Translations under genes and position numbers: made by a program | UHGV virus genome: UHGV-0203498 | Reading direction: 5' to 3' (one strand) | DNA: 32,670 nucleotides | Origin: a virus | Notes under the pieces: generated by a model | What the model saw: only the letters and a program-made list of their open reading frames with translations | Told to the model about the DNA's origin: nothing | Database searches by the model: none | Shown here: piece by piece, positions 1 through 32,670 of the stretch | Numbering within the stretch: the first letter of the stretch is position 1 | How the letters are laid out: each line of letters opens with the position of its first letter

Positions 1-2064
1 GTTTGGAGGATTCTGCGTATAGTCGTTACCCATTTCATCAACGCTATCCTTAAGCCCGCGGCTGAAGCCATCCCACAACGAAGCGTTTGCACCGGTCTGT
101 GCCTCCTGCACTTCGCGAAGCTTAGACAACGCCCGGTCAATATCGGTATCGTTAGCACCAACACGACGAAGGCGGTCGATTAGCTGTAATTCTTCGCGCA
201 GGTTAGCCGCTTCGCGAGTGGAAAGCGCATACCCAGCGGCGGTGGCTTTTAGCTCGGCGTTCTGGTTCTTAAGGAAGGCATCGATCTGCGCGCTCGCCTT
301 GATCTGCTTCTCTTTCGCGTCCAGCAATTTGGCTTCTTCGACGATCTGCTCGCGTACCGCTTTAACCGACTCGAACTCCGCCATTTGCTGCTTTTCTGCT
401 GCCGTTAGTGCCCTTTCCTTGCTTGCGGCGATTAACTGCTCATTATCTGCAATCAGCTTGTTAAGGGCCGCCTGCGCGCGCTGTGTGCGGGTCTGCGAAG
501 TAGCGTTAGCCTCGATCTGCTTGCCCGATTCACGAAGTTGCGCCAGTTCGCTCCGTGCGGCCTCCAGCATTTTAACACCAGCATCCACGCGAACAGCCGC
601 GGCCTTCTTCGGTGCCGGGTCTTTGTAGCGCTCGTTGACCTGCTTCACCGCCTCAGCCAGTTCTTTCTCGCTAATCACTCCACGCTTATTCAGCAAATTG
701 AGGCGGGCGATCTCATCGGCGCGCTTCTTAGCGTTGGTGGCGAACTCCTTCTCAAACGCGGCGCGGTCCCGGGCTGTGCGGTTGGCCTCCTCATTCGCTT
801 TCGCTGCCTGGTCCGCAGCGCTGGCGTTGTCCCGCTCCGCACGGTTACGCAGGGTGAGAGTCGCTACTACTTTCTCCTGGGCGACCATTTCGCTATAAAG
901 CATGTTAATACGTGCTTTCTGCGCCTCGGTCATTACCCCACCGGCAGCGTTGACCGCTTTCATCTCGGCATAGTAAGCCGTTGTCATGCGCTGCAAGGAC
1001 TCACGCGCTTTCATCTCGGACTCATTCGAGGACTGCGCGCGGCCCACATCCAGGATGGCATCCCACATAGATTTCGCTGCCGATGTGACGACGTTCATCG
1101 ACCGCTCAAGCGTACCCATGTTGGCCTTAATATCGTTGGTCATAGTGGTGAACGACGCAGCCGCTGTTTTGTTAGCCAACGCAACTGCGTCAGTCTCGCG
1201 GCCCATATCCACAAGTGACTGCACCTGCTGGATCTGCGCCTCGGTAACGACATGGTACTTGTCCGCCAGTGCGCGCAAGCCACCAACCGGGTCATTGGAC
1301 AACTTCGCCACCGCAGCGACCACATCGTCAATCGGCTGGCTGGACGCCTTCGCGAAGTCATTAACGGTCTTAGCCAGTGCGCCGAAGTCAGCACCCGCCT
1401 TAACGCCCGCCGCCGCCAGTGCCTGAATTGTGTCTCGCGTCTTGCGGAATGACCCGCCCATGCGCTCGGCGTTCTCCGATAACACCAGGATTTGGTTAGC
1501 GGTGAGGCCGGAGATGTTACCGGACAGCGCCAGCGTCTTGTTTAGCGCTGCGACCTGGTTTTCTGCACGGGTAGTAACTGCCACGCCGACGCCTAACGTT
1601 GCCGTTAATGCCGCTAGGCCGATCCCGACCGGACCGAGAACGCCCGCAACATAACGCAGCGTGCTACCCAGGCCACCAAACGCCCCTGTTAGCTGAGGTA
1701 ACTGCTGAAGCATAACGCGGTGCACCGGCATACCCATCTCAAGCGTGACCGCAATATCCTGTAACTGGAATGCGGCGTTACGAGAGGCAAAGCCCAGGTT
1801 TTTGGTCGACATGCCTAACCTGTTGGCTAGTCGCTCCTGTTTCGTCATGCCATCGGCGGCGCGCTGCGATTCATTCGCCAGCTTTTCCATTCCGCCCGCG
1901 GCGTCACTCGTCACCTTTTTGGATTTGCCGAGTGTGTCGTTTAATTTCTTAACCTTGTTTTCTGTGTTCTCGGATTTCTGTGCGAAGGAGTCCAGCACAG
2001 TATTCGCCGTTCTGATTTGTGCAACATCCGCCTTTAGCGTGATGCCTGCTGCTTGATCTGCCAT
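1..2064 (-). CDS. Tail tape measure protein, N-terminal ~688 aa; C-terminus lies beyond the window start
   Basis: Minus-strand ATG at 2064..2062 opens a frame that stays open to position 1. Translation (MADQAAGITLKADVAQIRTANTV...) is long, alpha-helical and A/Q/K/E-rich, typical of tape measure proteins. It sits downstream of the tail chaperone genes. The ORF track omits it because it has no stop inside the window. Confidence 0.75.
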   Translation of the reverse strand, partial: MADQAAGITLKADVAQIRTANTVLDSFAQKSENTENKVKKLNDTLGKSKKVTSDAAGGMEKLANESQRAADGMTKQERLANRLGMSTKNLGFASRNAAFQLQDIAVTLEMGMPVHRVMLQQLPQLTGAFGGLGSTLRYVAGVLGPVGIGLAALTATLGVGVAVTTRAENQVAALNKTLALSGNISGLTANQILVLSENAERMGGSFRKTRDTIQALAAAGVKAGADFGALAKTVNDFAKASSQPIDDVVAAVAKLSNDPVGGLRALADKYHVVTEAQIQQVQSLVDMGRETDAVALANKTAAASFTTMTNDIKANMGTLERSMNVVTSAAKSMWDAILDVGRAQSSNESEMKARESLQRMTTAYYAEMKAVNAAGGVMTEAQKARINMLYSEMVAQEKVVATLTLRNRAERDNASAADQAAKANEEANRTARDRAAFEKEFATNAKKRADEIARLNLLNKRGVISEKELAEAVKQVNERYKDPAPKKAAAVRVDAGVKMLEAARSELAQLRESGKQIEANATSQTRTQRAQAALNKLIADNEQLIAASKERALTAAEKQQMAEFESVKAVREQIVEEAKLLDAKEKQIKASAQIDAFLKNQNAELKATAAGYALSTREAANLREELQLIDRLRRVGANDTDIDRALSKLREVQEAQTGANASLWDGFSRGLKDSVDEMGNDYTQNPPN

Positions 2065-2126
2065 TATGCAGTCCCCTTTTTTATGCAGTTGCCGATTGAC
2101 ATTGTATCAGCGAATTTAAAACAATC

Positions 2127-2289
2127 CTTATGCAGTCTCAGACGAGGGGGGTGCCAGACCCCCCGTCTAGTCTGAAAGACTGGGGTGCTGTCCCGCTGTC
2201 CCGATCGGCTGAAACCCGCGGCAGCACTGCGGGGGACGGGGTGCTGTCCCGCTTTGTCCCGCCCCTGGTCTGTCCCGCTTTTTGTCCCG
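2127..2289. repeat. Copy A of a ~163-bp structured repeat element (imperfect long palindrome followed by a GTCCCGC heptamer array)
   Basis: 2128-2203 is identical to 18923-18999 and 2233-2289 is identical to 19027-19083; a ~29-nt variable segment separates the two identical arms. Contains the near-palindrome CAGTCTCAGACGAGGGGGGTGCCAGACCCCCCGTCTAGTCTGAAAGACTG. Confidence 0.85.
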
Positions 2290-2447
2290 TTTGTTTTATG
2301 TAGTAAAACTGAATAGGTATGCACTTTTTCAGGGGGTGCCGTAGCGGGACGTCCCGCTTGTCCCGCTTTTAGTTTATGCAATAAAAGTAAATAGGTATGC
2401 AGTTTTCGAGGGGCGGGACAAAACGGGACGTCCCGCTTGTCCCGCTT
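2290..2447. repeat. Two tandem ~79-bp units (TTTATGCAATAAAA...AGGGGG...GGGACGTCCCGCTTGTCCCGC)
   Basis: Units begin at 2295 and 2374 with TTTATG(C/T)A(A/G)TAAAA and end with GGGACGTCCCGCTTGTCCCGC. Perfect 10-bp palindromes GGGACGTCCC lie at 2346-2355 and 2425-2434. Confidence 0.8.
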
Positions 2448-2450
2448 TAT

Positions 2451-3126
2451 TATGCGGGGTTTTGCTGCGCCATTTCATCGAGCGCGATTCGCTCCATTAG
2501 CTTGATATCTTTAAACGCACGTTGCTCGTTTTCGATGCCGTGCATCTTAAATAGCCATTCCAGTACGCCGTAGTCGATGCCGTATGCGCCACCGAATCCG
2601 GTGCGCCATTGCGTGGCGCAATCCGTGAATACGGCGACTATCTTCGCGTTGTCGGGCCATAGCGCAACAGGCGGACAAACATCTTCGGGGGCCGCGCCCC
2701 ATAAACTCGCGGCTAAATCCTCGGAGGGTGGCGGCGGGCCATAATAGCGTCGCGCCGCCTCAATTAGTTTTTTTCACGCAATCCCATCAGTTCGAGATAG
2801 TACGAGGTATGGAACACGCCGAACGCGCGCGGATAGTTGACTACCAGGCGGCGGACGTTCTCCGCATTAAATTCGTCCGGCAGATTCCAGCCTTCGGCGA
2901 CGTGCATGATGGCCTCGACCATAACGTTAAAGCCATCAGGGTCGTTGTCGTCATATTCCGATAGCTTGCGTTCCGTTTCCTGCATGGTCTGCGAAAACTC
3001 GTCAATCGGGCGGTGCCGGACGGTAAACGTCATCTTGCCTGGTTCGTTCTCGCCAGGGCGCGGGATCTCAATCGGCAGCTTAAAGGTTGGCTTAGGGTCG
3101 AGTGTGAAGAGTGGGGCTTTAGCCAT
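2451..3126 (-). CDS. Tail assembly chaperone frameshift fusion (gpGT-like), made by a programmed -1 shift at A AAA AAC (2767-2773)
   Basis: The -1 frame downstream of the heptamer is open for ~104 codons (KKLIEAARRYYGPPPPSEDLAASLWGAAPEDVCPP...MAQQNPA, stop at 2453..2451) and has no start codon of its own. This is the conserved G/GT arrangement upstream of tape measure genes. Confidence 0.55.
2764..3126 (-). CDS. Tail assembly chaperone (lambda gpG-like), 0-frame product
   Basis: ATG at 3126 is preceded by GGAG. Position is between the major tail gene and tape measure gene. The ORF ends in the slippery run GAA AAA AAC TAA. Confidence 0.6.
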   Translation of the reverse strand: MAKAPLFTLDPKPTFKLPIEIPRPGENEPGKMTFTVRHRPIDEFSQTMQETERKLSEYDDNDPDGFNVMVEAIMHVAEGWNLPDEFNAENVRRLVVNYPRAFGVFHTSYYLELMGLREKN

Positions 3127-3141
3127 TGTAATATTCTCCAA

Positions 3142-3166
3142 TAAAAAAGGGGCCGTGCTGGCCCCA
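3142..3166 (-). terminator. Rho-independent terminator after the major tail gene
   Basis: Minus strand reads GGGGCC-agcac-GGCCCC followed by TTTTTTATT (plus-strand stem 3149-3154 / 3160-3165, A-run 3143-3148). Confidence 0.6.
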
Positions 3167-3195
3167 TATTATCACTCGCTATTTACGCGACCAAA

Positions 3196-3921
3196 TCAGG
3201 CGAGTGCCTCAACCAGGTCTTTACGGTAAATAACCATATCTGACTGCATGGTCAGGGTGGCTTGTACCGTCTCCACGTTGTTTACTTCAGCGGACGGAAT
3301 CTTCTGGAAAGATACCTTCGCCGGGTAAATACGAATTTCACCTTTGCCGCTTGCTGCCGCTGGGTTAGTGAACTGGATCACAGTGGTTTTCTGTGTATCG
3401 TCCAGGTCTTCCAGGATTGGGCGGATCGGGTCTTCTTCGTCGTGGGTGAAGGTGTAAGTCTGGACCAACGGGTTTTTCGTGGTGTTAAGACTGATTGCGG
3501 TGTTCACCTGCAACGGCTGGAAGGTAGTCGTCTGCTGGTCGCCACCCGACACGGCAACGTTAGTGATAAACGGGAAGTCGATAAAGCTCGACACCTTCAC
3601 CACTTCGCCCGGTGTGCCAGAGCTAAAAGCGCCGGTAGGGTATTTGGTCACGTCCGAGGAGTCGAAGCGCGCCAGCGTCACGTCGTTCTCGGATACTTTA
3701 CCCACGATGAATGCGCGGTTAAGCGCTCGGACCCACGGGGTCTTAGTGAACATAACAACGTCGCCAACAACCAGGCCATGCGAAGCCGCACAGGTAATTA
3801 CGCAACCTTGCGTAAGGTCGGAGATCGACGCGGCGGCGTTGGTGGCTGCCGTAACAGCGATACCATTGCCTAATACGGATCCAATCTGGACGCTGGATCC
3901 ATTGGGAAGTTGGTAGCCCAA
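3196..3921 (-). CDS. Major tail protein (putative)
   Basis: 241-aa ORF directly upstream of the chaperone and tape measure genes. TTG start at 3921 is preceded by AGGAGG at 6-nt spacing. Followed by an intrinsic terminator, as expected for an abundantly expressed structural gene. Confidence 0.55.
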   Translation of the reverse strand: MGYQLPNGSSVQIGSVLGNGIAVTAATNAAASISDLTQGCVITCAASHGLVVGDVVMFTKTPWVRALNRAFIVGKVSENDVTLARFDSSDVTKYPTGAFSSGTPGEVVKVSSFIDFPFITNVAVSGGDQQTTTFQPLQVNTAISLNTTKNPLVQTYTFTHDEEDPIRPILEDLDDTQKTTVIQFTNPAAASGKGEIRIYPAKVSFQKIPSAEVNNVETVQATLTMQSDMVIYRKDLVEALA

Positions 3922-4036
3922 AATATCCTCCTAAATCAATAGATTACAGTATTTGCAACCTGAGACATTTCAGGTCTTGACTAATCATACCACCAACGGT
4001 ATTATCCACCAAAATCGTTAACCAACCGGAGCGGCT

Positions 4037-4630
4037 ATGCGTAAAGGCATTCTTTTTGAAGGCATGACATTTAGAGGCGTTACTTTGTTGCGTAAAGGGC
4101 CAGGCCTTAAGTGGTTCTGTTCTTGCCCCATATGCGGCAACGAGACACTTCGCACTAACGGCGCGCTATTGGATTTCATGAGAGGCGACACACTGCGTTG
4201 GGTATGTACTTGTTTTGGTAAGAAATCGCGGCACGGTATGACCGGAACTCCAACAATGCTGTCATGGCAAGGCATGATCCAGCGATGCCACAACCCCAAT
4301 GCAGCTAAATACGAAATATATGGCGGTCGAGGGATTACGGTGTGCGACCGCTGGCGAGTATTCAAGAACTTCCTGGAGGATATGGGGCCGCGTCCCAAGG
4401 GCACTACGTTAGACCGTATTGATCAGAATGGTAATTACGAAAAAAGCAACTGCCGTTGGGCTTCGCAAGCTACGCAAAACGATAATACAAGGCGCATTAT
4501 ACATGTTCGTTTTAATGGCGAGGTGTACAACTTAAAATCGGCTTGCAAAGCCGCGGGGGTTAATTACGACACCGTGCGCAAGAAATGGAAAAAAAGCGGT
4601 GAGATGTTCCACCGCTTCGAGATAGTCTAG
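4037..4630 (+). CDS. HNH-type homing endonuclease-like protein with N-terminal Cys cluster
   Basis: Opposite strand to the flanking tail genes. Cys cluster CSCPICGN...CTC, and a C-terminal region YEIYGGRGITVCDRW...TLDRIDQNGNYEKSNCRWASQATQNDN that resembles phage HNH endonuclease signatures. GGAG 7 nt before the ATG. Confidence 0.5.
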   Translation: MRKGILFEGMTFRGVTLLRKGPGLKWFCSCPICGNETLRTNGALLDFMRGDTLRWVCTCFGKKSRHGMTGTPTMLSWQGMIQRCHNPNAAKYEIYGGRGITVCDRWRVFKNFLEDMGPRPKGTTLDRIDQNGNYEKSNCRWASQATQNDNTRRIIHVRFNGEVYNLKSACKAAGVNYDTVRKKWKKSGEMFHRFEIV

Positions 4631-5049
4631 CCGCAACAGCTATACATGACCGATACCACGATGCGGGCGCGATCAACATCCTCGACCACCGAACTGGTGT
4701 ATGGCGCGTCCTGAAGCTGGAAAGCCGCACCATCGATCTTGACGCCCTGCCATTTGTCAGACGTCGCGATGGCGTCCGCCAGTTCGCTCGCGTACTGTGT
4801 GCCAGTGCCCGCGGGAAACACAACGGCAACCTGGTAAACGCCTGCATAGATCCGGCCTTTCTGCTGAAGTCCAGCAAACTGGGTCGGGGCCGGTAGCAGG
4901 TACGGATCAAGATAGACGCCATTGCCGTTTGCGTGGTCCCCCTTCACGTTCTCCCAGTTAACCTGGATCGGGCGCTGGTTAGTGCTCAGGCTTACCGATA
5001 ACTCTTCTACTACGCTGTTAAGCGCCTTGCGGATTAGAGTATTGCTCAT
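4627..5049 (-). CDS. Structural protein, possibly tail terminator / tail completion
   Basis: 140-aa ORF between the neck-type genes and the major tail gene. Its ATG at 5049 overlaps the upstream stop (TAATG). Assignment is by position only. Confidence 0.4.
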   Translation of the reverse strand: MSNTLIRKALNSVVEELSVSLSTNQRPIQVNWENVKGDHANGNGVYLDPYLLPAPTQFAGLQQKGRIYAGVYQVAVVFPAGTGTQYASELADAIATSDKWQGVKIDGAAFQLQDAPYTSSVVEDVDRARIVVSVMYSCCG

Positions 5050-5642
5050 TATTTCACCTTAGAATTAATTTCTGCCGCTACTACGCGAACAATCCCTGCT
5101 GGCGCTTGTTTACTCCAGCCATATTCCAGTCGCTGGGCATACGGCACATTATTAGTAAACCAGATCGACCCATATTCCCCAGAATCGTAATGCGCCAGCA
5201 CTTCACGCCCCGCGGCTAATGTTGCCGTCCCGGCCTTGTCCACGCGGTCAATAGCGCCGACAGCCGGACGGTCGAACGTAACCTGCCAGTTGCCCCGGAA
5301 GCGTCCGCCGGTGTAATTCTTCGCGGCCCAGCCACGCTGGCGGAACGTGACGATGCCGTTTTTAGTTTTGAATGATACAAGCACACTGGCGTGCTTCTTC
5401 TGCCCGCGCTTCAGTTTACCGCCATTCTTGCGGCGCTGTGCGGCGTTAACCTTGTTTGCGTGCTGGCGAGCCATCGCGTACGCCCTGTTGATCTTCCACC
5501 GGCGGGGATCGCCCACCGGGGAAATCTCAATCAGGCGTCCGAGTATATGCATACCGGTAGCCCGCACCGCAAAGTCGTTGTTCTCCTTCGTCTTCTCTAC
5601 CCATGTTGCAATGGTAGCGGCGAACGAGTAGACCTCAGCCAC
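5049..5642 (-). CDS. Structural protein, possibly neck / head-tail joining
   Basis: 197-aa ORF with a GTG start at 5642 preceded by AAGGGG. Sits in the head-tail joining region. Assignment is by position. Confidence 0.4.
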   Translation of the reverse strand: MAEVYSFAATIATWVEKTKENNDFAVRATGMHILGRLIEISPVGDPRRWKINRAYAMARQHANKVNAAQRRKNGGKLKRGQKKHASVLVSFKTKNGIVTFRQRGWAAKNYTGGRFRGNWQVTFDRPAVGAIDRVDKAGTATLAAGREVLAHYDSGEYGSIWFTNNVPYAQRLEYGWSKQAPAGIVRVVAAEINSKVK

Positions 5643-5643
5643 G

Positions 5644-5997
5644 TTAGCCCCTTAGCTGTAATTGAAACAGCATGGTAGTTCCCGCCGGTTGCAGTGGGTT
5701 TGGGTTGATAACCCGGTAGTCTGTGCTATTCAGGTTAACCAGATCGCCTACCTGCACTTGCTCCGATGCCTGGCATAAGAACTTTACGTCACCGGCAATG
5801 ACACGAGTCCCATCGATCTCGCTGGGCTTGTACTCCTCCCGAAGACCGATGACATCAAACGACGTTGGCGGGACAACCACTTCGTCGCCGTCTACGCGGT
5901 CAACAGACCCTGGACGCGTCACCTTAACGGTCATGCCGTATTTTTTAATCCGCGGATTTACTTTCCGCTTCAAGCCTGCGTAATTAAAGCCCGCCAT
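5644..5997 (-). CDS. Head-tail adaptor-like protein
   Basis: ATG at 5997 preceded by AGGAGA at 9-nt spacing; ~117 aa; gene order is consistent with a head-tail adaptor. Confidence 0.4.
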   Translation of the reverse strand: MAGFNYAGLKRKVNPRIKKYGMTVKVTRPGSVDRVDGDEVVVPPTSFDVIGLREEYKPSEIDGTRVIAGDVKFLCQASEQVQVGDLVNLNSTDYRVINPNPLQPAGTTMLFQLQLRG

Positions 5998-6098
5998 CTT
6001 CTTCACTCTCCTGTGCCGGTGGTACTGGTTCTGGCTCCGGTTCCGGTGGCTGTTTGGTATTTGCGGCGATCATAGCCGCGAGTAATGCCGGATTCATA

Positions 6099-6599
6099 TT
6101 AGCCCCTGTACACGTCAAAGTTACCGGCGGCGTTGCCGTCTGTGTTCACCCAGTAGCCAAGCAGGCCATCCCACCACGGGAAAGACACCCCGCTACCAAT
6201 CGACGAGGCGTCATACTCCATCGTGATCGGTCCTACCGTTTCGCGGATAGTCTCCTTACCATCGCCTACCGGAGAAATATCAACATCGTCAGCCACCAGC
6301 ATTGCCAGCCGGTAAACGGCTTGCTCAACGGCAACAGGGATTGAGGCGAAGTCTACGATCTGCCCCGCGGGGACTACCGCCAAATCTTCAGTAAGCGTGT
6401 TCAGTACCGGCTTACCGTCTGATGGGTAGTTGATGCGGGGCCATGCGTCAATTCCGGTCGGGTCCGCGGGTTCGCCGATCCAGGTGATGCCGTTGAGGAA
6501 GTCATTAACGATGGTAATGTGTCGCGTTGCATCGCCCAGCGTAATTTCAACGCCTCGCGCCGCGGCATAAACAACAAAGGTTTGCGGGTCGCCATACAT
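6099..6599 (-). CDS. Head completion / connector-like structural protein
   Basis: ATG at 6599 preceded by AGGAG; it is the first gene after the capsid-gene terminator. The ORF-track start at 6629 would fall inside the terminator U-run, so 6599 is preferred. Confidence 0.4.
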   Translation of the reverse strand: MYGDPQTFVVYAAARGVEITLGDATRHITIVNDFLNGITWIGEPADPTGIDAWPRINYPSDGKPVLNTLTEDLAVVPAGQIVDFASIPVAVEQAVYRLAMLVADDVDISPVGDGKETIRETVGPITMEYDASSIGSGVSFPWWDGLLGYWVNTDGNAAGNFDVYRG

Positions 6600-6614
6600 T
6601 TTATTTGCTCCTAT

Positions 6615-6640
6615 AAAAAAGGCGGGCATAAGCCCGCCCC
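6615..6640 (-). terminator. Rho-independent terminator after the major capsid gene
   Basis: Minus strand reads GGCGGGC-ttat-GCCCGCC followed by TTTTTTAT (plus-strand stem 6621-6627 / 6632-6638). Confidence 0.65.
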
Positions 6641-6657
6641 TTTGGGATTTGCGCCGA

Positions 6658-7752
6658 TTAGGACGCGGTGGTCGCAGTCAGAGTAACCAGTACGCCAGCC
6701 GTTTCTTTGATGTGTCGGGTCGGCACTGCCTGCGCGGCCTGGGTCTTACGACGGCCTTTAGTGTCGCTATCGCCGCCAACGTCCTGAACGGTTGCCGGTG
6801 CGTTGTCTACCTGGCCCTGGTCCAGTTCCCAGTTTGCGGAAGTGGTAATATCGCTCAGTTTGAACGAGCGCACACCTTCGATCGGGGTGCGGGCGGACGC
6901 CTTCAGACGGTAGCCTTTAACAGCCACGTTGAAGTCGAACTCACCCTGCCACCAACGTTCGATGTTCTCGTTACCGCCTTTTTCCTGCGCCAGCATATCA
7001 AGGCCGTTGGTGGTAACTGCAACCGCGCCAGGGACCAGACCCAGCATGTTACCAGTACCCATCGCATCGGCAGCGGCATCGGAGATAATGAAACGACGGC
7101 CCAGGCCATCACCCATTACCTGCAGATCGCCGATTGCGAATACCTGCTCTGCAGACGGGAGCGCCTGGTATGCAATGAAGTTTGCCCAGGTAACGCCGTC
7201 CATAAACCAGGATTTAATCAAAGACGCCTGATCGCCGAACTTAGAAGCCGCCAGCGGGAAGTCTGCCAGGGTAGGGAAGGTACGACCGCCCACACCATCA
7301 ACGCGCTCCGGTTGGGTGTATTTTGCCGCTGCGTTGCTCTCGATCGCCGCTTTACTTGCGCCGATACCGGCCTTCAGGTAATGCAGCATAATCGCTTGAG
7401 TAGCCTGTGCCGCAATCTCAGCCGCAACGCTGTTAACGTTGGTTTCGATCTTAGCCATCATAGCCTTAGTGATTGCAACCGGACCCACTTTCGCGGAGAG
7501 GTTGACCGAGTTGGTCAGCATACGCGCCAGCACTTTAGCGGTCGCCGGAGTACCGACAGGGGCATATGCGTTACGGTCGGTAACGAGGTTGGCGATCAAG
7601 CCTACGGACATTTTCTCTACAACGTCCTTCAGCACTTCACCTGTACCGAGAACAACAGCGCCGTTAGCGGCAGCGTTGAACACGTTCAGGTTGTCGGGGA
7701 TCATTTGCGTAACCGCGGTAACGAGTTTACGCTGGAACACTGTTAAAGACAT
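6658..7752 (-). CDS. Major capsid protein
   Basis: 364-aa ORF directly downstream of the scaffold gene, AAGGA RBS, followed by a strong intrinsic terminator. Size and composition fit a phage major capsid protein. Confidence 0.7.
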   Translation of the reverse strand: MSLTVFQRKLVTAVTQMIPDNLNVFNAAANGAVVLGTGEVLKDVVEKMSVGLIANLVTDRNAYAPVGTPATAKVLARMLTNSVNLSAKVGPVAITKAMMAKIETNVNSVAAEIAAQATQAIMLHYLKAGIGASKAAIESNAAAKYTQPERVDGVGGRTFPTLADFPLAASKFGDQASLIKSWFMDGVTWANFIAYQALPSAEQVFAIGDLQVMGDGLGRRFIISDAAADAMGTGNMLGLVPGAVAVTTNGLDMLAQEKGGNENIERWWQGEFDFNVAVKGYRLKASARTPIEGVRSFKLSDITTSANWELDQGQVDNAPATVQDVGGDSDTKGRRKTQAAQAVPTRHIKETAGVLVTLTATTAS

Positions 7753-7823
7753 ATCGAAATCCTTTGAGTTGTGAGCATACGCCCAGTGACGTTAATGTTA
7801 CCTTAGATTTACGCGCTCGCAAA

Positions 7824-7845
7824 ATCGCCCGCTTTCGCGGGCGAT
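7824..7845 (-). terminator. Weak hairpin between scaffold and capsid genes (possible partial terminator)
   Basis: 9-bp stem ATCGCCCGC / GCGGGCGAT with loop TTTC, followed on the minus strand by only four U residues. Confidence 0.3.
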
Positions 7846-7849
7846 CTGC

Positions 7850-8554
7850 TTACTCGTCGTCGCCCATTTTAGCGATGATATCACCTGCCTGTTTCGTCAG
7901 GTCCGTGATGCCAAAGCTATGGCCCATCGAGATTTTCGGCTTCGCATCTTCAATAACCTGTGTCGGTTTGCTCGGAGCGCCACCTGCTGGCGTGCCAGCC
8001 AGGACGGATGCAAAATCGGCGTTATTACGGAACTCTTTTTCAAGCTCTTCCATAGTAAGGGCGGACGGTTTGCCATCCTGCAATACCCGCACTTTCAAGC
8101 TGCCGTCTTCGCCGTCTTCCAGCGCGAGGCGGTCCATTACGTGGCGTTGCATGATGCCGGCGTTCTTGCCGAACAGCTTCGACGCCAGGTCTTTGGCAGC
8201 GCTGCCGATGGTTAGATCGTGGATCTGCTTGCGGTAGGCTTCGATTTTACCCGATGTGTCTGCTTCGTATTTTGCAAACTTATCCTTCCAGGATTTATCG
8301 ATCGCTTCAAGGTCGCCATTTTTGCGCGCGGCGGCTTCCTCTTTCTCTTTCGCAAGGCGCTCAGCTTCGGCGCGGCGTTCAGCTTCTGCTTTCTTCTCGC
8401 TCACCAGCTTCGCATTGTTGTCTTTCAGACCCTTAATTTCCGCCTGCACTTCGTCAGCGGTCATAAATGTTGACTTATACCCATCGCCATCGGCAACAAA
8501 AAGCGCCTTCATACCTTCCGGCAACGCGTCGTATTCTGCTTTGGTAAGTTTCAT
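7850..8554 (-). CDS. Scaffolding protein
   Basis: Start MKLTKAEYD at 8554 preceded by AGGGGGA. K/E/A-rich, coiled-coil-like composition (AEAERRAEAERLAKEKEEAAARK). Lies immediately upstream of the capsid gene. Confidence 0.6.
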   Translation of the reverse strand: MKLTKAEYDALPEGMKALFVADGDGYKSTFMTADEVQAEIKGLKDNNAKLVSEKKAEAERRAEAERLAKEKEEAAARKNGDLEAIDKSWKDKFAKYEADTSGKIEAYRKQIHDLTIGSAAKDLASKLFGKNAGIMQRHVMDRLALEDGEDGSLKVRVLQDGKPSALTMEELEKEFRNNADFASVLAGTPAGGAPSKPTQVIEDAKPKISMGHSFGITDLTKQAGDIIAKMGDDE

Positions 8555-8644
8555 GCTATCCCCCTGGGATTGTGGCAGAGCGGGCCACCCGCTCGACTTC
8601 ACGCTTCTAATATTATCAGTGGTAAAAATAATCGCAAAATTCGC

Positions 8645-8674
8645 TTGCAATCTGGGTGTTGGTTGCACTATATT
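8645..8674 (+). promoter_or_regulatory. Putative sigma70-like promoter for the DnaN-like moron (TTGCAA-N18-TATATT), overlapping TTGGTTGCAC motifs
   Basis: TTGCAA at 8645-8650 and TATATT at 8669-8674; TTGGTTGCAC copies at 8659-8668 and 8673-8682; palindrome TTGGT-N5-ACCAA at 8673-8687 just before the RBS. Confidence 0.4.
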
Positions 8675-8703
8675 GGTTGCACACCAACAACGAGGAAATG
8701 AAA

Positions 8704-9216
8704 ATGATTAGAGTTAACTATGCCGACCTTAAGGCTGCTACGATGTGCGCCGCTACTAATGACGTCCGATACTACCTAAATGGTGTATTTTTCGACGAGA
8801 AAGGATTCATCGTGTCGACCGACGGCCACCGTTTGTTCTGCGGGTCCGCGGTTGTTCCAGAAGGTGAAAGTAAAATAGTATCAATTAAAGGCCGCTTACC
8901 TACTAAATTCGAATACTGCAACATCGACGGCACCTCCGCAGCGTTCTTCGATAGTAAAGACGTATTAATAGATACCATACCCTGCGAGATTGTAGACGGA
9001 CGCTTTCCAGACTGGAGAAGAGTTACGTCTTTCGTCAGCAATACCGTGGAGGCTATTGGGTTTAACGGGGCATACCTGGCCGACGCCTGCAAAATTGCTA
9101 AATTGTTCGACCGTAAGTTTGAGGGCTTAAAACTGGAATTCCAGGGTGTAGACAAAGCAACACGCGTGCTGTACAAAGGAGGTGCCTTCTTAGTTATCAT
9201 GCCGATGCGTTTGTAG
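8704..9216 (+). CDS. Truncated DNA polymerase III beta sliding-clamp (DnaN) homolog, 170 aa
   Basis: Translation carries DnaN signatures in order: DVRYYLNGVFF, STDGHRLF, VDGRFPDWRRV, IGFNGAYLADA and C-terminal FLVIMPMRL (E. coli DnaN: DVRYYLNGMLF, ATDGHRLAV, VDGRFPDYRRV, IGFNVSYVLDV, YVVMPMRL). ATG at 8704 is 7 nt after GAGGA. Alone on the plus strand among minus-strand head genes. Confidence 0.75.
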   Translation: MIRVNYADLKAATMCAATNDVRYYLNGVFFDEKGFIVSTDGHRLFCGSAVVPEGESKIVSIKGRLPTKFEYCNIDGTSAAFFDSKDVLIDTIPCEIVDGRFPDWRRVTSFVSNTVEAIGFNGAYLADACKIAKLFDRKFEGLKLEFQGVDKATRVLYKGGAFLVIMPMRL

Positions 9217-9221
9217 TTACC

Positions 9222-9255
9222 AAAAAGGGGGCCATTACAGCCCCCGAATTATTTT
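9222..9255. terminator. Bidirectional intrinsic terminator between the DnaN-like gene and the o-spanin gene
   Basis: Stem GGGGGC (9227-9232) / GCCCCC (9240-9245) with loop CATTACA. Flanked by A5 upstream (U5 on the minus strand) and GAATTATTTT downstream. Confidence 0.55.
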
Positions 9256-9465
9256 CTGCAACTCCAGCACTTGCGCCCTTAGCATAGCCCCGCATTCCAT
9301 ATTTTTAACATCAACCAGCAAGTCTTCGTCTGGGTCTGCCGAGGCATTCTCAAAAGTGCAAGGCGGTCTATAGACCGACTCGGTTAGCGGCGTCAATGGC
9401 ACGTTGCTTGATCCGCACGCGCTCAGCATCAAAACTGCAATCAGTACGGTCAGGACGCGTAACAT
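9235..9465 (-). CDS. Putative o-spanin (outer-membrane lipoprotein, Rz1-like)
   Basis: Signal peptide with lipobox LSAC-GSS; small Pro-containing mature region with Cys residues. AAGAGG RBS. Its start lies inside the 3' end of the upstream membrane-protein gene in another frame (overlapped spanin architecture). Confidence 0.5.
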   Translation of the reverse strand: MLRVLTVLIAVLMLSACGSSNVPLTPLTESVYRPPCTFENASADPDEDLLVDVKNMECGAMLRAQVLELQKIIRGL

Positions 9466-9679
9466 ATTTTACAACCTCTTTCGTGATAGTCCGGTATTCC
9501 ACATCGCGGGCCTGTTCGGCCTGCACTGCCCCCTCGACAACCTTAGTTTGCTGCCGTTGGGCTTTCGCTTGCGCCGCTTTCTCCTCTTTCACCACAACGC
9601 CAGCGCGGTAGGAGTCACCCAGCCAGAAGCCAACTGCCAGGCCGATAATTAATCCAATCGCTGCGTATTTAATCACGCC
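9368..9679 (-). CDS. Putative i-spanin (Rz-like; N-terminal transmembrane segment plus charged helical periplasmic region)
   Basis: GTG start at 9679 gives MIKYAAIGLIIGLAVGFWLG (TM segment) followed by KEEKAAQAKAQRQQTKVVEGAVQAEQ. The o-spanin candidate is embedded in and extends beyond its 3' end. Start codon is uncertain (TTG at 9706 is also possible). Confidence 0.45.
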   Translation of the reverse strand, partial: GVIKYAAIGLIIGLAVGFWLGDSYRAGVVVKEEKAAQAKAQRQQTKVVEGAVQAEQARDVEYRTITKEVVKYVTRPDRTDCSFDAERVRIKQRAIDAANRVGL

Positions 9680-10772
9680 ATAACCCCCGGTTTTTAAGCT
9701 GTGCAATAGTCATTAACTCACCCGCATCGGTGAACATTTTCGGCACTTTCACGCCGCGCATAATCTGGTCAGCGCGCTGCACCCCGTATAACTCCTCCAG
9801 AATATGGCGCGGCTGGCGCTGCACCCATGAGAAGAAATCAGTCTGCGCGTCTACATGTTCACTCAGCAACCGACCCGCGTCAGCCTTCAGTGCCGGACGC
9901 TTACCACTGGGCCAGTCTTCCATGCCCTTAACTTTCCACGTCTCCGTCGAACGGCAGCAATAATGCAGCTTACCCGGACCAGCGCCATACTGCGATCCAG
10001 CCACCACTTTTCCGCCGCGCTTTCCTTTGGTCTCGGGAGTGACGTCCACAGGATAAAACAGGCGATCGCGTAGCTGGCACATAGGGGAGGTATGAGTGTC
10101 CAATGTAGCCAACCATTGGCGACCTTCGAGAATATCGTCATTTGCTTTCACCATTAATTCGCGGGCGGTCGCCGCATAGTGGTTGACTGCGGACTTAACC
10201 ACGCTTGAGATGGCCTGCGCACTACGACCGCCGAGCGCGCGCCTTACGTCCGCAATTATTTCCATAGTCGGCTTGCCCTGGATGAATCCAGCGCGCACCT
10301 GATTCCCGATCTGCGTCCTGGTCCACTCAGAGAGTGAGTCAGGCCATTGCATCATCGTATTACCCTGAAACGGGTTTTTCATAGCCGTCGCTGCGATCTG
10401 CGCGCCGGTTACTACGCTCACTACCTCAACAGCTGGAACGGCAACCGCTGGCTGGATCGCTGCCGTTAATGTGTTGGCGAGATAATCAGCCTCCGTGTCG
10501 GCGAACTCCTGAAGGCTTTCTGCCAGCGCCTTAAACTCGGTGCGCAGTTCTGTCTTAACGGTCTTGTCGAGTTGCGTCAACAGTGTGGTAAGCGCCTTGT
10601 TATTCATGGACTTTTTGCCATCAAGCAACTCGGTCAGCTTCCCCAGTAGCGTGGGCCGGAACTTCTCCCACATAGCCAGCACCCTTCGCGCCTGGTCATT
10701 GCTCAGGCGCTGGGTGAAAATGTGACGGCGGATCATGCGATCCGCCAGATGTTGATTAATCGTTCTCGCCAT
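9669..10772 (-). CDS. Head morphogenesis protein (Mu F / SPP1 gp7-like minor head protein)
   Basis: 367-aa ORF immediately downstream of the portal gene and overlapping it by 17 nt. Region WLATLDTHTSPMCQLRDRLFYP resembles the Mu F-family conserved core. Confidence 0.6.
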   Translation of the reverse strand: MARTINQHLADRMIRRHIFTQRLSNDQARRVLAMWEKFRPTLLGKLTELLDGKKSMNNKALTTLLTQLDKTVKTELRTEFKALAESLQEFADTEADYLANTLTAAIQPAVAVPAVEVVSVVTGAQIAATAMKNPFQGNTMMQWPDSLSEWTRTQIGNQVRAGFIQGKPTMEIIADVRRALGGRSAQAISSVVKSAVNHYAATARELMVKANDDILEGRQWLATLDTHTSPMCQLRDRLFYPVDVTPETKGKRGGKVVAGSQYGAGPGKLHYCCRSTETWKVKGMEDWPSGKRPALKADAGRLLSEHVDAQTDFFSWVQRQPRHILEELYGVQRADQIMRGVKVPKMFTDAGELMTIAQLKNRGLWRD

Positions 10773-12276
10773 TGTCCGCTACCTTGTCCGGGTCTTCTTC
10801 GGTAGATTCTACCGCATCAGGTGACATTTGAGGCAATGGATTCTGATTTCGCAATTCGTCTTCCACCTGCTCGACGGTTTGCGAGTCGTCGATGACGCCC
10901 TGCGCCATCATCCACTTGATGAAATCAGCCAGGCGGACCGTACCAGTCTGCACACCCGACATCATCGCTGTCATAAGCTGCGCATCAACCGTGATTTCGG
11001 TGTAGAACTTGTTCAGCGTCACTCGCTGGTCCGCGGTGTCTCCAGTGAATAGCTGGACAATTTGCAGCGCACGGTTGAAAGCCTTCTCAACGTTACCGGC
11101 AATAAGTGACAGGATACTGTTATCAGTCTGCGCGTCGTAGGCCGCTTCTGTTGCCGTCTTAGGTGCAGTCCCCTTCTCAACCAGGGCCGCGCCAAGTTTA
11201 GCCATTTGCAACTCGCGGCGCTCGCACAACGCTACCGACAAGTTGCGCTCCTCGGCCTGGAGCAGTTTAGCGTCCATGTTCTGGCCCAGGATAACGCCCT
11301 TAGTTGCACCGAGAGCAATGCCACCCTTCAGGTTTTTGTCCGCCCATGATTGCGTCAGGCCCGTGGTGACAAGGGTCGGCTGGCCCACAATGTGCGCGAT
11401 CTCGGCAACGTCCGCTTCGGCGTTGTAGTGCTTAATATTGATAGACGCAATATCCGCCAGCGGCGCGGCGTCAGGCGATGCGTTGTTGTCCACCGCGCCA
11501 CACCAGCAAAATGGCAGTTGAGTAAGCGCGTTACCGGCTGCGTCCACCAACGGTACAAGGTCGGTTCGGGTGAAGCCACGCGGCAGGTCCATTTGCACCT
11601 CGGACGTGTCAGCGTTGTAAAACCAGCGGCGGGCGTGTGCCTTGCCGTCAATCATGCGAAGCTCGGTCCAGATGGTTACTTCGTGGTTTGCGAAGTCGTC
11701 CGGGTCTTCGGTGCTGATTTCGTCCGTTTCCTTCAGCACGATTAGCGTATCGACCCCGTGGGTCTGCCGCCAGTTGATGATCTGTTCTGCCGTATACAGG
11801 CGGATAAGCGGGCGGTGCGCAGCCATCTCGGCGGCGGTCTGCGGCACTACGTTACCCAGTTCGTCAAAGTTGGCCTGGTGGTCGTAGTCCACCATAAAGC
11901 CAGCGCGGCCAGATTGCAGCACTTCCGACATAGCACCGCGCAGGAGTTGCGGCAACGGCATACCGCTGCCGTCTACGTCATCAATCAGGTCAGCCATCGC
12001 CCCGGAAAGGTCCAGACTTACCGGTTTTGCAAAGGCAACGCCCAACAGCGCGTTAAGTGTGCGAGCGGTGGCGTTCAGGAATACAGCGCGTTGCTTATAC
12101 GCCTTATACCGCGCCCGTGATTTCGGGTCAGTATTGTCGCCGCTGGCGGGATGTGGCAGATACAAAGGGCCGCACGCCTTCACGGCGCGCTCCCCTGCTA
12201 CACAATCCCGGATCATTTTCCACTCTGGCGCGATGCGCGCATAAAGCGGGTGCTGGTTGTCAACGTTAACGGTCAT
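10756..12276 (-). CDS. Portal protein
   Basis: 506-aa ORF directly downstream of the large terminase gene; AAGGAA RBS; acidic C-terminus. Size and position fit a portal. Confidence 0.65.
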   Translation of the reverse strand: MTVNVDNQHPLYARIAPEWKMIRDCVAGERAVKACGPLYLPHPASGDNTDPKSRARYKAYKQRAVFLNATARTLNALLGVAFAKPVSLDLSGAMADLIDDVDGSGMPLPQLLRGAMSEVLQSGRAGFMVDYDHQANFDELGNVVPQTAAEMAAHRPLIRLYTAEQIINWRQTHGVDTLIVLKETDEISTEDPDDFANHEVTIWTELRMIDGKAHARRWFYNADTSEVQMDLPRGFTRTDLVPLVDAAGNALTQLPFCWCGAVDNNASPDAAPLADIASINIKHYNAEADVAEIAHIVGQPTLVTTGLTQSWADKNLKGGIALGATKGVILGQNMDAKLLQAEERNLSVALCERRELQMAKLGAALVEKGTAPKTATEAAYDAQTDNSILSLIAGNVEKAFNRALQIVQLFTGDTADQRVTLNKFYTEITVDAQLMTAMMSGVQTGTVRLADFIKWMMAQGVIDDSQTVEQVEDELRNQNPLPQMSPDAVESTEEDPDKVADNGEND

Positions 12277-12286
12277 GTTCGTTTCC

Positions 12287-13672
12287 TTAGTAGAAGTCTA
12301 CAGTTGGAACAACGGCGATTGGGCGAATCACAGGGAACAAGTGCGCAATTGGATAGCCCGCTGCATCGTTCATGTGGTCCACTCCGGCGGTTTTATCCGG
12401 CTCGCCTTTCTTCAGGTCGTAAACCTGCTGTTCCAGGCATTTCGCTAGTGTAGGGCATTTATCCAGGTTGACAAAATACTGGCGCACGCCCTTCGAGTTG
12501 CACATCATCGTATTCATCGCGATCAATCGGTCTTTCACAGGCGGGTTAACGCTGTCATATTCCACCTCGAAGCCTGCGTCTTCCAGTTGCGCGATATCTG
12601 ACGAAGAGGCGTTAACCGTCTTACGCGACTTGCCGCTGCTATCCGGGTAAACGACAACCCGACCGGCAGCACAATGATCGGGGTAGCGCTCCTCGATCGC
12701 CTCAATCATAGCCGGGGTGTCAAACAGGTCCACAAATTCATCCACTGCGTGGATTTCGTCGCGGAACTCCTTGTTCTCGGTAGTGCGCTGCCGTCTGACG
12801 TACACAACCGCAGCCATTTTCGTGACGTTAAAGTCCATACCAATAATCAACGTGTCATCCGGTTGCACTTCTTCGGTGCTGGCGTTCTCCTCACGGTTGA
12901 ACATCTTGTATACTGCGCCCGACGTAAGGTTGACAAACAGGCCGTTCAGGTACGCATCAATCAGGTTAGCCGGGTACTGACTGCGCAGCGTGTCGATAAA
13001 GTCTGCCGGTAGGTGGTGGTTATCGGTGGTCTTCGCCCGGATCAAACGCTTCTGGCTATCCTTCTCCACTTCAAAAATCTGGTACATCGCCCGGTAGCCT
13101 TCAGGCGTGGATACGATGACAAACTGGCGCACCAGACCCGCACGCAGACGACCAAGCAATTTGTGATACGCCGCAATTGCGACGTCCTGCTTAGTAGTGT
13201 CGAACTCATCGGCAACAATCCACGCGGCGTTAACACCGATAAGGCGGGTATAGTTCTCCATTGACTCACAAATAACGCGCGTCCATTTGCCTTTCACCAG
13301 CACGCTATAAATCTTGTCCTGCTTGTTGAACTTCCACCGGAAGCCAGCCTCGTCGAAAGCCTTCTCCAGCTCCGGATACATGATTTTAACCAGGAGTGGG
13401 ATAGTCGGCTCGGTCACGATGCCGTCATGACCAGGGTTCAGTGTCAGAAGCTGGATGACCTTACGTGCTGCAACCCATGACTTACCACCACCGAAGCCGG
13501 AACACAGACCGAGGATTTTAGTCTTAGTGTCCCGCAGTAGTTCCACCTGGTGCGGAAGGCAATCAGGCTGATACAGGCGGACGGCCTGTGCAACTCGCGT
13601 TGGGCGTGGCGGTCGGTTGCGCTTTGCGATCGCGCGTTCCAGGGCGCGGTGTTCTGCCGCATAGTTGCGCAT
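12287..13672 (-). CDS. Terminase large subunit
   Basis: Walker A GLCSGFGGGKSW and Walker B-like IVADEFD; 461 aa; its start overlaps the small-subunit stop (TAATG). Confidence 0.85.
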   Translation of the reverse strand: MRNYAAEHRALERAIAKRNRPPRPTRVAQAVRLYQPDCLPHQVELLRDTKTKILGLCSGFGGGKSWVAARKVIQLLTLNPGHDGIVTEPTIPLLVKIMYPELEKAFDEAGFRWKFNKQDKIYSVLVKGKWTRVICESMENYTRLIGVNAAWIVADEFDTTKQDVAIAAYHKLLGRLRAGLVRQFVIVSTPEGYRAMYQIFEVEKDSQKRLIRAKTTDNHHLPADFIDTLRSQYPANLIDAYLNGLFVNLTSGAVYKMFNREENASTEEVQPDDTLIIGMDFNVTKMAAVVYVRRQRTTENKEFRDEIHAVDEFVDLFDTPAMIEAIEERYPDHCAAGRVVVYPDSSGKSRKTVNASSSDIAQLEDAGFEVEYDSVNPPVKDRLIAMNTMMCNSKGVRQYFVNLDKCPTLAKCLEQQVYDLKKGEPDKTAGVDHMNDAAGYPIAHLFPVIRPIAVVPTVDFY

Positions 13673-14223
13673 TACTCACCCTGGCCTTTGCCTGTAGGTT
13701 CGACAACGACGTCGCCGTTATCATCTTCGTCATCATCCAGCGGAATATCGTCGCGGACGCCGTGGTTGGCTTTAAGCAGGAACGTAGCGAAGCCCGCCGC
13801 GATGGTGACGCCGCCAGCTTCCATCAGGAAAGTTTTCTGCAATTCCATAGCGTCCGCCATCGCCTCGGCGAACTCCTCATGTGCGCGCGCCCAGCGGTAC
13901 AGGCAGGCGATGCCAACCCCAATATCCGCAGCAAAGCGACCGAGAGTCGGCATCTTGTGGCGGGGAATGACTTGCGCAGCGCCCTTGTCGGAGTAGTTGA
14001 TCTGCCAGGCTACGGCATCGGCAAAATAGCGGCGAAGCTGGTCGCAATACACAGTGCGGTAGTCTGTCGGGCGCCCACATTTGCCGCCTTTACGACGCTT
14101 GCCATATTCGATCTCAGGTCCAAGATTGGTATGTTCGGTTTGCTCGCCTGGTTTACGGCGCGGGGTGACTGCCACTCGACCGTCCAGTTTGGCACGACGG
14201 CCCTTAACTCTGATTTCTGCCAT
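13672..14223 (-). CDS. Terminase small subunit
   Basis: Directly upstream of the large subunit gene. N-terminal basic DNA-binding-like region GRPTDYRTVYCDQLRRYF and an acidic C-terminus. Start taken at ATG 14223; ATG 14244 is also possible. Confidence 0.65.
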   Translation of the reverse strand: MAEIRVKGRRAKLDGRVAVTPRRKPGEQTEHTNLGPEIEYGKRRKGGKCGRPTDYRTVYCDQLRRYFADAVAWQINYSDKGAAQVIPRHKMPTLGRFAADIGVGIACLYRWARAHEEFAEAMADAMELQKTFLMEAGGVTIAAGFATFLLKANHGVRDDIPLDDDEDDNGDVVVEPTGKGQGE

Positions 14224-14353
14224 GATATAAGCCCTTTTATGCATATGCGCCGACCATCGGCAACATAGGAGACGGCCCTGCCATCTAAGGGGGATTATAA
14301 CAGGCACAAAAAAGCCCACCAAATCGGCAGGCTGGGAGGCTTACGGGTTGCCG

Positions 14354-15496
14354 TTACTTCAACATTTCCGGGCTAATGGTTAAGCGCGCTACTTCGCCGT
14401 AATTGGCGCTGTAGGTGATGACGTTGGCACTACGACCGGACATCCAACCGCCGCGGCTTGCATATGCGTCTTTCGCGGCGAGCGTCCGGTGCTGCTCAAC
14501 AATCATGTTACGGGATTCTACAATCTTCTGGTGGTGCAAGTGACCGACATGCGCGTAACTGTACTCGCTTTCGCCAAATGCTTTTCTGAACTTAGCAATC
14601 ATAACCGTCTCGATTGCATCAAAGCGTGCTTTGTGTCCGTGGTGGAAAAACAGCGTGGTTTTACCGTGCCGCACCATCTTGTATACGTCCGGGGACGTGT
14701 CAACATCGACGCGCGGCTCGTTCTCATACAGGGTATTGAACATCTCCGCAAGCCAAATCATACCAGACTCGTCATGGTTGCCCTGGACAATTAGCAGTTT
14801 GACTTTGTGGTGCTTTTGCAGCGCCAGATCAACCACGTTGCGCACCATGCGAATCATGTAGCGCACCAACTTCTGGTATCGGGTGTCCGCGTCCAGAATG
14901 TGACCACTTGCCGGAGTGACGGCATCGAGGCTGTCAAAGTGCGCCATATCCCCGAGGATATTGATTACGGCAGTTCCTGCGTCTGGTGCGCGGGCGAATG
15001 CTTCGACAAACCAGCGGTAGAACAGATCTTCGGCGATTGCCATATCCCAGTCTTCGCCAGTCTCCTCGCCCCATGCCAGCATTCCCAGGTGGAAGTCTGA
15101 CACTGTGTACAGGTTGAGTAGGTCAAGTGCCTGGATCGGGACTGGCGGGGCGCTAACTGGTGCTGCCGGTGTGATTTCGCTGTTCATACCCTCGACAACA
15201 GCGCGCATTGCTTCGAGTTGGCGCTCCTTGTCCTGCTCGGTGATAACCCATGACATGACCTCCTCGCCATTGCCACGCACCAGGGCGGAGACACGCTTGA
15301 CGCCGAATCCATCGGCAACGCGCTTACGGATCACAGCATCGTTGCCGTGTCCAATACCTTTCTTCGACAGTCTGGCTTTGCGCATGTAGACATTCCGAAG
15401 AGCAATGCCGTATTTCTTCGCAATCTCTTTCGATGTAGTGCCAGCTTGCAATTCAGCGATTAATTGCTCGTCGGTAATTTTAGTTTGCGGGTGCAT
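14354..15496 (-). CDS. Helix-turn-helix domain fused to a calcineurin-like metallophosphoesterase (SbcD/Mre11-like motif set)
   Basis: N-terminal HTH-like ITDEQLIAELQAGTTSKEIAKKYGIALRNVYMRKARL. Metallophosphoesterase motifs SDFHLG, GDMAHFD, VQGNHDE, FHHGH and GHLHH. Confidence 0.7.
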   Translation of the reverse strand: MHPQTKITDEQLIAELQAGTTSKEIAKKYGIALRNVYMRKARLSKKGIGHGNDAVIRKRVADGFGVKRVSALVRGNGEEVMSWVITEQDKERQLEAMRAVVEGMNSEITPAAPVSAPPVPIQALDLLNLYTVSDFHLGMLAWGEETGEDWDMAIAEDLFYRWFVEAFARAPDAGTAVINILGDMAHFDSLDAVTPASGHILDADTRYQKLVRYMIRMVRNVVDLALQKHHKVKLLIVQGNHDESGMIWLAEMFNTLYENEPRVDVDTSPDVYKMVRHGKTTLFFHHGHKARFDAIETVMIAKFRKAFGESEYSYAHVGHLHHQKIVESRNMIVEQHRTLAAKDAYASRGGWMSGRSANVITYSANYGEVARLTISPEMLK

Positions 15497-15649
15497 ATTA
15501 ATTTAATTCCTGATTGAGAGGACCGGGGACAATATACCACGGTCGCTATAGTAATTCGCAAATAACCATACCTACGAATGCCGCTGTGGCCCATATTGCC
15601 AATACCCAAATATCATTGCGTGTCATAGTGTGTTACTCCTTCTCGTTGA

Positions 15650-15685
15650 TTGGTTGCAGTATGGTCTCTATGTTGGTTGCAAGTC
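15650..15685 (+). promoter_or_regulatory. ATTGGTTGCA motif pair
   Basis: GATTGGTTGCAG and TGTTGGTTGCAA lie 24 bp apart, immediately beside the 15691-15716 hairpin. Confidence 0.45.
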
Positions 15686-15690
15686 AAGCA

Positions 15691-15716
15691 ATAAAAAGCC
15701 CGGATAATTCCGGGCT
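15691..15716 (-). terminator. Intrinsic terminator downstream of the endolysin-distal small gene
   Basis: Perfect 8-bp stem AGCCCGGA / TCCGGGCT with loop TAAT; on the minus strand it is followed by UUUUAU. Confidence 0.5.
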
Positions 15717-15722
15717 TCATGT

Positions 15723-15893
15723 TTACGCCTCCGGTCCTGCCGGTGGTTCCGGTGCCGCTGGTTCTGGCAGCTTCGCATCAAAGACACCCGCATGACTGAT
15801 AGTGTCAGCGATAATGGCGCGTGCGCCAGGGTCTTCGGTTTTAGCCAGCGCGGCGAGCGCGTCGGCGTTATGATCAAGAATGCTTTTTAACAT
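15723..15893 (-). CDS. Small hypothetical protein (56 aa) downstream of the endolysin gene
   Basis: ATG at 15893 preceded by GAGGAG at 7-nt spacing; sequence MLKSILDHNADALAALAKTEDPGARAIIADTISHAGVFDAKLPEPAAPEPPAGPEA. Confidence 0.45.
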   Translation of the reverse strand: MLKSILDHNADALAALAKTEDPGARAIIADTISHAGVFDAKLPEPAAPEPPAGPEA

Positions 15894-15909
15894 ACTGTGT
15901 CTCCTCGTA

Positions 15910-16401
15910 TTACACTGCGTTACGTCCAATTTTCTCGGCAACGTCCCACTGCTTACCATCGAATAGTGCCTGCCTGCCGATTGCACGACGGACAAGCCCC
16001 TTGAGCACTACCCCGCCTTGCTTGCGGAATTGTGGCAGTGTAGCTCGCACCTTAGCCCAGTCACCCAGTCGCACCGCATCGTCGAAGTCACCGGCTACGT
16101 CGTCCGGCATGACCGGACCCGGGCCAGCATTGATAACCAGGTCCACCAGCGCGTCGAATTGCGCCTGATTAATGCTCGGGTGTGCGTACTTGTTAACCCA
16201 GTTCTCGGCATACGCCACATCGCGCTTGAGTAGCTCCAGCGCTTCCGCTCGGGTAATGCTTCGAGGCGGGTTCGTGCCAGTATGCCCATAGCCCCAGGTG
16301 TACAGGCCGCGTGCCTGCTCTTTCTTAGTCGCGAAATACGGCACTGGGCTGAATTGCTCCCATGCTGCCGTAAATCTTAGACCGTTGTCACTGAATCGCA
16401 T
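15910..16401 (-). CDS. Endolysin, phage lysozyme (GH24-like)
   Basis: N-terminal region AAWEQFSPVPYF...GLYTWGYGHTGT matches the catalytic-Glu and GYGHT region of T4/P22-type lysozymes. Its start overlaps the upstream holin-like stop (ATGCGATTCAGTGA). Confidence 0.8.
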   Translation of the reverse strand: MRFSDNGLRFTAAWEQFSPVPYFATKKEQARGLYTWGYGHTGTNPPRSITRAEALELLKRDVAYAENWVNKYAHPSINQAQFDALVDLVINAGPGPVMPDDVAGDFDDAVRLGDWAKVRATLPQFRKQGGVVLKGLVRRAIGRQALFDGKQWDVAEKIGRNAV

Positions 16402-16633
16402 GTTTTACCCCATTCAAAACAGCATTACGCAGTGTGCGCAATGCAAATAACCAGATTAACGCGGCCCAGGTGGCGTCAGATACGTCTCCTGTTTGCAACA
16501 GACCCACAATACAGGTCATTGCCGTTAGCAGATATAACACCCGACCGAAGAAGCCATCCTGGACGGATGGCGCGTACACGTTAAACAGGGACGACGCCCC
16601 AATAATCACAAACAACAGGACGGTGAACATCAT
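16388..16633 (-). CDS. Holin / antiholin-like membrane protein (two predicted TM segments)
   Basis: Start MMFTVLLFVIIGASSLF at 16633 overlaps the upstream stop (AAATGATG). Hydrophobic segments, located directly upstream of the endolysin gene. Confidence 0.55.
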   Translation of the reverse strand: MMFTVLLFVIIGASSLFNVYAPSVQDGFFGRVLYLLTAMTCIVGLLQTGDVSDATWAALIWLFALRTLRNAVLNGVKHAIQ

Positions 16634-16920
16634 TTTGCGCCCCCCGGAAGGCTGACGGACGCAATTGCCTCCCTGATCCGGGCTGCGATTGGCATCCAAA
16701 AGATCGCGGTTACGAAGCCCAATCCGGCAACAGTGCGCTCACCAGATAAGCCAGCCCACTCGGCAATCGCTGGCGCACCGAAAATGGCGCACAAGAAGCC
16801 GACCACGATATATAACACAAAGTTTAATGGCCCTTTCGTGGCCTCGCCATGAATGCGAGCGCCAACGAAGCCCCCAGCGAGACATGCAAGGGCGAATAAC
16901 CACTCGTTCAGCTTATCCAT
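16630..16920 (-). CDS. Holin-like membrane protein (about three predicted TM segments)
   Basis: 96 aa with hydrophobic segments LFALACLAGGFVGA, FVLYIVVGFLCAIFGAPAI and LGFVTAIFWMPIA; first gene of the holin-endolysin cassette. Confidence 0.55.
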   Translation of the reverse strand: MDKLNEWLFALACLAGGFVGARIHGEATKGPLNFVLYIVVGFLCAIFGAPAIAEWAGLSGERTVAGLGFVTAIFWMPIAARIREAIASVSLPGGAK

Positions 16921-16956
16921 AAAAAAAGTCCCAGTAAGTTTTAACTCACTGGGACT
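16921..16956 (-). terminator. Hairpin plus U7 tract immediately upstream of the holin start codon
   Basis: 8-bp stem GTCCCAGT (16928-16935) / ACTGGGAC (16948-16955) with a 12-nt loop; on the minus strand it is followed by UUUUUUU (16927-16921) and then directly by the ATG at 16920. Confidence 0.45.
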
Positions 16957-16973
16957 ATATCACGCTTGCATAA

Positions 16974-17261
16974 TTAATCGAAAATTGACCACTTACCGAC
17001 GCCTTTCCATTCCCACCCGGATGATCGGATGGCTTCGAATGTTCGACCGCCTATCAAATCCCGATACCACATCCACCACATGCGCAGCCTGGTCGGGTGT
17101 TCCGTGATGCCGCGGCGCTTGTATATCTGGAACGACATGCGGGTAATGCTGGCAGCTTCCACGGCGGGCCATACCAGGCATACCCATATTGCACCCAGCA
17201 CTGCCGCGATGAGGCATAGTCCGCAGGCCAACCCAAACCAATATATCATTTCGTGTAACAT
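16974..17261 (-). CDS. Hypothetical membrane protein
   Basis: N-terminal hydrophobic stretch IYWFGLACGLCLIAAVLGAIWVCLVWPAV; lies in the lysis-proximal small-gene cluster. Confidence 0.4.
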   Translation of the reverse strand: MLHEMIYWFGLACGLCLIAAVLGAIWVCLVWPAVEAASITRMSFQIYKRRGITEHPTRLRMWWMWYRDLIGGRTFEAIRSSGWEWKGVGKWSIFD

Positions 17262-17394
17262 CGTATTGCCCCTTCTGGTTGTCCGATGTGGCGCGCCAAG
17301 GCACGCGCCACGAAGTAATTGCGGAACACTCGCCCGCCTATCTCAAAGCGGTTATGCACGAGCATATCACGGATGGTTGCGCTCATAGCACACC

Positions 17395-17796
17395 CTACCC
17401 CATACGGCAGAAGGCTTGCCAACTAAGGTCGCGGACAGCTTCGGCGTTAGTGCGGGCACGCAGGCAGTATTTGCGGCCCACTCGCTCATAGTTAACCAGC
17501 CCGAAGTACGTCATGCCTCTCTGTATGTTGCCCGCCACGCCGCCAACGCGGGTCTGCATACGAAGGCGATAAAAACCAACGTACTCCACGATCCATAGCT
17601 GCCCGTCGCGAATATCACGCAGCACATCGCCGCGCTCAATATCGTGGGTGAGTACGTCGTATTTCTCCGGCAGATTTGCCTTATCCGCCCACATGACGCG
17701 GTTGCTTGCTTCGTGCAGGAGGCGCACCCAGTTTTCTGTGGTCCGGATCGGCTTCAGTATGCGCCCGTCCGATTTACGGCGGAATAGTAATTTCAT
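17395..17796 (-). CDS. Hypothetical protein
   Basis: 133-aa ORF in a same-strand gene string; its ATG overlaps the upstream small-ORF stop (ATGA). Confidence 0.45.
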   Translation of the reverse strand: MKLLFRRKSDGRILKPIRTTENWVRLLHEASNRVMWADKANLPEKYDVLTHDIERGDVLRDIRDGQLWIVEYVGFYRLRMQTRVGGVAGNIQRGMTYFGLVNYERVGRKYCLRARTNAEAVRDLSWQAFCRMG

Positions 17797-17936
17797 TGCT
17801 CTGTCTCCTCAATCTCATCGGCAGTTTTAGTGTCGCCATCGCACACAGTAGCGATACCGTCCATCTCATAATCTGCTATGCAGGCATCAACAGAAATAAA
17901 CTTCTGCGAGAATCCCGCCATTAGTGCTGGTGTCAT
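17793..17936 (-). CDS. Small hypothetical protein (47 aa), translationally coupled on both sides
   Basis: ATG at 17936 overlaps the stop of the upstream gene and its own TGA overlaps the ATG of the downstream gene. Sequence MTPALMAGFSQKFISVDACIADYEMDGIATVCDGDTKTADEIEETEQ. Below the ORF-track size cutoff. Confidence 0.3.
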   Translation of the reverse strand: MTPALMAGFSQKFISVDACIADYEMDGIATVCDGDTKTADEIEETEQ

Positions 17937-18202
17937 TTGCTCAGTCTCCAGTGTTTGCCTACCCGCTCGACTGCGGGCTTTCGGCGTAATGTAATACGGA
18001 TCCCCATTGGTTGCAAGGAAGTCCGCACCCTGAAATCGTGCTTTGCTGCGAACTGGTGCAAGTAGCGAGTCTGCGTAAGCGGCTTCACATCATCGCGATA
18101 GCTCCAGTACACAGAATCGCCCTCAGTCGCATTCTTAGCCCATATTCGTATGCAGTGTAGGGGAATGCGCCATGAAAGCTGTTTAGCGCGCCTACGGCTC
18201 AT
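17933..18202 (-). CDS. Hypothetical protein
   Basis: 89-aa basic protein; ATG at 18202 preceded by AAGGGG at 6-nt spacing. Confidence 0.4.
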   Translation of the reverse strand: MSRRRAKQLSWRIPLHCIRIWAKNATEGDSVYWSYRDDVKPLTQTRYLHQFAAKHDFRVRTSLQPMGIRITLRRKPAVERVGKHWRLSK

Positions 18203-18211
18203 TCTAGCCCC

Positions 18212-18517
18212 TTATTTCGCAAGCTGAGCGAATAGTTCGCGCTGTGCTTTAATCCGGGCGACGTTTGTCACCGCCTTATCGCCAATACCGAAGCGATATG
18301 CCAGGCGCTCACGGGAGAATGCCTTCGCGTAGCCCTGGATGGCGTTCAGCAGCGAGGCCAGTTTGGCAATCGTGACACCCCTGGCAACGAGTGCACGACG
18401 GAGTGATAGGCGCGTCAGTATCACGGACCGGCACGCATCGTCTTCGTTGCCGTTCAGTGCTCTGGCCTCGTCCAGCTTCGCCACGGCCAGGGTGTAATTC
18501 CAGATTAGTGCTCGCAT
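18212..18517 (-). CDS. Hypothetical protein
   Basis: 101-aa ORF in the same-strand operon. Confidence 0.45.
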   Translation of the reverse strand: MRALIWNYTLAVAKLDEARALNGNEDDACRSVILTRLSLRRALVARGVTIAKLASLLNAIQGYAKAFSRERLAYRFGIGDKAVTNVARIKAQRELFAQLAK

Positions 18518-18711
18518 CGTTCGGTCCTCTTCGTGATGGTTACGCTGTCCAGGAACTGGAAAAGCGCCTCTTGTGCCTTGACGCGCATTGCTTCGTATCG
18601 GCGCTCTTTCTTAAAGTTGCCGAGTAGGTGTGCGGCTCGCGCTTGCAGGTCAGCATTGTTCTCCGCCTCAATCAGTTCTAACAGTTCGTCGACCAGGTCT
18701 TCGTGTTCCAT
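18505..18711 (-). CDS. Hypothetical acidic protein; first gene of the operon
   Basis: ATG at 18711 preceded by AGGAGGA and by the TTGGT-N5-ACCAA palindrome. The upstream region carries a TTGCAG-N16-TTATAT promoter-like arrangement overlapping two ATTGGTTGCA motifs. Confidence 0.45.
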   Translation of the reverse strand: MEHEDLVDELLELIEAENNADLQARAAHLLGNFKKERRYEAMRVKAQEALFQFLDSVTITKRTERCEH

Positions 18712-18732
18712 CGTTCAGTCCTCCTGTTGGTG

Positions 18733-18776
18733 TGCAACCAATATAACAGGGTGCCAGGGTGACTGCAACCAATATT
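18733..18776 (-). promoter_or_regulatory. ATTGGTTGCA motif pair with overlapping promoter-like hexamers upstream of gene 18711
   Basis: On the minus strand: ATATTGGTTGCAGTCACCCTGGCACCCTGTTATATTGGTTGCACACCAACAGGAGG. Confidence 0.45.
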
Positions 18777-18921
18777 AATCACGCGCATGAAAAAGTTGAT
18801 CGCTATCTGCTGAAACTGCAAACTGCATTTTTCACTCTCCATTCTGCAACTCGCATTGGTTGCCGAGTTCATCGACGACCGCAATTTGCATCATGTTGCC
18901 GTGCGTTATGCAATCCCGGAT

Positions 18922-19083
18922 TTTATGCAGTCTCAGACGAGGGGGGTGCCAGACCCCCCGTCTAGTCTGAAAGACTGGGGTGCTGTCCCGCTGTCCCGCT
19001 CCTCTGGAAGCCGCGTCATCCGTGGGCGGGACGGGGTGCTGTCCCGCTTTGTCCCGCCCCTGGTCTGTCCCGCTTTTTGTCCC
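18922..19083. repeat. Copy B of the ~163-bp structured repeat element
   Basis: 18923-18999 is identical to 2128-2203 and 19027-19083 is identical to 2233-2289, in the same orientation, 16.8 kb from copy A. Confidence 0.85.
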
Positions 19084-19132
19084 GCTTACTTTATGCAATA
19101 AAAATGCATAATTATTCACTATATTCACACTA

Positions 19133-19216
19133 CACGGCAACCAATACGACCAGCTAAAAACACGCAATCTGGCAACCAATGCGCGCAGAAATTAACCAAC
19201 ATGGCAACCAATGCGC
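19133..19216 (-). promoter_or_regulatory. Three ATTGGTTGCC motif copies, including an exact 17-bp direct repeat
   Basis: Plus-strand GGCAACCAATGCGCGCA occurs at 19172-19188 and 19200-19216; a third GGCAACCAAT is at 19133-19142. Located downstream of the primase gene stop. Confidence 0.5.
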
Positions 19217-19223
19217 GCAAATT

Positions 19224-21488
19224 TTAATCTTTCAAGTCATCGTCTGTCGCCGAAAGCGTGATTGGGATATCCGATTTGATAACCAAATTAGACGACCCAT
19301 ATATGGCCCCGGTGTGTGGATCTGTGTAAAAACCGAGCACGCCGCGCTCGACCATATCGTCAATTGCCTTCGTCGATGTGCCACCTTTCGCGAGTCCCGC
19401 CTGGCGGACAATTGCCGATTTACTGAATCCAGTATGATCCGGGTTATCTTCCATCAGTTTTTCCAGTGCCGCATAAAGCACTTTTTCTTTTTCTGTGCGC
19501 GGTCCGGCGGTGTTCTCTTCCTTAACTGCGGCTTTGCCCGCGGCCTTCGCCTGTTCGATAGCGAACGGTGCCAGGGCAACCGGTACGAGGTAGAGAGTCT
19601 CGTCGCGTGGCGTGGAGGCGATAGGCTTGACGTCCCAACCGGCAACCACATCGCCGAAGTCAGGCCCAGCGCTGGTGGACTGGTGGGCTTCGAACGCCTC
19701 GGACTTGCGGAGATCCACCTTCACCTTGCACTTGAGCAGGACGAAGCCGCGCGGCGCTTGCTTGATGCCGTTACGAGACTTCTCGTGGTACAGGTTGAGT
19801 TGGCCTGGCTGGTTGTCGTCTGGCTGTTCCAGGAAGAACGCAGAATCGACAGCACCATGAAGCGCGCCGGATCCGCGTGGCGTTCTGCTGCCGTTTGCAC
19901 CTTTAGCCGGGTGGTGGATGACGCCCGCGCTGCCGCCTGTATTTTCCGCAATGGCCTTCAGCGCCTTGACTACCTCGCCCATATCGCTGGCGTTGTTCTC
20001 GTCGAATGGCTTGGCATCGGCGGACCGCAGCGCGACAGTCTGGTTGAGTGAGTCGAATGCCACCAGGCCAACCGGTTCGCCATTCGCGGTGCGATTGATA
20101 AAGCTGATAACTTCGCGCAGGCCAGACTTGCTGGTGATATCCCAGCCGCGTGACTGCAGGTCTATAATGTGCAACTTGTCCAGGTCGTGCTCGTATTTGA
20201 TCTGCAATGCTTCCTTACGCTGGCTGGAGGCTTCGCCGCCTTCCGCATCGAAATAGAAGCAATGGGACTGGACGACCTTCGCACCGCCAAACGGGATACC
20301 AGCGGCAACCGCGCCCATCTGACCCAGCACGTAGAACGACTTACCGATGTTCGACTCACCGGCGAGATACCAGGTCGATTTGAAGTTAACCAGGCCTTCG
20401 ATGATCGGGTCGTGTTTACTGAACAGGGCGACCGGCTCGTTGTCCAGGTCTGCATCTGTGCATTCGCCGAACTCGTCGCCGTCACCGACCGCGTCCACGA
20501 TATGCTCGTAGCATGATTCCACTTCCTCGTCGTCCAGCCCCGGAAGGATGGCGGCGATCTGCTTACGTGACATGTTGTGCGGTTCGACGTTCAGGTGGTC
20601 CGGGATACCGATCAGACGCAGCGCCAGGTGCTGGTGTTTATTCAGTTCTGAGCAACACTCGTTACCGGTGTGCATACACTTGAAACGGATCTCGCCATCC
20701 TTAACCAGGATTGCCGTTGACCCTTCGCCACTGTGCAGGTGTTCGTTAGGACACGGCACTTCATAGCCGCGACCGGATGACAGGGGTTCAAAGCCCGCCT
20801 GGAAGCACCAGTCCAGGATGCCGTCTGCCACACCGCCGTCGCCCTGGGTCAGTTCGTGGCGTACTTCCTCTTTCTCAACTCCCAGCTTGTCAGCCAGGCG
20901 GAGCAGACGACGGACGCGGGCACGCTTGCCGTAGTGGCACTTAACGACAGCCTGCTGGTGCGGCAGGTACATAAGGCGGTTTGTGTCTTTCGTGCAATCG
21001 TCGAAAGCCACATCAGACAGGCCCAGTTGGTCTAACAACGCATACTGGACGCGGCCCAGGTCTTCCGCCGGTACAGGCTTGTCAGTGAGCACCAGGAAAC
21101 GAGCGCAACGCGTGCCACCTTTCAGCGGGTGTCGGTCGCCGGTAGTGGTGTGGAAGACGTGCTCCAGTCCCGCGTCGATGAACGCCTTACGGCAGCGGCG
21201 TAAGGTGCTGGTGTCGGTGCGGTCAATATCGAAGAACAGGATCGAGCGGTCCACCGCACTGGTCTTACGACGCAATCCGTCACGGGTATACGCCACTATG
21301 CCATCAGCCTTACGCTTGCGGCGCGCATACTCGGCTTTATCTTCCGTCTTGTTGATATGCACCGACGATATTTCTTTCGCATCTTTGATAAATTCGAAAA
21401 ATTCATCAGTGGTCATCTGGAAGTTTTCCGCCCTGGCTTTTTCGCCTTTTTTAGCGGGTTTTGTTACAGCGAATTTAATTAAGCTCAT
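19224..21488 (-). CDS. DNA primase / helicase (primase-polymerase-like N-terminal domain, zinc-binding middle region, P-loop ATPase C-terminal domain)
   Basis: N-terminal ILFFDIDRTD (hhhhDhD primase-polymerase-like motif); Cys/His cluster CPNEHLH...CMHTGNECC; Walker A AGESNIGKS and Walker B-like GLVAFDSLN. Confidence 0.8.
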   Translation of the reverse strand: MSLIKFAVTKPAKKGEKARAENFQMTTDEFFEFIKDAKEISSVHINKTEDKAEYARRKRKADGIVAYTRDGLRRKTSAVDRSILFFDIDRTDTSTLRRCRKAFIDAGLEHVFHTTTGDRHPLKGGTRCARFLVLTDKPVPAEDLGRVQYALLDQLGLSDVAFDDCTKDTNRLMYLPHQQAVVKCHYGKRARVRRLLRLADKLGVEKEEVRHELTQGDGGVADGILDWCFQAGFEPLSSGRGYEVPCPNEHLHSGEGSTAILVKDGEIRFKCMHTGNECCSELNKHQHLALRLIGIPDHLNVEPHNMSRKQIAAILPGLDDEEVESCYEHIVDAVGDGDEFGECTDADLDNEPVALFSKHDPIIEGLVNFKSTWYLAGESNIGKSFYVLGQMGAVAAGIPFGGAKVVQSHCFYFDAEGGEASSQRKEALQIKYEHDLDKLHIIDLQSRGWDITSKSGLREVISFINRTANGEPVGLVAFDSLNQTVALRSADAKPFDENNASDMGEVVKALKAIAENTGGSAGVIHHPAKGANGSRTPRGSGALHGAVDSAFFLEQPDDNQPGQLNLYHEKSRNGIKQAPRGFVLLKCKVKVDLRKSEAFEAHQSTSAGPDFGDVVAGWDVKPIASTPRDETLYLVPVALAPFAIEQAKAAGKAAVKEENTAGPRTEKEKVLYAALEKLMEDNPDHTGFSKSAIVRQAGLAKGGTSTKAIDDMVERGVLGFYTDPHTGAIYGSSNLVIKSDIPITLSATDDDLKD

Positions 21489-21498
21489 TGCCGTAGCC

Positions 21499-21828
21499 TT
21501 ACTTAGAAGTTTTATTATTGCGTACCCAGGAGCGCACTGTGCTCTGATTAATTCCGGTCAACTCGGCAATCATCGCCCATGACTTACCTTCGTCGCGCAA
21601 ACGGATAACCTGCTTTTTGTATTCTTCCATTTCTTCATTGTGTTTTTGCAGCTTGCTTGCTGCCGTGCCATTGAGCAATTCAAGCCTGGCGCGTAATTCT
21701 TTTTCGACACTGCGCAGGCGCTCGATTTCAAATAACACCGCACCAACGGCGTCGGTATAAGCCCAGGACCGGCTTGTTTCACCGCTAACAGTTTTCGTTA
21801 ACATTTCGATTGCGTCGTTTACATTCAT
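21499..21828 (-). CDS. Putative DNA-binding regulator (coiled-coil N-terminus, C-terminal helix-turn-helix)
   Basis: C-terminal KSWAMIAELTGINQSTVRSWVRNN is HTH-like. First gene of the primase operon, preceded by GAGGGAAG RBS and the palindrome GTTGGT-N5-ACCAAC (21842-21858). Confidence 0.5.
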   Translation of the reverse strand: MNVNDAIEMLTKTVSGETSRSWAYTDAVGAVLFEIERLRSVEKELRARLELLNGTAASKLQKHNEEMEEYKKQVIRLRDEGKSWAMIAELTGINQSTVRSWVRNNKTSK

Positions 21829-21859
21829 TGCTCTTCCCTCAGTTGGTTAATGACCAACG

Positions 21860-21889
21860 AAACTACACCCAAAACCGCACGGTGTCAAA
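21860..21889 (-). promoter_or_regulatory. Putative sigma70-like promoter for the minus-strand primase operon
   Basis: Minus-strand TTGACA (plus 21884-21889), ~18-nt spacer, TAGTTT (plus 21860-21865). The -10 is weak. Confidence 0.3.
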
Positions 21890-21979
21890 TACTTTGGTTA
21901 TTGAAACGGGCGCGCACGCGTGTAATAATAATTCCGTCTCATTGTCTCTTATTGGTTAGCGCCGTCGCATTTTGCCTTG

Positions 21980-22033
21980 GCGCTTTTTTTTTGAAATTAG
22001 TTGTTGACACCCCACATGCAACCAATCTAATAT
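21980..22033 (+). promoter_or_regulatory. Putative strong sigma70 promoter with upstream T-tract (UP-like element) for the plus-strand early operon
   Basis: TTGACA at 22004-22009, 18-nt spacer, TAATAT at 22028-22033; T9 tract at 21984-21992; the spacer contains GCAACCAAT. Confidence 0.5.
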
Positions 22034-22229
22034 TCACTCCGTCGACAGGATGCAGGACGCAAACTGGAGAGGGGCAACGCAGGGGCCGGATCGAAGTGTC
22101 AGGATTCCCAACCGTGATTATATAACCAGGTCCACTACCCGAACGGGAGAACGCGTAACCTGGCAATATGTTAAGGCCACCGACGAAGTTAACTGCCGAC
22201 ACCTAAACTTAACCAATCGGAGATATACC

Positions 22230-22760
22230 ATGTTTGAGCAAATCGTAAACCTGATCACACGCGGCGTAGTAGCACTGGAAACCATCGCGAAGCATTATGA
22301 AACCGTCGGTGCTGCCGTGGACCCAAAAGCGAACGGCACAGCTAAGAAAGGCAAGGCTAAGCCGGAAACCGAAGTCGAAGACGACGATCAGGACGAAGTA
22401 GAAGATACGCCTAAAGCGAAAAAAGGCGCGGCAAAAGAAACCAAGTCTAAAGGTAAGGCTAAGAAGGAAGTCGTAGAAGATGAAGACGACGAAGCGGAAG
22501 AAGAAGCTCCGGCGAAGTCTAAGAAAGCGAAAGGCAAAGGTAAGAAAGAAGCTGACCCGCTGGCAGAAATGCGCGACGAAATCAAACAGTATGCCGCTAT
22601 TATTGCAGGCGGTGATGATGATGATGCGAACGACGAATTTGATGACCTGCTGGAATCGTATGAAATTAAATCCATCGCCAAGCTGGAAGACGACGACGTC
22701 GAAGACTTCCACAAAGATTTAAAAGAAATCGTCGAAACCTATTTCGAACTGGAAGATTAA
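22230..22760 (+). CDS. Highly acidic, lysine-patch low-complexity protein (first early gene)
   Basis: ATG at 22230 preceded by GGAG at 8-nt spacing; alternating K-rich and D/E-rich blocks (KKGKAKPETEVEDDDQDEVED..., DEDDEAEEEAPAKSKKAKGKGKK). The ORF-track start at 22050 is unlikely. Confidence 0.5.
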   Translation: MFEQIVNLITRGVVALETIAKHYETVGAAVDPKANGTAKKGKAKPETEVEDDDQDEVEDTPKAKKGAAKETKSKGKAKKEVVEDEDDEAEEEAPAKSKKAKGKGKKEADPLAEMRDEIKQYAAIIAGGDDDDANDEFDDLLESYEIKSIAKLEDDDVEDFHKDLKEIVETYFELED

Positions 22761-22766
22761 TATTAT

Positions 22767-22796
22767 CCGGCCCGCTAATCTGCGGGCCTATTTTTA
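22767..22796 (+). terminator. Rho-independent terminator
   Basis: Stem GGCCCGC (22769-22775) / GCGGGCC (22782-22788) with loop TAATCT, followed by TATTTTTA. Confidence 0.6.
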
Positions 22797-22808
22797 GAGG
22801 ACGAGACA

Positions 22809-23060
22809 ATGGCACGCTTCACGCTAATCGAGGCAGTGGATTCACGCGACCAGCGCCCGTACTATTGGCTATTTGAACGCATCGGCAGCTTTCAGTCGCG
22901 AGTTGCCGTAATAGATAAACGCCGCAACACCCCCGCGCAAATTAAGCGCACCACCTTTACTAATCCCGACTTTTATCTTTGGGCTGATTCCAACCTGGAA
23001 TATGTTCGCTTTGCAGTTGCATCCGAAGCAAGAACAATCGACCGATGGGAGACTAAATAA
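22809..23060 (+). CDS. Hypothetical protein
   Basis: 83-aa ORF; GAGGA RBS at 8-nt spacing. Confidence 0.45.
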   Translation: MARFTLIEAVDSRDQRPYYWLFERIGSFQSRVAVIDKRRNTPAQIKRTTFTNPDFYLWADSNLEYVRFAVASEARTIDRWETK

Positions 23061-23248
23061 TGGCTATATTCTTTGTTTTATTTCGTTGCCGTATCACCGG
23101 CGACGAGCGACCGGAAATAATTAGGCATGAGAACTGGCTTTGCTGTTGGGGGAAAGCCTGCGACCTGGCTTTGACAATGAACGAAGATGCGAATCGTGCC
23201 AATGTTAAACATGATTATTACATCGCTCAATTTTCAAGGGTTGGATAA
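23060..23248 (+). CDS. Hypothetical small protein
   Basis: 62-aa ORF coupled through TAATG overlaps at both ends. Confidence 0.35.
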   Translation: MAIFFVLFRCRITGDERPEIIRHENWLCCWGKACDLALTMNEDANRANVKHDYYIAQFSRVG

Positions 23249-24678
23249 TGGCTATTAAACAAAAGCGCAAAACACAATCAGGTAGCAATACGGAACACTC
23301 ATTACTCGGGCCATCTGGATCTAAAAAATGGATGGGGTGCCCTGCCGCCCTGGTAGTTGAAAAAGATATCCCGAACGAATCCGGGCAAGCTGCGATTAAC
23401 GGTACGAGTATGCACACGGTATCGGAGGTCGTGCTAAACCGCATCATTGCCGGGGAAAAGCTGATAACCGCGAAGACGTACAAAGGGTGTTACGTCGAGA
23501 ACGAAGGTAAGGGGCCGGTAAAGGCGCACCCGAAAGCACCGAAAGGCGGCGTACTGGTCAGCGATGATATGGTGAAACAGTGCGATGCGTACATCGACCA
23601 CTGGCGACCGCTCCTGGAAGTGGCGGAGTTTGTCCAGCTTGAAATGCGCGCCGATCTGACCCGCGTCTTACACCCTGGCTTTGAGATGGACGGCAACAAG
23701 GTGAAGACGTTCGGCACCGCCGATATGGTCATGGTCATGAAGAAGACCGACGGCTCGTACATGCTGATTGTTGGCGACCTGAAGACCGGGCGACATAAGG
23801 TCGAGGCGAAAGAAAACAAACAGCTTATGTTGTATGCGCTGGGCCTGCTGCGCAAGCTGAAAACTATGTACGACATTACAACCGTGCGACTGGTTATCTT
23901 CCAGCCGTATTGCGGCGGGGCGTCGGAGTGGGATATTTCGGTAGAAGCCCTGGAGATATTCGCTAAGTTTGCGTCAAAGCGTGCTATCGCCGCCCTGGAA
24001 GCGTACGCCCGCGGCAAAAAGGGACTCACCCGTGCCGACTTCCGCCCTAGCGTTGACGCGTGCCAGTGGTGCCGATTTGCGGACCAGTGTAGTGCCCGCG
24101 CTAAGGTCGCAATCGACACGATGACACCACCAACGGCAACAGACGAAGACCTGGGCGACGACGTGAGCGTGGCGACAGAGGAAGAATGCGCCAATCATGA
24201 CCGCAATATGGCCCGCGAAGCTCGGAAAGCGGCACGACGTGCGAAGCGGGGCAAGAAGGAAGAAGCGCCAGGGGCGATGACCACGGCGGAACTGCGTAAG
24301 GCATACGAAGGTCTTGACGCAATACGCCAGCACATCAAGGCTATCGAGTCCGCAGTGTTCAAGGCCGTAATGGCGGGAGATGGTGAATCGCTGGGCCTCA
24401 AGATGGTTGCCGGTAAAGCTGGTGTCCGCAAGTGGGCGGACGAGAGCGAAGTGATTGAAATCTTCACGAAGGCCCGGATCAAGCGCGACGTGATGTACAA
24501 AGAAACATTGCTCAGTCCTACCGACGCCGAGAAGGTATTGAAGGACGAGAAACCGAAAGTGTGGGCAAAATTGTGTGATAAAATCACGCGCGCACCGGCT
24601 AAACCGGTATTAGCCCCTATCGACGACCCGCGCCCTGCGTGGTCTGAAGCTACCGACGAGGACTTAAGTAATGAATAA
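23248..24678 (+). CDS. PD-(D/E)xK nuclease of the Cas4 / RecB type with a four-Cys cluster and a ~170-aa C-terminal extension
   Basis: Nuclease motifs TADMVMV, VGDLKTGRHK and QLMLYA; Cys in WMGCPAAL plus CQWCRFADQC (putative Fe-S cluster). Confidence 0.75.
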   Translation: MAIKQKRKTQSGSNTEHSLLGPSGSKKWMGCPAALVVEKDIPNESGQAAINGTSMHTVSEVVLNRIIAGEKLITAKTYKGCYVENEGKGPVKAHPKAPKGGVLVSDDMVKQCDAYIDHWRPLLEVAEFVQLEMRADLTRVLHPGFEMDGNKVKTFGTADMVMVMKKTDGSYMLIVGDLKTGRHKVEAKENKQLMLYALGLLRKLKTMYDITTVRLVIFQPYCGGASEWDISVEALEIFAKFASKRAIAALEAYARGKKGLTRADFRPSVDACQWCRFADQCSARAKVAIDTMTPPTATDEDLGDDVSVATEEECANHDRNMAREARKAARRAKRGKKEEAPGAMTTAELRKAYEGLDAIRQHIKAIESAVFKAVMAGDGESLGLKMVAGKAGVRKWADESEVIEIFTKARIKRDVMYKETLLSPTDAEKVLKDEKPKVWAKLCDKITRAPAKPVLAPIDDPRPAWSEATDEDLSNE

Positions 24679-24913
24679 AGTATTCGCAGTCTTATTGATG
24701 TTTTTGCTAGGCGCGCTGGGATTTATCTTGCATTGCGTGCAAGGCGTGTTAATGGTGGCCTGGATGATTCGCCATCCAACCCAATGGCTGGACAATGGGT
24801 ATAGCGAAGCTGCCGTCGACTGGGTGGAGAAGAACATTGACCGCCCGCCGTTAAGCTGGATCGAGAACGCCACCAACTACGTGACACGAAATCTTTTTAA
24901 TGAAAATGCTTGA
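24671..24913 (+). CDS. Hypothetical small membrane protein
   Basis: N-terminal hydrophobic segments VFAVLLMFLLGALGFILH and VLMVAWMI; overlaps the upstream gene by 8 nt. Confidence 0.4.
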   Translation: MNKVFAVLLMFLLGALGFILHCVQGVLMVAWMIRHPTQWLDNGYSEAAVDWVEKNIDRPPLSWIENATNYVTRNLFNENA

Positions 24914-24923
24914 CCGCTCAGAC

Positions 24924-24950
24924 GCAACCAAGTAGATTAGCAACCAAGCC
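24924..24950 (-). promoter_or_regulatory. TTGGTTGC motif pair (variant) upstream of the SSB gene
   Basis: Plus-strand GCAACCAAG at 24926-24934 and again 16 bp later. Confidence 0.35.
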
Positions 24951-25003
24951 GAACGGGGTGGCTCACAATAACCCCGATACATGTGAAAATGAGGAATTGG
25001 AAA

Positions 25004-25795
25004 ATGGCTAAAGTCAACCTGAAAAATGTGCGCGTATGCTTCCTGAAAATTTGGGAGCGTGATACCCCAAAACAGGATGGGCAGAAACCGGCATACCGTG
25101 CCGTTATTCTTCTGGATAAAGAAGATCCGCAGGTGGACAAAGTGGAAGCGGCAGCGCGCGCAGTGCTCACCGACAAGCTGAAATCCGAGAAGAATGCCGA
25201 TAAGTGGATGGACCGCCACTACGCACAGGACTCTAAGGAGTGCGCCGTCCGCGACGGTGACGAGCGCGACGAAGTAACCGAAGAGTTTGAAGGCATGTTG
25301 TACATCAACGCCAAGTCGTTTAAACAGCCTAACATCCAAACGTCACTGGGCGAGAAGCAGACCGAACAGGGTCTGACCGTAGAAGGCGACGAGATCGAAG
25401 GCCAGGAGATCTACTCCGGTTGTTACTGCAACGTGTCCCTCGATATTTGGGCGTGGAACAACACCAACGGCAAAGGACTCGGTGCCGGATTGCTGGGTCT
25501 GCGCTTCCGCGAAGACGGTGATGCCTTCGGCGGTGGTGGGTCTTCTTGCACCGATGACGATCTGGACAACGACGACGAAGACGAAGCACCGCGCAAGTCT
25601 AAAAAGTCAAAACGTCGTGATGACGACGATGATGATGACAAGCCGCGCAAGTCCAAGAAATCCAAGCGCCGCGATGACGACGACGATGAGGAAGAGGAAA
25701 AACCTCGCAAACGTCGTAAGCCACGCGATGACGAAGATGAGGACGATGATGACGATGACGACGATGTAAAACCTCGCAAACGTCGCCGCCGTTAA
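25004..25795 (+). CDS. Single-stranded DNA-binding protein (gp2.5-like) with a repetitive basic/acidic C-terminal tail
   Basis: ATG at 25004 preceded by GAGGAA at 8-nt spacing. N-terminus MAKVNLKNVRVCFLKIWE resembles gp2.5-like phage SSBs. The C-terminus is built of repeats such as PRKSKKSKRRDDDDDDD. Confidence 0.55.
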   Translation: MAKVNLKNVRVCFLKIWERDTPKQDGQKPAYRAVILLDKEDPQVDKVEAAARAVLTDKLKSEKNADKWMDRHYAQDSKECAVRDGDERDEVTEEFEGMLYINAKSFKQPNIQTSLGEKQTEQGLTVEGDEIEGQEIYSGCYCNVSLDIWAWNNTNGKGLGAGLLGLRFREDGDAFGGGGSSCTDDDLDNDDEDEAPRKSKKSKRRDDDDDDDKPRKSKKSKRRDDDDDEEEEKPRKRRKPRDDEDEDDDDDDDDVKPRKRRRR

Positions 25796-25813
25796 GGGCT
25801 AAGCCCACTATTC

Positions 25814-25840
25814 AAGCCCGCTTAATGCGGGCTTTTTATT
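25814..25840 (+). terminator. Rho-independent terminator after the SSB gene
   Basis: Stem AAGCCCGC / GCGGGC with loop TTAAT, followed by TTTTTATT. Confidence 0.6.
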
Positions 25841-25853
25841 AGGACAATGAAAA

Positions 25854-26024
25854 ATGATTGTTAAAGCCAGCGAAGTAAAGGTCGGAATGAAGGTGTGGTC
25901 CAAATTGCTGGGCGAGTATTTCATCGTTGCCGAGATTCGCAACAACGGCGAGGAGATAACCCTTTCCGACGGTATCTTCTCCATGATCGGCAGCGCTGAC
26001 GCCGTAGTGAGGATAAAGCAATGA
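25854..26024 (+). CDS. Small hypothetical protein (56 aa) coupled to the DNA polymerase start
   Basis: ATG at 25854; its stop overlaps the polymerase ATG (ATGA). Sequence MIVKASEVKVGMKVWSKLLGEYFIVAEIRNNGEEITLSDGIFSMIGSADAVVRIKQ. Below the ORF-track size cutoff. Confidence 0.3.
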   Translation: MIVKASEVKVGMKVWSKLLGEYFIVAEIRNNGEEITLSDGIFSMIGSADAVVRIKQ

Positions 26025-28312
26025 AAGACTTCGAACGCCTGTTTCTCGACACCGAGACATTCAGCGAGGTGGACCTGAAGAAAGTCGGGGCGTACGCCTA
26101 CGCAGAACACCCATCGACCGAGATTATGATCTGCACCTACGCCATCGACGAGGGCCGCGTGCAGACATGGGACGCCACTGAATCCCCCACAATGCCGCGT
26201 GAACTGCGCAAGGCGCTCCGCCAGGTATCCCGCAAGAAAGCAAAAATCGTGATGGCTAACGGCCTCCTGTTTGACCGCCTGGTTATCAGTGAGAAGTGGG
26301 GAATCGACCTGCCGGTAAGCCAGATCGAAGACACCATGATTATGGCCTTCCGCCACGCGCTGCCAGGTAGCCTCGATATGCAGTGCCAGGTACTGGGCGT
26401 TGACGCAGAGCACGCGAAGGATAAGGCGGGTAAGGCGCTGATCAAACGGTTCTGTAAGCCTACCCCTAAGACCTACAAAATCCGCCGTTACACGCGCGAG
26501 ACGCACCCTGAAGAGTGGGCTAAATTCCTGCGCTATGCCGCGCTGGATATTGTTGCTATGCGTGAAGTCTACTGGCGCATACCAGACTGGGGCAACACGC
26601 CGAAGGAAGACGAAATCCTGCGCATCGACCAGATGATTAACGACCGAGGCTTCTATGTGGACGTTGACCTGGCGAACGCCGCGATCAAGGCGGTGCAGGC
26701 GCATAAGGAAGAATTGAAGGAAGAGGCATGGGAGCGGTTTGGCGGCAAGCTGACCGGCAACGACTTCCTGCCGATTCTGCGTGATATTGCCCCGGCGTTC
26801 ACTATTCACAACGCGCAGAAATCCACGCTGAACGACTTGCTCGAAGACCCGGACTTCCCTGATGAGGGCAAAGCGCTGATTGAGATGCGTCTCGGTGCAT
26901 CATCAACGGCATCGACTAAGTACAATCCGCTCGTCAATGGCCTGTCTGCCGATGGTCGCCGCCGTGGCTGTCTTCAGTATGGCGGGGCGAAGCGCACACT
27001 GCGTTGGGCCGGTAAAGGCTTTCAGCCTCAAAACCTGGCACGAGGCGAGTACAGCGATGACCACGAAGGGAAGATTAAACGCCGCGAGGGCGAAAGCGAC
27101 GTCTCGTTTTGGGTCCGGTCGCACATGCTCACCAACGGCATCAACTCCCTGTTACGCGGTACAGCGCACTGGGCATATGACATATCGAAGCTGACCGCCT
27201 CGACCGTTCGCGGGTGCATTATCCCTGCTAAGGGCAAGAAGTTTGTCGTAGCGGACTATTCAAACGTCGAAGGGCGCGGGCTTGCCTGGATCGCGGGCGA
27301 GAAAACTGCGCTCATGGTGTTTAAAGCCGGTCGTGATATTTATTGCGAGACAGCCGGTAAGATGTTTGGCCTCGACCCGGACTACATCAAAGCCAACCGC
27401 AAGGATTTACGCCAGATCGGCAAGGCTTGCGAGCTTGGCCTGGGCTATGGGGGTGGTGTCGCGGCGTTCTTGCAGTTCGCCAAAAACCTGGGCCTGGACC
27501 TGTACGCGATGGCGGAAGTCATGAAGGGCACATTCCCCGATCACATTTGGGCGGCGGCGAAACGCGGCTATGAGTACGCCCGCATTAACGAAGCGAAGCG
27601 CCCGCCGAAGCCTGGCAAGAAAGACGAGCGCCCAACCTACATACTGCCGAAAAACGTATGGCTGACTTGTGACGCAATCAAACGTATGTGGCGCGAGGCT
27701 CACCCGAAGACGGTCACCTTTTGGGCCGAGCTTGAGGACGCGGTGTTGTGTGCAATCCGCAATCCGGGCAAAGCATACTGGGCTGGCGCTAACGTTCGCC
27801 CGGATGGCAGAAAAGCGCTCAAGATAGTGCGCACGAAGGCGAAGCACGACCCTACCTTCGACGAGGAGCGCGACGACCCGAACGCGGCTGGGTGGTGGCT
27901 TAAAATTGAGTTGCCGTCAGGGCGCATCATGAGCTACCCTGGCATCGCGCTGTCTGTCACGACCGAGATCGACGAAGACACCGGCAAGAAGCGAACCAGT
28001 ACCCGCATCAAATACCAGGGCGAGAATCAGACGACGCGTCAGTGGGGATTCCAGTACACCTACGGCGGCAAACTTACGGAGAACATCGTACAGGCGTTGT
28101 GCCGCGATATTCTCGCATGGTCCATGCCTGGCGTTGAAGCTGCGGGGTATGAAATCGTCCTGTCGGTGCATGATGAATTGATAACTGAAGTGCCAGACAC
28201 GGATGACTACACGACTGAAGAGCTTTGCGCGCTGATGTGCGACCTGCCTATTTGGGCGAAAGGGTTCCCACTTGCCGCAGAGGGCGACATTATGTACAGG
28301 TACAGGAAGTAA
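26021..28312 (+). CDS. Family A DNA polymerase with 3'-5' proofreading exonuclease domain
   Basis: Exonuclease motifs LFLDTETFS, MANGLLFD and YAALDI; polymerase motif A ADYSNVEGRG, motif B RQIGKACELGLGYGGG, motif C SVHDELI. Confidence 0.9.
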   Translation: MKDFERLFLDTETFSEVDLKKVGAYAYAEHPSTEIMICTYAIDEGRVQTWDATESPTMPRELRKALRQVSRKKAKIVMANGLLFDRLVISEKWGIDLPVSQIEDTMIMAFRHALPGSLDMQCQVLGVDAEHAKDKAGKALIKRFCKPTPKTYKIRRYTRETHPEEWAKFLRYAALDIVAMREVYWRIPDWGNTPKEDEILRIDQMINDRGFYVDVDLANAAIKAVQAHKEELKEEAWERFGGKLTGNDFLPILRDIAPAFTIHNAQKSTLNDLLEDPDFPDEGKALIEMRLGASSTASTKYNPLVNGLSADGRRRGCLQYGGAKRTLRWAGKGFQPQNLARGEYSDDHEGKIKRREGESDVSFWVRSHMLTNGINSLLRGTAHWAYDISKLTASTVRGCIIPAKGKKFVVADYSNVEGRGLAWIAGEKTALMVFKAGRDIYCETAGKMFGLDPDYIKANRKDLRQIGKACELGLGYGGGVAAFLQFAKNLGLDLYAMAEVMKGTFPDHIWAAAKRGYEYARINEAKRPPKPGKKDERPTYILPKNVWLTCDAIKRMWREAHPKTVTFWAELEDAVLCAIRNPGKAYWAGANVRPDGRKALKIVRTKAKHDPTFDEERDDPNAAGWWLKIELPSGRIMSYPGIALSVTTEIDEDTGKKRTSTRIKYQGENQTTRQWGFQYTYGGKLTENIVQALCRDILAWSMPGVEAAGYEIVLSVHDELITEVPDTDDYTTEELCALMCDLPIWAKGFPLAAEGDIMYRYRK

Positions 28313-28316
28313 GATT

Positions 28317-28649
28317 ATGAAAAAAGTAAAAGTAGACGTTTATAGATACGAGTTTTTCGTCTCGCCGTGCGCCGACGAGGTGGCGGCAAAATGCAAGCGG
28401 ATAACAGGGTATCAACCTGATAGCGACGATTTTAGCGCTAATGCCTTCGTCGTTTTTGGTAAAGGGACGTGCCTGGTCTGGATGCCCCCAACGGCAAGTA
28501 TTAACACGGTGGCACATGAGGCCACACACGTAGCGATGAATCTCATGCGGGACTGCGGTATTGCGCCTGACCTCCATAACCAGGAGGTTATGGCGTATTT
28601 AATCGGGTATATCGTCGGCGAGATAAACCGGGCAAGGAACGCACAATGA
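28317..28649 (+). CDS. Small HExxH-motif protein (putative zinc metallopeptidase-like)
   Basis: ATG at 28317 preceded by AGGAAG; motif VAHEATHVAMNL; about 110 aa. Confidence 0.5.
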   Translation: MKKVKVDVYRYEFFVSPCADEVAAKCKRITGYQPDSDDFSANAFVVFGKGTCLVWMPPTASINTVAHEATHVAMNLMRDCGIAPDLHNQEVMAYLIGYIVGEINRARNAQ

Positions 28650-28924
28650 CCCCAGAAGGCAAGATTCAAAGCTACCTGATGCGTCGGGTGAAAGCGGTGG
28701 GTGGATTCTGCCGCAAAGTGGCCTGGGAGGGGCGCGCAGGTGCGCCCGACCTGATTATCATCATCAACGGCATCATTGTATTCGTCGAAGTGAAGCGCCC
28801 AGGGGGAAAACCGAAGCCGCACCAGGTGCGAGAGCATGCGCGGATGGCCCGCCGCGGTGCTGACGTTCGCGTCATTGACAACATAGCCGACTGTGATTTA
28901 TTGGTTGCTGAATTGGTCGCATAG
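28646..28924 (+). CDS. VRR-NUC domain nuclease
   Basis: GAPDLIII...VFVEVKRPGGKPKPHQ matches the PD-(D/E)xK core of VRR-NUC domains; start coupled to the upstream stop (ATGA). Confidence 0.8.
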   Translation: MTPEGKIQSYLMRRVKAVGGFCRKVAWEGRAGAPDLIIIINGIIVFVEVKRPGGKPKPHQVREHARMARRGADVRVIDNIADCDLLVAELVA

Positions 28925-28953
28925 CGGTATAGTGTGCCGGTTAGGAGGATTTT

Positions 28954-29127
28954 ATGATTGAAGAAAAACGTTGTAGTAACTGCGGCTGTGTTAAGCCGCT
29001 ATCCCAGTTCCACAAATACACCGGAAAGACTGCGCGCAGTCCAGACGGGCATCGGGCCGAGTGCAAATCGTGCCGCAATAAGAAAGAGCGAGAACGGCAG
29101 CGCCGCTACCGCGCAGAACAAGAATAA
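28954..29127 (+). CDS. Small zinc-ribbon protein (57 aa)
   Basis: ATG at 28954 preceded by AGGAGG at 5-nt spacing; CSNCGC...CKSCRN four-Cys arrangement with a basic C-terminus. Preferred over the overlapping TTG-initiated ORF 28958..29173. Confidence 0.45.
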   Translation: MIEEKRCSNCGCVKPLSQFHKYTGKTARSPDGHRAECKSCRNKKERERQRRYRAEQE

Positions 29128-29169
29128 TCAACACGGCGGGCTTGTCCCGCCTAAAAAGGAACCGGAACA

Positions 29170-30606
29170 ATGAGTAAAAAGATGGCACGATTCCGACGCC
29201 GCGAATATCAGAAATTGATAACTGCGTTTATCCTCAAACATGAGCGCTGCAATATATGGGCGACAATGGGATCCGGCAAAACCGGCGCGACTATGTGGGC
29301 GCTGAACAAAATGTTCCAGACCGGTATCCTGTCCAGCCAGAAGGACCGCGTACTGGTGCTGGCCCCACTGCGTGTTGCATCCGGCACCTGGCCACCGGAG
29401 CAAGAAAAATGGCGATTCCCCGCACTGCTGGTCGTAGACGGCACCGGACCGGAGAAGGACCGCATTGCAGCGCTGGAGAGCGACGCTAACGTCGTTTGTG
29501 TCAATTATGATGTAGTTGAGTGGCTTGTCGAGTATTGCGGCGACGAGTGGCCCTTTACGGTCGTTGTTGCCGATGAATCCACTAAGCTGAAAGGCTACCG
29601 CAGCAAGCAGGGCAGTAAGCGCGCCCGCGCACTGGCGGCGATTGCGCATAAGCACGTCAAGCGCTGGATTAACCTTACAGGCACACCAGCCCCAAACGGA
29701 CTGAAAGATTTATGGGGGCAGACGTGGTTCGTCGACGGTGGCGAACGTCTCGGCAGCAGCTATAAGGCATTCACCGATCGCTGGTTTATTAGCAAGCCTG
29801 TTAAGCCTGGCAGCTTCACGATGCAGCACGCTCCGTTAAAGAACTCCGAGAAAGAAATACAACAACGTCTGTCAGACGTATCCCTAACCGTTGACGCGGC
29901 TGAATATTTCGGATGCGACAAGCCAATCTATACTCCGGTTATTGTGGACCTGCCGAAGAAAGCCCGCAAGATTTACGACCAGTTTGAGGACGAACTATTC
30001 GCCGAACTGGAAAGCGGAACGGTAGAGGCGGCAAACGCCGCAGCGAAAACCGTTAAGTGTCTCCAGCTTGCATCCGGTGCCGTATATAAGGTGGACGAAG
30101 ACGGCGAACGGACCGACGAGTGGGAGAAGATTCACGATGTCAAGCTGGACGCGCTGGAGAGTATCGTGGAGGAGTTGAACGGCGCGCCGTTGCTCGTTGC
30201 ATACCAGTACAAGCATGATCTGGCACGTCTCAAGAAGAAATTTCCGCACGGCGTTGCGATGGGTAAGGGTAAGCAGGGTATCAAGGATATGGAGGCGTGG
30301 AACAGGGGCGAGATTCCCATCATGTTCGCACACCCGGCATCCGCCGGTCATGGCCTTAACCTGCAGGACGGCGGTCATCATCTGGCTATCTTCTCTGACA
30401 CGTGGAACTATGAGCACTTTGCGCAGATTGTGGAGCGTATCGGGCCGGTCCGCCAGATGCAAGCCGGACACCCCAGACCGGTATTCGTCTACATTATCCA
30501 GGCGCGCGGGACACTGGACGAACTGGTGGCAGACCGCCGCGATAGTAAGCGCGATATCCAGGATGACTTGATGGAATACATGAAAGCTAAGAAGGGGCGC
30601 AAGTGA
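29170..30606 (+). CDS. SNF2-family (SF2) helicase
   Basis: Walker A ATMGSGKTG, Walker B VVVADESTKLK, motif III LTGTPAPNG, and C-terminal helicase motifs HPASAGHGLNLQ. Confidence 0.85.
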   Translation: MSKKMARFRRREYQKLITAFILKHERCNIWATMGSGKTGATMWALNKMFQTGILSSQKDRVLVLAPLRVASGTWPPEQEKWRFPALLVVDGTGPEKDRIAALESDANVVCVNYDVVEWLVEYCGDEWPFTVVVADESTKLKGYRSKQGSKRARALAAIAHKHVKRWINLTGTPAPNGLKDLWGQTWFVDGGERLGSSYKAFTDRWFISKPVKPGSFTMQHAPLKNSEKEIQQRLSDVSLTVDAAEYFGCDKPIYTPVIVDLPKKARKIYDQFEDELFAELESGTVEAANAAAKTVKCLQLASGAVYKVDEDGERTDEWEKIHDVKLDALESIVEELNGAPLLVAYQYKHDLARLKKKFPHGVAMGKGKQGIKDMEAWNRGEIPIMFAHPASAGHGLNLQDGGHHLAIFSDTWNYEHFAQIVERIGPVRQMQAGHPRPVFVYIIQARGTLDELVADRRDSKRDIQDDLMEYMKAKKGRK

Positions 30607-31313
30607 CTATTGCAAAAATGACTATCTGGTCGTTGTTTGACGGCAGCGGCTTGATGATCGAGCGTGCTGCCGAAATGGGGCACAAATGCTACTGTTTCAA
30701 CTACTCCGAAGCCGACCACGGGTCTTACCTGGACTACCGTATTTACGGTCGCGGTATCCGATACCGTAATGAGTTTATCGATCTGGACTTCGTGGATCGC
30801 GCGATTAATGGCGATTTTGGTACGCCAGACATCATCTACGCTTTCCCGCCGTGTACGGATCTGGCGGTTAGCGGCGCGCCAGCGTTCCTGCGTAAGCGTG
30901 CTAAAGACCCAGCCTTCCAGCTTAAGGCCGTGCGCACCGCGAAGATCGCCGCTTACCTGGGTGACTTCTTCGAAGTGCCATATATGATTGAGAATCCGCG
31001 CAGTGTGCTTTCCACCCAGTGGCGCAAGCCGGATCACTCGTTTGACCCGTGGGAGTATGGTGGCTATCTGCCGGAGGGTGACGTACATCCGTTGTTCCCT
31101 GAATACATCAACGCCCGTGACGCATATCCGAAGCTGACCTGCTTATGGACCGGCAACGGCTTTCGAATGCCGGAGAAAAAGCCTGTATTCGTTGAAAAAG
31201 GGTACTCGAAGCAGTATAGTCGCCTCGGTGGCAAATCTGCCCGCACCAAATTAATCCGGTCGCTCACTCCGCGCGGCTTTGCAATAGCGGTCAATGAGGA
31301 AAATTTAAAATGA
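30603..31313 (+). CDS. Compact C5-cytosine methyltransferase-like protein (236 aa)
   Basis: Motif I-like SLFDGSGLM, motif IV-like AFPPCTDLAVSG (Pro-Cys catalytic dipeptide), motif VI-like MIENPRSV. No obvious target-recognition domain. GTG start at 30603 overlaps the helicase stop. Confidence 0.55.
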   Translation: MTIAKMTIWSLFDGSGLMIERAAEMGHKCYCFNYSEADHGSYLDYRIYGRGIRYRNEFIDLDFVDRAINGDFGTPDIIYAFPPCTDLAVSGAPAFLRKRAKDPAFQLKAVRTAKIAAYLGDFFEVPYMIENPRSVLSTQWRKPDHSFDPWEYGGYLPEGDVHPLFPEYINARDAYPKLTCLWTGNGFRMPEKKPVFVEKGYSKQYSRLGGKSARTKLIRSLTPRGFAIAVNEENLK

Positions 31314-31627
31314 CGTTCGAAACCATCGATTTTTCGGTCGCAATGACTAACCAGTTATTCACCTACGACAGCAAAACCGGCGTCATTCGTCTGAAGTCCA
31401 CTGGCTGCAAGATTGGCAACCTCAACACTGCCGATGGGGGCACACGTATCGAATACAACGGCAAAACGCTGTCCGGCGCACGCGTGGCGTGGATTATCGA
31501 GACGGGCAATACAATCCCTCCAGGATACGCCGTTGTGTGCCGACAGCGCACGCCAGGACACTACGGCAACCGCATGAGCAACCTTTACCTGGTAGACGTC
31601 GCACGCGACCCTAACTTTTATGCGTAA
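31310..31627 (+). CDS. Hypothetical protein, possibly a degenerate HNH-like endonuclease
   Basis: VAWIIETGNTIPPGYAVVCRQRTPGHYGNRMSNLYLV loosely resembles the HNH_3-type pattern; start coupled to the upstream stop (ATGA). Confidence 0.35.
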   Translation: MTFETIDFSVAMTNQLFTYDSKTGVIRLKSTGCKIGNLNTADGGTRIEYNGKTLSGARVAWIIETGNTIPPGYAVVCRQRTPGHYGNRMSNLYLVDVARDPNFYA

Positions 31628-31661
31628 ATTGGTTGCATAATCATATTGGTTGCATTATATT
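31628..31661 (+). promoter_or_regulatory. ATTGGTTGCAT motif pair forming a sigma70-like promoter (TTGCAT-N17-TATATT)
   Basis: Motifs at 31628-31638 and 31645-31655; -35 at 31633-31638 and -10 at 31656-31661. Confidence 0.45.
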
Positions 31662-31663
31662 GA

Positions 31664-31688
31664 GGGTGTCCGGTTGGACGCCCTTTTT
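31664..31688 (+). terminator. Intrinsic terminator overlapping the predicted transcription start
   Basis: Stem GGGTGTCC / GGACGCCC (one G-U pair) with loop GGTT, followed by TTTTT. Confidence 0.5.
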
Positions 31689-31707
31689 AATACCTGGAGA
31701 CTATACG

Positions 31708-32172
31708 ATGAAAATTTTACAAGAAGAGAAAAACTACTGGGCAGCACAATGCCTGGAAGCCCGTGAGCAAGCCGAACGCGCGAATGCGCTGGCGGACACC
31801 TACCTTGCGAGCTACGAAGGCGAGGAGAAGGTGCGCAAGGAGCTAGAGGAACGCTTCGATCTGCTATTCGAATTGATGGGTATTATGCAGCGCACCGGGT
31901 ACACGACCACCGTTGCGCTAAACCGCATCACTGCAGAAGGCCTGCGCGAACACTGCAAGCGGGCCGAGGAGTACGTGCGTCCGAAAGGTCGCCAGTCTTC
32001 GGTCCCCCGGAAAGATCTGGTGCTGATAGCGTGGCGGCATACATCAAACGGTGGTTATAGTACTGATATGCGCCCATTGAGCGCCGAGGAGTCAAAGCGC
32101 GTCCAGCGCGTCATGAAAACCGGCAATAAAGTCCCTTTATACGCGATAGATCCAGGTCATGCAGAAGAGTGA
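31708..32172 (+). CDS. Hypothetical protein
   Basis: ATG at 31708 preceded by GGAG at 8-nt spacing; 154 aa, helical and charged. The ORF-track start at 31633 lies inside the promoter/terminator region and is unlikely. Confidence 0.5.
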   Translation: MKILQEEKNYWAAQCLEAREQAERANALADTYLASYEGEEKVRKELEERFDLLFELMGIMQRTGYTTTVALNRITAEGLREHCKRAEEYVRPKGRQSSVPRKDLVLIAWRHTSNGGYSTDMRPLSAEESKRVQRVMKTGNKVPLYAIDPGHAEE

Positions 32173-32670
32173 GCAAAAAGATAGCTGGCGCACGCCGCCA
32201 GCGTTATTTAAACCGCTGCGCCGGAAGTACCGATTCCGATATGACATGGCGGCAAGCGATGCCAATCACCTGCTACCGCGTTACTTCACGGCAGAGCACA
32301 GCGCACTTGAGGTGGACTGGTCAGAGTTGAAGGGGTGGAAGTGGTGCAATCCGCCGTATTCCGATCCGCTGCCGTGGGTAGAGTGTGCCGCGCACGGACG
32401 CCGGACGGTCATGCTTCTGAATCAGGATACGACCACGAAGTGGGCCAAACTGGCAAGGCAAACAGCCAACCTGATTATTTTGCTGGACTGGCGGATCCGG
32501 TTTATACACGCCGTCACCGGTAAGGTCGGGCCGAGTAACAACAAATGCCAGCAATTGATAATCTTTGAAGAAGTGCCGCCAAACGGCAGCGCACAAATCG
32601 AAATAATGAGCGAAGGTGAATTAAATGAATATCTTAGTCGTCGATCGAAGCCCTCGCCAAACACACCCAA
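32159..32670 (+). CDS. dam: Phage Dam-family DNA N6-adenine methyltransferase (3' end beyond the window)
   Basis: ATG at 32159 overlaps the upstream gene's end. Translation contains WRTPPALF, DMAASDANHLLPRYFT and the catalytic WCNPPYS motif, and stays open to the window end. Not in the ORF track because there is no stop in the window. Confidence 0.8.
   Translation, partial: MQKSEQKDSWRTPPALFKPLRRKYRFRYDMAASDANHLLPRYFTAEHSALEVDWSELKGWKWCNPPYSDPLPWVECAAHGRRTVMLLNQDTTTKWAKLARQTANLIILLDWRIRFIHAVTGKVGPSNNKCQQLIIFEEVPPNGSAQIEIMSEGELNEYLSRRSKPSPNTP

What the first reader, a model, noticed from the sequence alone, without database searches (positions are those of the whole stretch)
23248..24678. Cas4-like Fe-S nuclease with an unusually long basic/helical C-terminal extension
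The nuclease core with its four-Cys cluster occupies about the first 290 aa. The remaining ~170 aa (EECANHDRNMAREARKAARRAKRGKKEE...) has no nuclease motif and looks like an added interaction or DNA-binding module, possibly taking over the role of a separate annealing or recombination partner, which is not evident nearby.
Basis: partly seen in the sequence, partly recalled or inferred. Interest (0 to 1): 0.4.

Follow-up and report, generated by a model that had tools for sequence, protein, structure and literature searches.

The report
Ordinary phage DUF2800 nuclease, typical architecture
The gene is a standard Fe-S nuclease of a known E. coli phage genus whose "long C-terminal extension" is a normal, conserved part of its family, though that part holds an uncharacterised folded domain and an acidic tail that matches the tails of the phage's own SSB and primase-helicase.

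Summary
The ORF at 23248-24678 (+), 476 aa, is real. The window is a Dhillonvirus, an E. coli siphophage (about 92% nt identity to known isolates). The protein is 96% identical to a deposited "exonuclease".

Pfam DUF2800 (PF10926) matches aa 17-463 over its whole model (1-368/368). The C-terminal region is therefore part of the family, not an add-on. All 150 diverse representatives examined carry it. Only the charged linker is longer and more basic than usual (74 vs a median 46 aa).

An annealing partner is present: the next large gene is a gp2.5/Enc34-type SSB-annealase, followed by PolA. This is the known duf2800-gp2.5-polA module.

A 2026 preprint names Bas14_0045 (B14T), from Dhillonvirus Bas14 and numbered identically (D177/K179), as the nuclease trigger of retron type IX. 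I infer it is the ortholog; its sequence was not retrieved.

Two points go beyond the finding:
- The acidic tail (ATDEDLSNE*) matches the helicase-primase C-terminus (ATDDDLKD*) and an SSB motif (CTDDDL). Across 26 phage lineages the nuclease tail co-varies with its own SSB tail, and this held in an independent set of loci.

Verdict: an ordinary, known gene. The tail match suggests a testable replisome-docking hypothesis.

The parts
23248..24678 (+). Whole ORF, 476 aa: DUF2800 / PHROG 69 phage Fe-S PD-(D/E)XK nuclease. Its ATG overlaps the upstream stop (TAATG). Its last 8 nt overlap the next small ORF.
23296..24123 (+). Nuclease core, aa 17-292. Catalytic motifs: D159 (23722-23724), D177-L-K179 (23776-23784), Q192xxxY196 (23821-23835).
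   Evidence: These residues are invariant in alignment A1. PF12705 matches aa 108-281. Foldseek top hits are ACE1 (Cas4 family), AdnA, EXO5, SSO0001 Cas4 and AddAB, E 1e-6 to 1e-4. In B14T, D177A/K179A abolishes activity.
23338..23340 (+). C31, the first ligand of the predicted 4Fe-4S cluster.
   Evidence: >=90% conserved in A1; position confirmed.
24061..24090 (+). C272-x2-C275-x5-C281, the other three Fe-S cysteines (CQWCRFADQC).
   Evidence: Invariant in A1.
24133..24162 (+). Internal acidic motif TATDEDLGDD (aa 296-305) at the start of the linker. Predicted disordered.
   Evidence: pLDDT <50 for aa 298-310. The family consensus at this position is 'F.DL'. An acidic-hydrophobic motif occurs in the linker of 77% of 150 representatives.
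24202..24261 (+). Lineage-specific basic helix in the linker, aa 319-338 (RNMAREARKAARRAKRGKKE).
   Evidence: AF2 predicts a helix at 319-335 with only moderate pLDDT. Absent in 55%-identical relatives such as P0045. Linker K+R is 0.19 against a family median of 0.09.
24283..24633 (+). Conserved C-terminal alpha/beta domain, aa 346-462. Invariant K385. Near-invariant G377, V387, G389, G392, R394, W396, Y417, S423, P424, E428 and R462.
24634..24675 (+). Acidic C-terminal tail, aa 463-476 (PAWSEATDEDLSNE).
   Evidence: The tail is net negative in 99% of 150 representatives. It co-varies with the tail of the same phage's SSB.
24983..25795 (+). Neighbouring Enc34/gp2.5-type SSB and ssDNA-annealing protein; the likely start is the ATG at 25004. 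It carries CTDDDLDND (25547-25573) just after the OB fold, then alternating acidic and basic blocks.
   Evidence: PF10991, E 7.6e-32; phrog_112, E 4.6e-53.
19224..21488 (-). Replicative helicase-primase. Its extreme C-terminus, SATDDDLKD* (19227-19253), carries the same motif.
   Evidence: phrog_3228 and PF13481.
26021..28312 (+). Family A DNA polymerase, the third member of the conserved nuclease-SSB-PolA module and the candidate docking hub.
   Evidence: PF00476 and phrog_17. Synteny holds in most of the fetched loci.

Best explanation
Shown:
- The ORF is the Dhillonvirus member of the DUF2800/PHROG 69 family of phage nucleases, which have a Cas4/AddB/RecB-type Fe-S PD-(D/E)XK fold.
- It is the first gene of the widespread nuclease / gp2.5-like SSB-annealase / PolA replication-recombination module.
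- It has four parts: a catalytic core (aa 17-292); a disordered, variable charged linker (aa 293-345) that opens with an acidic ATDEDL motif; a conserved, confidently folded ~115-aa C-terminal domain (aa 346-462); and an acidic tail ending ATDEDLSNE.
- Everything except the length and basicity of the linker is the family norm.

Inferred mechanism:
- The core cuts or resects DNA ends or branched ssDNA/dsDNA junctions. This produces ssDNA for the adjacent gp2.5-like annealase during recombination-dependent replication or repair.
- The acidic-hydrophobic motifs at the linker start and the C-terminus act as short docking motifs. The phage's SSB and helicase-primase carry the same motif, so the three proteins would compete for or take turns at one receptor site.
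- The PolA is the most plausible receptor, by analogy with T7 gp2.5 and gp4 tails binding gp5. The SSB's own groove is the alternative.
- The conserved C-domain, with its invariant Lys and near-invariant Arg, Trp and Tyr, most likely binds DNA or a partner protein and positions the nuclease.
For: Family membership and architecture:
- Full-length Pfam match of 226.5 bits against a cut-off of 21; phrog_69 at E 1.8e-106.
- 96% identity to Escherichia phage HH3 'exonuclease'.
- 1392 phage records match, 1226 of them at >=80% coverage and down to ~21% identity.
- 9844 representatives at 50% clustering reach E<=1e-3, most with separate matches to the core and to aa ~345-470.

Fold:
- Foldseek hits to ACE1, AdnA, EXO5, Cas4 and AddAB.

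Nuclease activity in B14T:
- D177A/K179A abolishes retron IX triggering. A fragment trimmed to residues 18-295 cleaves msDNA in vitro.
- Bas14 is a Dhillonvirus, and all ~156 Dhillonvirus records are >=80% identical to this protein. Orthology is inferred from this and from the shared residue numbering.

Module:
- Published as duf2800-gp2.5-polA. A gp2.5-like protein beside the nuclease in Staphylococcus phage phi12 has annealing activity in vivo.
- Nuclease-SSB adjacency was seen in nearly all of the 29 other loci fetched, with PolA close by in most of them.

C-domain:
- pLDDT 95.9, with 12 invariant or near-invariant residues.

Tails:
- T[DE][DE][DE]L occurs exactly four times in the six-frame translation: twice in the nuclease, once in the SSB and once in the helicase-primase. 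A within-ORF residue shuffle expects 0.096, and none of 2000 shuffles reached 4.
- The last 3/4/5 residues of the nuclease match its own SSB better than other phages' SSBs. Discovery set, n=15: p = 0.00025 / 0.0028 / 0.0021.
- Independent replication set, n=11, with the same anchored test fixed in advance: p = 0.0055 / 0.031 / 0.026.
- Combined, n=26: p <= 3e-4.
- Control against the PolA C-terminus: p = 0.39-0.51.
- Examples: Aeromonas LAh_7 ..GYWDDDEI* vs ..SDWDDDEI*; Chivirus PK5 ..DDEDDDEV* (nuclease)..DWEDEV* (SSB)..DDEDEV* (primase).

T7 precedent:
Against: - No physical interaction was tested, and the receptor is unknown.
- All these tails are acidic, so part of the similarity is compositional. 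The floating-window test was only marginal in the discovery set (p 0.05-0.09).
- The anchored test was designed after seeing that set, although it then replicated on new loci.
- Some lineages have non-acidic nuclease tails (Vibrio phages 489E54-1, 103E44.1 and K453).
- In this phage the SSB motif is internal and is followed by a long mixed-charge extension ending in basic residues.
- The polarity and natural substrate of the nuclease are not established. B14T was shown to cut msDNA endonucleolytically near unpaired bases, not to resect ends.
- The role of the C-domain rests only on conservation and a predicted structure. Coordinates and PAE were not available to check where the conserved residues lie.
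- Bas14 escaper phages with truncations are viable, so the gene is not essential under laboratory conditions.
Confidence: 0.6

Rival explanations
1. The acidic motifs are cis-acting DNA mimics that autoinhibit or tune the nuclease's own DNA binding, much as the gp2.5 tail occupies gp2.5's ssDNA groove. The C-domain is a DNA-binding or processivity clamp. There is no shared docking receptor, and the resemblance to the SSB and primase tails reflects the same electrostatic trick evolving in each protein.
For: Tails are net negative in 99% of family members. The Enc34 SSB tail inserts into a neighbouring molecule's groove, and removing it changes DNA specificity. The C-domain has an invariant Lys and near-invariant Arg, Trp and Tyr. 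The tail is modelled as a short helix at moderate confidence next to the C-domain. The floating-window similarity was marginal in the discovery set.
Against: Generic DNA mimicry does not predict lineage-specific identity of the last 3-5 residues between nuclease, SSB and primase within one phage, for example DEV/DEV/DEV, DLV/DLV and WDDDEI/WDDDEI. That signal is significant and replicated, and it is absent for the PolA C-terminus control.
Confidence: 0.25
2. One reading: the C-terminal ~170 aa is an extra module added in this phage, and it takes over the job of an absent annealing or recombination partner.
For: The region has no nuclease motif and contains a basic helix that could contact DNA.
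Against: The region is constitutive in DUF2800. A gp2.5/Enc34-type SSB-annealase is encoded ~300 nt downstream and is syntenic across phyla. The C-domain shows no sequence or fold similarity to any annealase or other solved protein. The basic helix is lineage-specific and dispensable in close relatives.
Confidence: 0.03
3. The C-terminal region is intrinsically disordered and has no specific function, as the retron IX preprint describes for B14T.
For: The preprint calls it 'predicted C-terminal disordered region', and the purified protein was trimmed to residues 18-295. The linker at aa 298-310 has pLDDT <50.
Against: AF2 with a 38-sequence alignment gives pLDDT 95.9 for aa 343-476 and 87-97 for the same residues in the full-length model. 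Twelve positions are invariant or >=90% conserved across relatives that are ~30% identical overall. The Pfam and PHROG models include it. Proteolytic loss is expected from a cleavable linker and does not show that the distal domain is unfolded.
Confidence: 0.05
4. The long ORF is an artefact: two genes fused by a sequencing error or an unrecognised frameshift.
For: None found. The low-complexity linker is where such an error would be hidden.
Against: The same 465-476-aa ORF is present in ~150 independently sequenced Dhillonvirus genomes. The two-domain single ORF persists in phages of Proteobacteria, Firmicutes and Bacteroidetes. One Pfam model spans both halves.
Confidence: 0.01

Closest known systems
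Bas14_0045 'B14T' of Escherichia phage TheodorHerzl (Dhillonvirus), trigger of retron type IX (bioRxiv 10.64898/2026.07.14.737667)
   Same: Same genus and same DUF2800 family, and the residue numbering coincides (D177/K179 catalytic, nuclease domain 18-295), so I infer orthology. It is an active nuclease, and its catalytic residues are needed to trigger the retron.
   Different: I did not retrieve the Bas14 sequence, so exact identity is unknown; it is inferred to be >=80%. The preprint treats the C-terminal region as disordered, whereas here it is predicted to contain a folded, conserved domain plus docking-type motifs.
Pfam DUF2800 (PF10926) / PHROG 69 'exonuclease', within the duf2800-gp2.5-polA module (Steczkiewicz 2012 and 2021; Lopes 2010)
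   Same: Full-length HMM match, the same synteny, and the same catalytic and Fe-S residues.
   Different: The linker is ~28 aa longer and about twice as basic as the family median. Total length is at the 95th percentile.
Cas4 / AddB / AdnA / EXO5 Fe-S PD-(D/E)XK nucleases
   Same: The fold of the N-terminal 290 aa, the arrangement of one N-terminal Cys plus CX2CX5C, and the RecB-type motifs.
   Different: No Pfam Cas_Cas4 match, and only a weak PADLOC Cas4 hit (18.8 bits). No CRISPR context and no fused helicase domain. It has an extra C-terminal domain that none of those solved structures contains.
T7 replisome tail logic: the acidic C-terminal tails of gp2.5 (SSB) and gp4 (helicase-primase) dock on the gp5 polymerase
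   Same: A gp2.5-type SSB, a helicase-primase and a family A polymerase are present. SSB and helicase-primase share an acidic tail motif ending in a hydrophobic residue, and primase and SSB tails co-vary (p 0.0004-0.0007). One search gives the T7 statement as quoted in the Enc34 paper; the gp4 tail details are from my own knowledge of the Richardson-laboratory literature.
   Different: Here a nuclease carries the same tail, and twice. To my knowledge this has not been described for T7 gp6 or for DUF2800. No binding has been shown.
Lambda Exo-Red beta and RecE-RecT exonuclease-annealase pairs
   Same: A PD-(D/E)XK nuclease is encoded next to an ssDNA-annealing protein. Some annotators even label the DUF2800 gene 'RecE'.
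   Different: Different nuclease subfamily (Fe-S, RecB-like) and different annealase superfamily (gp2.5 OB fold). In lambda the annealase's C-terminal domain binds the exonuclease; here the nuclease carries the candidate docking element. 5'-3' resection has not been demonstrated.

Membership tests
DUF2800 (PF10926) / PHROG 69 | Full-length HMM match above the curated threshold | tested here: met
   226.5 bits against a cut-off of 21; aa 17-463 match model positions 1-368 of 368. phrog_69 at E 1.8e-106.
DUF2800 (PF10926) / PHROG 69 | The C-terminal domain belongs to the family model | tested here: met
   aa 343-476 alone score 72.1 bits on model positions 253-368 and match phrog_69 positions 345-475 at E 1.1e-32. 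150 of 150 representatives have it.
DUF2800 (PF10926) / PHROG 69 | Gene context: followed by a DUF2815/gp2.5-like SSB and a family A polymerase | tested here: met
   for the window. The SSB sits next to the nuclease in nearly all other fetched loci, and PolA is close by in most. Published in PMC8093625.
RecB-family PD-(D/E)XK nuclease | Catalytic motifs D, (D/E)xK and QxxxY | tested here: met
   D159, D177, K179, Q192 and Y196 are invariant in A1. PF12705 at E 2.4e-8. D177A/K179A is inactive in B14T.
RecB-family PD-(D/E)XK nuclease | Metal-dependent DNA cleavage by this protein | not testable with these tools
   Shown only for B14T of Bas14 in a preprint.
Cas4 family (Fe-S nucleases of CRISPR adaptation) | Four-cysteine Fe-S arrangement (1 N-terminal Cys + CX2CX5C) | tested here: met
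   C31, C272, C275 and C281 are conserved. The cluster itself has not been demonstrated.
Cas4 family (Fe-S nucleases of CRISPR adaptation) | Match to the Cas4 family profile | tested here: not met
   No Pfam Cas_Cas4 hit at E<=0.01. The PADLOC Cas4 model gives only 18.8 bits, E 4.3e-4. Fold-level similarity only.
Cas4 family (Fe-S nucleases of CRISPR adaptation) | CRISPR-cas genomic context | tested here: not met
   The gene lies in a lytic phage replication module.
AddB/AdnA/RecB end-resection machines | Nuclease domain fused to (pseudo)helicase domains | tested here: not met
   No helicase domain in the 476-aa protein. Similarity is limited to the nuclease domain.
T7-type acidic-tail replisome docking | Acidic C-terminal tail with a hydrophobic residue, shared by SSB and helicase-primase | tested here: met
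   ATDEDLSNE* (nuclease), ATDDDLKD* (helicase-primase), CTDDDLDND (SSB). Co-variation across 26 lineages.
T7-type acidic-tail replisome docking | The tail physically binds the polymerase or another common receptor | not testable with these tools
   No multimer prediction or binding assay was available.
Exonuclease-annealase (SynExo-type) recombination pair | Adjacent ssDNA-annealing protein | tested here: met
   phrog_112 'Gp2.5-like ssDNA binding protein and ssDNA annealing protein', E 4.6e-53. In vivo annealing has been shown for the phi12 homolog.
Exonuclease-annealase (SynExo-type) recombination pair | Processive 5'-3' dsDNA end resection | not testable with these tools
   Only endonucleolytic msDNA cleavage has been reported for B14T.

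The most novel reading that the evidence does not exclude
The DUF2800 C-terminal half is a replisome-coupling device that has not been described.
- It consists of an orphan-fold domain plus two acidic-hydrophobic short linear motifs.
- These motifs co-evolve with the tails of the phage's own gp2.5-type SSB and helicase-primase.
- A recombination or repair nuclease would therefore plug into the same docking site, probably on PolA, that organises the T7-type replisome.
- This would extend the T7 'tail exchange' principle to a nuclease in well over a thousand sequenced phages (1392-1773 matching records in the phage collection searched).
- It could also govern how the nuclease meets immune sensors such as retron IX.
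Probability: 0.4. Interest if true: 0.5.

Novelty: already known. Interest (0 to 1): 0.27.

Why it matters
As written, the finding does not matter much. It describes the normal architecture of a very common phage nuclease family in a well-sampled phage genus, and its premise of a missing annealing partner is wrong.

What could matter is the uncharacterised half of the protein.
- DUF2800 nucleases occur in 1392-1773 records of the phage collection searched, from phages of Proteobacteria, Firmicutes and Bacteroidetes.
- They sit next to a gp2.5-like SSB-annealase and, in most of the loci inspected, at the head of a replication module with a PolA.
- One of them has just been shown to trigger a retron defence system.
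- Their conserved C-terminal domain has no structural relative and no assigned function.
- The tail match to the SSB and helicase-primase gives a concrete, cheap hypothesis for how the nuclease is recruited to the replisome.

Tried and rejected
- The search for related loci with alignments A1 and A2 failed, because no stretch was conserved enough. I built the comparative set from the phage collection instead.
- The afdb50 fold library was unavailable. BFVD was used and returned significant hits (E <= 0.001) only to DUF2800 C-termini, plus weak matches to small phage proteins and actinophage RecB-like exonucleases.
- A sequence search of the full protein and a profile search of the C-domain against the PDB gave nothing or chance-level hits.
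- NCBIfam has no model for the nuclease or the SSB. PADLOC gave only weak DruK and Cas4 core matches.
- The floating-window tail similarity test was marginal in the discovery set (p 0.05-0.09). I then used a C-terminus-anchored test. Because that was post hoc, I repeated it on 11 new loci.
- I looked for relatives that lack the C-domain, to see whether they also lack the SSB/PolA context. Two of three 'partial' tblastn hits turned out to have the C-domain and the SSB. Only Bcep1 gp21 lacks a recognisable C-domain and acidic tail, and it has no PolA nearby. This is a single case and proves nothing.
- Presence of PolA does not cleanly predict an acidic nuclease tail (Vibrio phages).
- I considered and rejected a frameshift or fusion artefact and a role as a substitute annealase (see the rival explanations).
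- I could not inspect model coordinates or PAE, so interdomain packing and the location of the conserved residues remain unknown.
Full report
**Observation**

The window encodes one uninterrupted 476-aa ORF at 23248-24678 on the + strand. Its ATG overlaps the stop of the upstream small ORF (TAATG). Its last 8 nt overlap the next small ORF, which is typical operon packing.

The cysteines are at positions 31, 81, 112, 222, 272, 275, 281, 314 and 443. In an alignment of 38 diverse relatives (A1):
- C272, C275 and C281 are invariant, and C31 is >=90% conserved. This is the Cas4/AddB-type arrangement of one N-terminal Cys plus CX2CX5C.
- The RecB-type catalytic residues D159, D177, K179, Q192 and Y196 are also invariant.

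**Identity**

- The DNA around the gene is ~92% identical to ~150 Escherichia phages of the genus Dhillonvirus.
- The protein is 96% identical to 'exonuclease [Escherichia phage HH3]', the representative of a cluster of 552 sequences.
- Pfam DUF2800 (PF10926) matches aa 17-463 over the entire model, positions 1-368 of 368, at 226.5 bits. PDDEXK_1 matches aa 108-281.
- PHROG 69 'exonuclease' matches aa 4-475.
- The AlphaFold2 model (pLDDT 87.5, pTM 0.76) has as its best solved relatives ACE1 (a Cas4-family protein), the AdnA nuclease domain, human EXO5, SSO0001 Cas4, MGME1, AddAB, RecE and Dna2.
- There is no Pfam Cas_Cas4 hit, and the PADLOC Cas4 match is weak at 18.8 bits. 'Cas4-like' therefore holds at the level of fold and cysteine pattern, not of family membership.

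**Is the C-terminal region unusual?**

No.
- The last 134 aa alone match DUF2800 positions 253-368 at E 6e-20 and PHROG 69 positions 345-475 at E 1e-32.
- A tblastn search of the phage collection finds 1392 records. Of these, 1226 cover >=80% of the query, down to ~21% identity. They include phages of Staphylococcus, Streptococcus, Bacillus, Bacteroides, Burkholderia, Rhodobacter and others.
- A search of 1.84 billion cluster representatives finds 9844 family members. Most show two matched stretches, the core and aa ~345-470.
- Of 150 representatives aligned to the family HMM, all have the C-terminal domain. Median length is 419 aa (5-95%: 391-476).
- The segment between the last Fe-S cysteine and the start of the C-domain is 74 aa here against a median of 46, and is about twice as basic (K+R 0.19 against 0.09).
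- The quoted basic stretch (aa 319-338) lies in this variable linker. Relatives at 55% identity reduce the linker to five residues.

**Is an annealing partner missing?**

No.
- The next large gene (24983/25004-25795) is an Enc34/gp2.5-type SSB (PF10991, E 7.6e-32). It belongs to phrog_112, 'Gp2.5-like ssDNA binding protein and ssDNA annealing protein'.
- It is followed by a family A polymerase at 26021-28312. A helicase-primase is encoded divergently at 19224-21488.
- This is the published duf2800-gp2.5-polA module (PMC8093625). The gp2.5-like protein next to the equivalent nuclease in Staphylococcus phage phi12 has annealing activity in vivo (PMC2896510).
- I saw the nuclease-SSB pair in nearly all of the other phage loci fetched, and PolA close by in most of them. 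In Bcep1 the neighbouring gene is only weakly gp2.5-like, and in Vibrio phage K453 the annotated SSB did not match my SSB profile.

**Experimental knowledge**

A July 2026 preprint (10.64898/2026.07.14.737667) identifies Bas14_0045 ('B14T') as the trigger of retron type IX.
- Bas14 is the Dhillonvirus TheodorHerzl.
- B14T is a DUF2800 protein. D177A/K179A abolishes triggering, and the numbering is the same as here.
[quoted passage not shown] Escaper phages carry missense or truncating mutations.
- The purified protein was trimmed to residues 18-295 yet remained active. This supports the domain boundary and shows the core is catalytically self-sufficient.
- The preprint describes the C-terminal region as disordered.
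- I did not retrieve the Bas14 sequence. Orthology is inferred from the genus, the family and the coincident numbering.

**What the C-terminal half contains**

AF2 with a 38-sequence alignment gives the following:
- pLDDT <50 only for aa 1-13 and 298-310;
- a moderately confident helix at 319-335;
- high confidence (87-97) for aa ~346-465;
- pLDDT 95.9 for aa 343-476 modelled alone.

The predicted fold is a helix, then a 27-residue helix, a beta-hairpin, four short helices and two further strands.

Conservation in this domain equals that of the active site. K385 is invariant. G377, V387, G389, G392, R394, W396, Y417, S423, P424, E428 and R462 are >=90% conserved.

No relative was found outside the family:
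- no Pfam family other than DUF2800 matches;
- no PDB chain matches by profile;
- in BFVD the significant matches (E <= 0.001) are all to the C-termini of DUF2800 proteins.

The domain is therefore family-specific, most likely folded and functionally constrained, and of unknown function. The Lys, Arg, Trp and Tyr content of its conserved positions suggests nucleic-acid or partner binding. This is inference.

**Shared tail motif**

A six-frame scan for T[DE][DE][DE]L finds exactly four sites:
- nuclease aa 298 (TATDEDLGDD, at the start of the linker);
- the nuclease C-terminus (EATDEDLSNE*);
- the SSB, just after its OB fold (SCTDDDLDND);
- the helicase-primase C-terminus (SATDDDLKD*).

Shuffling residues within each of 43 ORFs expects 0.096 sites, and none of 2000 shuffles reached four. 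The pattern was defined after the fact.

The same logic recurs in distant phages:

| Phage | Nuclease tail | SSB tail | Primase tail |
|---|---|---|---|
| Staphylococcus tp310-2 | ..AEDDFDKL* | ..AEDDFDELDTDDEDFL* | not examined |
| Bordetella vB_BbrP_003 | ..VEDLV* | ..AADLV* | not examined |
| Chivirus PK5 | ..DDEDDDEV* | ..DWEDEV* | ..DDEDEV* |
| BcepNazgul | ..ADDGL* | ..DNGGL* | ..GCGL* |
| Kagunavirus LM02P1 | ..VTEEDLK* | internal, ..SVNDLEDD.. | ..VTEEDLE* |
| Aeromonas LAh_7 | ..GYWDDDEI* | ..SDWDDDEI* | not examined |
| Pectobacterium MA12 | ..NMDDDL* | ..DDEDDL* | not examined |

**Statistics on the tails**

The test asks whether a nuclease tail resembles its own phage's SSB tail more than other phages' SSB tails. 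Partners were permuted among loci.

| Test | Set | n | p |
|---|---|---|---|
| Floating window, nuclease vs SSB | discovery | 15 | 0.05-0.09 |
| Anchored, last 3/4/5 aa, nuclease vs SSB | discovery | 15 | 0.00025 / 0.0028 / 0.0021 |
| Anchored, primase vs SSB | discovery | 9 | 0.0004-0.0007 |
| Anchored, nuclease vs primase | discovery | 9 | 0.014-0.025 |
| Control, nuclease vs PolA C-terminus | discovery | 13 | 0.39-0.51 |
| Anchored, last 3/4/5 aa, nuclease vs SSB | replication | 11 | 0.0055 / 0.031 / 0.026 |
| Floating window, nuclease vs SSB | replication | 11 | 0.003-0.004 |
| Anchored, nuclease vs SSB | combined | 26 | <= 3e-4 |

- The floating-window test was weak in the discovery set because all tails are acidic.
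- The anchored test was chosen after seeing the discovery data. I therefore fetched 12 further loci from other genera, kept the 11 whose SSB was confirmed by profile, and repeated the same test.
- Related loci in the set make the permutation conservative rather than liberal.
- Family-wide, the nuclease tail is net negative in 99% of representatives and has a hydrophobic residue in its last three positions in 83%. An acidic-hydrophobic motif is also present at the start of the linker in 77%.

**Interpretation**

- Shown: the family, architecture, synteny, conservation, predicted fold, and tail co-variation.
- Inferred: the acidic-hydrophobic motifs are docking elements for a receptor shared with the SSB and helicase-primase.
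- The precedent is T7. [quoted passage not shown] From my own knowledge of the Richardson-laboratory literature, the gp4 tail uses the same polymerase patches.
- The Enc34 paper also shows the SSB tail lying in a neighbouring SSB's groove, so the SSB itself is an alternative receptor.
- A rival reading is that the tails are cis-acting DNA mimics without a common receptor. That explains the acidity but not the lineage-specific identity of the terminal residues.
- Neither reading could be tested physically here. I also could not inspect model coordinates to see whether the C-domain packs on the active site.

**Verdict**

The modular layout and an interaction role are plausible. The claims of unusual length and a missing annealase are wrong.
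- The gene is an already known, ordinary member of DUF2800, and a near-identical protein from the same genus has been studied experimentally.
- Residual interest lies in the unexplored C-terminal domain and in the replicated tail co-variation. These give a concrete docking hypothesis for a very widespread phage module.

Noticed in passing
window 24139, 24652, 25550 (+) and 19247 (-): T[DE][DE][DE]L occurs exactly four times in the six-frame translation, all in replication proteins: twice in the nuclease, once in the SSB and once at the helicase-primase C-terminus. A within-ORF shuffle expects 0.096 occurrences.
   Followed up: yes
window 25574-25792 (SSB aa ~198-270): After its acidic motif the SSB continues with ~70 aa of alternating acidic and basic blocks (PRKSKKSKRR / DDDDDDD, repeated) and ends in basic PRKRRRR*. 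Jerseyvirus and Kagunavirus SSBs likewise end ..PRRERRRNR* and ..PRRERRRR*. This is unusual for gp2.5-type SSBs, whose tails normally end acidic. TRF sees a short 9-nt repeat at 25726-25766. The nuclease linker has a similar 'acidic motif then basic stretch' order.
   Followed up: partly
window 24671-24913 (+): An 80-aa ORF between the nuclease and the SSB overlaps the nuclease stop by 8 nt. It matches phrog_11211 (E 1.9e-51, unknown function) and has a strongly hydrophobic N-terminus (MNKVFAVLLMFLLGALGFILHCVQGVLMVAWMI), so it is probably a small membrane protein inside a replication operon.
   Followed up: no
window 21499-21828 (-): This 109-aa ORF is annotated in phage JLBYU60 as 'putative DNA recombination nuclease inhibitor gamma protein'. 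Here NCBIfam gives only sub-threshold HTH / sigma-70 region-4-like matches (20.6 bits against a cut-off of 42.9). The Gam annotation looks doubtful, and a small transcription regulator seems more likely.
   Followed up: partly
window 22050-22760 (+): An ORF encodes a very highly charged K/E/D-rich protein (..KKGKAKPETEVEDDDQDEVEDTPKAKKGAAKETKSKGKAKKEVVEDEDDEAEEE..) just upstream of the nuclease operon. No Pfam-independent annotation was found and there is no NCBIfam hit. The true start is probably internal (MFEQIVNL..).
   Followed up: no
bioRxiv 10.64898/2026.07.14.737667 against models m847516b229b2 and maa63c26d7dd1 (window 24283-24633): The retron IX preprint describes the region after the nuclease domain of B14T as disordered. 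AF2 with a family alignment predicts a confidently folded domain at aa 346-462 (pLDDT ~96). The trimming to residues 18-295 seen during purification may reflect cleavage of the linker rather than disorder of the whole C-terminus.
   Followed up: partly
L028:3444-4697 (Burkholderia phage Bcep1 gp21): A divergent DUF2800-like nuclease of 417 aa. Its C-terminus does not match the C-domain profile and is not acidic. Its neighbour is only weakly gp2.5-like (E 6e-8), and no PolA is nearby. This may be a variant of the module without replisome coupling.
   Followed up: partly
L023, L024, L025 (Vibrio phages 489E54-1, 103E44.1, K453): These DUF2800 nucleases have non-acidic C-terminal tails (..GTFGKVSK*, ..GVFGDITQ*, ..ERFKSVSR*). 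Their SSB-like neighbours are much longer (317-361 aa). They are exceptions to the shared acidic-tail pattern.
   Followed up: no
protein P0136 (758 aa): A family representative in which the DUF2800 match starts at residue 353, so the nuclease is fused to an unidentified ~350-aa N-terminal region.
   Followed up: no

What the first reader, a model, noticed from the sequence alone, without database searches (positions are those of the whole stretch)
25560..25795. SSB with a repetitive alternating basic/acidic C-terminal tail ending in KPRKRRRR
The gp2.5-like SSB carries four imperfect tandem coding repeats (~60 bp each) that give PRKSKKSKRR followed by runs of 7-12 Asp/Glu. Phage gp2.5-type SSBs normally end in a purely acidic tail used for polymerase and helicase contacts. 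Here the tail alternates basic and acidic blocks and ends basic, which suggests a nuclear-localisation-like or nucleic-acid-condensing function or phase-separation behaviour. The repeats are also a likely site of length variation between isolates.
Basis: seen in the sequence. Interest (0 to 1): 0.55.

Follow-up and report, generated by a model that had tools for sequence, protein, structure and literature searches.

The report
Phage SSB with charge-block tail

Summary
Window 25004..25795 (+) encodes a 263-aa Enc34/T7-gp2.5-type SSB of a Dhillonvirus-like coliphage. Residues 183-263 are a disordered tail: TDDDLDNDDEDE, then four basic blocks (PRKSKKSKRR, KPRKSKKSKRR, KPRKRRKPR, KPRKRRRR) alternating with D/E runs of 7, 9 and 13.

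The tail is not an artefact. It is in frame in about 150 related phages, evolves under purifying selection (dN/dS 0.11), and carries 0-3 internal units. The acidic head and the PRKRRRR end are kept in every in-frame Dhillonvirus tail I read.

In a search unbiased by the tail, 136 of 150 family representatives have short, purely acidic tails.

New result: the canonical docking motif is not lost. T-D-[DEA]-D-L occurs five times in the window: once in the SSB, twice in the helicase-primase (once at its C-terminus) and twice in the exonuclease (once at its C-terminus). It co-varies between these proteins across lineages, like the T7 gp2.5 and gp4 tails.

The basic/acidic blocks are therefore an extension added after a retained docking peptide. 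Its clade has an OB domain about 9 charges more acidic.

The function of the extension is inferred, not shown: electrostatic tuning or multivalency. The NLS reading is not supported. This is a new variant of a known kind, of moderate interest.

The parts
24910..24938 (+). Promoter-like site (TTGACC-17-TAGATT) upstream of the SSB gene
   Evidence: Consensus scan. A consensus match only. Retron-Eco8 escapers of the related phage SECphi4 include a mutation in the intergenic region upstream of the SSB gene.
25004..25795 (+). SSB gene, 263 aa plus stop; Enc34 ORF6 / DUF2815 / T7 gp2.5-like
   Evidence: Pfam PF10991, 110.9 bits against a cut-off of 26. PHROG 112. PDB sequence hits 4KLK, 4JG2, 5ODJ. 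Foldseek: 5ODL E 7e-12, 1JE5 E 1e-6.
25004..25528 (+). OB-fold ssDNA-binding domain, residues 1-175
   Evidence: AF2 block-mean pLDDT 93-98 up to residue 170. Net charge -8. The basic-ended clade averages -7.0 against +2.2 in acid-tipped relatives, and the shift is concentrated in the loop at residues 111-140.
25529..25549 (+). Gly/Ser hinge GGGGSSC, residues 176-182
   Evidence: pLDDT falls below 50 at residues 177-180. A Gly-rich stretch follows the GDAF motif across the family.
25550..25585 (+). Proximal acidic-hydrophobic docking motif TDDDLDNDDEDE, residues 183-194
   Evidence: AF2 predicts a short helix at 184-187. A D-[DE]-[LF] motif sits at this position across the family. The same motif is found in the exonuclease and the helicase-primase.
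25589..25726 (+). Three internal charge-block units, residues 196-241: PRKSKKSKRR / D7 / KPRKSKKSKRR / D5E4 / KPRKRRKPR
   Evidence: Block layout. Copy number is 0-3 among Dhillonvirus isolates. The differences between units 1 and 2 within the basic block are synonymous only.
25727..25768 (+). Last acidic block of 13 D/E (residues 242-254), then V255
   Evidence: This is the longest such run among the alleles aligned.
25769..25792 (+). Arg-rich C-terminus KPRKRRRR, residues 256-263
   Evidence: PRKRRRR is present in all in-frame Dhillonvirus tails read. One divergent contig (L019, 85% identical in its best aligned segment) ends PRSRRNRR. Jerseyvirus and Kagunavirus end PRRERRRNR and PRRERRRR.
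25814..25839 (+). Intrinsic-terminator-like hairpin and T-run just after the SSB stop codon
   Evidence: The hairpin is also present in phage welsh.
23248..24678 (+). DUF2800 PD-(D/E)XK exonuclease. Carries the motif in its linker (TATDEDLGDD, nt 24139-24153) and at its C-terminus (SEATDEDLSNE*, nt 24652-24666). In the Dhillonvirus-type sequences compared (window and L019), an acidic-then-basic insertion follows the linker copy (nt 24163-24276).
   Evidence: Pfam PF10926 and PF12705. Alignment A2: D472 and L473 invariant, insertion present only in the window and L019. Motif positions. Insertion coordinates.
19224..21488 (-). Replicative helicase-primase. Carries the motif at its C-terminus (SATDDDLKD*, nt 19233-19247) and in its inter-domain region (CTDADLDNEP, nt 20445-20459).
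   Evidence: ORF. PHROG 3228 and Pfam AAA_25. Motif positions. In K1ind2 the counterpart ends ...TVTEEDLE* and has an internal SLDDLEDDEDSEDDE.
26021..28312 (+). Family-A DNA polymerase. One candidate common receptor for the shared motif, by analogy with T7 gp5.
   Evidence: Pfam PF00476 and PHROG 17. The receptor role is inferred, not tested.
22230..22760 (+). PHROG 3127 protein of unknown function, with its own alternating K-rich and D/E-rich blocks (nt 22338-22550) followed by NDEFDDLL

Best explanation
The segment encodes the intrinsically disordered C-terminal tail of a gp2.5/Enc34-type SSB. The tail has three layers.

1. **Docking peptide.** A family-wide acidic-hydrophobic peptide (TDDDL-DNDDEDE) follows the Gly hinge. 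The helicase-primase and the DUF2800 exonuclease carry the same peptide, so these proteins probably bind one common site. That site would be the adjacent family-A polymerase (as the T7 gp2.5 and gp4 tails bind gp5) and/or the concave beta-sheet of a neighbouring SSB (as in Enc34 crystals).

2. **Internal units.** Between 0 and 3 [basic block + acidic block] units are gained and lost by in-frame recombination or slippage. Selection acts on their charge pattern, but each unit is individually dispensable.

3. **Arg-rich end.** PRKRRRR replaces the second, hydrophobic acidic tip found in canonical relatives.

The extension most likely works electrostatically. Its basic blocks would pair with acidic blocks and with the unusually acidic OB domain, in cis or between neighbouring SSBs. 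That would tune tail autoinhibition and SSB self-association on ssDNA, while the docking peptide still does the partner recruitment.

**Shown:** the anatomy, the conservation, the copy-number variation, the shared motif and its co-variation.
**Inferred:** the receptor and the electrostatic role.
For: **Fold and family.**. The tail is disordered, with a short helix on DDDL.

**Charge blocks are non-random.** Kappa is 0.57 against 0.10 in shuffles.

**Purifying selection.** Tail dN/dS is 0.11, against 0.05 for the OB domain. The two PRKSKKSKRR units differ at 7 positions, all synonymous. Of the 34 variable tail columns, 16 are D/E or K/R swaps.

**Copy number.** Units vary from 0 to 3, always in frame. 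Phage welsh has only SDEDLDNDDEDEAPRKRRRR.

**The alternating tail is a clade feature.**
- Nearly every relative whose OB domain is at least 45% identical has it.
- The minimal form (acid block plus PRRERRRR) occurs in Jerseyvirus and Kagunavirus.
- 136 of 150 unbiased representatives have acidic-only tails.

**Shared motif.**
- T-D-[DEA]-D-L occurs 5 times in all six-frame ORFs of the window. All five are in the helicase-primase, the exonuclease and the SSB. Shuffles give 0.07 on average, and 0 of 500 reached 5.
- Over 80 unique SSB/exonuclease tail pairs, the motif residue is F in both for 48 of 60 acid-tailed pairs and L in both for 17 of 20 alternating-tail pairs.
- The last four residues match the phage's own partner better than re-paired partners: 1.87 against 1.46 +/- 0.08, 0 of 10000.
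- In K1ind2 the helicase-primase and the exonuclease both end EEDLE*, and its SSB has SVDDLEDDEEDE.

**Experimental precedent.**
- The Enc34 tail docks into the concave sheet of a neighbouring SSB, burying 842 A2.
- Deleting that tail lets the protein bind dsDNA (PMC5686142).

**Charge compensation.**
- OB net charge is -7.0 +/- 2.9 in the basic-ended clade and +2.2 +/- 2.5 in acid-tipped relatives.
- Among proteins with basic blocks, rho is -0.77 between OB charge and the charge of the last 8 residues.
Against: - No binding, DNA-affinity or cooperativity measurement exists for any tail of this type.
- AF2 gives no confident contact between the tail and the OB domain.
- The OB-charge and F/L correlations rest largely on one or a few evolutionary transitions, so they are not phylogenetically independent.
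- A phage with no internal units was isolated on a laboratory host. Whatever the units add is therefore not essential under those conditions.
- The known escape mutation in this protein (T56P, against Retron-Eco8) lies in the OB domain and says nothing about the tail.
- The receptor of the shared motif is unidentified.
Confidence: 0.55

Rival explanations
1. The Arg-rich C-terminus is a new, specific docking tip. It would bind an acidic pocket on one partner (polymerase, helicase-primase or a host protein), replacing the canonical acidic-hydrophobic tip. The internal blocks would be spacers.
For: PRKRRRR is the most conserved part of the extension. It is present in every in-frame Dhillonvirus tail read and in similar form in Guernseyvirinae, whatever the number of internal units. 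In the same clade the second hydrophobic tip is missing from both the SSB and the exonuclease.
Against: In related lineages the motif is not at the very end...PRKKRRNYEDDEE...PRRRRNRDED. A free-carboxylate tip is therefore not required. Some relatives replace Arg with Lys/Ala runs (KAKAKKKKKA, AAPAKKKK), which fits charge better than a specific motif. No partner site was identified.
Confidence: 0.2
2. The basic blocks bind nucleic acid, or drive SSB-DNA coacervates (phage replication foci).
For: The tail is a strongly segregated polyampholyte: fraction of charged residues 0.84, kappa 0.57. Two other proteins of the same module carry charge blocks: PHROG 3127 at 22338-22550 and the exonuclease insertion at 24163-24276. 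From my own knowledge, blocky polyampholytes and E. coli SSB can phase separate.
Against: Nothing here tests it. The tail is still net acidic (-9) and so is the OB domain (-8), which argues against strong DNA binding by the tail. An isolate with one basic block exists.
Confidence: 0.15
3. The repeats are functionally neutral low-complexity expansion. Slippage in GAY/AAR/CGN-rich DNA is simply tolerated in a disordered tail.
For: Copy number ranges from 0 to 3 among isolated phages, and the indel boundaries fall inside repeated acidic or APRK-coding DNA. Tail dN/dS is twice that of the OB domain.
Against: dN/dS of 0.11 is far below 1. The 7 differences between the PRKSKKSKRR units are all synonymous. 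The alternation, and a basic block at or within a few residues of the C-terminus, persist down to about 38% OB identity. The four-block form is the commonest among the alleles read.
Confidence: 0.08
4. The repeats are a DNA-level element embedded in the coding sequence (iterons, origin or pac site), as with the lambda origin inside gene O.
For: Four direct repeats lie in a replication gene.
Against: The repeat copies conserve the amino acids and vary at third codon positions. DNA identity between units is only 66-84%. Phage welsh lacks the internal repeats altogether.
Confidence: 0.01
5. The tail is an NLS-like import signal, or the repeat region is an assembly artefact.
For: KPRKRRRR resembles a monopartite NLS by eye. 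Two database entries, P0005 and P0009, are frameshifted inside the tail.
Against: The relatives are E. coli siphophages of about 44 kb, with no nucleus to enter. About 150 independent genomes carry the tail in frame.
Confidence: 0.01

Closest known systems
Enterobacter phage Enc34 ORF6 and the DUF2815 (PF10991) SSBs (PDB 5ODJ/5ODK/5ODL, 4KLK, 4JG2)
   Same: Same family and fold. Same duf2800-gp2.5-polA gene module (PMC8093625). A disordered tail begins with an acidic stretch after a Gly-rich hinge. In the crystals that tail docks into the concave sheet of a neighbouring molecule (PMC5686142).
   Different: Enc34 and most relatives have a tail of about 20-30 residues that is purely acidic and ends in a hydrophobic residue. 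Here the tail is 81 residues from T183 (88 after the GDAF motif), carries four basic blocks and ends RRRR. The OB domain is about 9-10 charges more acidic.
T7 gp2.5 SSB together with the gp4 helicase-primase: two acidic C-terminal tails ending in Phe that bind the gp5 polymerase (established knowledge; summarised in PMC5686142, PMC10359462, PMC13402713)
   Same: Related OB fold (Foldseek E 1e-6). The logic is the same: one short acidic-hydrophobic peptide is shared by the SSB and the helicase-primase, and here by the exonuclease as well.
   Different: The hydrophobic residue is Leu, not a C-terminal Phe. In the SSB the motif is internal and followed by a charge-block extension. The receptor has not been identified here.
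T4 gp32: basic N-terminal LAST motif (KRKST) needed for cooperativity, plus an acidic C-terminal domain for partner contacts (own knowledge)
   Same: A monomeric phage SSB that combines a short basic segment and an acidic segment outside the DNA-binding core. This gives precedent for basic-acidic contacts between neighbours controlling cooperativity.
   Different: No sequence or fold membership was tested or claimed. In gp32 the two segments lie at opposite ends of the protein. Here they alternate within one tail and are repeated.
E. coli SSB: disordered linker plus acidic tip DDDIPF (own knowledge)
   Same: The architecture is OB domain, then disordered linker, then protein-docking peptide. 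Some DUF2815 relatives even end ...DDDDIPY or ...AIPF.
   Different: The order is reversed in the window's protein: the docking peptide comes first and the charged low-complexity region follows. The linker chemistry is charge blocks, not Gly/Gln/Pro.
Eukaryotic charge-block disordered regions such as Nopp140/NOLC1 and nucleolin (own knowledge)
   Same: Alternating acidic and basic blocks with a very high fraction of charged residues and strong charge segregation.
   Different: Unrelated proteins in another domain of life. This is a resemblance in sequence physics only.

Membership tests
DUF2815 / Enc34 ORF6-type (gp2.5-like) SSB | Match to Pfam PF10991 above the gathering score | tested here: met
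   110.9 bits against a cut-off of 26, residues 3-193. PHROG 112, E 5e-51.
DUF2815 / Enc34 ORF6-type (gp2.5-like) SSB | Extended OB fold superimposable on solved members | tested here: met
   AF2 model with OB-domain pLDDT 93-98. Foldseek: 4KLK E 2e-12, 5ODL E 7e-12 (TM-score on target 0.76), 1JE5 E 1e-6.
DUF2815 / Enc34 ORF6-type (gp2.5-like) SSB | Conserved aromatic residues that stack on ssDNA | tested here: inconclusive
   Y137 is invariant, and W68, F168 and F175 are nearly invariant, in a 62-sequence alignment. I did not map them onto the Enc34-DNA contacts.
DUF2815 / Enc34 ORF6-type (gp2.5-like) SSB | duf2800 - gp2.5 - polA gene module | tested here: met
   Exonuclease 23248..24678, SSB 25004..25795, PolA 26021..28312. 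The module is described in PMC8093625.
DUF2815 / Enc34 ORF6-type (gp2.5-like) SSB | Purely acidic C-terminal tail ending in a hydrophobic residue | tested here: not met
   The tail has 29 K/R residues and ends KPRKRRRR. Only the proximal acidic-hydrophobic motif TDDDL is retained.
DUF2815 / Enc34 ORF6-type (gp2.5-like) SSB | Preferential ssDNA binding | not testable with these tools
   Indirect evidence only. The near-identical SSB of SECphi4 triggers Retron-Eco8, and a T56P change escapes it.
T7 gp2.5 in the strict sense | Acidic tail with an essential C-terminal aromatic residue (Phe232) | tested here: not met
   There is no aromatic residue after F175, and the C-terminus is Arg.
Shared replisome docking peptide (T7 gp2.5/gp4-like logic) | The same short acidic-hydrophobic peptide in the SSB and in other replisome proteins, co-varying between lineages | tested here: met
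   Five T-D-[DEA]-D-L sites, all in three proteins, with 0.07 expected. Co-variation of SSB and exonuclease tails over 80 unique pairs. Triple match in K1ind2.
Shared replisome docking peptide (T7 gp2.5/gp4-like logic) | Physical binding of the peptide to a common receptor (polymerase or SSB OB domain) | not testable with these tools
   Supported only by analogy: the Enc34 crystal contacts and established knowledge of T7.
Blocky polyampholyte disordered region | High fraction of charged residues, with charge segregation above that of shuffles | tested here: met
   Fraction of charged residues 0.84. Kappa 0.57 against 0.10 +/- 0.04; 0 of 2000 shuffles reached it. Tail pLDDT 46-63.
Blocky polyampholyte disordered region | Self-association or phase separation | not testable with these tools
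   No experiment or simulation was run.
Classical nuclear-localisation signal | A host or viral compartment with an import machinery that reads the signal | tested here: not met
   The closest relatives are E. coli Dhillonvirus siphophages of about 44 kb. That such phages form no nucleus is established knowledge.

The most novel reading that the evidence does not exclude
In Dhillonvirus and Guernseyvirinae the replisome may be held together by two layers. One is a common T-D-[DE]-D-L docking peptide on the SSB, the helicase-primase and the exonuclease. The other is a set of complementary charge-block disordered regions: the SSB tail, the exonuclease insertion and the PHROG 3127 protein. Together these would form a multivalent, condensate-like replication and recombination hub on ssDNA. 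The number of SSB charge blocks (0-3) would be an evolvable dial for its material properties, and the Arg-rich end would replace the acidic tip that is usually described as universal in bacterial and phage SSBs.
Probability: 0.15. Interest if true: 0.75.

Novelty: new variant of a known kind. Interest (0 to 1): 0.52.

Why it matters
An acidic C-terminal tip is usually described as a feature of all bacterial and phage SSBs. PMC5686142 says this explicitly.

This tail shows a large, heavily sequenced clade that departs from that rule: about 155 Dhillonvirus records, plus the representative Jerseyvirus and Kagunavirus genomes examined. These SSBs end in arginines and carry a variable number of basic/acidic blocks. 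None of the papers I could search mentions it.

The analysis also gives a concrete, testable map of replisome contacts for these phages. One peptide, T-D-[DE]-D-L, is present on the SSB, the helicase-primase and the exonuclease.

Dhillonviruses are in the BASEL collection. Their SSB, polymerase and DUF2800 nuclease are already known triggers or escape loci for Retron-Eco8, ShosTA, Borvo and a type IX retron. Knowing which parts of these proteins are docking peptides, and which are tunable disordered regions, helps interpret escape mutants and design truncations.

Natural alleles with 0 to 3 units form a ready-made series for testing how charge patterning in a disordered tail affects SSB function.

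Tried and rejected
- **Tandem Repeats Finder** at minimum score 30 did not report the 54-60-nt units, only GAY-type short periods. The repeat is clear at protein level and weak at DNA level.
- **Sequence charge decoration (SCD)** did not separate the tail from shuffles: 200 of 2000 shuffles were at or below the observed value. A many-block pattern averages out in that measure. Kappa is the informative one.
- **The first homologue search** picks candidates by shared words, so it over-samples similar low-complexity tails. I did not use it for frequencies. I repeated the census with the OB domain alone against the representative library.
- **The search for related loci with the 62-sequence alignment** failed because no stretch was conserved enough. 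A tighter alignment of acid-tailed members worked.
- **Defence-escape mutations in the tail.** I looked for them and found none. The Retron-Eco8 escapers listed for SECphi4 and SECphi18 carry T56P or an upstream intergenic change.
- **AF2** gave no confident placement of the tail on the OB domain.
- **Literature searches** for basic-ended or charge-patterned phage SSB tails, and for the shared motif, found nothing relevant.
- **Rejected readings:** NLS, iteron/origin and assembly artefact. The reasons are given under the rival explanations.
- **My first motif pattern** required one of D, E, G, S or N after the Leu, so it missed the helicase-primase C-terminus (…DDDLKD*). I corrected it after reading the ORF list.
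Full report
**What is there**

The window is a Dhillonvirus-like (HK578-like) E. coli siphophage. A 1-kb query around the finding matches 155 phage records at 80-95% identity, nearly all of them Escherichia or Shigella Dhillonvirus.

The gene runs from 25004 to 25795 on the + strand and encodes 263 aa.
- A promoter-like site lies at 24910-24938 and GAGGA at 24991-24995.
- A terminator-like hairpin follows at 25814-25834, so the gene looks like its own transcription unit.

Residues 3-193 match Pfam PF10991 (Enc34_ssDNA-bd, 110.9 bits) and PHROG 112, 'Gp2.5-like ssDNA binding and annealing protein'. PDB sequence hits are the DUF2815 structures 4KLK and 4JG2 and Enc34 ORF6 5ODJ. An AF2 model has pLDDT 93-98 for the OB domain. 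Foldseek matches it to 4KLK and 5ODL (E about 1e-11 to 1e-12) and to T7 gp2.5 1JE5 (E 1e-6).

The neighbours form the known duf2800-gp2.5-polA module (PMC8093625):
- a DUF2800 PD-(D/E)XK exonuclease at 23248..24678
- an 80-aa hydrophobic ORF
- the SSB
- a 56-aa ORF
- a family-A polymerase at 26021..28312

From residue 176 the model is disordered, with pLDDT 46-63. The layout is:

GGGGSSC | TDDDLDNDDEDE | A | PRKSKKSKRR | D7 | KPRKSKKSKRR | D5E4 | KPRKRRKPR | 13 D/E | V | KPRKRRRR.

- The 80-residue charged part has 29 K/R and 38 D/E, net -9.
- Its charge segregation (kappa 0.57) exceeds all 2000 shuffles, which average 0.10 +/- 0.04.
- At DNA level the units are only 66-84% identical, and Tandem Repeats Finder does not call them.
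- The two PRKSKKSKRR copies differ at seven nucleotides, all synonymous (P about 5e-5). The peptide is being conserved, not the DNA.

**Not an artefact, and under selection**

I aligned 19 complete alleles taken from public contigs and GenBank phages. Every tail is in frame. Pairwise dN/dS, computed over 18 of them (excluding the divergent L019), is 0.11 for the tail and 0.05 for the OB domain. Sixteen of the 34 variable tail columns are D/E or K/R exchanges.

Two database proteins (P0005, P0009) are frameshifted inside the tail. These are most simply sequencing errors.

**Length variation**

The number of internal [basic + acidic] units runs from 0 to 3.

| Internal units | Examples | Protein length |
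|---|---|---|
| 0 | phage welsh (tail is only SDEDLDNDDEDEAPRKRRRR) | 202 aa |
| 1 | EP23-like alleles | 224 aa |
| 2 | Envy, SECphi4 and others | 236-243 aa |
| 3 | most alleles | 256-261 aa |

The window's allele, at 263 aa, is the longest seen. For the genomes I could check, the span differences in the 1-kb megablast alignments equal the tail-length differences.

The proximal acidic block and the PRKRRRR end are present in every in-frame Dhillonvirus tail read. One divergent contig (L019, 85% identical in its best aligned segment) ends PRSRRNRR.

**How unusual it is**

The word-indexed search is biased towards similar low-complexity tails. I therefore searched 1.84 billion cluster representatives with the OB domain alone. 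Of the best 150:
- 136 have no basic block. Their tails have a median of 27 residues after the GDAF motif, and most end in a hydrophobic residue.
- About 9 alternate and end basic.
- About 5 alternate but end acidic.

Combining all the sequences, nearly every relative with at least 45% OB identity has an alternating tail, so this is a clade feature. Jerseyvirus fmb-p1 and Kagunavirus K1ind2 have the minimal form: DDLEDDEDETPRRERRRNR and ...EAPRRERRRR. Serratia Tsm2 has three blocks, and Pantoea AH01 ends ...PRKKRRNYEDDEE. More distant phages (689R2, APSE-1, Bacillus BCE1, Stenotrophomonas A1432) have canonical acidic tails.

A separate set of relatives, one of them annotated as from Ochrobactrum, has long alternating tails that keep a canonical ...DDDDLA...DDDDVV or ...DDLPF tip. 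The basic blocks and the basic end are therefore separable features.

**The main new result: the docking motif is retained and shared**

Just after the hinge, the whole family has an acidic-hydrophobic motif. It is D-[DE]-F-[DE]-D-[VIL] in acid-tailed members and [ST]-D-[DE]-D-L in the alternating clade. AF2 places a short helix on DDDL.

The same peptide occurs in two other proteins of the window:
- **Exonuclease:** ends ...PAWSEATDEDLSNE* and has TATDEDLGDD in its inter-domain linker.
- **Helicase-primase** (19224..21488, - strand; PHROG 3228): ends ...ITLSATDDDLKD* and has CTDADLDNEP between its domains.

T-D-[DEA]-D-L occurs five times in all six-frame ORFs of at least 60 aa (31,564 residues), and all five sites are these. 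Composition-preserving shuffles give 0.07 on average, and none of 500 reached 5.

The motif co-varies between the proteins across lineages.
- In K1ind2 the helicase-primase and the exonuclease both end EEDLE*. Its SSB has SVDDLEDDEEDE and its helicase-primase linker has SLDDLEDDEDSEDDE.
- Over 98 SSB/exonuclease gene pairs (80 unique tail pairs), the motif residue is F in both proteins in 48 of 60 acid-tailed pairs and L in both in 17 of 20 alternating pairs.
- In acid-tailed lineages the exonuclease also copies the SSB's second tip: ...AESLI / ...AESLI, ...GEFV / ...AEFI.
- Identity of the last four residues is 1.87 with a phage's own partner and 1.46 +/- 0.08 after re-pairing (0 of 10000).

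This is the T7 logic, in which the acidic tails of gp2.5 and gp4 bind the polymerase (established knowledge, summarised in PMC5686142 and PMC13402713). In Enc34, and in the other solved members, the tail lies in the concave beta-sheet of a neighbouring SSB and buries 842 A2.

The receptor here is therefore either PolA or the SSB OB domain. This is an inference.

**What the extension probably does**

In canonical relatives the motif is followed by a short acidic spacer and a hydrophobic tip. In this clade that tip is missing from both the SSB and the exonuclease, and the SSB instead carries basic/acidic units and an Arg-rich end.

The OB domain of the basic-ended clade is far more acidic than that of acid-tipped relatives: net -7.0 +/- 2.9 (n = 47) against +2.2 +/- 2.5 (n = 164). 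The shift is concentrated in an inserted acidic loop (residues about 114-135...GEKQTEQGLTVEGDEIEGQE) and in residues 41-50 and 81-100. Among tails with basic blocks, OB charge and the charge of the last eight residues correlate at rho = -0.77 (n = 84). These sequences are not phylogenetically independent.

Deleting the Enc34 tail lets that protein bind dsDNA, so these tails do regulate the DNA-binding cleft.

The best-supported reading is that the docking peptide still recruits partners, while the extension acts electrostatically. Its basic blocks would pair with acidic blocks and with the acidic OB surface, within one molecule or between neighbours. That would set the strength of autoinhibition and of SSB-SSB association. 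The internal units would add valency without being essential.

Two other proteins of the module also have charge blocks:
- The exonuclease linker insertion...VSVATEEE...AREARKAARRAKRGKK (nt 24163-24276). Among the sequences aligned it is present only in the Dhillonvirus-type ones, the window and L019.
- The PHROG 3127 protein (22230..22760), with three K-rich and three D/E-rich blocks followed by NDEFDDLL.

These fit a wider electrostatic network, but nothing here tests one.

**Rivals**

- A specific docking role for PRKRRRR is possible. It is weakened by relatives in which the motif is internal or replaced by Lys/Ala runs.
- Neutral expansion is contradicted by the selection signals, but it does fit the dispensability of the internal units.
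- A DNA-level element is contradicted by the synonymous divergence of the units and by the welsh allele.
- NLS and artefact are excluded.

**Literature**

The near-identical SSBs of SECphi4 and SECphi18 are known triggers of Retron-Eco8, with a T56P escape in the OB domain. In that paper's structure figure the flexible C-terminal residues were left out. I found no paper that describes the basic-ended or alternating tail, or the shared motif.

**Verdict**

The feature is real and conserved. It is a new variant of a known kind of protein. Its anatomy is now well defined, and its mechanism is inferred but testable.

Noticed in passing
window 22230..22760 (+); charge blocks at 22338-22550: A PHROG 3127 protein of unknown function, conserved in Dhillonvirus and Kagunavirus, has its own run of three K-rich and three D/E-rich blocks (AKKGKAKPE / TEVEDDDQDEVED / TPKAKKGAAKETKSKGKAKKE / VVEDEDDEAEEE / APAKSKKAKGKGKKE). 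These are followed by GGDDDDANDEFDDLLE, which resembles the F-type tail motif of acid-tailed SSB and exonuclease lineages. The K1ind2 homologue has only one basic block.
   Followed up: partly
window 24163-24276, inside the exonuclease gene 23248..24678: The exonuclease of the window and of L019 has an insertion of about 38-50 aa directly after its internal TATDEDLGDD motif. The insertion is acidic and then basic (VSVATEEECANHDRNMAREARKAARRAKRGKKEEAPGA). The Kagunavirus, Serratia, Pantoea and L016 homologues lack it.
   Followed up: partly
window 25854..26024 (+) and the intergenic stretch at about 25836-25853: The stop codon of a 56-aa ORF overlaps the polymerase start (ATGA at 26021-26024). 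In SECphi4 and SECphi18, this ORF (E21 frameshift) and the intergenic region upstream of it are mutated in defence escapers. These escapers are listed in the same block of the table as the DNA-polymerase mutants that the paper attributes to Borvo. The mutations may change read-through or coupled expression of the polymerase.
   Followed up: partly
window 24671..24913 (+): An 80-aa ORF with a hydrophobic N-terminal segment sits between the exonuclease and the SSB. Its start overlaps the end of the exonuclease gene. It has no Pfam match and is annotated in relatives as a hypothetical protein.
   Followed up: no
window 2295-2448; also 2187-2203 and 18982-19000: A 78-bp unit is repeated twice in tandem (82% match). 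Each copy contains GTCCCGCTT twice. GCTGTCCC is doubled at two distant places. These may be regulatory repeats and are unrelated to the finding.
   Followed up: no
P0005 (NCBI, phage vB_EcoS-22664B1), P0009; locus L014: Two public SSB entries are frameshifted inside the tail and read the +1 frame (…MTKMKHRARLRSPNVV…) past the normal stop. These are probably sequencing errors in low-complexity DNA. One IMG/VR contig breaks off in the tail with …AVSYTHLRAHET, which looks like translated sequencing-adaptor sequence.
   Followed up: partly
window 25343-25408 (SSB residues 114-135): The alternating-tail clade has an acidic loop, longer by about 10 residues, in the OB domain (GEKQTEQGLTVEGDEIEGQE; consensus ...G-E-x-Q-x-E-x-G-x-T-[VI]-[DE]-G-D-[DE]-[IP]-E-G). 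Acid-tailed relatives lack it. It accounts for much of the shift of about 9 charges in the OB domain.
   Followed up: partly
loci L033-L112 (IMG/VR contigs): In acid-tailed lineages the exonuclease C-terminus is a near copy of the SSB tail: a D-[DE]-F-[DE]-D-V motif plus the same final tri- or tetrapeptide (for example ESLI/ESLI, DGLV/DGLV, GEFV/AEFI). The shared-tail principle therefore looks general for duf2800-gp2.5 modules and is not special to this phage.
   Followed up: yes

Follow-up and report, generated by a model that had tools for sequence, protein, structure and literature searches.

A small gene in the replication operon of an HK578-like Dhillonvirus encodes a predicted standalone gluzincin-like zinc metallopeptidase

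The small gene that lies between the DNA polymerase and nuclease genes of an HK578-like Dhillonvirus encodes a member of a family of uncharacterised, mini-gluzincin-like phage proteins, a family without a Pfam model, a solved relative or a close fold match. Judging from its sequence and from a structure model, we consider it on balance probable that the protein is a cytoplasmic, standalone zinc metallopeptidase of the gluzincin type, an accessory and probably host-directed enzyme that is made together with the replication genes. We favour a standalone accessory zinc metallopeptidase, most plausibly directed at the host, because of two lines of evidence: the conservation of the motif across the family and the pattern of presence and absence of the gene among phages.

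A translationally coupled gene between the polymerase and nuclease genes

The whole stretch of DNA analysed, hereafter the window, comprises 32,670 nucleotides (UHGV-0203498) and is an HK578-like member of the Dhillonvirus genus of E. coli siphophages. Its region 26021-30606 matches 165 phage records, the best full-length match being HK578, with 88.7% nucleotide identity. The genes in and around this region, together with the putative ribosome-binding site of the small gene, are as follows.

24983-25795: Enc34/gp2.5-like ssDNA-binding protein (SSB), first in the local gene order
25854-26024: 56-aa ORF between the SSB and polymerase genes, without a Pfam match
26021-28312, plus strand: family-A DNA polymerase (PF00476, DNA_pol_A, 2.6e-16), directly upstream of the small gene
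28304-28309, plus strand: Shine-Dalgarno-like AGGAAG, read from the sequence, 7 nt 5' of the ATG at 28317 and within the final polymerase codons
28317-28649, plus strand: 110-aa HExxH...E protein, HK578 gp37 orthologue, PHROG 1365; predicted standalone mini-gluzincin-like zinc metallopeptidase
28646-28924, plus strand: VRR-NUC nuclease (PF08774, 24.0 bits against a cut-off of 23.8), directly downstream of the small gene
After the VRR-NUC gene: 57-aa ORF; its HK578 counterpart carries the annotation Lar-like restriction alleviation protein
29170-30606: SNF2 helicase, after the Lar-like ORF
30603-31313: ORF without a Pfam match, collinear with an annotated DNA methyltransferase gene of HK578

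An earlier note on this DNA had described a protein of about 110 aa between the DNA polymerase and VRR-NUC genes and had proposed that it is coupled to the polymerase stop. Both statements hold. The ORF runs on the plus strand from the ATG at 28317 to the TGA at 28649, flanked by the PF00476 and PF08774 genes, and its product has 110 aa, a mass of 12.2 kDa, a pI of 6.3 and no hydrophobic segment in its sequence. The polymerase stop codon occupies 28310-28312, the small-gene ATG lies only 4 nt downstream of it, and the AGGAAG element is embedded in polymerase codons. At the other end of the gene, the stop codon overlaps the VRR-NUC start as ATGA at 28646-28649. The HK578 annotation places the start codon at the same site. 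The orthologue in that phage, gp37 ("hypothetical protein"), shares 88% identity with the window protein; between the two genes, 27 codon differences are synonymous and 13 non-synonymous, a sign of purifying selection. The small ORF is a genuine phage gene under such selection.

Several observations concern the surroundings of the gene. The ssDNA-binding protein (24983-25795) has 270 aa, compared with 245 aa in HK578, and carries a long, low-complexity C-terminal tail in which acidic runs alternate with basic repeats of the KPRKSKKSKRR type; TRF located a 9-bp repeat at 25726-25766, in the same gene. A hairpin that resembles a strong intrinsic terminator, AAGCCCGC-TTAAT-GCGGGCTT with a T run after it, occupies 25814-25834, between the end of the SSB gene and the polymerase operon, and no convincing promoter match was found downstream of it. 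The stop codon of the 56-aa ORF overlaps the polymerase ATG as ATGA, so that the polymerase, too, is translationally coupled to a small upstream gene. On the far side of the operon, HK578 gp34 (a 219-bp ORF, L001 6162-6380), located between the Lar-like gene and the helicase gene, is absent from the window, where the helicase gene begins 42 nt after the Lar-like gene (29127-29170). Within the small gene itself, a terminator-like hairpin with an 8-bp stem (28574-28593) falls over the conserved NQE codons and is probably a chance match.

A very large family of small phage proteins

The window protein matches PHROG 1365, a group listed as of unknown function, with an E value of 1.1e-22; the alignment pairs residues 1-108 with positions 5-117 of the 127-position profile. 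When 1.84 billion cluster representatives were searched with a profile, 8,248 proteins were returned at E ≤1e-3, of which 1,418 reached E ≤1e-10; the resulting figure of about 8,200 family clusters is counted at 50% identity. Among the 150 profile matches listed, nearly all are single-domain proteins of 110-140 aa. When the phage collection was searched by tblastn, 78 records had matches. Full-length relatives (36-42% identity) were found in Drulisvirus, which comprises KP34-like Klebsiella podophages, in Guernseyvirinae, which comprises Jersey- and Cornell-like siphophages of Salmonella, Serratia and Klebsiella, and in HK578; partial matches came from a Bacteroides LoVEphage, crAss-like phages, Erwinia jumbo phages and a P22-like Proteus phage.

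The source names that we looked up were all "hypothetical protein", with the exception of DAG74056.1, an nr entry identical to the window protein that was automatically named "Thermolysin metallopeptidase, catalytic domain". Similarly, the sole Pfam match of the protein was Peptidase_M4, at a score below threshold, and scans of the protein against NCBIfam and PADLOC returned nothing. Applied to 89 + 138 members, Pfam indicated no consistent family, with scattered sub-threshold matches to SprT-like, DUF5700, Astacin and M4, and in ten longer members it found extensions without an informative domain. Our literature search retrieved no publication on the HK578 gp37/phrog_1365 family and no biochemical or genetic study of any member.

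Conservation of the predicted active-site residues

Three stretches of the gene encode the residues on which the proposed active site is built.

28341-28343, plus strand: codon of Y9, a Tyr in the N-terminal beta-hairpin (family consensus IYPR), invariant in ten phage relatives
28515-28529, plus strand: codons of H67-E68-A69-T70-H71, two predicted zinc ligands and the predicted general-base Glu
28569-28607, plus strand: second motif, D85-L-H-N88-Q89-E90-V-M-A-Y94-L95-I-G97 (D-x-x-N-Q-E-x-x-x-Y), in which E90 is the predicted third zinc ligand

The HEATH motif occurs once in the protein, at residues 67-71, whereas the chance expectation of an HExxH in 110 aa of that composition is about 0.003. 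HExxH is kept in 253 of the 257 family members fetched, and a protease-like site is predicted in the model presented below, the reverse of the unconserved motif and missing active site that the earlier note had named as the outcome to be expected if its proposal were wrong. The second motif is also widespread: in 195 of the 257, an N-x-E is found with its Glu exactly 19 residues past the second His. The same residues stand out among 138 representatives that share only ~17-38% identity with the window protein, where H67 and E68 never vary and conservation is 90% or more at Y9, H71, E90 and Y94; Y9 reaches this level in a second family alignment as well. Across ten phage relatives, the invariant set comprises Y9, A66, H67, E68, H71, N75, D85, N88, Q89, E90, Y94, L95 and G97.

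In gluzincins, the "glutamate helix" carries the motif (E,H)xx(A,F,T,S,G) (PMC7213743), which E90-V-M-A93 of the window protein fits. The predicted ligand set of H67, H71 and E90 is thus of the gluzincin type, and Y94, in the same conserved motif, is a candidate stabiliser of the transition state. Since both His residues, the putative general-base Glu and the putative third-ligand Glu are kept across a very divergent family, the conservation of the predicted active site argues for catalysis rather than for a relic motif.

Predicted structure and fold searches

The AlphaFold2 model, which was run on the alignment of 89 sequences, has a mean pLDDT of 95.9 and a pTM of 0.88. It consists of strands 2-6 and 11-16, helix 19-30, a short helix 36-40, strands 44-48 and 51-55, and helices 62-80 and 90-109. 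The HExxH is placed in helix 62-80, which agrees with the helical context that had been supposed for the single HEATH, while E90 falls in the first turn of helix 90-109 and Y94 one turn later. Two consecutive long helices, one with HExxH and the other with E90, are thus predicted behind a four-stranded sheet and a backing helix. The order of these elements in the model agrees with that of the zincin core as described in PMC5512222 and is the order of a minimal gluzincin. From the positions of the helices in the model, we infer the geometry of a three-ligand zinc site.

A Foldseek search of the PDB with this model gave no significant match, and neither the protein nor two profiles retrieved a relevant relative when PDB sequences were searched. 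Against BFVD, 22 matches were obtained at E ≤1e-3, all of them uncharacterised phage proteins; the weaker matches (E 2e-3 to 0.3) included metagenome phage proteins named PolyVal metallopeptidase, SprT-like, Metalloprotease, IrrE and BepA. The idea of a minimal zinc metallopeptidase, which was raised before any search had been made, is therefore upheld in part: the HExxH helix, the conserved Glu on the next helix and the zincin-like order of elements speak for it, but no protease fold in the PDB was convincingly matched.

The outcome of these fold searches, which yielded no protease match, would also suit a protein that is not a peptidase. HExxH...E could form a metal site in a small scaffold of a separate type, and the protein could then hydrolyse substrates other than peptides or act as an inhibitor or regulator by binding. 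There is a precedent in ArdC, a mobile-element protein in which the zincin domain can be dispensable for the known function (PMC7213743). We regard such a non-peptidase role as rather unlikely, and continue to favour a metallopeptidase.

An exchangeable cassette with a sporadic distribution

Alignment of the window with related phages delimits a segment that corresponds almost exactly to the small gene.

28323-28644: exchanged cassette; homology to most other Dhillonviruses ends at 28322 and resumes at 28645 (blastn against Bas85)

In most Dhillonviruses, this slot is filled by an unrelated ORF of 192 bp and 63 aa (Bas85_0043, L002 3297-3488) without a Pfam match. The GC content of the small gene is 50.5%, as against ~57% in its flanks. 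Records with a polymerase at least 90% identical to that of the window carry the gene in 2 of ~158 cases (~1%), both of them HK578; the share is ~25 of 493 records (~5%) for Guernsey-type polymerases, in the 60-80% identity band, and ~35 of 244 (~15%) for Drulisvirus-type polymerases. SU552A is without the small gene, and its polymerase is 97% identical to that of P1010. Within Drulisvirus, two phages with 97% identical polymerases (L003 3450-4339 and L105 1296-1504) are distinguished by whether they carry the small gene, and also an additional 330-bp ORF, immediately 5' of the polymerase gene.

The small gene is thus an optional, horizontally exchanged cassette with a sporadic distribution. 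This pattern of presence and absence argues that the small protein is dispensable for the polymerase and the replisome. The processing of a replication protein, one of the roles that the earlier note had offered, is accordingly unlikely, because phages with 97-99% identical polymerases exist that lack the gene.

Genomic contexts of relatives

We examined the neighbourhoods of the relatives, which bear on a possible link with replication. Within the close subfamily, all eight phages examined (8/8), which represent three lineages, have the gene directly next to a family-A polymerase. The small gene lies between an upstream polymerase and a downstream VRR-NUC-type nuclease in Dhillonvirus and Guernseyvirinae, and immediately 5' of the polymerase gene, overlapping it, in Drulisvirus. 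The Drulisvirus polymerase shows no blastp similarity to that of the window, yet the small proteins are 39-41% identical; Guernseyvirinae polymerases are 66-70% identical to that of the window, and the small proteins of these phages resemble that of the window to the same degree as the Drulisvirus ones.

This recurrent association with unlike polymerases, the coupling on both sides of the gene and the repair-type enzymes encoded next to it would fit a protease linked to the replisome, as would a distant relative that also lies near VRR_NUC and RecT genes. Such an enzyme might clear DNA-trapped or cross-linked proteins, in the manner of SprT, Wss1 and Spartan, or carry out the processing of a replication protein, in concert with the polymerase, the VRR-NUC nuclease and the SNF2 helicase. 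We consider this improbable. In 38 dereplicated viral-contig clusters of the wider family, Pol A occurs within three genes in only 5, and on these neighbourhood statistics we rejected "polymerase partner" as a family-wide rule. Moreover, the gene is missing from phages with 97-99% identical polymerases, and the protein has no DNA-binding domain, a pI of 6.3, no third His of the SprT type and an hhalign probability of 4% against SprT. An accessory metallopeptidase made with the replication genes remains our preferred interpretation.

Other frequent neighbours in the wider family are terminase, portal, lysis, primase and SNF2 genes. The family member of a P22-like phage is placed after the lysis cassette, and some members are found on contigs with an integrase gene. 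One distant member (L015/L016 5001-8272) directly follows the portal gene, in an island that encodes a HicA toxin, an HTH protein and amidoligase/GATase genes; this context is moron-like and prophage-like in appearance. Another (L019 4008-9407) belongs to a metagenomic phage module with VRR_NUC, RecT, MazG and an Anti-Pycsar Apyc1-like protein of the metallo-beta-lactamase fold.

Proposed function

For the small protein we infer metal binding, peptidase activity and a host-directed target, and propose the following mechanism. Zinc would be held by H67 and H71 on the active-site helix and by E90 at the start of the next helix, with E68 acting as general base to activate the zinc-bound water. 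Y94, a turn beyond E90, and possibly Y9 would stabilise the tetrahedral intermediate, and the strand formed by residues 51-55, just before the active-site helix, may align the substrate backbone. Through translational coupling, with the polymerase upstream and VRR-NUC downstream, the enzyme would be expressed with the DNA-replication genes. Because the gene is an optional, horizontally exchanged cassette, the target is most likely a host protein, cleaved in takeover or counter-defence, rather than a step needed by the phage replisome. A broader proposal, which we put forward only tentatively and with some doubt, is that the family as a whole is a very large, phage-specific set of free-standing minimal metalloproteases, acting as exchangeable, host-directed effectors that cleave a defence or housekeeping protein during replication.

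An antirepressor protease of the ImmA/IrrE type, which would cleave a phage or host repressor, is very improbable. The window protein resembles such proteases in being a small phage protein with HExxH and a Glu, and IrrE is the name of one weak BFVD neighbour (E 0.12, TM 0.39), but PF06114 was not matched and the gene is flanked by polymerase and nuclease genes, with no HTH repressor adjacent. Dhillonviruses are virulent phages, so no repressor is expected next to the small gene, and none was present near it in the Dhillonvirus annotations examined. Furthermore, when a collection with a single genome for each bacterial or archaeal species was searched with the close subfamily's patterns, no relatives were found, and the gene had no blastn match in complete E. 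coli genomes. Finally, a chance HExxH in a spurious or non-functional ORF, for which small size is the sole point in favour, is ruled out by the ribosome-binding site and coupling, the orthologues under purifying selection, the thousands of family members that keep the motif and the confidently predicted fold.

If the favoured metallopeptidase is active, this small protein would be among the smallest metallopeptidases known, and its activity would give a function to a family abundant in enterobacterial phages, in Bacteroides phages (LoVEphage- and crAss-like), in jumbo phages and in others. Should it prove to be a host-directed protease cassette, it would add to the counter-defence or takeover repertoire of phages, and if the effector reading were true of the whole family, these genes would form a widespread class of proteolytic counter-defence or takeover functions. 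The presence and absence of the gene among near-identical phages provide natural isogenic comparisons for finding the target. If, instead, the protein is inactive or non-proteolytic, the family would caution against inferring function from HExxH.

Comparison with known protease families

Of the established families, thermolysin (M4) is the one to which the automatic name of DAG74056.1 points. The likeness lies in AHExxH followed, ~20 residues on, by a Glu ligand of the N-x-E type. The window protein differs in having a third of the size of M4 enzymes and in lacking both the M4 C-terminal domain and a signal peptide. The Peptidase_M4 match (PF01447) scored 17.6 bits, below the gathering threshold of 22.4 (E 0.0057), and M4 was weakly matched by only 2-3 of 227 family members. 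We thus rejected membership of M4, as the score is sub-threshold, PF02868 is not matched and the match is not common to the relatives.

Comparison with ImmA/IrrE-like and SprT-like peptidases, which had been suggested for this protein, went against both. SprT, Wss1 and Spartan likewise have a small zincin core associated with DNA replication and repair genes; in contrast to the window protein, they carry DNA-binding modules and their third ligand is a His (HExxHx(n)H), whereas no His is found in the 15 residues after H71. Aligned by hhalign with E. coli SprT, the family profile reached a probability of 4%, over 32 columns around HExxH only. With the third His absent, no Pfam match to SprT-like (PF10263) and this hhalign result, membership was rejected. 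The ImmA/IrrE family, Peptidase_M78 (PF06114), was not matched in Pfam at E values up to 10, and it was rejected on this ground and because no partner HTH/XRE repressor is adjacent, the neighbours being the polymerase and VRR-NUC.

MPTase-PolyVal and ArdC are gluzincins of mobile elements with HExxH on one helix and a Glu on the next (PMC5512222, PMC7213743), an arrangement similar to that predicted here, and their MPTase domains are predicted to process proteins or attack host targets (PMC5512222, PMC7213743). A BFVD neighbour named PolyVal metallopeptidase was matched at E 1.9e-3 (TMq 0.62). However, these are domains of large multidomain proteins that are often packaged in virions or transferred, while the window protein is a free 110-aa protein encoded in a replication operon; in ArdC, the Glu follows the second His by 24 residues, compared with 19 in the window protein. 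Membership of MPTase-PolyVal (PF18818) was rejected, since Pfam gave no match and the window family consists almost entirely of single-domain proteins of 110-140 aa.

Minigluzincins (proabylysin and projannalysin, provisional MEROPS family M95) and mini-zincins (DUF1025, Acel_2062) are standalone proteins of ~105-110 residues, with little beyond a small sheet, a backing helix, the HExxH helix and a following helix (PMC3890501). Neither group, proabylysin and projannalysin (M95) included, gave a sequence match or appeared among the fold matches listed. The window protein belongs to the same size class as the minigluzincins and shares with them a Glu, here predicted, as the third ligand. In its parts it resembles a minimal gluzincin, but it falls into no defined family.

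Follow-up and report, generated by a model that had tools for sequence, protein, structure and literature searches.

Comparison with related phages shows that the ATG-initiated reading frame at positions 28954 to 29127 of the window, i.e., the whole 32,670-nt stretch of virus genome UHGV-0203498, is a real protein-coding gene under strong purifying selection. The same comparison shows that the longer TTG-initiated frame overlapping it (28958-29173) is a non-coding by-product in the +1 frame of this gene, and that the gene is the ortholog of gp35 of phage HK578, present in essentially all Dhillonviruses. Over 150 related E. coli phages already have it annotated, though the names they give it disagree and are mostly wrong. 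The main value of our analysis is therefore annotation hygiene, with a gene call at 28954-29127 instead of 28958-29173. The best explanation overall is that this real ATG-frame gene encodes a Stc1-like treble-clef finger serving as an accessory DNA-binding factor, which we regard as somewhat probable.

The window was assigned to Dhillonvirus, the HK578-like coliphages. The region is 86-92% identical to that of about 150 E. coli siphophages of this genus, including HK578, SO-1, EP23 and the BASEL phages Bas83 and Bas85. The best identity of the window to its relatives over 12.7 kb is about 90%, which, judged by nucleotide comparison, makes it a distinct lineage inside a well-sampled genus. Upstream of the finger gene, as we call it here, lies a VRR-NUC nuclease gene (28646-28924, + strand; Pfam VRR_NUC, E 4e-5, above the curated cut-off), annotated in relatives as an endonuclease or Holliday junction resolvase. 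Downstream lies the gene of a SNF2-type ATPase/helicase (29170-30606, + strand; Pfam SNF2-rel_dom, E 4e-11). The finger gene shares its strand with both of these and with the DNA polymerase I gene. An Rfam search of positions 28000-30000 returned one sub-threshold chance match only.

The coding frame

The finger ORF runs on the + strand from the ATG at 28954 to a TAA at 29125-29127 and comprises 57 codons. Its product, to which the peptides CSNCGCVKPLSQFHK and SPDGHR belong, is MIEEKRCSNCGCVKPLSQFHKYTGKTARSPDGHRAECKSCRNKKERERQRRYRAEQE. Conservation, identity, family and structure all identify it as the zinc-finger protein known as gp35 in HK578 and in Sodalis phage SO-1 and as Bas83_0042 in Bas83. 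These genes have the length, frame, position after VRR-NUC and downstream hairpin seen in the window, while the window differs from them in its ribosome-binding site (AGGAGG with a shorter spacer) and in the deletion of gp34, by which the finger gene comes to abut the helicase. The original prediction had preferred the ATG frame partly for its Shine-Dalgarno sequence, and read directly from the sequence AGGAGG is indeed present at 28943-28948 (+ strand), separated from the ATG by a 5-nt spacer (ATTTT). As support for the frame it carries less than was assumed, since it is a peculiarity of the window. In relatives the motif is GAGGA, spaced farther from the ATG, and the sequence upstream of the ATG reads ...GGTTAGCnCTAnCGAGGATTTTAGAAATG, where the window is short by 7 nt and 4 nt, and the exact window version of this region had no exact match in IMG/VR.

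Selection separates the two frames clearly. The 174-nt segment was taken from 17 related loci and gave 14 distinct nucleotide versions, across which the ATG-frame protein is nearly invariant. In the 12 versions that are colinear, 39 columns vary; read in the ATG frame, 5 of them are first, 2 second and 32 third codon positions. Over all pairs, the Nei-Gojobori dN/dS is 0.039 in the ATG frame, while the TTG frame gives 2.84 and the remaining frame 1.98. Relatives thus keep the amino acids of the ATG frame and not those of the TTG frame, as the original prediction had expected from such a comparison. The product is 89-98% identical in amino acids to annotated Dhillonvirus coding sequences and matches PHROG 5558 at E 1e-16. 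The gene occurs in 174 phage records and is conserved in about 160 Dhillonvirus records, and the ATG frame is called in each annotated record that we inspected (HK578, Bas83, EE09, SM_S22, WF5505 and JLBYU60, the last with a longer start).

Codon usage, which had been proposed as a further discriminator, did not tell the frames apart. With 22 long genes of the window as the training set, the log-odds per codon were 0.106 for the ATG frame and 0.047 for the TTG frame, both below the typical in-frame windows of known genes (0.357 +/- 0.138) and above off-frame ones. This atypical usage of the finger gene was counted against the best explanation given above.

The TTG-initiated ORF exists as described earlier, spanning 71 codons on the + strand and ending in a TGA (29171-29173) that forms an overlapping ATGA with the helicase's first in-frame ATG (29170). 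One could hence suppose that this ORF, coupled in translation to the helicase by the overlap, is the genuine gene and that the zinc-finger frame is open by chance. Its greater length (71 versus 57 codons), the ATGA, the same AGGAGG 9 nt upstream of the TTG, and a codon score only slightly under that of the ATG frame would favour this. However, besides its dN/dS, the TTG frame is interrupted by a stop at codon 12 in the four loci of the L008 group and in L011, and in L016 a TAG replaces the TTG, which leaves the frame without a start codon there. Its product has no significant family match in Pfam or PHROG searches, and none of the inspected records annotates it. In relatives, moreover, gp34 and a terminator intervene, and the frame cannot reach the helicase. 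It is open up to the helicase only because gp34 is deleted in the window, and the 3' third of the ORF (29128-29173) is owed to this deletion. The comparative data have in effect already refuted the TTG frame as a gene, and we put its probability close to nil.

Loss of gp34 and the helicase start

Relatives carry a 72-aa gene (HK578 gp34; PHROG 9291, E 9e-47) between the finger gene and the helicase. Alignment of the window to HK578 and Bas83 shows gaps of about 188 nt and 24 nt, and the rest of the window has no match to gp34. Between the finger stop and the helicase ATGGCA there are 54 nt in the window versus 265-266 nt in 12 IMG/VR relatives. By the same alignment, what remains of gp34 is a deletion scar at 29152-29177 (+ strand) with its final codons and stop. 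The deletion junction of the window had no exact match in IMG/VR or the JGI metagenomes. In the IMG/VR phage L009, gp34 was independently reduced to 12 codons by an in-frame deletion, with the T-run kept. On the genomes compared, these independent deletions mark gp34 as dispensable and lost more than once.

Immediately after the finger gene, a GC-rich hairpin (GGCGGG-CTTGT-CCCGCC; 29135-29151, + strand) folds at -11.9 kcal/mol and corresponds to a terminator stem without its T-run. ATTTTT comes after the stem in HK578 and Bas83, whereas the window has TAAAAAGG there. The record of phage WF5505 lists this element as a putative transcriptional terminator, and a terminator scan of the window found no terminator on the + strand. 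As aligned, the gp34 deletion also took the T-run of the terminator hairpin. This, the loss of gp34 itself and the tightened ribosome-binding site are the only features particular to the window.

The deletion also bears on the start of the helicase. Relatives start at ATGGCACGATTCCGA, which corresponds to position 29182 of the window (MARF...). The alternative start at 29170 (MSKKMARF...) lies four codons upstream; this ATG is a GTG inside gp34 in relatives, and the in-frame ATG was created by the deletion. The helicase start is ambiguous between 29170 and 29182, which merits an annotation note.

Fold and family of the finger protein

The finger protein has five cysteines, four of them in a CxxC...CxxC arrangement. 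C7, C10, C37 and C40 (+ strand, 28972-28974, 28981-28983, 29062-29064 and 29071-29073) are invariant in relatives and kept in 14 diverse orthologs, and from the sequence they are the predicted ligands; C12 is variable. Tail residues 38-57 include 9 K/R, and the whole protein has, by its sequence, 16 K/R versus 8 D/E. AlphaFold2 with 14 sequences gave a pLDDT of 89.7 (80 in an earlier model from 6 sequences), with strands at residues 4-6, 13-15, 19-21 and 33-37 and a basic helix covering residues 38-56. The models support a single Cys4 treble clef, in which C7 and C10 would sit on a beta-hairpin knuckle and C37 and C40 at the start of the helix. The four-Cys zinc ribbon with a basic tail that had been proposed from the sequence is thus right in its cysteine pairs and its tail, while the models correct its fold. 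They do not show a classical zinc ribbon, with both CxxC knuckles on beta-hairpins, but place the second CxxC at the junction of strand 33-37 and helix 38-56. In structural searches with the models no fold match reached significance, the best Foldseek match being the HNH-type restriction enzyme Hpy99I (probability 0.95, E 0.3), and a PDB sequence search gave only spurious matches to designed WD40 proteins.

A word-indexed protein search found only 5 close relatives, and their alignment was used for an exhaustive profile search. This retrieved 3786 representative proteins at E<=1e-3, mostly of 200-600 aa with 2-8 copies of the module, including nuclease-associated repeat proteins at E down to 1e-29. 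In Pfam searches of 104 of these proteins, Stc1 was matched by 65, DUF6510 by 37, HNH by 21, HNH_5 by 19, Endonuclease_7 by 10 and HNH_4 by 9, and Lar_restr_allev, Bro-N, T5orf172 and NUMOD3 by one each. The consensus repeat is K-x-C-x2-C-G-x2-K-P-L-x2-F-x7-D-G-x4-C-K-x-C. Beyond PHROG 5558, the PHROG matches of the finger protein are to N-terminal parts of endonuclease VII and HNH families and to the C-terminus of the 'sigma factor' PHROG 5767; in IMG/VR phages of 120-145 kb, the finger forms the C-terminus of proteins of about 360 aa that match PHROG 5767. The finger protein alone matches no Pfam model above threshold. The Pfam model spans a tandem double finger with eight Cys, whereas the protein has a single finger; DUF6510 reaches E 0.093 (13.1 bits, cut-off 26.4), and Stc1 (PF12898) is not listed at E<=1.

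These results support the view that the finger protein is a free-standing copy of the Stc1-like finger that HNH and endonuclease VII nucleases of phages and bacteria carry N-terminally in 2-8 tandem copies, as far as profile similarity can tell. It shares with the Stc1-like repeats (PF12898/DUF6510) the pattern K-x-C-x2-C-G-x2-K-P-L-x2-F ... D-G-x4-C-K-x-C followed by a basic helix. Unlike the repeats of the nucleases, it has one finger and no nuclease domain, and its inter-knuckle loop is 4 residues longer, with an invariant HKYTG.TARSP of its own. Within the stand-alone subfamily (54-82 aa), this longer loop is near-invariant (EFHKYTG.TARSPDG.RA.CK.CRN) and is followed by the basic tail. Phage SM_S22 has, two genes upstream of its finger gene, a two-finger gene annotated as 'endonuclease VII', whose second finger aligns to the finger protein at E 8e-5 and whose product has no Pfam match at E<=0.01. 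Stc1 of fission yeast is a eukaryotic protein-protein adaptor, and it has only fold and motif in common with the finger protein. The gene is a tidy case of a nuclease-associated zinc finger that persists as an independent, strongly constrained 57-aa protein.

Genomic context across phages

The subfamily alignment yielded 77 IMG/VR loci. Short stand-alone forms with recognisable neighbours all lie on the same strand, after PolA/VRR-NUC and before SNF2, at PolA identities down to about 61-66% and with a finger-to-helicase spacing of 75 to about 1100 nt. Longer matches among the 77 loci (110-401 aa) have none of these replication-module neighbours. Stand-alone short forms near PolA/VRR-NUC and SNF2 occur in Dhillonvirus, Eiauvirus, Serratia phage Smarc3, several IMG/VR lineages and a Logan contig, in which the order is a 78-aa gene, the finger gene, an 85-aa gene and SNF2. 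A more distant contig has the order PolA, finger gene, a 56-aa gene and Nmad5. Both Smarc3 and Edwardsiella phage eiAU-183 leave the finger gene uncalled; in the latter it is followed by a separate HNH gene. That the finger and HNH genes of eiAU are a split or frameshifted fusion was rejected, as they are in different frames and a plausible HNH start lies at the finger stop.

The finger gene is absent from the VRR-NUC/SNF2 slot of Jerseyvirus SETP13 and of the Kagunavirus-like K-02, where a gp34-like gene is present, and both phages keep the VRR-NUC gene and a helicase that is about 65% identical. By this distribution, the finger gene is an accessory occupant of a variable slot and not an obligate partner of the helicase or the nuclease, and its absence from the slot in related genera makes a core role in replication unlikely. 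In lytic phages, genes for host takeover or anti-defence are often located in such variable slots.

Database names of the finger protein

GenBank gives the finger gene at least five mutually contradictory names: hypothetical protein, Lar-like restriction alleviation, HNH endonuclease, kilA anti-repressor and meiotic chromosome segregation protein. The HNH/endonuclease VII label ('HNH-endonuclease' in EE09) was rejected, as the 57 aa consist of finger and helix and match neither Pfam HNH nor Endonuclease_7. For 'kilA anti-repressor' and 'meiotic chromosome segregation protein', no supporting Pfam or PHROG match was found. These unsupported names probably reflect BLAST matches to the finger in larger proteins.

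The Lar-like label, according to which the protein would shield phage DNA from type I restriction, has several points in its favour. The top PHROG match (phrog_5558) is named 'Lar-like restriction alleviation protein', RefSeq and Pharokka records carry the name, and the variable slot is typical of accessory or anti-defence genes. However, the PHROG 5558 match spans just positions 62-113 of a 130-position profile, Pfam Lar_restr_allev (PF14354) does not match the finger protein even at E<=1, and only one of the 104 family members matched that model. Lar is RalR of the Rac prophage (b1348), whose annotation describes an endodeoxyribonuclease toxin with an sRNA as its antitoxin; nothing comparable to this pairing was seen at the finger gene. 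Both are small phage-borne Cys4 proteins (64 versus 57 aa) with a similar first knuckle (K-x-C-x2-CGC), yet the BLASTP alignment is confined to the first CxxC, with 8 of 21 residues (pairwise E 0.01). The knuckles are separated by 26 residues in the finger protein versus 17 in Lar, and the C-terminal ExxERWNKR helix of Lar is missing, with a K/R-rich helix in its place. Given the lack of a Pfam match and the differences in spacing and helix, the Lar-like label is not supported by the sequence comparison, and we find such a function highly unlikely. A literature search returned no functional study of the finger protein and 'Lar-like restriction alleviation' only as an automatic label.

Possible functions

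According to the best explanation, the finger would bind one Zn2+, and finger and basic helix together would bind nucleic acid, most likely DNA, as suggested by the charge and by the association of such fingers with nucleases and DNA-binding domains. The gene would be expressed together with DNA polymerase I, VRR-NUC and SNF2, with which it shares its strand. Its product, with no catalytic domain of its own, would act as a non-essential accessory DNA-binding factor in phage replication/recombination. Domain association and charge are the only basis for expecting DNA binding here; the treble clefs of ClpX ZBD and CsfB are protein-protein modules.

The original prediction had suggested a regulator or a cofactor of helicase or primase. 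The finger could be a protein-protein adaptor or cofactor of the adjacent SNF2 ATPase or VRR-NUC nuclease, which would fit its place directly between the two, kept in several genera, and an invariant 17-residue loop (FHKYTG.TARSPDG.RA) suggestive of a specific interaction surface. Against this, Jerseyvirus and Kagunavirus-like phages do without the gene in the slot although they retain both putative partners, and in one distant contig it follows PolA with no SNF2 nearby, so we judge such a role distinctly unlikely. About the same low probability is given to a small regulator that would time middle or late phage transcription through contact with the host RNA polymerase or a sigma factor, in the way of P2 Ogr, P4 Delta or the anti-sigma CsfB. 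The shared finger at the end of the PHROG 5767 'sigma factor' proteins points in this direction, and we noticed no gene for a phage RNA polymerase in the window, so that regulators of the host enzyme might be expected. P2 Ogr and P4 Delta are zinc-finger late-gene activators and, like the finger protein, small phage Cys4 zinc fingers without other domains, which is an analogy only. They differ from it in genomic position, and in the comparison made, by Pfam alone, neither Ogr/Delta nor another regulator family matched at E<=1. The structural scores are likewise not significant, and the finger gene lies inside the replication cluster rather than at a module boundary; related genera lack it in this slot.

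Alternatively, the gene could be the decaying and functionless leftover of a homing endonuclease (fingers plus HNH) whose nuclease domain was lost. Fingers of this kind are characteristic of HNH/EndoVII nucleases, the finger gene of eiAU has a free HNH gene as its immediate downstream neighbour, and the two-finger 'endonuclease VII' gene is nearby in SM_S22. However, a dN/dS of 0.04 and a length and start that remain intact across genera with only about 60-65% PolA identity are not those of a decaying gene. Stand-alone forms have a conserved loop that is missing from nuclease-linked repeats, and the HNH ORF of eiAU is a separate gene in another frame. The selection data, as estimated from these alignments, already contradict a remnant, which we hold to be extremely improbable.

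A more speculative idea, on balance unlikely, is that the stand-alone fingers with the FHKY...RS.DG.R..CK.CR loop were domesticated from the targeting fingers of homing endonucleases and may direct or restrain VRR-NUC or SNF2 at branched DNA, or serve as a defence decoy. If true, this would be the first function for a finger present in thousands of phage and bacterial nucleases. A role as a trans-acting zinc domain for the primase was set aside, as the 754-aa primase-helicase of the window (19224-21488, minus strand) has its own Cys/His cluster.

Loss of gp34 upstream of the helicase gene

In the other Dhillonviruses examined, gp34, the 72-aa gene of HK578 (PHROG 9291), lies between the finger gene (window 28954-29127, plus strand) and the SNF2-type helicase gene. 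This gene is missing from window 29128-29182, where part of its 3' end survives as a short scar. The sequence of the deletion junction had no match in IMG/VR or in the JGI metagenomes. A separate in-frame deletion of gp34, leaving a 12-codon ORF (MTMKPKSGKKAK), is found at 1209-1290 of L009, a locus from another phage (IMGVR_UViG_2706796251_000001). Loss of gp34 has therefore happened more than once, as this deletion is independent.

The two loci can also be compared at the terminator that follows the finger gene in relatives. The stem of the terminator hairpin is kept in the window (29135-29159) while the T-run is gone, as the stem is followed by ATTTTT in relatives but by TAAAAAGG in the window. 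L009 retains the T-run. Transcriptional read-through into the helicase gene is probable in the window phage. The start of the helicase is ambiguous within 29170-29184. The ATG at 29170 (MSKKMARF) is found in the window only, and relatives have a GTG within gp34 at the same point; the helicase start in relatives is ATGGCA, which is equivalent to window 29182.

The leader of the finger gene (28925-28953) lacks 7 nt and 4 nt compared with all relatives seen. Because of these missing nucleotides, the window has a canonical AGGAGG with a 5-nt spacer, whereas relatives have CGAGGA with a 9-nt spacer. The exact leader sequence of the window had no match in IMG/VR.

Variable genes around VRR-NUC

The slot between the VRR-NUC and SNF2 genes is a hot spot for small variable genes. 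It is without a finger gene in the Jerseyvirus Salmonella phage SETP13 (locus L115, 1193-2100) and in the Kagunavirus-like Escherichia phage K-02 (L116, 573-2010); both retain VRR-NUC, a gp34-like gene and SNF2, and K-02 has a DNA methyltransferase inserted in this slot.

The neighboring slot between PolA and VRR-NUC holds a 110/125-aa ORF in the window, but in Escherichia phage SM_S22 it holds a 200-aa gene labelled 'endonuclease VII' (L031, 5-607) which contains the same finger twice. The SM_S22 gene had no Pfam match at E<=0.01, and it resembles a mobile nuclease gene that has acquired, or always had, this finger module. The longest form of the window ORF (28272-28649) begins within the end of PolA, at a TTG at 28272; since the HK578 ortholog is 333 nt long, the implied start is the ATG at 28317 (MKKVKV...). 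Its protein has an HExxH-like motif (AHEATH), conserved as AHECTH in Serratia phage Smarc3, and a weak Pfam match to the thermolysin family (E 0.004, under the cut-off).

Inside the PolA gene, window 28166-28237 matched the archaeal C/D-box sRNA family sR3 of Rfam. The match scored 20.5 bits, where the gathering score is 41, and is almost certainly due to chance.

The finger gene in other phages

In L015 (IMGVR_UViG_3300045988_003101), a 24-nt tandem duplication (CGCCGCTATCGTGAAGAACGNNAG, about 1640-1700) in the basic tail extends the finger protein to 65 aa. Orthologous finger genes are present, unannotated, in the records of Edwardsiella phage eiAU-183 (NC_023555; L033, 2435-2665) and Smarc3 (L034, 2438-2659). 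In eiAU, a free-standing HNH endonuclease gene lies directly 3' of the finger gene, which its annotated start overlaps. Across Dhillonvirus GenBank records, the same 57-aa product is left without annotation in two and otherwise named variously as hypothetical protein, Lar-like restriction alleviation protein, HNH-endonuclease, kilA anti-repressor protein or putative meiotic chromosome segregation protein.

What the first reader, a model, noticed from the sequence alone, without database searches (positions are those of the whole stretch)
30603..31313. Minimal C5-cytosine methyltransferase-like enzyme without an apparent target-recognition domain
The 236-aa protein carries the SAM-binding FxGxG (SLFDGSG), the catalytic Pro-Cys (FPPCTDLAVSG) and an ENV-like motif (IENPRS) in the order found in C5-MTases, but is shorter than typical enzymes and is translationally coupled to the SNF2 helicase. 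It could be a stand-alone methylase with an unusual specificity determinant, or a catalytic scaffold for a non-methyl modification of cytosine.
Basis: partly seen in the sequence, partly recalled or inferred. Interest (0 to 1): 0.7.

Follow-up and report, generated by a model that had tools for sequence, protein, structure and literature searches.

The report
Compact phage Dcm-like cytosine methyltransferase
This gene encodes a small DNA cytosine-C5 methyltransferase of a family already annotated in over 1,500 phage genomes, and a 53%-identical relative has been shown to make 5-methylcytosine, so the finding is real but largely ordinary.

Summary
The 236-aa ORF at 30603-31313 (+) is real. It carries the stated motifs and overlaps the SNF2 helicase stop (GTGA).

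The window is a Dhillonvirus (HK578-like) coliphage. Relatives already annotate this gene as a putative Dcm or C-5 cytosine methylase.

It belongs to a very large family of ~230-aa phage proteins: PHROG 757, 1,512 phage records and about 1,960 clusters at 50% identity. Pfam and NCBIfam miss this family.

The protein is 53% identical, end to end, to the KarlJaspers/K42 phage "Dcm". That enzyme was shown to put 5mC on retron Ec86 msDNA and to trigger that defence. The mutated residues C82, E128 and K175 correspond to C84, E130 and K177 here.

There is indeed no canonical target-recognition domain: only 52 residues follow the last core strand. The candidate DNA-reading parts are as conserved as the catalytic motifs.

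A relative's whole genome carries no annotated hypermodification genes. Helicase adjacency is not conserved across the family.

Verdict: already known. What remains open is the enzyme's true sequence specificity and how it reads DNA.

The parts
29170..30606 (+). SNF2-family helicase gene (478 aa). Its TGA stop overlaps the methyltransferase start.
   Evidence: PF00176 SNF2-rel_dom 4.3e-11 and PHROG 62 'DNA helicase' 3.8e-155. ORF coordinates.
30592..30597 (+). Shine-Dalgarno-like AAGGGG, 5 nt upstream of the GTG start.
   Evidence: Read directly from the sequence.
30603..31313 (+). Compact Dcm-like DNA cytosine-C5 methyltransferase gene (236 aa from GTG 30603; alternative ATG at 30618).
30630..30650 (+). 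Motif I, SLFDGSG (residues 10-16), the SAM-binding loop. It shares its first five residues (SLFDG) with DNMT3A SLFDGIATG.
   Evidence: In the wider family the motif is SLFDx[TS]G and Gly14 is not conserved.
30843..30875 (+). Motif IV, FPPCTDLAVSG (residues 81-91). Catalytic Cys84 is at 30852-30854.
   Evidence: Cys84 is invariant in 73/73 diverse family members. It aligns to the DNMT3A PC motif and equals C82 of the K42 Dcm.
30987..31004 (+). Motif VI, IENPRS (residues 129-134), an ENP variant of ENV. Glu130 is at 30990-30992.
   Evidence: E130 and P132 are invariant and N131 is present in 71/73. Glu130 equals E128 of the K42 Dcm.
31044..31136 (+). Family-specific 31-residue insertion (residues 148-178) between core strands beta6 and beta7. 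Canonical enzymes have a tight hairpin here.
   Evidence: AF2 secondary structure E145-147 ... E179-184. P149 and Y175 are invariant and K177 is present in 72/73. Mean top-residue frequency 0.58.
31116..31163 (+). Motif VIII-like segment RDAYPKLTCLWTGNGF (residues 172-187). Lys177 is the counterpart of K175 in the K42 Dcm, and LWTGN resembles DNMT3A FWGN.
   Evidence: The K42 authors assigned K175/K176 as substrate-binding residues by superposition on DNMT3A.
31155..31310 (+). Basic C-terminal tail (residues 185-236; 12 K/R against 4 D/E), holding the conserved LGGKS..TKxIRSxTPRGFAxAV block. It stands where the TRD and motifs IX/X would be.
   Evidence: Charge count and conservation. Helices at 203-207, 213-219 and 224-234. 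The motif assignment is unresolved.
31310..31627 (+). Downstream HNH-endonuclease-like ORF (105 aa). Its ATG overlaps the methyltransferase stop (ATGA).
   Evidence: PHROG 99 'HNH endonuclease' 2.4e-15. Coordinates.
32159..32670 (+). Second phage methyltransferase: a Dam-type N6-adenine MTase (NPPY motif). The ORF runs off the end of the window.
   Evidence: PF05869 Dam 2.2e-35. Gap-free alignment to Bas85_0034.

Best explanation
The gene encodes an active, stand-alone, SAM-dependent DNA cytosine-C5 methyltransferase. It belongs to the compact phage 'Dcm-like' family (PHROG 757), the family of the KarlJaspers/K42 Dcm.

Inferred mechanism, by analogy with the C5-MTase fold:
- The target cytosine is flipped out of the helix.
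- Cys84 (motif IV) attacks C6.
- Glu130 (ENP, motif VI) holds N3/N4.
- Lys177, in the motif VIII-like RDAYxK(K)T segment, takes the role of the canonical Arg.
- The methyl group is transferred from SAM, which is bound by the SLFDGSG loop, Asn33 and Asp60.

The enzyme has no separate target-recognition domain. DNA is probably read by the family-specific beta6-beta7 insertion (residues 148-178) and by the strongly basic C-terminal tail (185-236). This resembles the way DNMT3, the closest solved fold, manages with a minimal TRD loop.

The gene is expressed with the replication genes. It would methylate replicated phage DNA after synthesis, most likely at CCWGG or an overlapping short motif. That would mask those sites from restriction. 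The cost is that retron Ec86/Eco1 senses the same activity.

What is shown and what is inferred:
- Shown here: the fold, the conservation of the motifs and the homology.
- Shown by others, for a 53%-identical homologue: 5mC formation in vivo.
- Inferred: activity of this particular protein, its target sequence, the DNA-reading elements and its anti-restriction role.
For: - Sequence link to DNMT3A: hhalign of the family profile against the DNMT3A catalytic domain gives E 1.6e-4 to 5.5e-5 over motifs I-VI.
- Catalytic residues: Cys84, Glu130 and Pro132 are invariant and Asn131 is present in 71/73 family representatives that share only 34-56% identity with this protein.
- Homology to the tested enzyme: 53% identity over 234 aa, E 2e-85, to the KarlJaspers (Bas06) 711-bp Dcm-like gene. 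A uniform offset of 2 maps C82/E128/K175 onto C84/E130/K177.
- Experimental precedent: the K42 orthologue of that gene raised 5mC on msDNA by LC-MS. The effect was lost in the C82A/E128A/K175A/K176A mutant, and the gene is the escape locus for retron Ec86.
- DNA substrate: one family member is fused to a D12 Dam DNA methyltransferase (P0268).
- Public annotation: relatives are annotated Dcm or C-5 cytosine methylase.
- Site statistics: CCWGG is not avoided in the window (139 observed, 133 expected), while GGCC, CTAG and several 6-bp palindromes are depleted. This is only weakly consistent with CCWGG being protected.
Against: - No activity data exist for this protein or for any Dhillonvirus orthologue.
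- Pfam PF00145 and NCBIfam give no hit at E<=1, and only 5 of 73 relatives touch PF00145 weakly.
- Sequence and profile searches against PDB find no C5-MTase.
- Motif I's first Gly is not conserved in the family. The motif II acidic residue is Asn33 here, although the active K42-type clade also has Asn.
- Motifs IX and X could not be assigned.
- The CCWGG specificity of K42 Dcm was assumed from E. coli Dcm and supported only by msDNA mutants. Those experiments were run in MG1655, which to my knowledge is dcm+, so host Dcm should already methylate CCWGG.
- BASEL Dhillonvirus phages are reported as comparatively sensitive to the RM systems tested, so no protective benefit has been demonstrated.
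Confidence: 0.82

Rival explanations
1. The enzyme uses the C5-MTase chemistry to install a group other than methyl. One route would be carboxymethyl from Cx-SAM, as in phage CmoX. Another would be to make 5mC only as a precursor for further hypermodification.
Against: The 53%-identical K42 enzyme gives a product that matches a 5mC standard by LC-MS. CmoX systems typically come with phage CmoA and a ligase. The complete genome of the close relative Bas85 has no annotated CmoA, ligase of that type, TET/5mYOX or glycosyltransferase, only two methyltransferases. DNMT3A also has Arg in its GRS motif X and uses SAM (my own knowledge; sequence verified), so an Arg there is not diagnostic.
Confidence: 0.04
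2. The methyltransferase works as a physical or functional unit with the SNF2 helicase it is translationally coupled to. The helicase would remodel or unwind DNA to present cytosines to an enzyme that has no TRD, in the manner of DNMT5. This reading is compatible with the product being 5mC.
Against: In RB49 and in the autographivirus phiKDA1 the gene sits among small ORFs or next to the RNA polymerase, with no helicase nearby. The K42 enzyme is active when expressed alone from a plasmid. Overlapping start and stop codons are ordinary in tightly packed phage operons; the downstream HNH gene overlaps in the same way.
Confidence: 0.1
3. The protein is not a DNA methyltransferase in this phage. 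It could be a decayed or inactive relic, or it could act on another substrate such as tRNA (as DNMT2 does) or free nucleotides.
Against: Every family-invariant residue is intact, and the protein is 95-98% conserved across the closest Dhillonvirus genomes (139 records at 95-99% identity). The same Asn33 is present in the KarlJaspers-type sequences. The K42 orthologue methylates DNA (msDNA) in vivo. DNA C5-MTases outrank DNMT2 in both fold searches. A fusion to a Dam DNA methyltransferase points to a DNA substrate.
Confidence: 0.04

Closest known systems
Phage K42 / KarlJaspers (Bas06) 'Dcm-like C5 cytosine methyltransferase', the trigger of retron Ec86/Eco1
   Same: Same family and same architecture: 236 aa each, 53% identity end to end, E 2e-85. 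The PPC Cys, the ENP Glu and the first Lys of the motif VIII-like segment are the same. Both match DNMT3A as the nearest structure.
   Different: The phage lineage differs (Dhillonvirus against Drexlerviridae Hanrivervirus). K176 of the K42 enzyme is Leu178 here. The gene context differs: here it is directly coupled to an SNF2 helicase, whereas in KarlJaspers it follows small ORFs with a helicase two genes downstream. Activity and retron triggering are untested for this protein.
DNMT3A/DNMT3B catalytic domain (eukaryotic de novo DNA methyltransferases)
   Different: This protein is about 50 residues shorter than the 285-aa DNMT3A domain. It has 49 residues after the LWTGNGF segment, against about 116 after the corresponding FWGNLPG in DNMT3A. 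It has a 31-residue insertion between beta6 and beta7. It has no clear motif IX or X and no PWWP or ADD regulatory domains. Identity is only 13-17%. It is not a DNMT3 family member.
E. coli Dcm / M.EcoRII (CCWGG) and canonical bacterial C5-MTases such as M.HhaI (Pfam PF00145)
   Same: Same superfamily fold and the same catalytic Pro-Cys and Glu. The 'Dcm' label and the proposed CCWGG target come from this analogy.
SpCmoX, phage DNA cytosine C5-carboxymethyltransferase (PDB 8yf3)
   Different: CmoX is 333 aa in the crystal chain, has a normal TRD, uses Cx-SAM through Arg350, and travels with phage CmoA and CmoY. None of these partner genes is annotated in the relative's genome, and the homologue's product is 5mC.
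DNMT5 (fungal SNF2 ATPase fused to a C5-methyltransferase)
   Different: DNMT5 is a single 1,834-residue chain. From my own knowledge it has ATP-dependent maintenance activity. Here the two are separate proteins, the adjacency is not conserved in the family, and the homologue works alone.

Membership tests
DNA cytosine-C5 methyltransferase superfamily (fold level) | Class I Rossmann-like SAM-MTase fold with the C5-MTase-specific arrangement | tested here: met
DNA cytosine-C5 methyltransferase superfamily (fold level) | Motif IV Pro-Cys catalytic nucleophile | tested here: met
   FPPC with Cys84, invariant in 73/73 diverse members. It aligns to the DNMT3A and HhaI PC motif.
DNA cytosine-C5 methyltransferase superfamily (fold level) | Motif VI ENV glutamate | tested here: met
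   ENP variant. E130 and P132 are invariant and N131 is present in 71/73. It aligns to DNMT3A ENV.
DNA cytosine-C5 methyltransferase superfamily (fold level) | Motif I FxGxG SAM loop and motif II acidic residue | tested here: inconclusive
   This protein has F12-D-G14-S-G16. In the family, however, Gly14 is variable (Y/R/F/H) and the motif is SLFDx[TS]G. Position 33 is Asp in 69/73 members but Asn here, as in the KarlJaspers-type sequences.
DNA cytosine-C5 methyltransferase superfamily (fold level) | Motif VIII QxRxR | tested here: inconclusive
   It is replaced by RDAYxK(K)T followed by LWTGN. K177 is present in 72/73 members. The K42 authors equated K175/K176 with DNMT3A substrate-binding residues by superposition. 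My global hhalign places it on DNMT3A HRARYFWGN, but that part of the alignment is low-confidence.
DNA cytosine-C5 methyltransferase superfamily (fold level) | Variable target-recognition domain between motifs VIII and IX, followed by motifs IX and X | tested here: not met
   Only 52 residues follow the last core strand. That region is as conserved as the catalytic motifs (0.65-0.70 top-residue frequency) instead of being variable. Motifs IX and X could not be assigned by profile alignment, E 0.3.
Pfam PF00145 DNA_methylase (sequence family) | Score above the PF00145 gathering threshold | tested here: not met
   No hit at E<=1 for this protein. Only 5 of 73 relatives hit, best E 0.0039. NCBIfam gives none.
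Compact phage Dcm-like methyltransferases (PHROG 757; K42/KarlJaspers Dcm) | Full-length homology to family members | tested here: met
   PHROG 757 at E 2.2e-83 covering residues 2-234. 53% identity and E 2e-85 to the KarlJaspers Dcm-like protein. tblastn hits in 1,512 phage records.
Compact phage Dcm-like methyltransferases (PHROG 757; K42/KarlJaspers Dcm) | Single-domain size of about 210-260 aa | tested here: met
   236 aa. The family median is 234 aa and the interquartile range 214-250.
Compact phage Dcm-like methyltransferases (PHROG 757; K42/KarlJaspers Dcm) | Residues whose mutation abolished K42 Dcm activity (C82, E128, K175, K176) | tested here: met
   C84, E130 and K177 are conserved. 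K176 corresponds to Leu178, a position that varies in the family (K30/R13/T6/L5 of 73).
Compact phage Dcm-like methyltransferases (PHROG 757; K42/KarlJaspers Dcm) | Forms 5-methylcytosine in DNA | not testable with these tools
   Shown only for the K42 homologue, by LC-MS on msDNA. Needs wet-lab work for this protein.
E. coli Dcm / EcoRII-type CCWGG methyltransferases | Orthology to Dcm (PF00145 with a Dcm-type TRD) | tested here: not met
E. coli Dcm / EcoRII-type CCWGG methyltransferases | CCWGG target specificity | not testable with these tools
   It was assumed for K42 Dcm and supported by msDNA CC mutants only. The window shows no CCWGG avoidance (139 observed, 133 expected), which does not discriminate.
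CmoX-type DNA carboxymethyltransferase systems | Co-occurrence with phage CmoA (Cx-SAM synthase) and usually a CmoY-type ligase | tested here: not met
   No such genes are annotated among the 71 features of the close relative Bas85.

The most novel reading that the evidence does not exclude
This may be a distinct, DNMT3-like lineage of C5-methyltransferases with no real TRD. On that reading, the conserved beta6-beta7 insertion and the basic tail (LGGKS..TKxIRSxTPRG) read DNA. The tail is collinear with, and weakly resembles, the DNMT3A TRD loop KFSKVRTITTR. The true specificity would then not be the assumed Dcm site CCWGG. It could be a shorter or relaxed motif, or a preference for hairpin or single-stranded DNA. 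That would also explain why phage Dcm, but apparently not host Dcm in MG1655, methylates retron msDNA. The family might also be the closest viral or prokaryotic relative of the DNMT3 catalytic core.
Probability: 0.2. Interest if true: 0.55.

Novelty: already known. Interest (0 to 1): 0.27.

Why it matters
For genome annotation it matters little. The gene is a routine, already-labelled phage 'Dcm'.

Two points carry some wider weight.

1. This ~230-aa family is very common: about 3% of deposited phage genomes and about 1,960 clusters at 50% identity. Pfam and NCBIfam do not detect it. Its sequence specificity has never been measured directly, and there is no structural explanation for how a C5-MTase with almost no TRD selects its sites.

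2. The same activity is both a likely anti-restriction device and the signal sensed by retron Ec86/Eco1. The presence of this gene may therefore predict that Dhillonvirus phages are vulnerable to that defence.

A methylome and a DNA complex structure for one member would settle both points.

Tried and rejected
- Sequence searches against Pfam, NCBIfam and PDB, with the single sequence and with two family profiles, gave no C5-MTase hit. The link rests on the fold and on hhalign to DNMT3A.
- hhalign against M.HhaI, alone or as a 40-sequence profile, was not significant beyond motif IV. The HhaI homologue search returned only 71-80%-identical orthologues and was of little use.
- I tried to assign the C-terminal 52 residues to TRD, motif IX or motif X by global and local profile alignment. 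The results were non-significant (E about 0.3), so I left this unresolved. The fold-search tools give no residue-level superposition, and the afdb50 library was unavailable.
- Pfam scans of ten longer family members, looking for informative fusions, found only one: a D12 Dam fusion.
- I suspected that the neighbouring Dam-type gene was disrupted, because the ORF listing shows only short ORFs there. I rejected this: the alignment to Bas85 is gap-free, and the intact ORF simply runs off the window end.
- I tested whether helicase adjacency is a family trait and rejected it.
- The published Cell Reports version of the K42 study is not held, so I used the bioRxiv version.
- Two Dhillonvirus papers I checked contain only annotation-level mentions of the gene.
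Full report
**Observation**

The translation carries three motifs in the canonical order I, IV, VI:
- SLFDGSG, residues 10-16
- FPPCTDLAVSG, residues 81-91, with the Cys84 codon at 30852-30854
- IENPRS, residues 129-134

The GTG overlaps the TGA of the upstream 478-aa gene (GTGA). That gene is an SNF2-type helicase (PF00176 4.3e-11; PHROG 62, 3.8e-155). An AAGGGG run sits 5 nt upstream of the GTG. The methyltransferase stop overlaps the ATG of a small HNH-like gene (ATGA). An in-frame ATG lies at 30618. Compared with phage Bas85, the window carries a 15-nt insertion that repeats TGACTAT. Bas85 keeps the same GTGA overlap and yields a 231-aa protein.

**What the window is**

Bases 29000-32670 match 163 phage records, 141 of them over at least 80% of the query, at 80-90% nucleotide identity. 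Most are Escherichia phages of the Dhillonvirus (HK578-like) type, and five are named Dhillonvirus outright. In those records the orthologous gene is already labelled 'putative DNA cytosine methyltransferase', 'Dcm', 'C-5 cytosine-specific DNA methylase' or 'DNA methyltransferase'. The protein itself is 95-98% identical to the product in 139 records.

**The family**

Pfam and NCBIfam give nothing at E<=1. PHROG 757 ('DNA methyltransferase') matches at 2.2e-83 over residues 2-234.

The family is very large:
- 2,794 clusters at 90% identity in the 5.8-billion-protein collection
- 1,964 representatives at 50% identity with E<=1e-3, of which 865 are below 1e-10
- tblastn hits in 1,512 of 50,697 phage records

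Those phage records span Dhillonvirus, Drexlerviridae, Krischvirus RB49, Vequintavirus, the autographivirus phiKDA1 and many Klebsiella siphophages. Members are uniformly small, with a median of 234 aa and an interquartile range of 214-250. The protein is therefore short for a C5-MTase but normal for its family.

Only 5 of 73 diverse members touch PF00145, best E 0.0039. One long member (P0268) is fused to a D12 Dam DNA methyltransferase.

**Fold**

An AlphaFold2 model built on 38 homologues is confident (pLDDT 90.9, pTM 0.89).
- Foldseek against PDB: the top 44 hits are DNMT3A/B/C, E from 2.4e-7.
- Sequence: the family profile aligns to the DNMT3A catalytic domain at E 1.6e-4 to 5.5e-5 across motifs I-VI. 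I verified the DNMT3A sequence against 5yx2_A. The same profile does not align significantly to M.HhaI, whose sequence I verified against 10mh_A.

Several motif details are shared with DNMT3 and differ from bacterial enzymes: SLFDG, PC[N/T]DL[S/A] and [F/L]W(x)GN.

**Is there a target-recognition domain?**

The predicted core strands end at beta7 (residues 179-184). Only 52 residues follow. By comparison, about 116 residues follow the corresponding FWGNLPG segment in DNMT3A, and about 155 follow in M.HhaI (my reading of the verified sequences). No canonical TRD small domain can fit.

Two non-core elements exist:
- A 31-residue insertion (148-178) between beta6 and beta7.
- A basic tail (185-236; 12 K/R against 4 D/E).

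In 73 representatives sharing only 34-56% identity with this protein, these elements are as conserved as the catalytic motifs. Mean top-residue frequencies are:

| Segment | Residues | Mean top-residue frequency |
|---|---|---|
| Motif IV | 77-92 | 0.71 |
| beta7 | 179-190 | 0.70 |
| C-terminal block | 208-234 | 0.65 |
| beta6-beta7 insertion | 148-178 | 0.58 |
| Variable | 191-207 | 0.36 |
| Variable | 34-76 | 0.22 |

Invariant or near-invariant residues are C84, E130, N131, P132, P149, Y175, K177, T179, W182, P190, R219, S220, P223 and G225. In ordinary C5-MTases the TRD is the most variable part (my own knowledge). Here the candidate DNA-reading parts are fixed. This suggests either a common (or short) specificity across the family, or that these residues are structural.

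I could not decide whether the last helix (224-234) is the motif X helix, or whether TKxIRSxTPRG is the counterpart of the DNMT3A TRD loop KFSKVRTITTR. The alignments place it collinearly on the TRD loop, but at E about 0.3. The tools do not return residue-level superpositions.

Two caveats apply to the SAM site. Gly14 of 'FxGxG' is not conserved in the family (SLFDx[TS]G). The ribose-binding acidic residue (Asp in 69/73) is Asn33 here, as it is in the KarlJaspers-type sequences.

**Experimental precedent**

A bioRxiv study (10.1101/2023.08.16.553469), cited elsewhere as Cell Rep 2024, isolated escapers of retron Ec86 from phage K42, a KarlJaspers strain.
- All four escapers had lesions in or just upstream of a 711-bp 'dcm' gene.
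- Expressing the gene alone was toxic only when Ec86 was present.
- LC-MS showed raised 5mC on msDNA. The rise was lost in a C82A/E128A/K175A/K176A mutant.
- The authors picked those residues by superposing an AlphaFold model on DNMT3A (6F57).
- 34 of 35 Ec86-sensitive phages encoded such a Dcm.

I fetched the KarlJaspers Bas06 gene (MZ501090.1, 711 bp, annotated 'Dcm-like C5 cytosine methyltransferase'). Its 236-aa product is 53% identical to the window protein over 234 residues (E 2e-85). A uniform offset of 2 maps C82/E128/K175/K176 onto C84/E130/K177/L178. The window protein is thus a member of a family with demonstrated 5mC-forming activity.

One caveat is that the CCWGG target was taken over from E. 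coli Dcm. It was supported only by CC-to-AA, AC and CA changes in the msDNA stem, which abolished defence. The host used was MG1655, which to my knowledge is dcm+, yet msDNA showed little 5mC without the phage enzyme. The real specificity, or substrate preference, of the family is therefore not established.

**Context and the helicase coupling**

The overlap with the SNF2 helicase is real and is conserved in Bas85. Across the family the neighbourhood changes:

| Phage group | Neighbourhood |
|---|---|
| Drexlerviridae and a Klebsiella siphophage | Follows small ORFs; a helicase lies two genes downstream |
| Vequintavirus navn | Overlaps a primase/helicase gene |
| RB49 | Among small early ORFs |
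| phiKDA1 | Next to the RNA polymerase gene |

K42 Dcm also works alone. A BFVD hit shows a domain matching this model inside a 1,397-aa uncultured-phage protein named 'Helicase/UvrB, N-terminal'. This keeps a helicase partnership as a minor possibility. The simplest reading is tight operon packing within a replication module.

**Non-methyl chemistry**

CmoX shows that the fold can transfer carboxymethyl. It relies on Arg350, and it travels with phage CmoA and usually a ligase. The complete genome of the close relative Bas85 (71 features) has none of these annotated, and no TET/5mYOX or glycosyltransferase. It has only this gene and a Dam-type MTase. Together with the 5mC product of the homologue, the hypermodification idea is unsupported.

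**Site statistics**

In the window, CCWGG is not avoided: 139 observed against 133 expected under a maximal-order Markov model. GGCC (118 against 182), CTAG (10 against 39) and several 6-bp palindromes are depleted. This is compatible with CCWGG being protected but does not discriminate. BASEL phenotyping reports Dhillonvirus phages as comparatively sensitive to the RM systems tested, so a protective benefit has not been shown.

**Conclusion**

The most likely reading (about 0.8) is an active, stand-alone, SAM-dependent DNA C5-methyltransferase of the compact phage Dcm-like family. It would make 5mC on phage DNA, with Cys84 as nucleophile, Glu130 as the ENV-type glutamate and Lys177 as the motif VIII counterpart. 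DNA would be read by the conserved insertion and the basic tail instead of a TRD.

The 'non-methyl scaffold' idea and the significance given to the helicase coupling do not. The gene is already annotated in public records and a homologue has been characterised, so I rate it as already known and of low-to-moderate interest. The open residue is the family's unmeasured specificity and its DNMT3-like, nearly TRD-less way of recognising DNA.

Noticed in passing
window 32159-32670 (+), runs off the window end: A second methyltransferase gene, of the Dam type (PF05869, E 2.2e-35; NPPY motif), overlaps the end of the preceding ORF. The ORF listing misses it because it has no stop inside the window. 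Where Bas85 has its TGA stop the window reads CGA, so this copy extends further.
   Followed up: yes
window 30604-30625: There is a 15-nt insertion relative to Bas85 at the helicase/methyltransferase junction, with TGACTAT repeated at 30604-30610 and 30619-30625. It adds five N-terminal codons and creates a second possible start (ATG 30618) behind the GTG that overlaps the helicase stop.
   Followed up: yes
window 28954-29127 (+): A 57-aa ORF has two CxxC pairs. Its Bas85 counterpart is annotated 'Lar-like restriction alleviation protein'. No Pfam support (best E 0.093, DUF6510). It could be a second anti-restriction gene close to the two methyltransferases.
   Followed up: partly
whole window: GGCC (118 observed, 182 expected), CTAG (10 observed, 39 expected) and several 6-bp palindromes (GGCGCC, AAGCTT, TCCGGA, GCCGGC, CAGCTG, GGGCCC, CGGCCG) are depleted. 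CCWGG, CCGG and GCGC are not.
   Followed up: partly
window residue 33 of the protein (30699-30701); alignment A2: The position that is Asp in 69/73 family representatives (the motif II ribose-binding acid) is Asn in this protein, in all 38 close homologues, and in the Drexlerviridae proteins including the KarlJaspers type. This looks like a clade-specific change in the SAM site.
   Followed up: partly
BFVD A0A6J5SE15_1 (uncultured Caudovirales phage) and protein P0268: The compact methyltransferase domain also occurs fused to other proteins. One case is a 1,397-aa protein named 'Helicase/UvrB, N-terminal' (Foldseek E 3.9e-10, 26% identity). Another is a 563-aa protein with a C-terminal D12 Dam methyltransferase. 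Several 300-450-aa members have N-terminal extensions with no Pfam match.
   Followed up: partly
window 31633-32172 (+): This 179-aa ORF matches PHROG 10530 'DNA ligase' at 5.6e-96 but has no Pfam hit and is very small for a ligase. The label looks doubtful.
   Followed up: no
literature: bioRxiv 10.1101/2023.08.16.553469: The K42 Dcm experiments were run in MG1655, which to my knowledge is dcm+. Even so, msDNA carried little 5mC and Ec86 stayed silent without the phage enzyme. This fits poorly with a plain CCWGG specificity identical to host Dcm.
   Followed up: no

What the first reader, a model, noticed from the sequence alone, without database searches (positions are those of the whole stretch)
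31628..31688. Promoter-like hexamers placed so that the predicted transcript starts inside the upstream operon's terminator
TTGCAT-N17-TATATT (31633-31661) predicts initiation near 31668, inside the 5' arm of the terminator hairpin (31664-31688). Transcripts from the upstream operon would terminate, while transcripts starting here would lack the 5' arm and read into the 31708 gene and the Dam gene. This is an economical way to insulate the methyltransferase operon.
Basis: inference. Interest (0 to 1): 0.4.

Follow-up and report, generated by a model that had tools for sequence, protein, structure and literature searches.

The report
Phage promoter overlapping upstream operon's terminator
In this E. 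coli phage, an 80-base gap between two gene groups holds the stop signal for the first group and an overlapping start signal for the second; this compact layout is already known from bacterial operons, and its main added interest is a 9-base repeat in the start signal that marks nearly every predicted promoter of the phage.

Summary
TTGCAT(31633-38)-N17-TATATT(31656-61) directly abuts a hairpin (31662-31685, -17.3 kcal/mol) followed by T5, after the stop codon of a 105-aa HNH-like gene and before a 154-aa gene and Dam. The window is a Dhillonvirus.

The hexamers alone are no better than chance: 11 comparable sites against 7.1 in shuffles. The promoter call rests on other evidence:
- **Repeated motif.** The -35 lies inside ATTGGTTGC, which occurs twice in the module. 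TTGGTTGC occurs 17 times in the window (1.6 expected), almost always on sigma70-like promoters and in either orientation.
- **Conservation.** In 26 distinct relatives both 9-mers are invariant, while the 6 nt between them vary freely. The key -10 bases are kept, the hairpin stays stable (one compensatory pair), and it always starts 0-3 nt after the -10.

A start near 31668 would leave only 4 stem pairs (-5.5 kcal/mol), so these transcripts should escape termination. No start-site data exist.

This is a new member of a known kind: the interoperon terminator-promoter overlap described for tufB-secE. "Insulation" is only half right, because upstream polymerases must cross the promoter. The 9-mer looks like an operator for an unidentified regulator.

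The parts
31310..31627 (+). Last gene of the upstream operon: a 105-aa HNH-like protein (Sponge gp20 homologue). Its stop codon TAA is at 31625-27.
   Evidence: ORF list. tblastn to Sponge gp20, 94% identity. phrog_99 at E = 2e-15 with no Pfam hit.
31628..31636 (+). Copy 1 of the 9-mer ATTGGTTGC. Its TTGC forms the start of the -35 hexamer.
   Evidence: Invariant in 26 of 26 distinct relatives.
31633..31638 (+). -35 hexamer TTGCAT (3 of 6 matches to TTGACA; TTG present).
   Evidence: Sequence. Same register as the promoters at 18768(-), 22021(-) and 28905(+).
31645..31653 (+). Copy 2 of ATTGGTTGC, lying in the promoter spacer (-23 to -15). It has no usable -10 of its own.
   Evidence: Invariant in 26 of 26 relatives, while the 6 nt between the copies (31639-44) vary at almost every position.
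31656..31661 (+). -10 hexamer TATATT (5 of 6 matches).
   Evidence: Variants in relatives are TATATT, TATCTT and TAACTT, with T1, A2, T5 and T6 invariant.
31667..31669 (+). Predicted transcription start (G31668 +/- 1), inside the 5' arm of the hairpin.
   Evidence: Inference from the usual 7 (6-9) nt distance from the -10 to the start. Not mapped experimentally.
31662..31685 (+). Terminator hairpin. The core is 8 bp, GGGTGTCC/GGACGCCC (31664-71 / 31676-83), with loop GGTT. A-U and G-U pairs extend it by 2 bp.
   Evidence: -17.3 kcal/mol, z = -5.5. 97% of cells paired in 14 relatives, with one C-G to U-A compensatory pair. All variants fold at -15.9 to -19.1 kcal/mol. Annotated as a terminator in MK373790.
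31684..31688 (+). T-tract of the terminator (TTTTTAAT).
   Evidence: Conserved in relatives, except one with TTTCT and L043 with TTAATTTT.
31696..31699 (+). Shine-Dalgarno GGAG, 8 nt before the ATG at 31708.
   Evidence: GGAG or AGGA is kept in all relatives.
31708..32172 (+). First gene of the downstream operon: 154 aa, function unknown. phrog_10530 carries the label 'DNA ligase', which is unverified.
32159..32670 (+). Dam-type N6-adenine methyltransferase gene. It overlaps the previous gene by 14 nt. This reading frame stays open to the end of the window.
   Evidence: PF05869 at E = 2e-35. Translation.
28901..28933 (+). Probable promoter of the upstream operon: TTGGTTGCTG-N17-TATAGT, embedded in the last codons of the VRR-NUC gene.
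18740..18773 (-). Family member: ATTGGTTGCAG-N17-TATATT, with a second 9-mer copy on the -10/+1 region.
21994..22033 (.). Overlapping divergent promoters. On the - strand, TTGGTTGCAT-N16-TAATTT points toward the gam gene. On the + strand, TTGACA-N18-TAATAT carries the same motif reversed in its spacer.
8645..8680 (+). Family member: TTGCAA-N18-TATATT with forward motif copies at -22..-15 and -8..-1.
24910..24947 (+). Family member: TTGACC-N17-TAGATT with two reversed motif copies, one in the spacer and one at +1.
   Evidence: Both copies are invariant in 11 relatives.
15650..15716 (-). Conventional-order junction. The lysis-operon terminator (15716 to 15690) comes first, followed by TTGACT-N18-CATACT with two reversed motif copies.

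Best explanation
The 80-bp gap between the HNH-like gene and the 154-aa gene is a compact terminator-promoter junction in a Dhillonvirus genome.

1. An intrinsic terminator (hairpin 31662-85 plus T5) ends transcripts of the upstream operon. That operon probably starts at the promoter at 28905 and covers a Lar-like gene, a helicase, a Dcm-like methylase and the HNH-like gene.
2. A host-sigma70-type promoter lies immediately after the stop codon and directly against the hairpin: -35 TTGCAT at 31633, -10 TATATT at 31656. Initiation about 7 nt after the -10 (around G31668) gives an RNA that lacks the first half of the 5' arm. It can form only a 4-bp stem and reads on into the 154-aa gene, Dam and the genes beyond.
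3. The promoter belongs to a phage-wide family marked by the 9-mer ATTGGTTGC. One copy supplies the weak -35 and a second, equally invariant copy sits in the spacer. The motif lies on the -35, the spacer or the +1 region of about nine predicted promoters, in either orientation. It is therefore most likely the binding site of an unidentified regulator, probably phage-encoded, that times these promoters.
4. Upstream polymerases must traverse the promoter before terminating. The junction therefore separates the two transcripts but also lets upstream traffic dampen the downstream promoter.

Shown: the sequence anatomy, motif enrichment, conservation and fold energies. Inferred: promoter activity, start-site position, escape from termination, regulator binding and occlusion.
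For: **Anatomy and terminator**
- Anatomy read directly from the sequence.
- Hairpin at -17.3 kcal/mol, z = -5.5.
- The same element is annotated as a terminator in phage WF5505.

**Conservation in relatives**
- 26 distinct versions from IMG/VR and protein-anchored metagenome loci were compared.
- Both 9-mers are invariant, and the inter-repeat 6-mer varies at nearly every position.
- T1, A2, T5 and T6 of the -10 are invariant.
- Spacer length is 17 bp in 25 versions and 16 bp in one.
- The hairpin starts 0-3 nt after the -10 in every version. This includes L043, whose HNH-like protein is only 55% identical and whose stem sequence differs.
- 97% of stem cells are paired, with one C-G to U-A compensatory pair in 3 sequences.

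**Escape from termination**
- Transcripts starting 6-9 nt after the -10 fold at only -1.3 to -5.5 kcal/mol in the window.

**Promoter family**
- TTGGTTGC occurs 17 times against 1.6 expected.
- It occurs 21 times in the complete Sponge genome against 1.3 expected, and 15 of those lie in the 6.8% of the genome that is intergenic.
- ATTGGTTGC is the most frequent 9-mer in the window.
- TTGGTTGC-N18-20-TAnnnT occurs 4 times against 0.02 expected.
- Motif positions relative to the -10 fall into recurring slots: -39..-32, -22..-15 and -8..-1.

**Precedent**
- Terminator-promoter overlap with promoter exclusion at tufB-secE and three other operon pairs (PMC6735719).
Against: - No experimental start site or transcriptome exists for any Dhillonvirus in the searchable literature.
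- The -35 matches consensus at only 3 of 6 positions. The consensus scan did not flag the site, and hexamer-level matches are not enriched over shuffles.
- The hairpin forces a G+C-rich discriminator and initial transcribed region (GAGGGTG) on the promoter, which may weaken it or make it activator-dependent.
- An alternative register, TTGGTT-N18-CATTAT, would start near 31665 and keep 7 of the 8 core stem pairs.
- All relatives belong to one genus (80-95% DNA identity), so part of the conservation is simply shared descent.
- Covariation support is modest: one double-sided pair.
- No candidate regulator was found among the small ORFs.
Confidence: 0.6

Rival explanations
1. There is no autonomous promoter here. 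The hairpin is a partial terminator, and the downstream genes are expressed by read-through from the upstream operon. The two ATTGGTTGC copies are protein-binding sites with some other role (roadblock, anti-termination loading, DNA-level function), and the TATATT is incidental.
For: - The -35 is weak, at 3 of 6 matches.
- Hexamer matches of this quality are not above chance.
- The motif occurs in both orientations, so it is not simply a -35 element.
- The terminator has only five T's.
Against: - The critical -10 positions (A2, T6) and the 17-bp spacing are kept in all 26 variants, although neighbouring bases vary.
- The same motif-N17-TATAnT geometry recurs at three other gene starts.
- The module always sits directly upstream of a Shine-Dalgarno sequence and ATG, even when a different gene has been inserted there.
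Confidence: 0.17
2. The element is a leader attenuator. Transcription starts at or before the base of the hairpin, for example from the alternative register TTGGTT-N18-CATTAT with a start near 31665. The promoter's own transcripts would then carry the terminator and be attenuated unless an antiterminator acts. In my recollection, the frd terminator serves as the ampC attenuator in the same way.
For: - The alternative register exists in the window.
- A start at 31665 would keep 7 of the 8 core pairs.
- At two other junctions in relatives (L054 14542-, L043 4359+) a G+C-rich hairpin lies wholly inside the predicted leader.
Against: - The alternative -10 is not conserved: it reads CCTTAT in L015 and CGGTAA in L043. 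It is also absent at the sister promoters at 18768 and 28905.
- A start 1-3 nt after TATATT is not compatible with sigma70 geometry.
- No alternative antiterminator structure stands out in the fold of 31620-31715.
- The leader hairpins at the other junctions lack U-tracts, so they are a different device.
Confidence: 0.1
3. The juxtaposition is a chance by-product of genome compaction. Promoter and terminator are both real, but their overlap carries no function. Transcripts escape termination simply because the elements happen to be adjacent.
For: - The phage genome is only 6.8% intergenic.
- It contains other tight junctions in the conventional order, at 15716-15640(-) and 14340-14290(-).
Against: - The 0-3 nt gap between the -10 and the hairpin is kept even where the stem sequence, loop length and -10 sequence have all changed (L043, L013, L001).
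- Any insertion of about 6 nt or more would make the promoter self-terminating, so the spacing is under at least that constraint.
Confidence: 0.1

Closest known systems
[quoted passage not shown]
   Same: - The terminator of one operon shares DNA with the promoter of the next.
- The promoter begins a few nucleotides after the upstream stop codon: 13 nt in tufB-secE and 1-5 nt here.
- The arrangement is conserved among relatives.
- My own reading of the E. coli sequence: TTGACG lies 13 nt after the tufB stop, followed by the hairpin GGGCATC-ATTT-GATGCCC plus T5. There too, the new transcript would lack the 5' arm.
   Different: - This case is a phage early or middle region, not ribosomal or translation operons.
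- Here the -10 lies just outside the stem, whereas in tufB-secE (my reading) it lies inside.
- The promoter here also carries two copies of a genome-wide 9-mer.
- Coupling by promoter exclusion was shown experimentally for tufB-secE. It is only inferred here.
Canonical Rho-independent (intrinsic) terminators of E. coli and its phages
   Same: G+C-rich stem of 8-10 bp, a 4-nt loop and a run of 5 T's directly after the stem. It lies 37 nt downstream of a stop codon and on the same strand as the operon.
   Different: Its 5' arm doubles as the discriminator and initial transcribed region of a promoter.
Phage promoter families with a conserved factor-binding box at or near -35: T4 middle promoters (MotA box) and lambda PRE/PI/PaQ (CII sites TTGC-N6-TTGC). 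These are cited from my own knowledge.
   Same: A weak -35 is replaced or overlaid by a conserved short box that recurs at many promoters of the phage, combined with a good sigma70 -10. The motif contains TTGC, as CII half-sites do.
   Different: - The sequence and spacing fit neither box. The MotA box is (a/t)(a/t)TGCTT(t/c)A centred at -30. CII half-sites are 10 bp apart, whereas these 9-mers are 14-35 bp apart.
- The motif also occurs reversed in spacers and at +1 of promoters that have good -35 hexamers.
- No MotA, AsiA or CII homologue was detected.
ampC-frd overlap in E. coli, where the frd terminator serves as the ampC attenuator (from my own knowledge)
   Same: A promoter lies upstream of the terminator of the preceding operon.
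   Different: In ampC-frd the start site lies upstream of the whole hairpin, so the terminator attenuates the new transcript. Here the -10 abuts the stem, so the start is predicted inside it.

Membership tests
Intrinsic (Rho-independent) terminator | G+C-rich stem-loop (5-14 bp stem, 3-8 nt loop) with stability well above background | tested here: met
   8 bp core plus 2 bp extension, loop GGTT, -17.3 kcal/mol, z = -5.5, 0 of 200 shuffles as stable.
Intrinsic (Rho-independent) terminator | U-tract directly after the stem | tested here: met
   TTTTTAAT at 31684-91, conserved in 24 of 26 variants. The consensus scan did not list it; my inference is that the extended stem takes up two T's.
Intrinsic (Rho-independent) terminator | Structure maintained in relatives through compensatory change | tested here: met
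   97% of cells paired. One pair changes C-G to U-A in 3 sequences, and there are several G-U intermediates. All stem variants fold at -15.9 to -19.1 kcal/mol. Support is modest because the sequences are closely related.
Intrinsic (Rho-independent) terminator | RNA 3' ends form at the U-tract | not testable with these tools
   Needs Term-seq, 3' RACE or in vitro transcription.
Sigma70-dependent promoter | -10 hexamer close to TATAAT with A at position 2 and T at position 6 | tested here: met
   TATATT, 5 of 6 matches. A2 and T6 are invariant in 26 variants.
Sigma70-dependent promoter | -35 hexamer close to TTGACA at 16-18 bp | tested here: inconclusive
   TTGCAT matches at 3 of 6 positions (TTG present) with a 17-bp spacer. 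This is below the scan threshold, and sites of this quality are not enriched over shuffles. The same TTGCnn register recurs at 18768, 22021 and 28905.
Sigma70-dependent promoter | Mapped primary 5' end 6-9 nt downstream of the -10 | not testable with these tools
   No Dhillonvirus start-site data found.
Interoperon terminator-promoter overlap (operon concatenation) | Promoter elements and the upstream operon's terminator share or abut the same DNA between two co-oriented operons | tested here: met
   The -10 ends at 31661 and the extended stem begins at 31662. The predicted start at 31668 lies in the 5' arm.
Interoperon terminator-promoter overlap (operon concatenation) | The arrangement is conserved among relatives | tested here: met
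   The gap between the -10 and the hairpin is 0-3 nt in 26 of 26 distinct variants.
Interoperon terminator-promoter overlap (operon concatenation) | Upstream transcription modulates the downstream promoter | not testable with these tools
   Shown for tufB-secE. Here it is only inferred from the geometry.
Leader attenuator | The start site lies upstream of the complete terminator hairpin | tested here: not met
   The -10 abuts the stem, so a sigma70 start 6-9 nt downstream falls inside the 5' arm. The alternative register is not conserved.
Leader attenuator | A competing antiterminator structure or factor site | tested here: not met
   No competing structure of note in the fold of 31620-31715. 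No Rfam family matched.
Operator sites of a transcription regulator | A short motif strongly over-represented and concentrated on core promoter elements | tested here: met
   17 copies against 1.6 expected. 15 of 21 copies in Sponge lie in the 6.8% intergenic DNA. Copies sit at -39..-32, -22..-15, -8..-1 or +1 of about nine predicted promoters, in both orientations.
Operator sites of a transcription regulator | The motif is conserved beyond what promoter function requires | tested here: met
   The spacer copy (31645-53) is invariant in 26 of 26 variants, while the adjacent 6 nt vary freely. The reversed copies at the 24910 promoter are invariant in 11 relatives.
Operator sites of a transcription regulator | An identified cognate DNA-binding protein | tested here: not met
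   No regulator family was detected among the small ORFs. No PDB sequence relatives for the HNH-like or the 154-aa protein. Binding itself cannot be tested here.
Lambda CII-type activator site | TTGC-N6-TTGC direct repeat straddling the -35 | tested here: not met
   The motif is TTGGTTGC. The TTGC units in the module are 17 bp apart.
T4 MotA-dependent middle promoter | MotA box (a/t)(a/t)TGCTT(t/c)A centred at -30 | tested here: not met
   No such box in the sequence, and no MotA or AsiA family hit.

The most novel reading that the evidence does not exclude
ATTGGTTGC is the operator of a so far unrecognised global transcription regulator of Dhillonviruses, and this one factor switches the whole programme. 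It would activate promoters where the motif replaces a poor -35 (TTGCnn: 18768-, 22021-, 28905+, 31633+). It would repress promoters with good -35 hexamers where the motif lies reversed in the spacer or on +1 (22004+, 24910+, 15687-).

The junction studied here would then be a two-site, factor-dependent promoter laid over the preceding terminator, so that the Dam operon is expressed only when the factor is present, whatever the upstream traffic. A long shot is that the factor is the universally conserved, Pfam-negative 'HNH-like' protein encoded immediately upstream.
Probability: 0.2. Interest if true: 0.6.

Novelty: new member of a known kind. Interest (0 to 1): 0.33.

Why it matters
If the start site is confirmed, this is a clean, small natural example of a terminator and a promoter sharing the same 30 bp. 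The geometry alone decides which transcripts stop and which continue. That is useful as a compact insulating part for synthetic biology, and it is a phage counterpart to the operon concatenation described in enterobacterial chromosomes.

The more useful lead is the 9-mer ATTGGTTGC. It marks essentially all predicted promoters of a large genus of E. coli phages (about 160 sequenced genomes, some in therapeutic and BASEL-type collections) whose transcription programme has not been studied. It also gives a direct handle, by oligonucleotide pull-down, for finding their regulator.

Tried and rejected
- **Sigma54 reading of the motif.** The GG and GC elements are not 10-12 bp apart in any pair of copies.
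- **Lambda CII-type and T4 MotA-type boxes.** Sequence and spacing do not fit.
- **PdhR/LldR-like palindrome.** TTGGT-N5-ACCAA is present only at 8673 and 18734, the spacing is wrong, and it is absent from the module.
- **Copy 2 as the -35 of a second promoter.** No -10-like hexamer lies 16-18 bp downstream.
- **Alternative register TTGGTT-N18-CATTAT.** It is not conserved in relatives or at the sister promoters.
- **A - strand promoter.** There is a perfect TATAAT at 31659-31654, but no -35 and no TG extension.
- **Bidirectional terminator.** There is no T-run on the - strand.
- **Rfam scan of the window.** No hits.
- **Literature.** No Dhillonvirus promoter or start-site paper and no paper on the motif. 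Three further searches for start sites inside terminators gave one relevant precedent.
- **Search for a regulator.** PHROG and Pfam scans of 20 ORFs and PDB sequence searches found nothing.
- **More distant relatives.** A protein-anchored metagenome scan returned only the same genus.
- **Other viral contigs carrying two TTGGTTGC copies 17 bp apart.** The non-Dhillonvirus hits look unrelated or are coding repeats.

Full report
**What the window is.** The 2 kb around the finding matches 157 phage records at 80-95% identity, nearly all E. coli phages of the genus Dhillonvirus. A more sensitive search finds the same set and nothing outside it. I mapped the proteins of phage Sponge (NC_073081) onto the window. 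This gives a - strand block of structural, lysis and early genes (1-21828). A + strand replication and modification block starts at about 22050. It runs through a PD-(D/E)XK nuclease, an SSB-like protein, DNA polymerase, VRR-NUC, a small Lar-like ORF, a helicase and a Dcm-like methylase (30603-31313). It continues with a 105-aa HNH-like protein (31310-31627), a 154-aa protein of unknown function (31708-32172) and Dam (from 32159; PF05869; its reading frame stays open to the window end).

**The observation.**
- TAA stop: 31625-27.
- TTGCAT: 31633-38, followed by a 17-bp spacer.
- TATATT: 31656-61.
- Hairpin: GGGTGTCC-GGTT-GGACGCCC at 31664-83.
- T5: 31684-88.
- GGAG: 31696-99.
- ATG: 31708.

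ViennaRNA extends the stem by A-U and G-U pairs to 31662-85. It gives -17.3 kcal/mol, z = -5.5, with none of 200 shuffles as stable. The consensus scanner listed neither element. The -35 has only 3 of 6 matches. The terminator was probably missed because the extended stem takes up two T's of the tail; this is my inference.

On hexamers alone the promoter is not convincing. Sites with TTG and at least 3 of 6 at -35, plus at least 5 of 6 at -10, number 11 in the window against 7.1 +/- 2.6 in dinucleotide shuffles.

- The -35 is embedded in an 11-mer, ATTGGTTGCAT, that is repeated exactly 17 bp downstream (31628-38 and 31645-55). The second copy fills the promoter spacer and ends at the -10.
- The 8-mer core TTGGTTGC occurs 17 times in the window against 1.6 expected.
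- ATTGGTTGC is the most frequent 9-mer in the window.
- In the complete Sponge genome there are 21 copies against 1.3 expected, and 15 of them lie in the 6.8% of the genome that is intergenic.

Reading each site shows that the motif sits on sigma70-like promoters in a few recurring positions.
- As the -35 (TTGGTTGCnn-N16/17-TAnnnT) at 18768(-), 22021(-), 28905(+) and 31633(+). This architecture occurs 4 times against 0.02 expected.
- In the spacer at -22..-15, at 8645(+) and 31633(+).
- Over -8..-1, at 8645(+) and 18768(-).
- In reverse orientation in the spacer or at +1 of promoters with good -35 hexamers: 22004(+) TTGACA-N18-TAATAT, 24910(+) TTGACC-N17-TAGATT and 15687(-) TTGACT-N18-CATACT.

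So the site in the finding is one member of a family of about nine predicted promoters.

**Comparative evidence.** I collected 26 distinct versions of the junction. They came from IMG/VR loci found through the downstream protein and through a DNA pattern. They also came from 13 metagenome loci anchored only on the upstream HNH-like protein, which does not presuppose the motif. In the alignment:
- both ATTGGTTGC copies are invariant in 26 of 26 versions;
- the six bases between them differ at almost every position, and one sequence has a 1-bp deletion;
- the -10 is TATATT, TATCTT or TAACTT, with T1, A2, T5 and T6 invariant.

The hairpin is kept, with stems GGGTGTCC/GGACGCCC, GGGTGTTC/GAACGCCC, GGGTGTTCC/GGA(A/G)CGCCC and, in the most divergent phage (L043; HNH-like protein 55% identical), GGCGTTCCA/TGGAGCGCC. 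All of these fold at -15.9 to -19.1 kcal/mol. On a 14-sequence alignment, 97% of stem cells pair. One pair shows a double-sided C-G to U-A change in three sequences, and 9 of 500 column shuffles do as well. That is consistent with a conserved structure, but the support is modest because the sequences are close.

In every version the stem starts 0-3 nt after the -10. One GenBank record (WF5505) already annotates the element as a putative terminator. In about half of the relatives an extra small gene is inserted between the junction and the 154-aa gene. The junction stays attached to the HNH-like gene's stop codon and simply drives the inserted gene first.

**Mechanism.** With the -10 at 31656-61, a sigma70 start is expected 6-9 nt downstream (31667-31670, most likely G31668). 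RNA starting there retains at most a 4-bp stem: -5.5 kcal/mol, and -1.3 to -1.6 for starts one or two bases later. This compares with -17.3 for RNA arriving from upstream. The same holds for the variants from relatives, although some keep weak alternative stems of about -7 kcal/mol.

Transcripts from the upstream operon, probably initiated at 28905, should therefore terminate at the T-tract. Transcripts born at this promoter lack the 5' arm and should continue. It remains an inference, because I found no start-site or RNA-seq study of any Dhillonvirus.

An alternative register, TTGGTT-N18-CATTAT, would start near 31665 and keep most of the stem, turning the element into an attenuator. That -10 is not conserved in L015 or L043 and is absent at the sister promoters, so I give it low weight.

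**Where the interpretation needs correcting.**
- The arrangement is not new in kind. [quoted passage not shown] They show for tufB-secE that a heavier polymerase load on the terminator lowers initiation at the overlapping promoter, which they call promoter exclusion.
- In the E. coli sequence I read TTGACG 13 nt after the tufB stop. This matches the 13-nt figure in the paper. The hairpin GGGCATC-ATTT-GATGCCC plus T5 follows, so there too the new transcript would lack the 5' arm. This reading is mine, not the paper's.
- By analogy, the phage junction does not purely insulate. Upstream polymerases must pass over the -35 and -10 before terminating.
- The invariant second 9-mer cannot be explained by sigma70 promoter function. 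Together with the reversed copies in the spacers of other promoters, it points to a DNA-binding regulator. The downstream operon is therefore probably regulated rather than just economically packed.
- I could not identify the regulator. PHROG and Pfam scans of 20 ORFs found no regulator family. The HNH-like and 154-aa proteins have no PDB sequence relatives.
- The hairpin also imposes a G+C-rich discriminator on the promoter, which may make it weak or factor-dependent. This is an inference.

**Other junctions in the same genome.**
- The lysis operon ends in a strong terminator (15716-15690, - strand) that is followed by a promoter in the conventional order.
- Upstream of the small terminase gene, a TTGGTG-N17-TATAAT promoter has its -35 in the 3' arm of the preceding hairpin.
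- At the junction two operons downstream (outside the window; L054 14542-, L043 4359+), the same motif and -10 are followed by a G+C-rich hairpin without a U-tract, which lies inside the predicted leader.

The phage thus uses several variants of promoter-hairpin packing. Among the junctions I examined in the window, the one in the finding is the only one where the start is predicted inside the 5' arm of a co-directional terminator.

**Verdict.** The feature is a new, unvalidated member of a known kind of junction. Its added interest comes mainly from the genus-wide 9-mer that marks the promoters.

Noticed in passing
window 2189-2445 and 18984-19085 (also 29143, 828, 5868, 13528, 30506): A second over-represented 8-mer, TGTCCCGC, occurs 18 times against 1.5 expected. 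It forms two dense same-strand clusters. One follows the helicase-primase gene, next to an A+T-rich stretch and three ATTGGTTGC copies. The other lies between the tape-measure gene and two small ORFs. They look like iterons, possibly replication origins or sites for another DNA-binding protein.
   Followed up: partly
window 21901-21997 (+): A possible small RNA. TTGAAA-N17-AATAAT is followed about 35 nt later by the hairpin GCGCCgtcgcattttgccttGGCGC plus T9 (-13.1 kcal/mol). It would be antisense to the 5' leader of the gam/helicase-primase operon. The T9 ends 6 nt before the TTGACA of the + strand promoter at 22004.
   Followed up: partly
window 21994-22033: Two divergent promoters overlap back to back. 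The -35 of the - strand promoter (inside ATTGGTTGCAT) lies in the spacer of the near-consensus + strand promoter TTGACA-N18-TAATAT. Only one of them can be occupied at a time.
   Followed up: partly
window 14290-14345 (-): Another terminator-promoter overlap, in front of the small terminase gene. TTGGTG-N17-TATAAT has its -35 in the 3' arm of the hairpin that follows the phosphoesterase gene, and the T-tract lies in the spacer.
   Followed up: partly
window 31310-31627: The gene annotated in relatives as an 'HNH homing endonuclease' is present at the same locus in every relative sampled, which is unlike a mobile homing gene. It has no Pfam hit and no PDB sequence relative. It may be a domesticated DNA-binding derivative.
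   Followed up: partly
L002, L003, L005, L006, L013, L014, L054 (between the junction and the 154-aa gene homologue): About half of the relatives carry an extra gene of about 240 bp (MKSLF.../MRRFF...) inserted directly after the junction's Shine-Dalgarno sequence. The promoter-terminator module stays attached to the HNH-like gene.
   Followed up: partly
window 28895-28925: The promoter motif at 28901 and a degenerate second copy (ATTGGTCGC) are encoded within the last codons of the VRR-NUC gene. They give the peptide repeat LVA-E-LVA, so the coding sequence and the promoter are superimposed.
   Followed up: no
L054 14500-14560 (-) and L043 4359-4440 (+), outside the window: At the next operon junction downstream of Dam, the motif (a head-to-head inverted pair in Sponge, a direct pair in L043) and a TATCTT -10 are followed by a G+C-rich hairpin without a U-tract. 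It lies inside the predicted leader. It may be a 5' stabiliser or a processing site rather than a terminator.
   Followed up: partly
window 28317-28649 (+): A 110-aa ORF between DNA polymerase and VRR-NUC contains an HExxH motif (VAHEATHV). It has a weak Peptidase_M4 hit and matches phrog_1365. In Sponge no gene is annotated between DNA polymerase and VRR-NUC, whose CDSs abut.
   Followed up: no
window 31654-31659 (- strand): The reverse complement of ATTATA is a perfect TATAAT on the - strand, but it has no -35 and no TG extension. An antisense start into the HNH-like gene cannot be excluded.
   Followed up: no

Follow-up and report, generated by a model that had tools for sequence, protein, structure and literature searches.

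The 32,670-nt stretch of the viral genome UHGV-0203498 analyzed here (referred to as the window) ends in an open reading frame (ORF) that probably encodes a conserved orphan SAM-dependent DNA N6-adenine methyltransferase (MTase) of Dhillonvirus, assigned to the family PF05869 and of the T1/Stx-phage type, with the GATC-methylating role proposed below. As judged from its sequence and from the structural model of its product, the gene is real and almost certainly active. Comparison with annotated phages identifies it as an already annotated core gene of Dhillonvirus; it is nothing new in kind. The features located in this part of the window are listed in Table 1.

Table 1. Features of the terminal part of the window (positions are those of the whole stretch).
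Feature	Position	Strand	Basis
Dcm-like C5-cytosine methyltransferase, 236 aa	30603..31313	+	KarlJaspers Dcm homology; PHROG 757, E 2.2e-83
HNH-like ORF, 105 aa	31310..31627	+	PHROG 99 'HNH endonuclease', E 2.4e-15; HNH_3, E 0.27
Terminator-like hairpin, GGGTGTCC-GGTT-GGACGCCC then TTTTT	31664..31688	+	Sequence; RNA fold of 31620-31710
154-aa ORF directly upstream of Dam	31708..32172	+	ORF list; PHROG 10530, E 3.2e-96
Dam-like N6-adenine DNA methyltransferase ORF (predicted)	32159..32670	+	PF05869; PHROG 111; annotation of relatives
W10-R-T-P-P14, N-terminal 'TP' motif	32186..32200	+	W10, T12 and P13 invariant or nearly invariant in 95 members
D29-M-A-A-S33, motif I-like, putative SAM-binding region	32243..32257	+	D29 invariant and A32 nearly so in 95 sequences
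N64-P-P-Y67, catalytic motif IV of amino-methyltransferases	32348..32359	+	N64 and P66 invariant, P65 and Y67 nearly so
Start of downstream small ORF (MNILVVDRSPRQTHP...)	32626..32670	+	Frame-2 translation; slur05 and Oekolampad homologues
CGA where most Dhillonvirus have the Dam TGA (stop-codon polymorphism)	32642..32644	+	DNA alignments

The PF05869-type methyltransferase and its predicted fold

The Dam ORF begins with the ATG at position 32159 and its translation comprises 170 sense codons, running stop-free to the window end at 32670; stop codons are abundant in both other forward frames across this region. Its product matched the Pfam family PF05869 ('Dam') with an E value of 2.2e-35 and a score of 122.3 bits (profile positions 5-147 of 169), the curated gathering threshold of this family being 28.1 bits, and it also matched PHROG 111 ('DNA methyltransferase'; E 5.9e-54). 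The score obtained with the NCBIfam model TIGR01712 (phage_N6A_met) was 87.5 bits (E 6.9e-25), which is under the equivalog cut-off of 97.05 and marks the protein as a homologue outside the equivalog threshold. PF05869 was the sole Pfam family recovered at E ≤ 0.01, and MethyltransfD12, the alpha class of E. coli and T4 Dam, was not matched.

The first-pass annotation had described the product as a clear Dam-family protein containing WRTPP, DMAASD and WCNPPY, and indeed all of these motifs were found. The PF05869 sequence and fold features that were checked (profile score, motif IV, W-x-T-P, D-x-A-A-S and a class I Rossmann-type fold) are all present in the ORF product, which is, by these features, a member of this family and thus an N6-adenine-MTase-family protein. 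The D29-M-A-A-S-D34 stretch spans positions 32243-32260, and in the AlphaFold2 model D29-M-A-A-S33 is located where the first beta strand (E26-29) ends. Of the residues W62-C-N-P-P-Y67, the segment N64-P-P-Y67 comes after strand E60-63 of the model. The W10-R-T-P-P14 segment presumably resembles motif X of gamma-class amino-MTases and would be the counterpart of the N-terminal "ETPPEVV" of M.TaqI, which we take to be a lead.

Comparison with the Dam proteins of T1, swan01 and BP-4795 revealed that D8, W10, T12, P13, D29, A31, A32, S33, N36, N64-P-P-Y-S68, R112, F115, T120 and G121 are invariant. When 95 diverse family members were aligned, P13, D29, N64, P66 and R112 were invariant, and W10, T12, A32, P65, Y67, W95 and F115 nearly invariant. 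Pairwise analysis with four Dhillonvirus homologues gave dN/dS values of 0.047-0.071 for the Dam gene (dS 0.29-0.55), and the pairwise values for the neighbouring Dcm-like gene were 0.018-0.028. As estimated from these ratios, purifying selection on both genes is strong. A dN/dS of 0.05-0.07, together with a confident model (pLDDT 95), argues for an active Dam enzyme.

The AlphaFold2 model of Dam residues 1-161 had a pLDDT of 95.1 and a pTM of 0.91. Since a word-indexed homologue search gave just 14 close relatives, the alignment used for modelling was built from an exhaustive HMMER search. No solved homologue of Dam was found in the PDB, whether by sequence or by profile. Matches to Mediator-31 entries, obtained via the string 'WCNPPYS', were rejected as spurious. 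The best matches in the fold search were adenine-N6 methyltransferases, with PCIF1/CAPAM as the closest solved structural neighbour, and E. coli Dam (7.7), T4 Dam (7.4) and DpnM (7.3) ranked after them. E. coli Dam and T4 Dam are not, therefore, the nearest structural relatives of the window protein; PCIF1 and M.TaqI are closer.

This ranking is in line with the 'group 2' of Iyer et al. (M.EcoKI/M.TaqI/PCIF1), in which the core is preceded by an N-terminal helix that carries a conserved residue, and motif IV has the form N-P-P-aromatic (PMC4738411). The window Dam shares both of these features with PCIF1/CAPAM and with M.TaqI/type I HsdM, but its identity to these proteins is only 10-18%, they comprise 380-750 aa with large recognition/accessory domains, and PCIF1 targets mRNA caps. 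Sequence and model together indicate that 'Dam' is a functional label for the PF05869 family and does not denote homology to E. coli Dam. The alpha-class enzymes E. coli Dam and T4 Dam (MethyltransfD12) probably share their chemistry with the window protein, and perhaps also their target (m6A at GATC). Hia5 and Hin1523 were considered as relatives of Dam and rejected, their published grouping being with E. coli Dam-related enzymes (FxGxG and DPPY motifs). According to the model, the window Dam is a minimal 161-aa catalytic core, composed of an N-terminal helix and a Rossmann-type sheet, with no separate target-recognition domain (TRD).

Dhillonvirus relatives, gene order and the C-terminal end

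The window represents a Dhillonvirus (HK578-like coliphage, siphovirus). Its final 2.7 kb show approximately 88-90% nucleotide identity to 161 phage records, 143 of which align over at least 80% of this region; nearly all are Escherichia/Shigella Dhillonvirus phages. In a tblastn search, proteins sharing at least 80% identity with the window Dam were found to be encoded in 158 phage records. The closest is that of slur05 (CUL02143.1; 96.9% identity), and the proteins of Oekolampad (Bas18; QXV82998.1) and Sponge (QXN70360.1) are 94% identical; among the matches listed, the Dhillonvirus proteins, which are annotated as Dam, show 91-97% aa identity to that of the window. The family as a whole is large: 4,870 clusters at 50% identity were assigned to the PF05869-type Dam family (E ≤ 0.001), with most members of 150-200 aa, and it was found in 1,922 phage records, the Dcm-like family being found in 1,527.

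The gene order of the relatives (DNA polymerase I, VRR-NUC, small ORFs, SNF2 helicase, Dcm-like MTase, HNH-like ORF, one or two small ORFs, Dam-like MTase, a 74-75-aa ORF and a phosphatase-like gene) matches that of the window. The position of the Dam gene and its catalytic motifs are likewise the same in the Dhillonvirus relatives, and the tail alone differs. In keeping with this assignment, the rest of the window encodes a major capsid protein, portal, terminase, primase-helicase, DUF2800 PD-(D/E)XK nuclease, Enc34-type SSB and PolA.

More distant relatives were compared in the same way. T1 Dam (M.EcoT1Dam; AAP49979.1) and the Dam proteins of swan01 and KarlJaspers belong to the same Pfam family and have the conserved motifs of the window protein, and the T1-type gene sits after helicase and VRR-NUC/resolvase genes, as does the window Dam. 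However, T1 Dam (237 aa) contains an N-terminal extension of about 55 residues and an insertion of about 15 residues, both of which are absent from the window Dam. The Dam of BP-4795 (CAD88834.1), a Stx-converting/lambdoid phage with a Dam of the VT-2 type, is a member of the same family and, with 175 aa, is near the window protein in size. It is encoded beside ninB in the nin region of a temperate phage, whereas the window Dam belongs to the replication block of a lytic phage.

The 154-aa ORF directly upstream of Dam contains no Pfam domain. Its last 14 nt, which include the stop codon, coincide with the beginning of Dam, which suggests that the two ORFs are probably co-transcribed and translationally coupled. 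The hairpin listed in Table 1 follows the HNH-like ORF and precedes the pair formed by the 154-aa ORF and Dam; it was missed by a simple terminator scan, and a promoter/terminator consensus scan showed no enrichment relative to shuffled sequences. Taken together, the overlap and the upstream hairpin suggest that the 154-aa ORF and Dam probably form one small transcription unit which ends the replication block. The downstream small ORF, whose homologues are hypothetical proteins of 74-75 aa, overlaps the Dam tail in another frame.

In most relatives (e.g. Oekolampad and Sponge) Dam ends with ...EYLNR followed by TGA and has a length of 161 aa; residue 161 ends at position 32641 of the window. 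The CGA which takes the place of TGA is common to the window, slur05 and JLBYU60. The slur05 Dam stops 8 codons past this CGA, which results in a protein of 169 aa, and the same applies to JLBYU60, while the window form has at least 170 aa. Within the protein collection, 496 sequences belonged to the cluster of the 161-aa form and 62 to that of the 169-aa form. Codons 1-161 thus correspond to the conserved protein, and codons 162-170+ to a variable tail.

None of the Dhillonvirus or other phage records searched matched the 13 nt at the window end (32658-32670), and the sequence past 32670 was not recovered when contigs from viruses, metagenomes and genomes were scanned for exact patterns. A look-up of the exact upstream protein identified one Logan contig (SRR7892428_8168; 2,589 bp), whose whole sequence is contained unchanged in the window. 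Since this contig ends at the identical base, the window end is an assembly break. Moreover, since the Pfam domain and every conserved residue are located well within the window, only a short non-conserved tail of Dam should be missing. Taken literally, the gene does run off the window, as had been stated earlier, but the accompanying statement that the C-terminus is unknown needs correction, as Dam has 161 or 169 aa in the relatives.

It is scarcely conceivable that the Dam ORF is a truncated, decaying or inactive remnant, or that it has been disrupted by stop-codon loss. Such a view could draw on the replacement of the usual TGA by CGA, with no stop inside the window, and on a final 13 nt unlike any known relative, but the family-invariant residues are all kept, the dN/dS ratio is low (0.05-0.07) and the model is confident. 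In addition, slur05 and JLBYU60 share the CGA and their proteins end merely 8 codons further. A decayed or truncated Dam gene can, on this evidence from sequence and model, be regarded as effectively excluded.

The neighbouring Dcm-like gene

The gene at 30603-31313 had been named C5-MTase-like in the first-pass annotation. This call was corroborated by a full-length match to the Dcm of KarlJaspers (Bas06) with 53% identity (E 2e-85), in which the catalytic Cys and Glu are kept, and the gene is, as predicted from this similarity, a C5-cytosine MTase homologue. Even with the limit relaxed to E ≤ 10, its product matched none of the Pfam families, DNA_methylase (PF00145) included. At the genome level, KarlJaspers shares 95.4% identity with phage K42. 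The near-identical counterpart in K42, a Dcm gene of 711 bp, was shown to add 5mC at CCWGG of the retron Ec86 msDNA; the activity of K42 Dcm needs residues C82, E128, K175 and K176 (bioRxiv 10.1101/2023.08.16.553469). The K42/KarlJaspers protein also has 236 aa, and FPPC84, E130-N-P and K177 of the window protein are equivalent to its C82, E128 and K175, respectively. K176, on the other hand, is replaced by Leu.

The Dam gene is located downstream of both the C5-MTase-like gene and the HNH-like ORF, at a distance of less than 1.6 kb as had been noted (the start of the C5 gene is 1556 bp upstream of the Dam ATG). The proposal that the two MTase genes constitute a two-enzyme DNA modification module did not stand: the genes are linked by adjacency only, with two ORFs and a terminator-like hairpin in between. 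The Dam and Dcm homologues of KarlJaspers are separated by 6.4 kb and oriented on opposite strands, and T1 contains Dam only, without Dcm. These comparisons indicate that the Dcm-like gene is an independently inherited neighbour of Dam and not its coupled partner.

The same pair of families has been noted in other small siphoviruses, among them Pantoea phage AAS23, which encodes Dam (ORF34) and Dcm (ORF52). Its Dam is 30.6% identical to that of the window, but both genus and host differ from those of the window phage. Digests of AAS23 virion DNA indicated methylation of both the Dam and the Dcm type, to which the host may have contributed (PMC8004638).

Both MTases had also been considered orphans, with no cognate restriction enzyme, and this was confirmed in that none is present among the neighbouring ORFs or in annotated relatives; restriction-enzyme families were unmatched among PolA, VRR-NUC, SNF2 helicase, the Dcm-like, HNH-like and 154-aa ORFs and the small downstream ORF. 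The presence of an HNH-family ORF between the two MTase genes (PHROG 99) could suggest that it supplies the nuclease of a restriction-modification (RM) system, with the Dam-like and/or the Dcm-like gene as the modification component. We consider this to be next to impossible. The HNH-like ORF is only 105 aa long, its match to the Pfam family HNH_3 is not significant, C77-R78 occupies the place of the catalytic His expected from the HNH_3 profile, and the homologous ORFs of the relatives are annotated as homing endonucleases. Furthermore, the terminator-like hairpin splits the ORF from the Dam operon, and a restriction system of its own would here bring no obvious gain to a lytic phage.

Target specificity and proposed role

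The window Dam shows 31% identity to T1 Dam (E 7e-18) and 36% identity to the Dam of Stx-phage BP-4795 (E 5e-24). M.EcoT1Dam was reported to modify GATC (m6A), and M.Btr190III, which is 35% identical to T1 Dam, performs GATC methylation with considerable off-target activity (PMC4996451). The dam genes of phages VT-2 and HP1 have reportedly been cloned as Dam methyltransferases. By analogy with these enzymes, GATC is the best guess for the target of the window Dam, one that we hold with slight preference, and some off-target activity is possible; the specificity is not simply transferable, since the identity to the characterized enzymes is only 31-36%. That Dam contains no recognisable TRD with which GATC could be read counts against this assignment. 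The window contains 117 GATC sites (observed/expected 0.83-0.93) and 139 CCWGG sites (observed/expected about 1.05). GATC and CCWGG are not avoided.

The location of Dam at the end of the replication block, together with the 14-nt overlap with the upstream ORF, suggests that its synthesis probably accompanies that of the replication proteins. Newly replicated phage DNA would be methylated by Dam, most probably at GATC, and progeny DNA would stay fully methylated whatever the level or status of the host Dam; the endogenous Dam of the host is rate-limiting for high-copy DNA. The benefit would be protection from (i) GATC-cutting enzymes that are blocked by m6A and (ii) attack on, or processing of, DNA that is unmethylated or hemimethylated. 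Its Dcm-like neighbour would perform an analogous job at cytosines (CCWGG in the characterized homologue).

Since the E. coli host already has Dam and Dcm, the selective benefit of these genes is not obvious. The anti-restriction role suggested in the first-pass annotation is plausible at most. Dhillonvirus phages remain sensitive to the RM systems of the BASEL study (see below), in which resistance to restriction showed no straightforward relation to the presence of MTase genes in related Drexlerviridae. Phage Dam and Dcm activity can even be a liability, as it is known to trigger the retrons Sen2 and Eco1/Ec86, so that the genes carry a cost besides their presumed benefit. In the searchable literature no experiment on any Dhillonvirus Dam was found, and searches for methylation gave annotations and RM-sensitivity phenotypes only.

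Several other readings of the enzymatic activity have to be weighed. It appears quite improbable that Dam is a relaxed or non-specific adenine methyltransferase acting in many contexts and giving broad protection from adenine-sensitive restriction enzymes. This reading is consistent with a 161-aa catalytic core without a TRD, with the marked off-target activity of a T1 Dam relative and with the existence of non-specific phage adenine MTases (e.g. Hia5/Hin1523 and OS31_p25), but the Hia5-type enzymes represent the E. coli Dam-related family and not PF05869. In BASEL, Dhillonvirus phages were described as moderately to considerably sensitive to six RM systems (EcoKI, EcoCFT_I, EcoRI, EcoRV, EcoCFT_II and EcoP1_I). 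The window contains 7 EcoRV, 1 EcoRI and 63 EcoP1 sites. Each of the six RM systems is, as far as is known, inhibited when its own sites carry adenine methylation. A promiscuous enzyme should mask the EcoRV, EcoRI and EcoP1 sites, yet the Dhillonvirus phages remain sensitive, and a fully promiscuous Dam is unlikely. Methylation of RNA rather than DNA, as performed by PCIF1/CAPAM, the nearest solved structure, is very improbable: T1 Dam and M.Btr190III, of the same sequence family, methylate DNA at GATC, the structures ranking next are without exception those of DNA adenine MTases, and the genomic context is that of DNA replication.

A different question is whether methylation serves mainly a phage-internal epigenetic purpose, i.e. 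a packaging mark, the timing of replication or transcription, or a shield against the host MutH for phage DNA undergoing replication or recombination. We regard this as unlikely, though by no means negligible, and it is not exclusive of the main explanation. Dam lies within a replication/recombination block beside PolA, VRR-NUC and SNF2 helicase, the order in T1 is likewise helicase, resolvase and Dam, the host already supplies Dam, and BASEL shows no evident anti-restriction phenotype, all of which would fit such a purpose. However, no GATC-rich control region was found in the window, where GATC is evenly spread; the sole cluster (4 sites in 165 nt) is placed inside the Dcm-like gene. It is, finally, rather improbable that the TRD-less Dam is more than a copy of the host Dam in function, in that it has a different or relaxed target, or that its value lies in the interplay with methylation-reading defences. 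The defences meant here are retrons that fire on methylated msDNA and systems that attack unmethylated DNA.

With the conserved orphan N6-adenine MTase as the preferred reading, the significance of the gene beyond its correct annotation is small, a modest point being that both MTase genes are kept under strong purifying selection although the host is Dam+ Dcm+. The core-only Dam apparently recognizes DNA with the catalytic core alone, and it belongs to a family which is large yet without a solved structure. If the value of the enzyme did lie in the interplay with defences, the conserved Dam and Dcm genes of Dhillonvirus would serve to counter such defences and, at the same time, set them off.

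The 3′ end of the window and the Dam reading frame

The window end is an assembly break. A Logan contig (SRR7892428_8168; 2,589 bp, positions 1–2589, run SRR7892428) is identical over its whole length to window positions 30082–32670 and terminates at the same base. Since the last 13 nt (32658–32670) have no match in any Dhillonvirus record, it is likely that another allele, or an insertion, lies immediately beyond them in this phage.

The stop codon of the Dam-like gene is polymorphic across Dhillonvirus. At the corresponding position (32642–32644) most genomes carry TGA, which yields a protein of 161 aa, while CGA is present in the window and in the relatives slur05 (Dam of 169 aa) and JLBYU60. 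In its extended form, the Dam tail runs over the beginning of the following small ORF (ATG at 32626), which is read in a different frame.

Among the Dam-family proteins retrieved by exhaustive HMMER search, P0019, P0022, P0027, P0029, P0038 and P0040 are 500–690 aa long and contain a C-terminal Dam-like domain. Together with a weak match of the window Dam protein to PHROG 33262 (“PAPS reductase”), this suggests that the family includes fusion proteins.

Genes and intergenic region upstream of Dam

The organization of the region is summarized in the table. The intergenic segment 31628–31688, with its direct repeat and hairpin, may have a regulatory or terminator function; it separates the Dcm/HNH genes from the 154-aa ORF/Dam pair.

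Features identified upstream of and including the Dam-like gene
Feature	Position	Strand	Remarks
Dcm-like gene	30603–31313	+	
HNH-like ORF	31310–31627	+	105 aa; PHROG 99 match
Direct repeat ATTGGTTGCAT	31628–31638 and 31645–31655		Intergenic; copies 17 nt apart
Strong hairpin with T-run	31664–31688		3′ of the direct repeat
154-aa ORF	31708–32172	+	PHROG 10530 match (E 3e-96)
Dam-like gene	32159–32670	+	Pfam PF05869; open to window end

The ORF directly upstream of Dam matches a PHROG labeled “DNA ligase”, and the same name is used for it in RefSeq records. Since this ORF contains no Pfam domain whatever and its product is much smaller than any known ligase, the name appears to have spread by annotation transfer and to be of questionable value.

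The similarity of the HNH-like ORF to Pfam HNH_3 is below significance. C77-R78 occupies the position at which this profile expects the catalytic His, and a His is located six residues further on.

The Dcm-like gene and its family

GATC sites form just one local cluster in the window (4 sites in 165 nt; 30780–30944), which is located within the Dcm-like gene, and are otherwise evenly distributed. CTAG is strongly depleted in the window (10 sites, observed/expected 0.26).

The Dcm-like family is represented in 1,527 phage records, and one of its enzymes, Dcm of phage K42, has been experimentally validated. Comparison with Pfam nevertheless gave no match even at E 10; the family would escape domain-based annotation pipelines.
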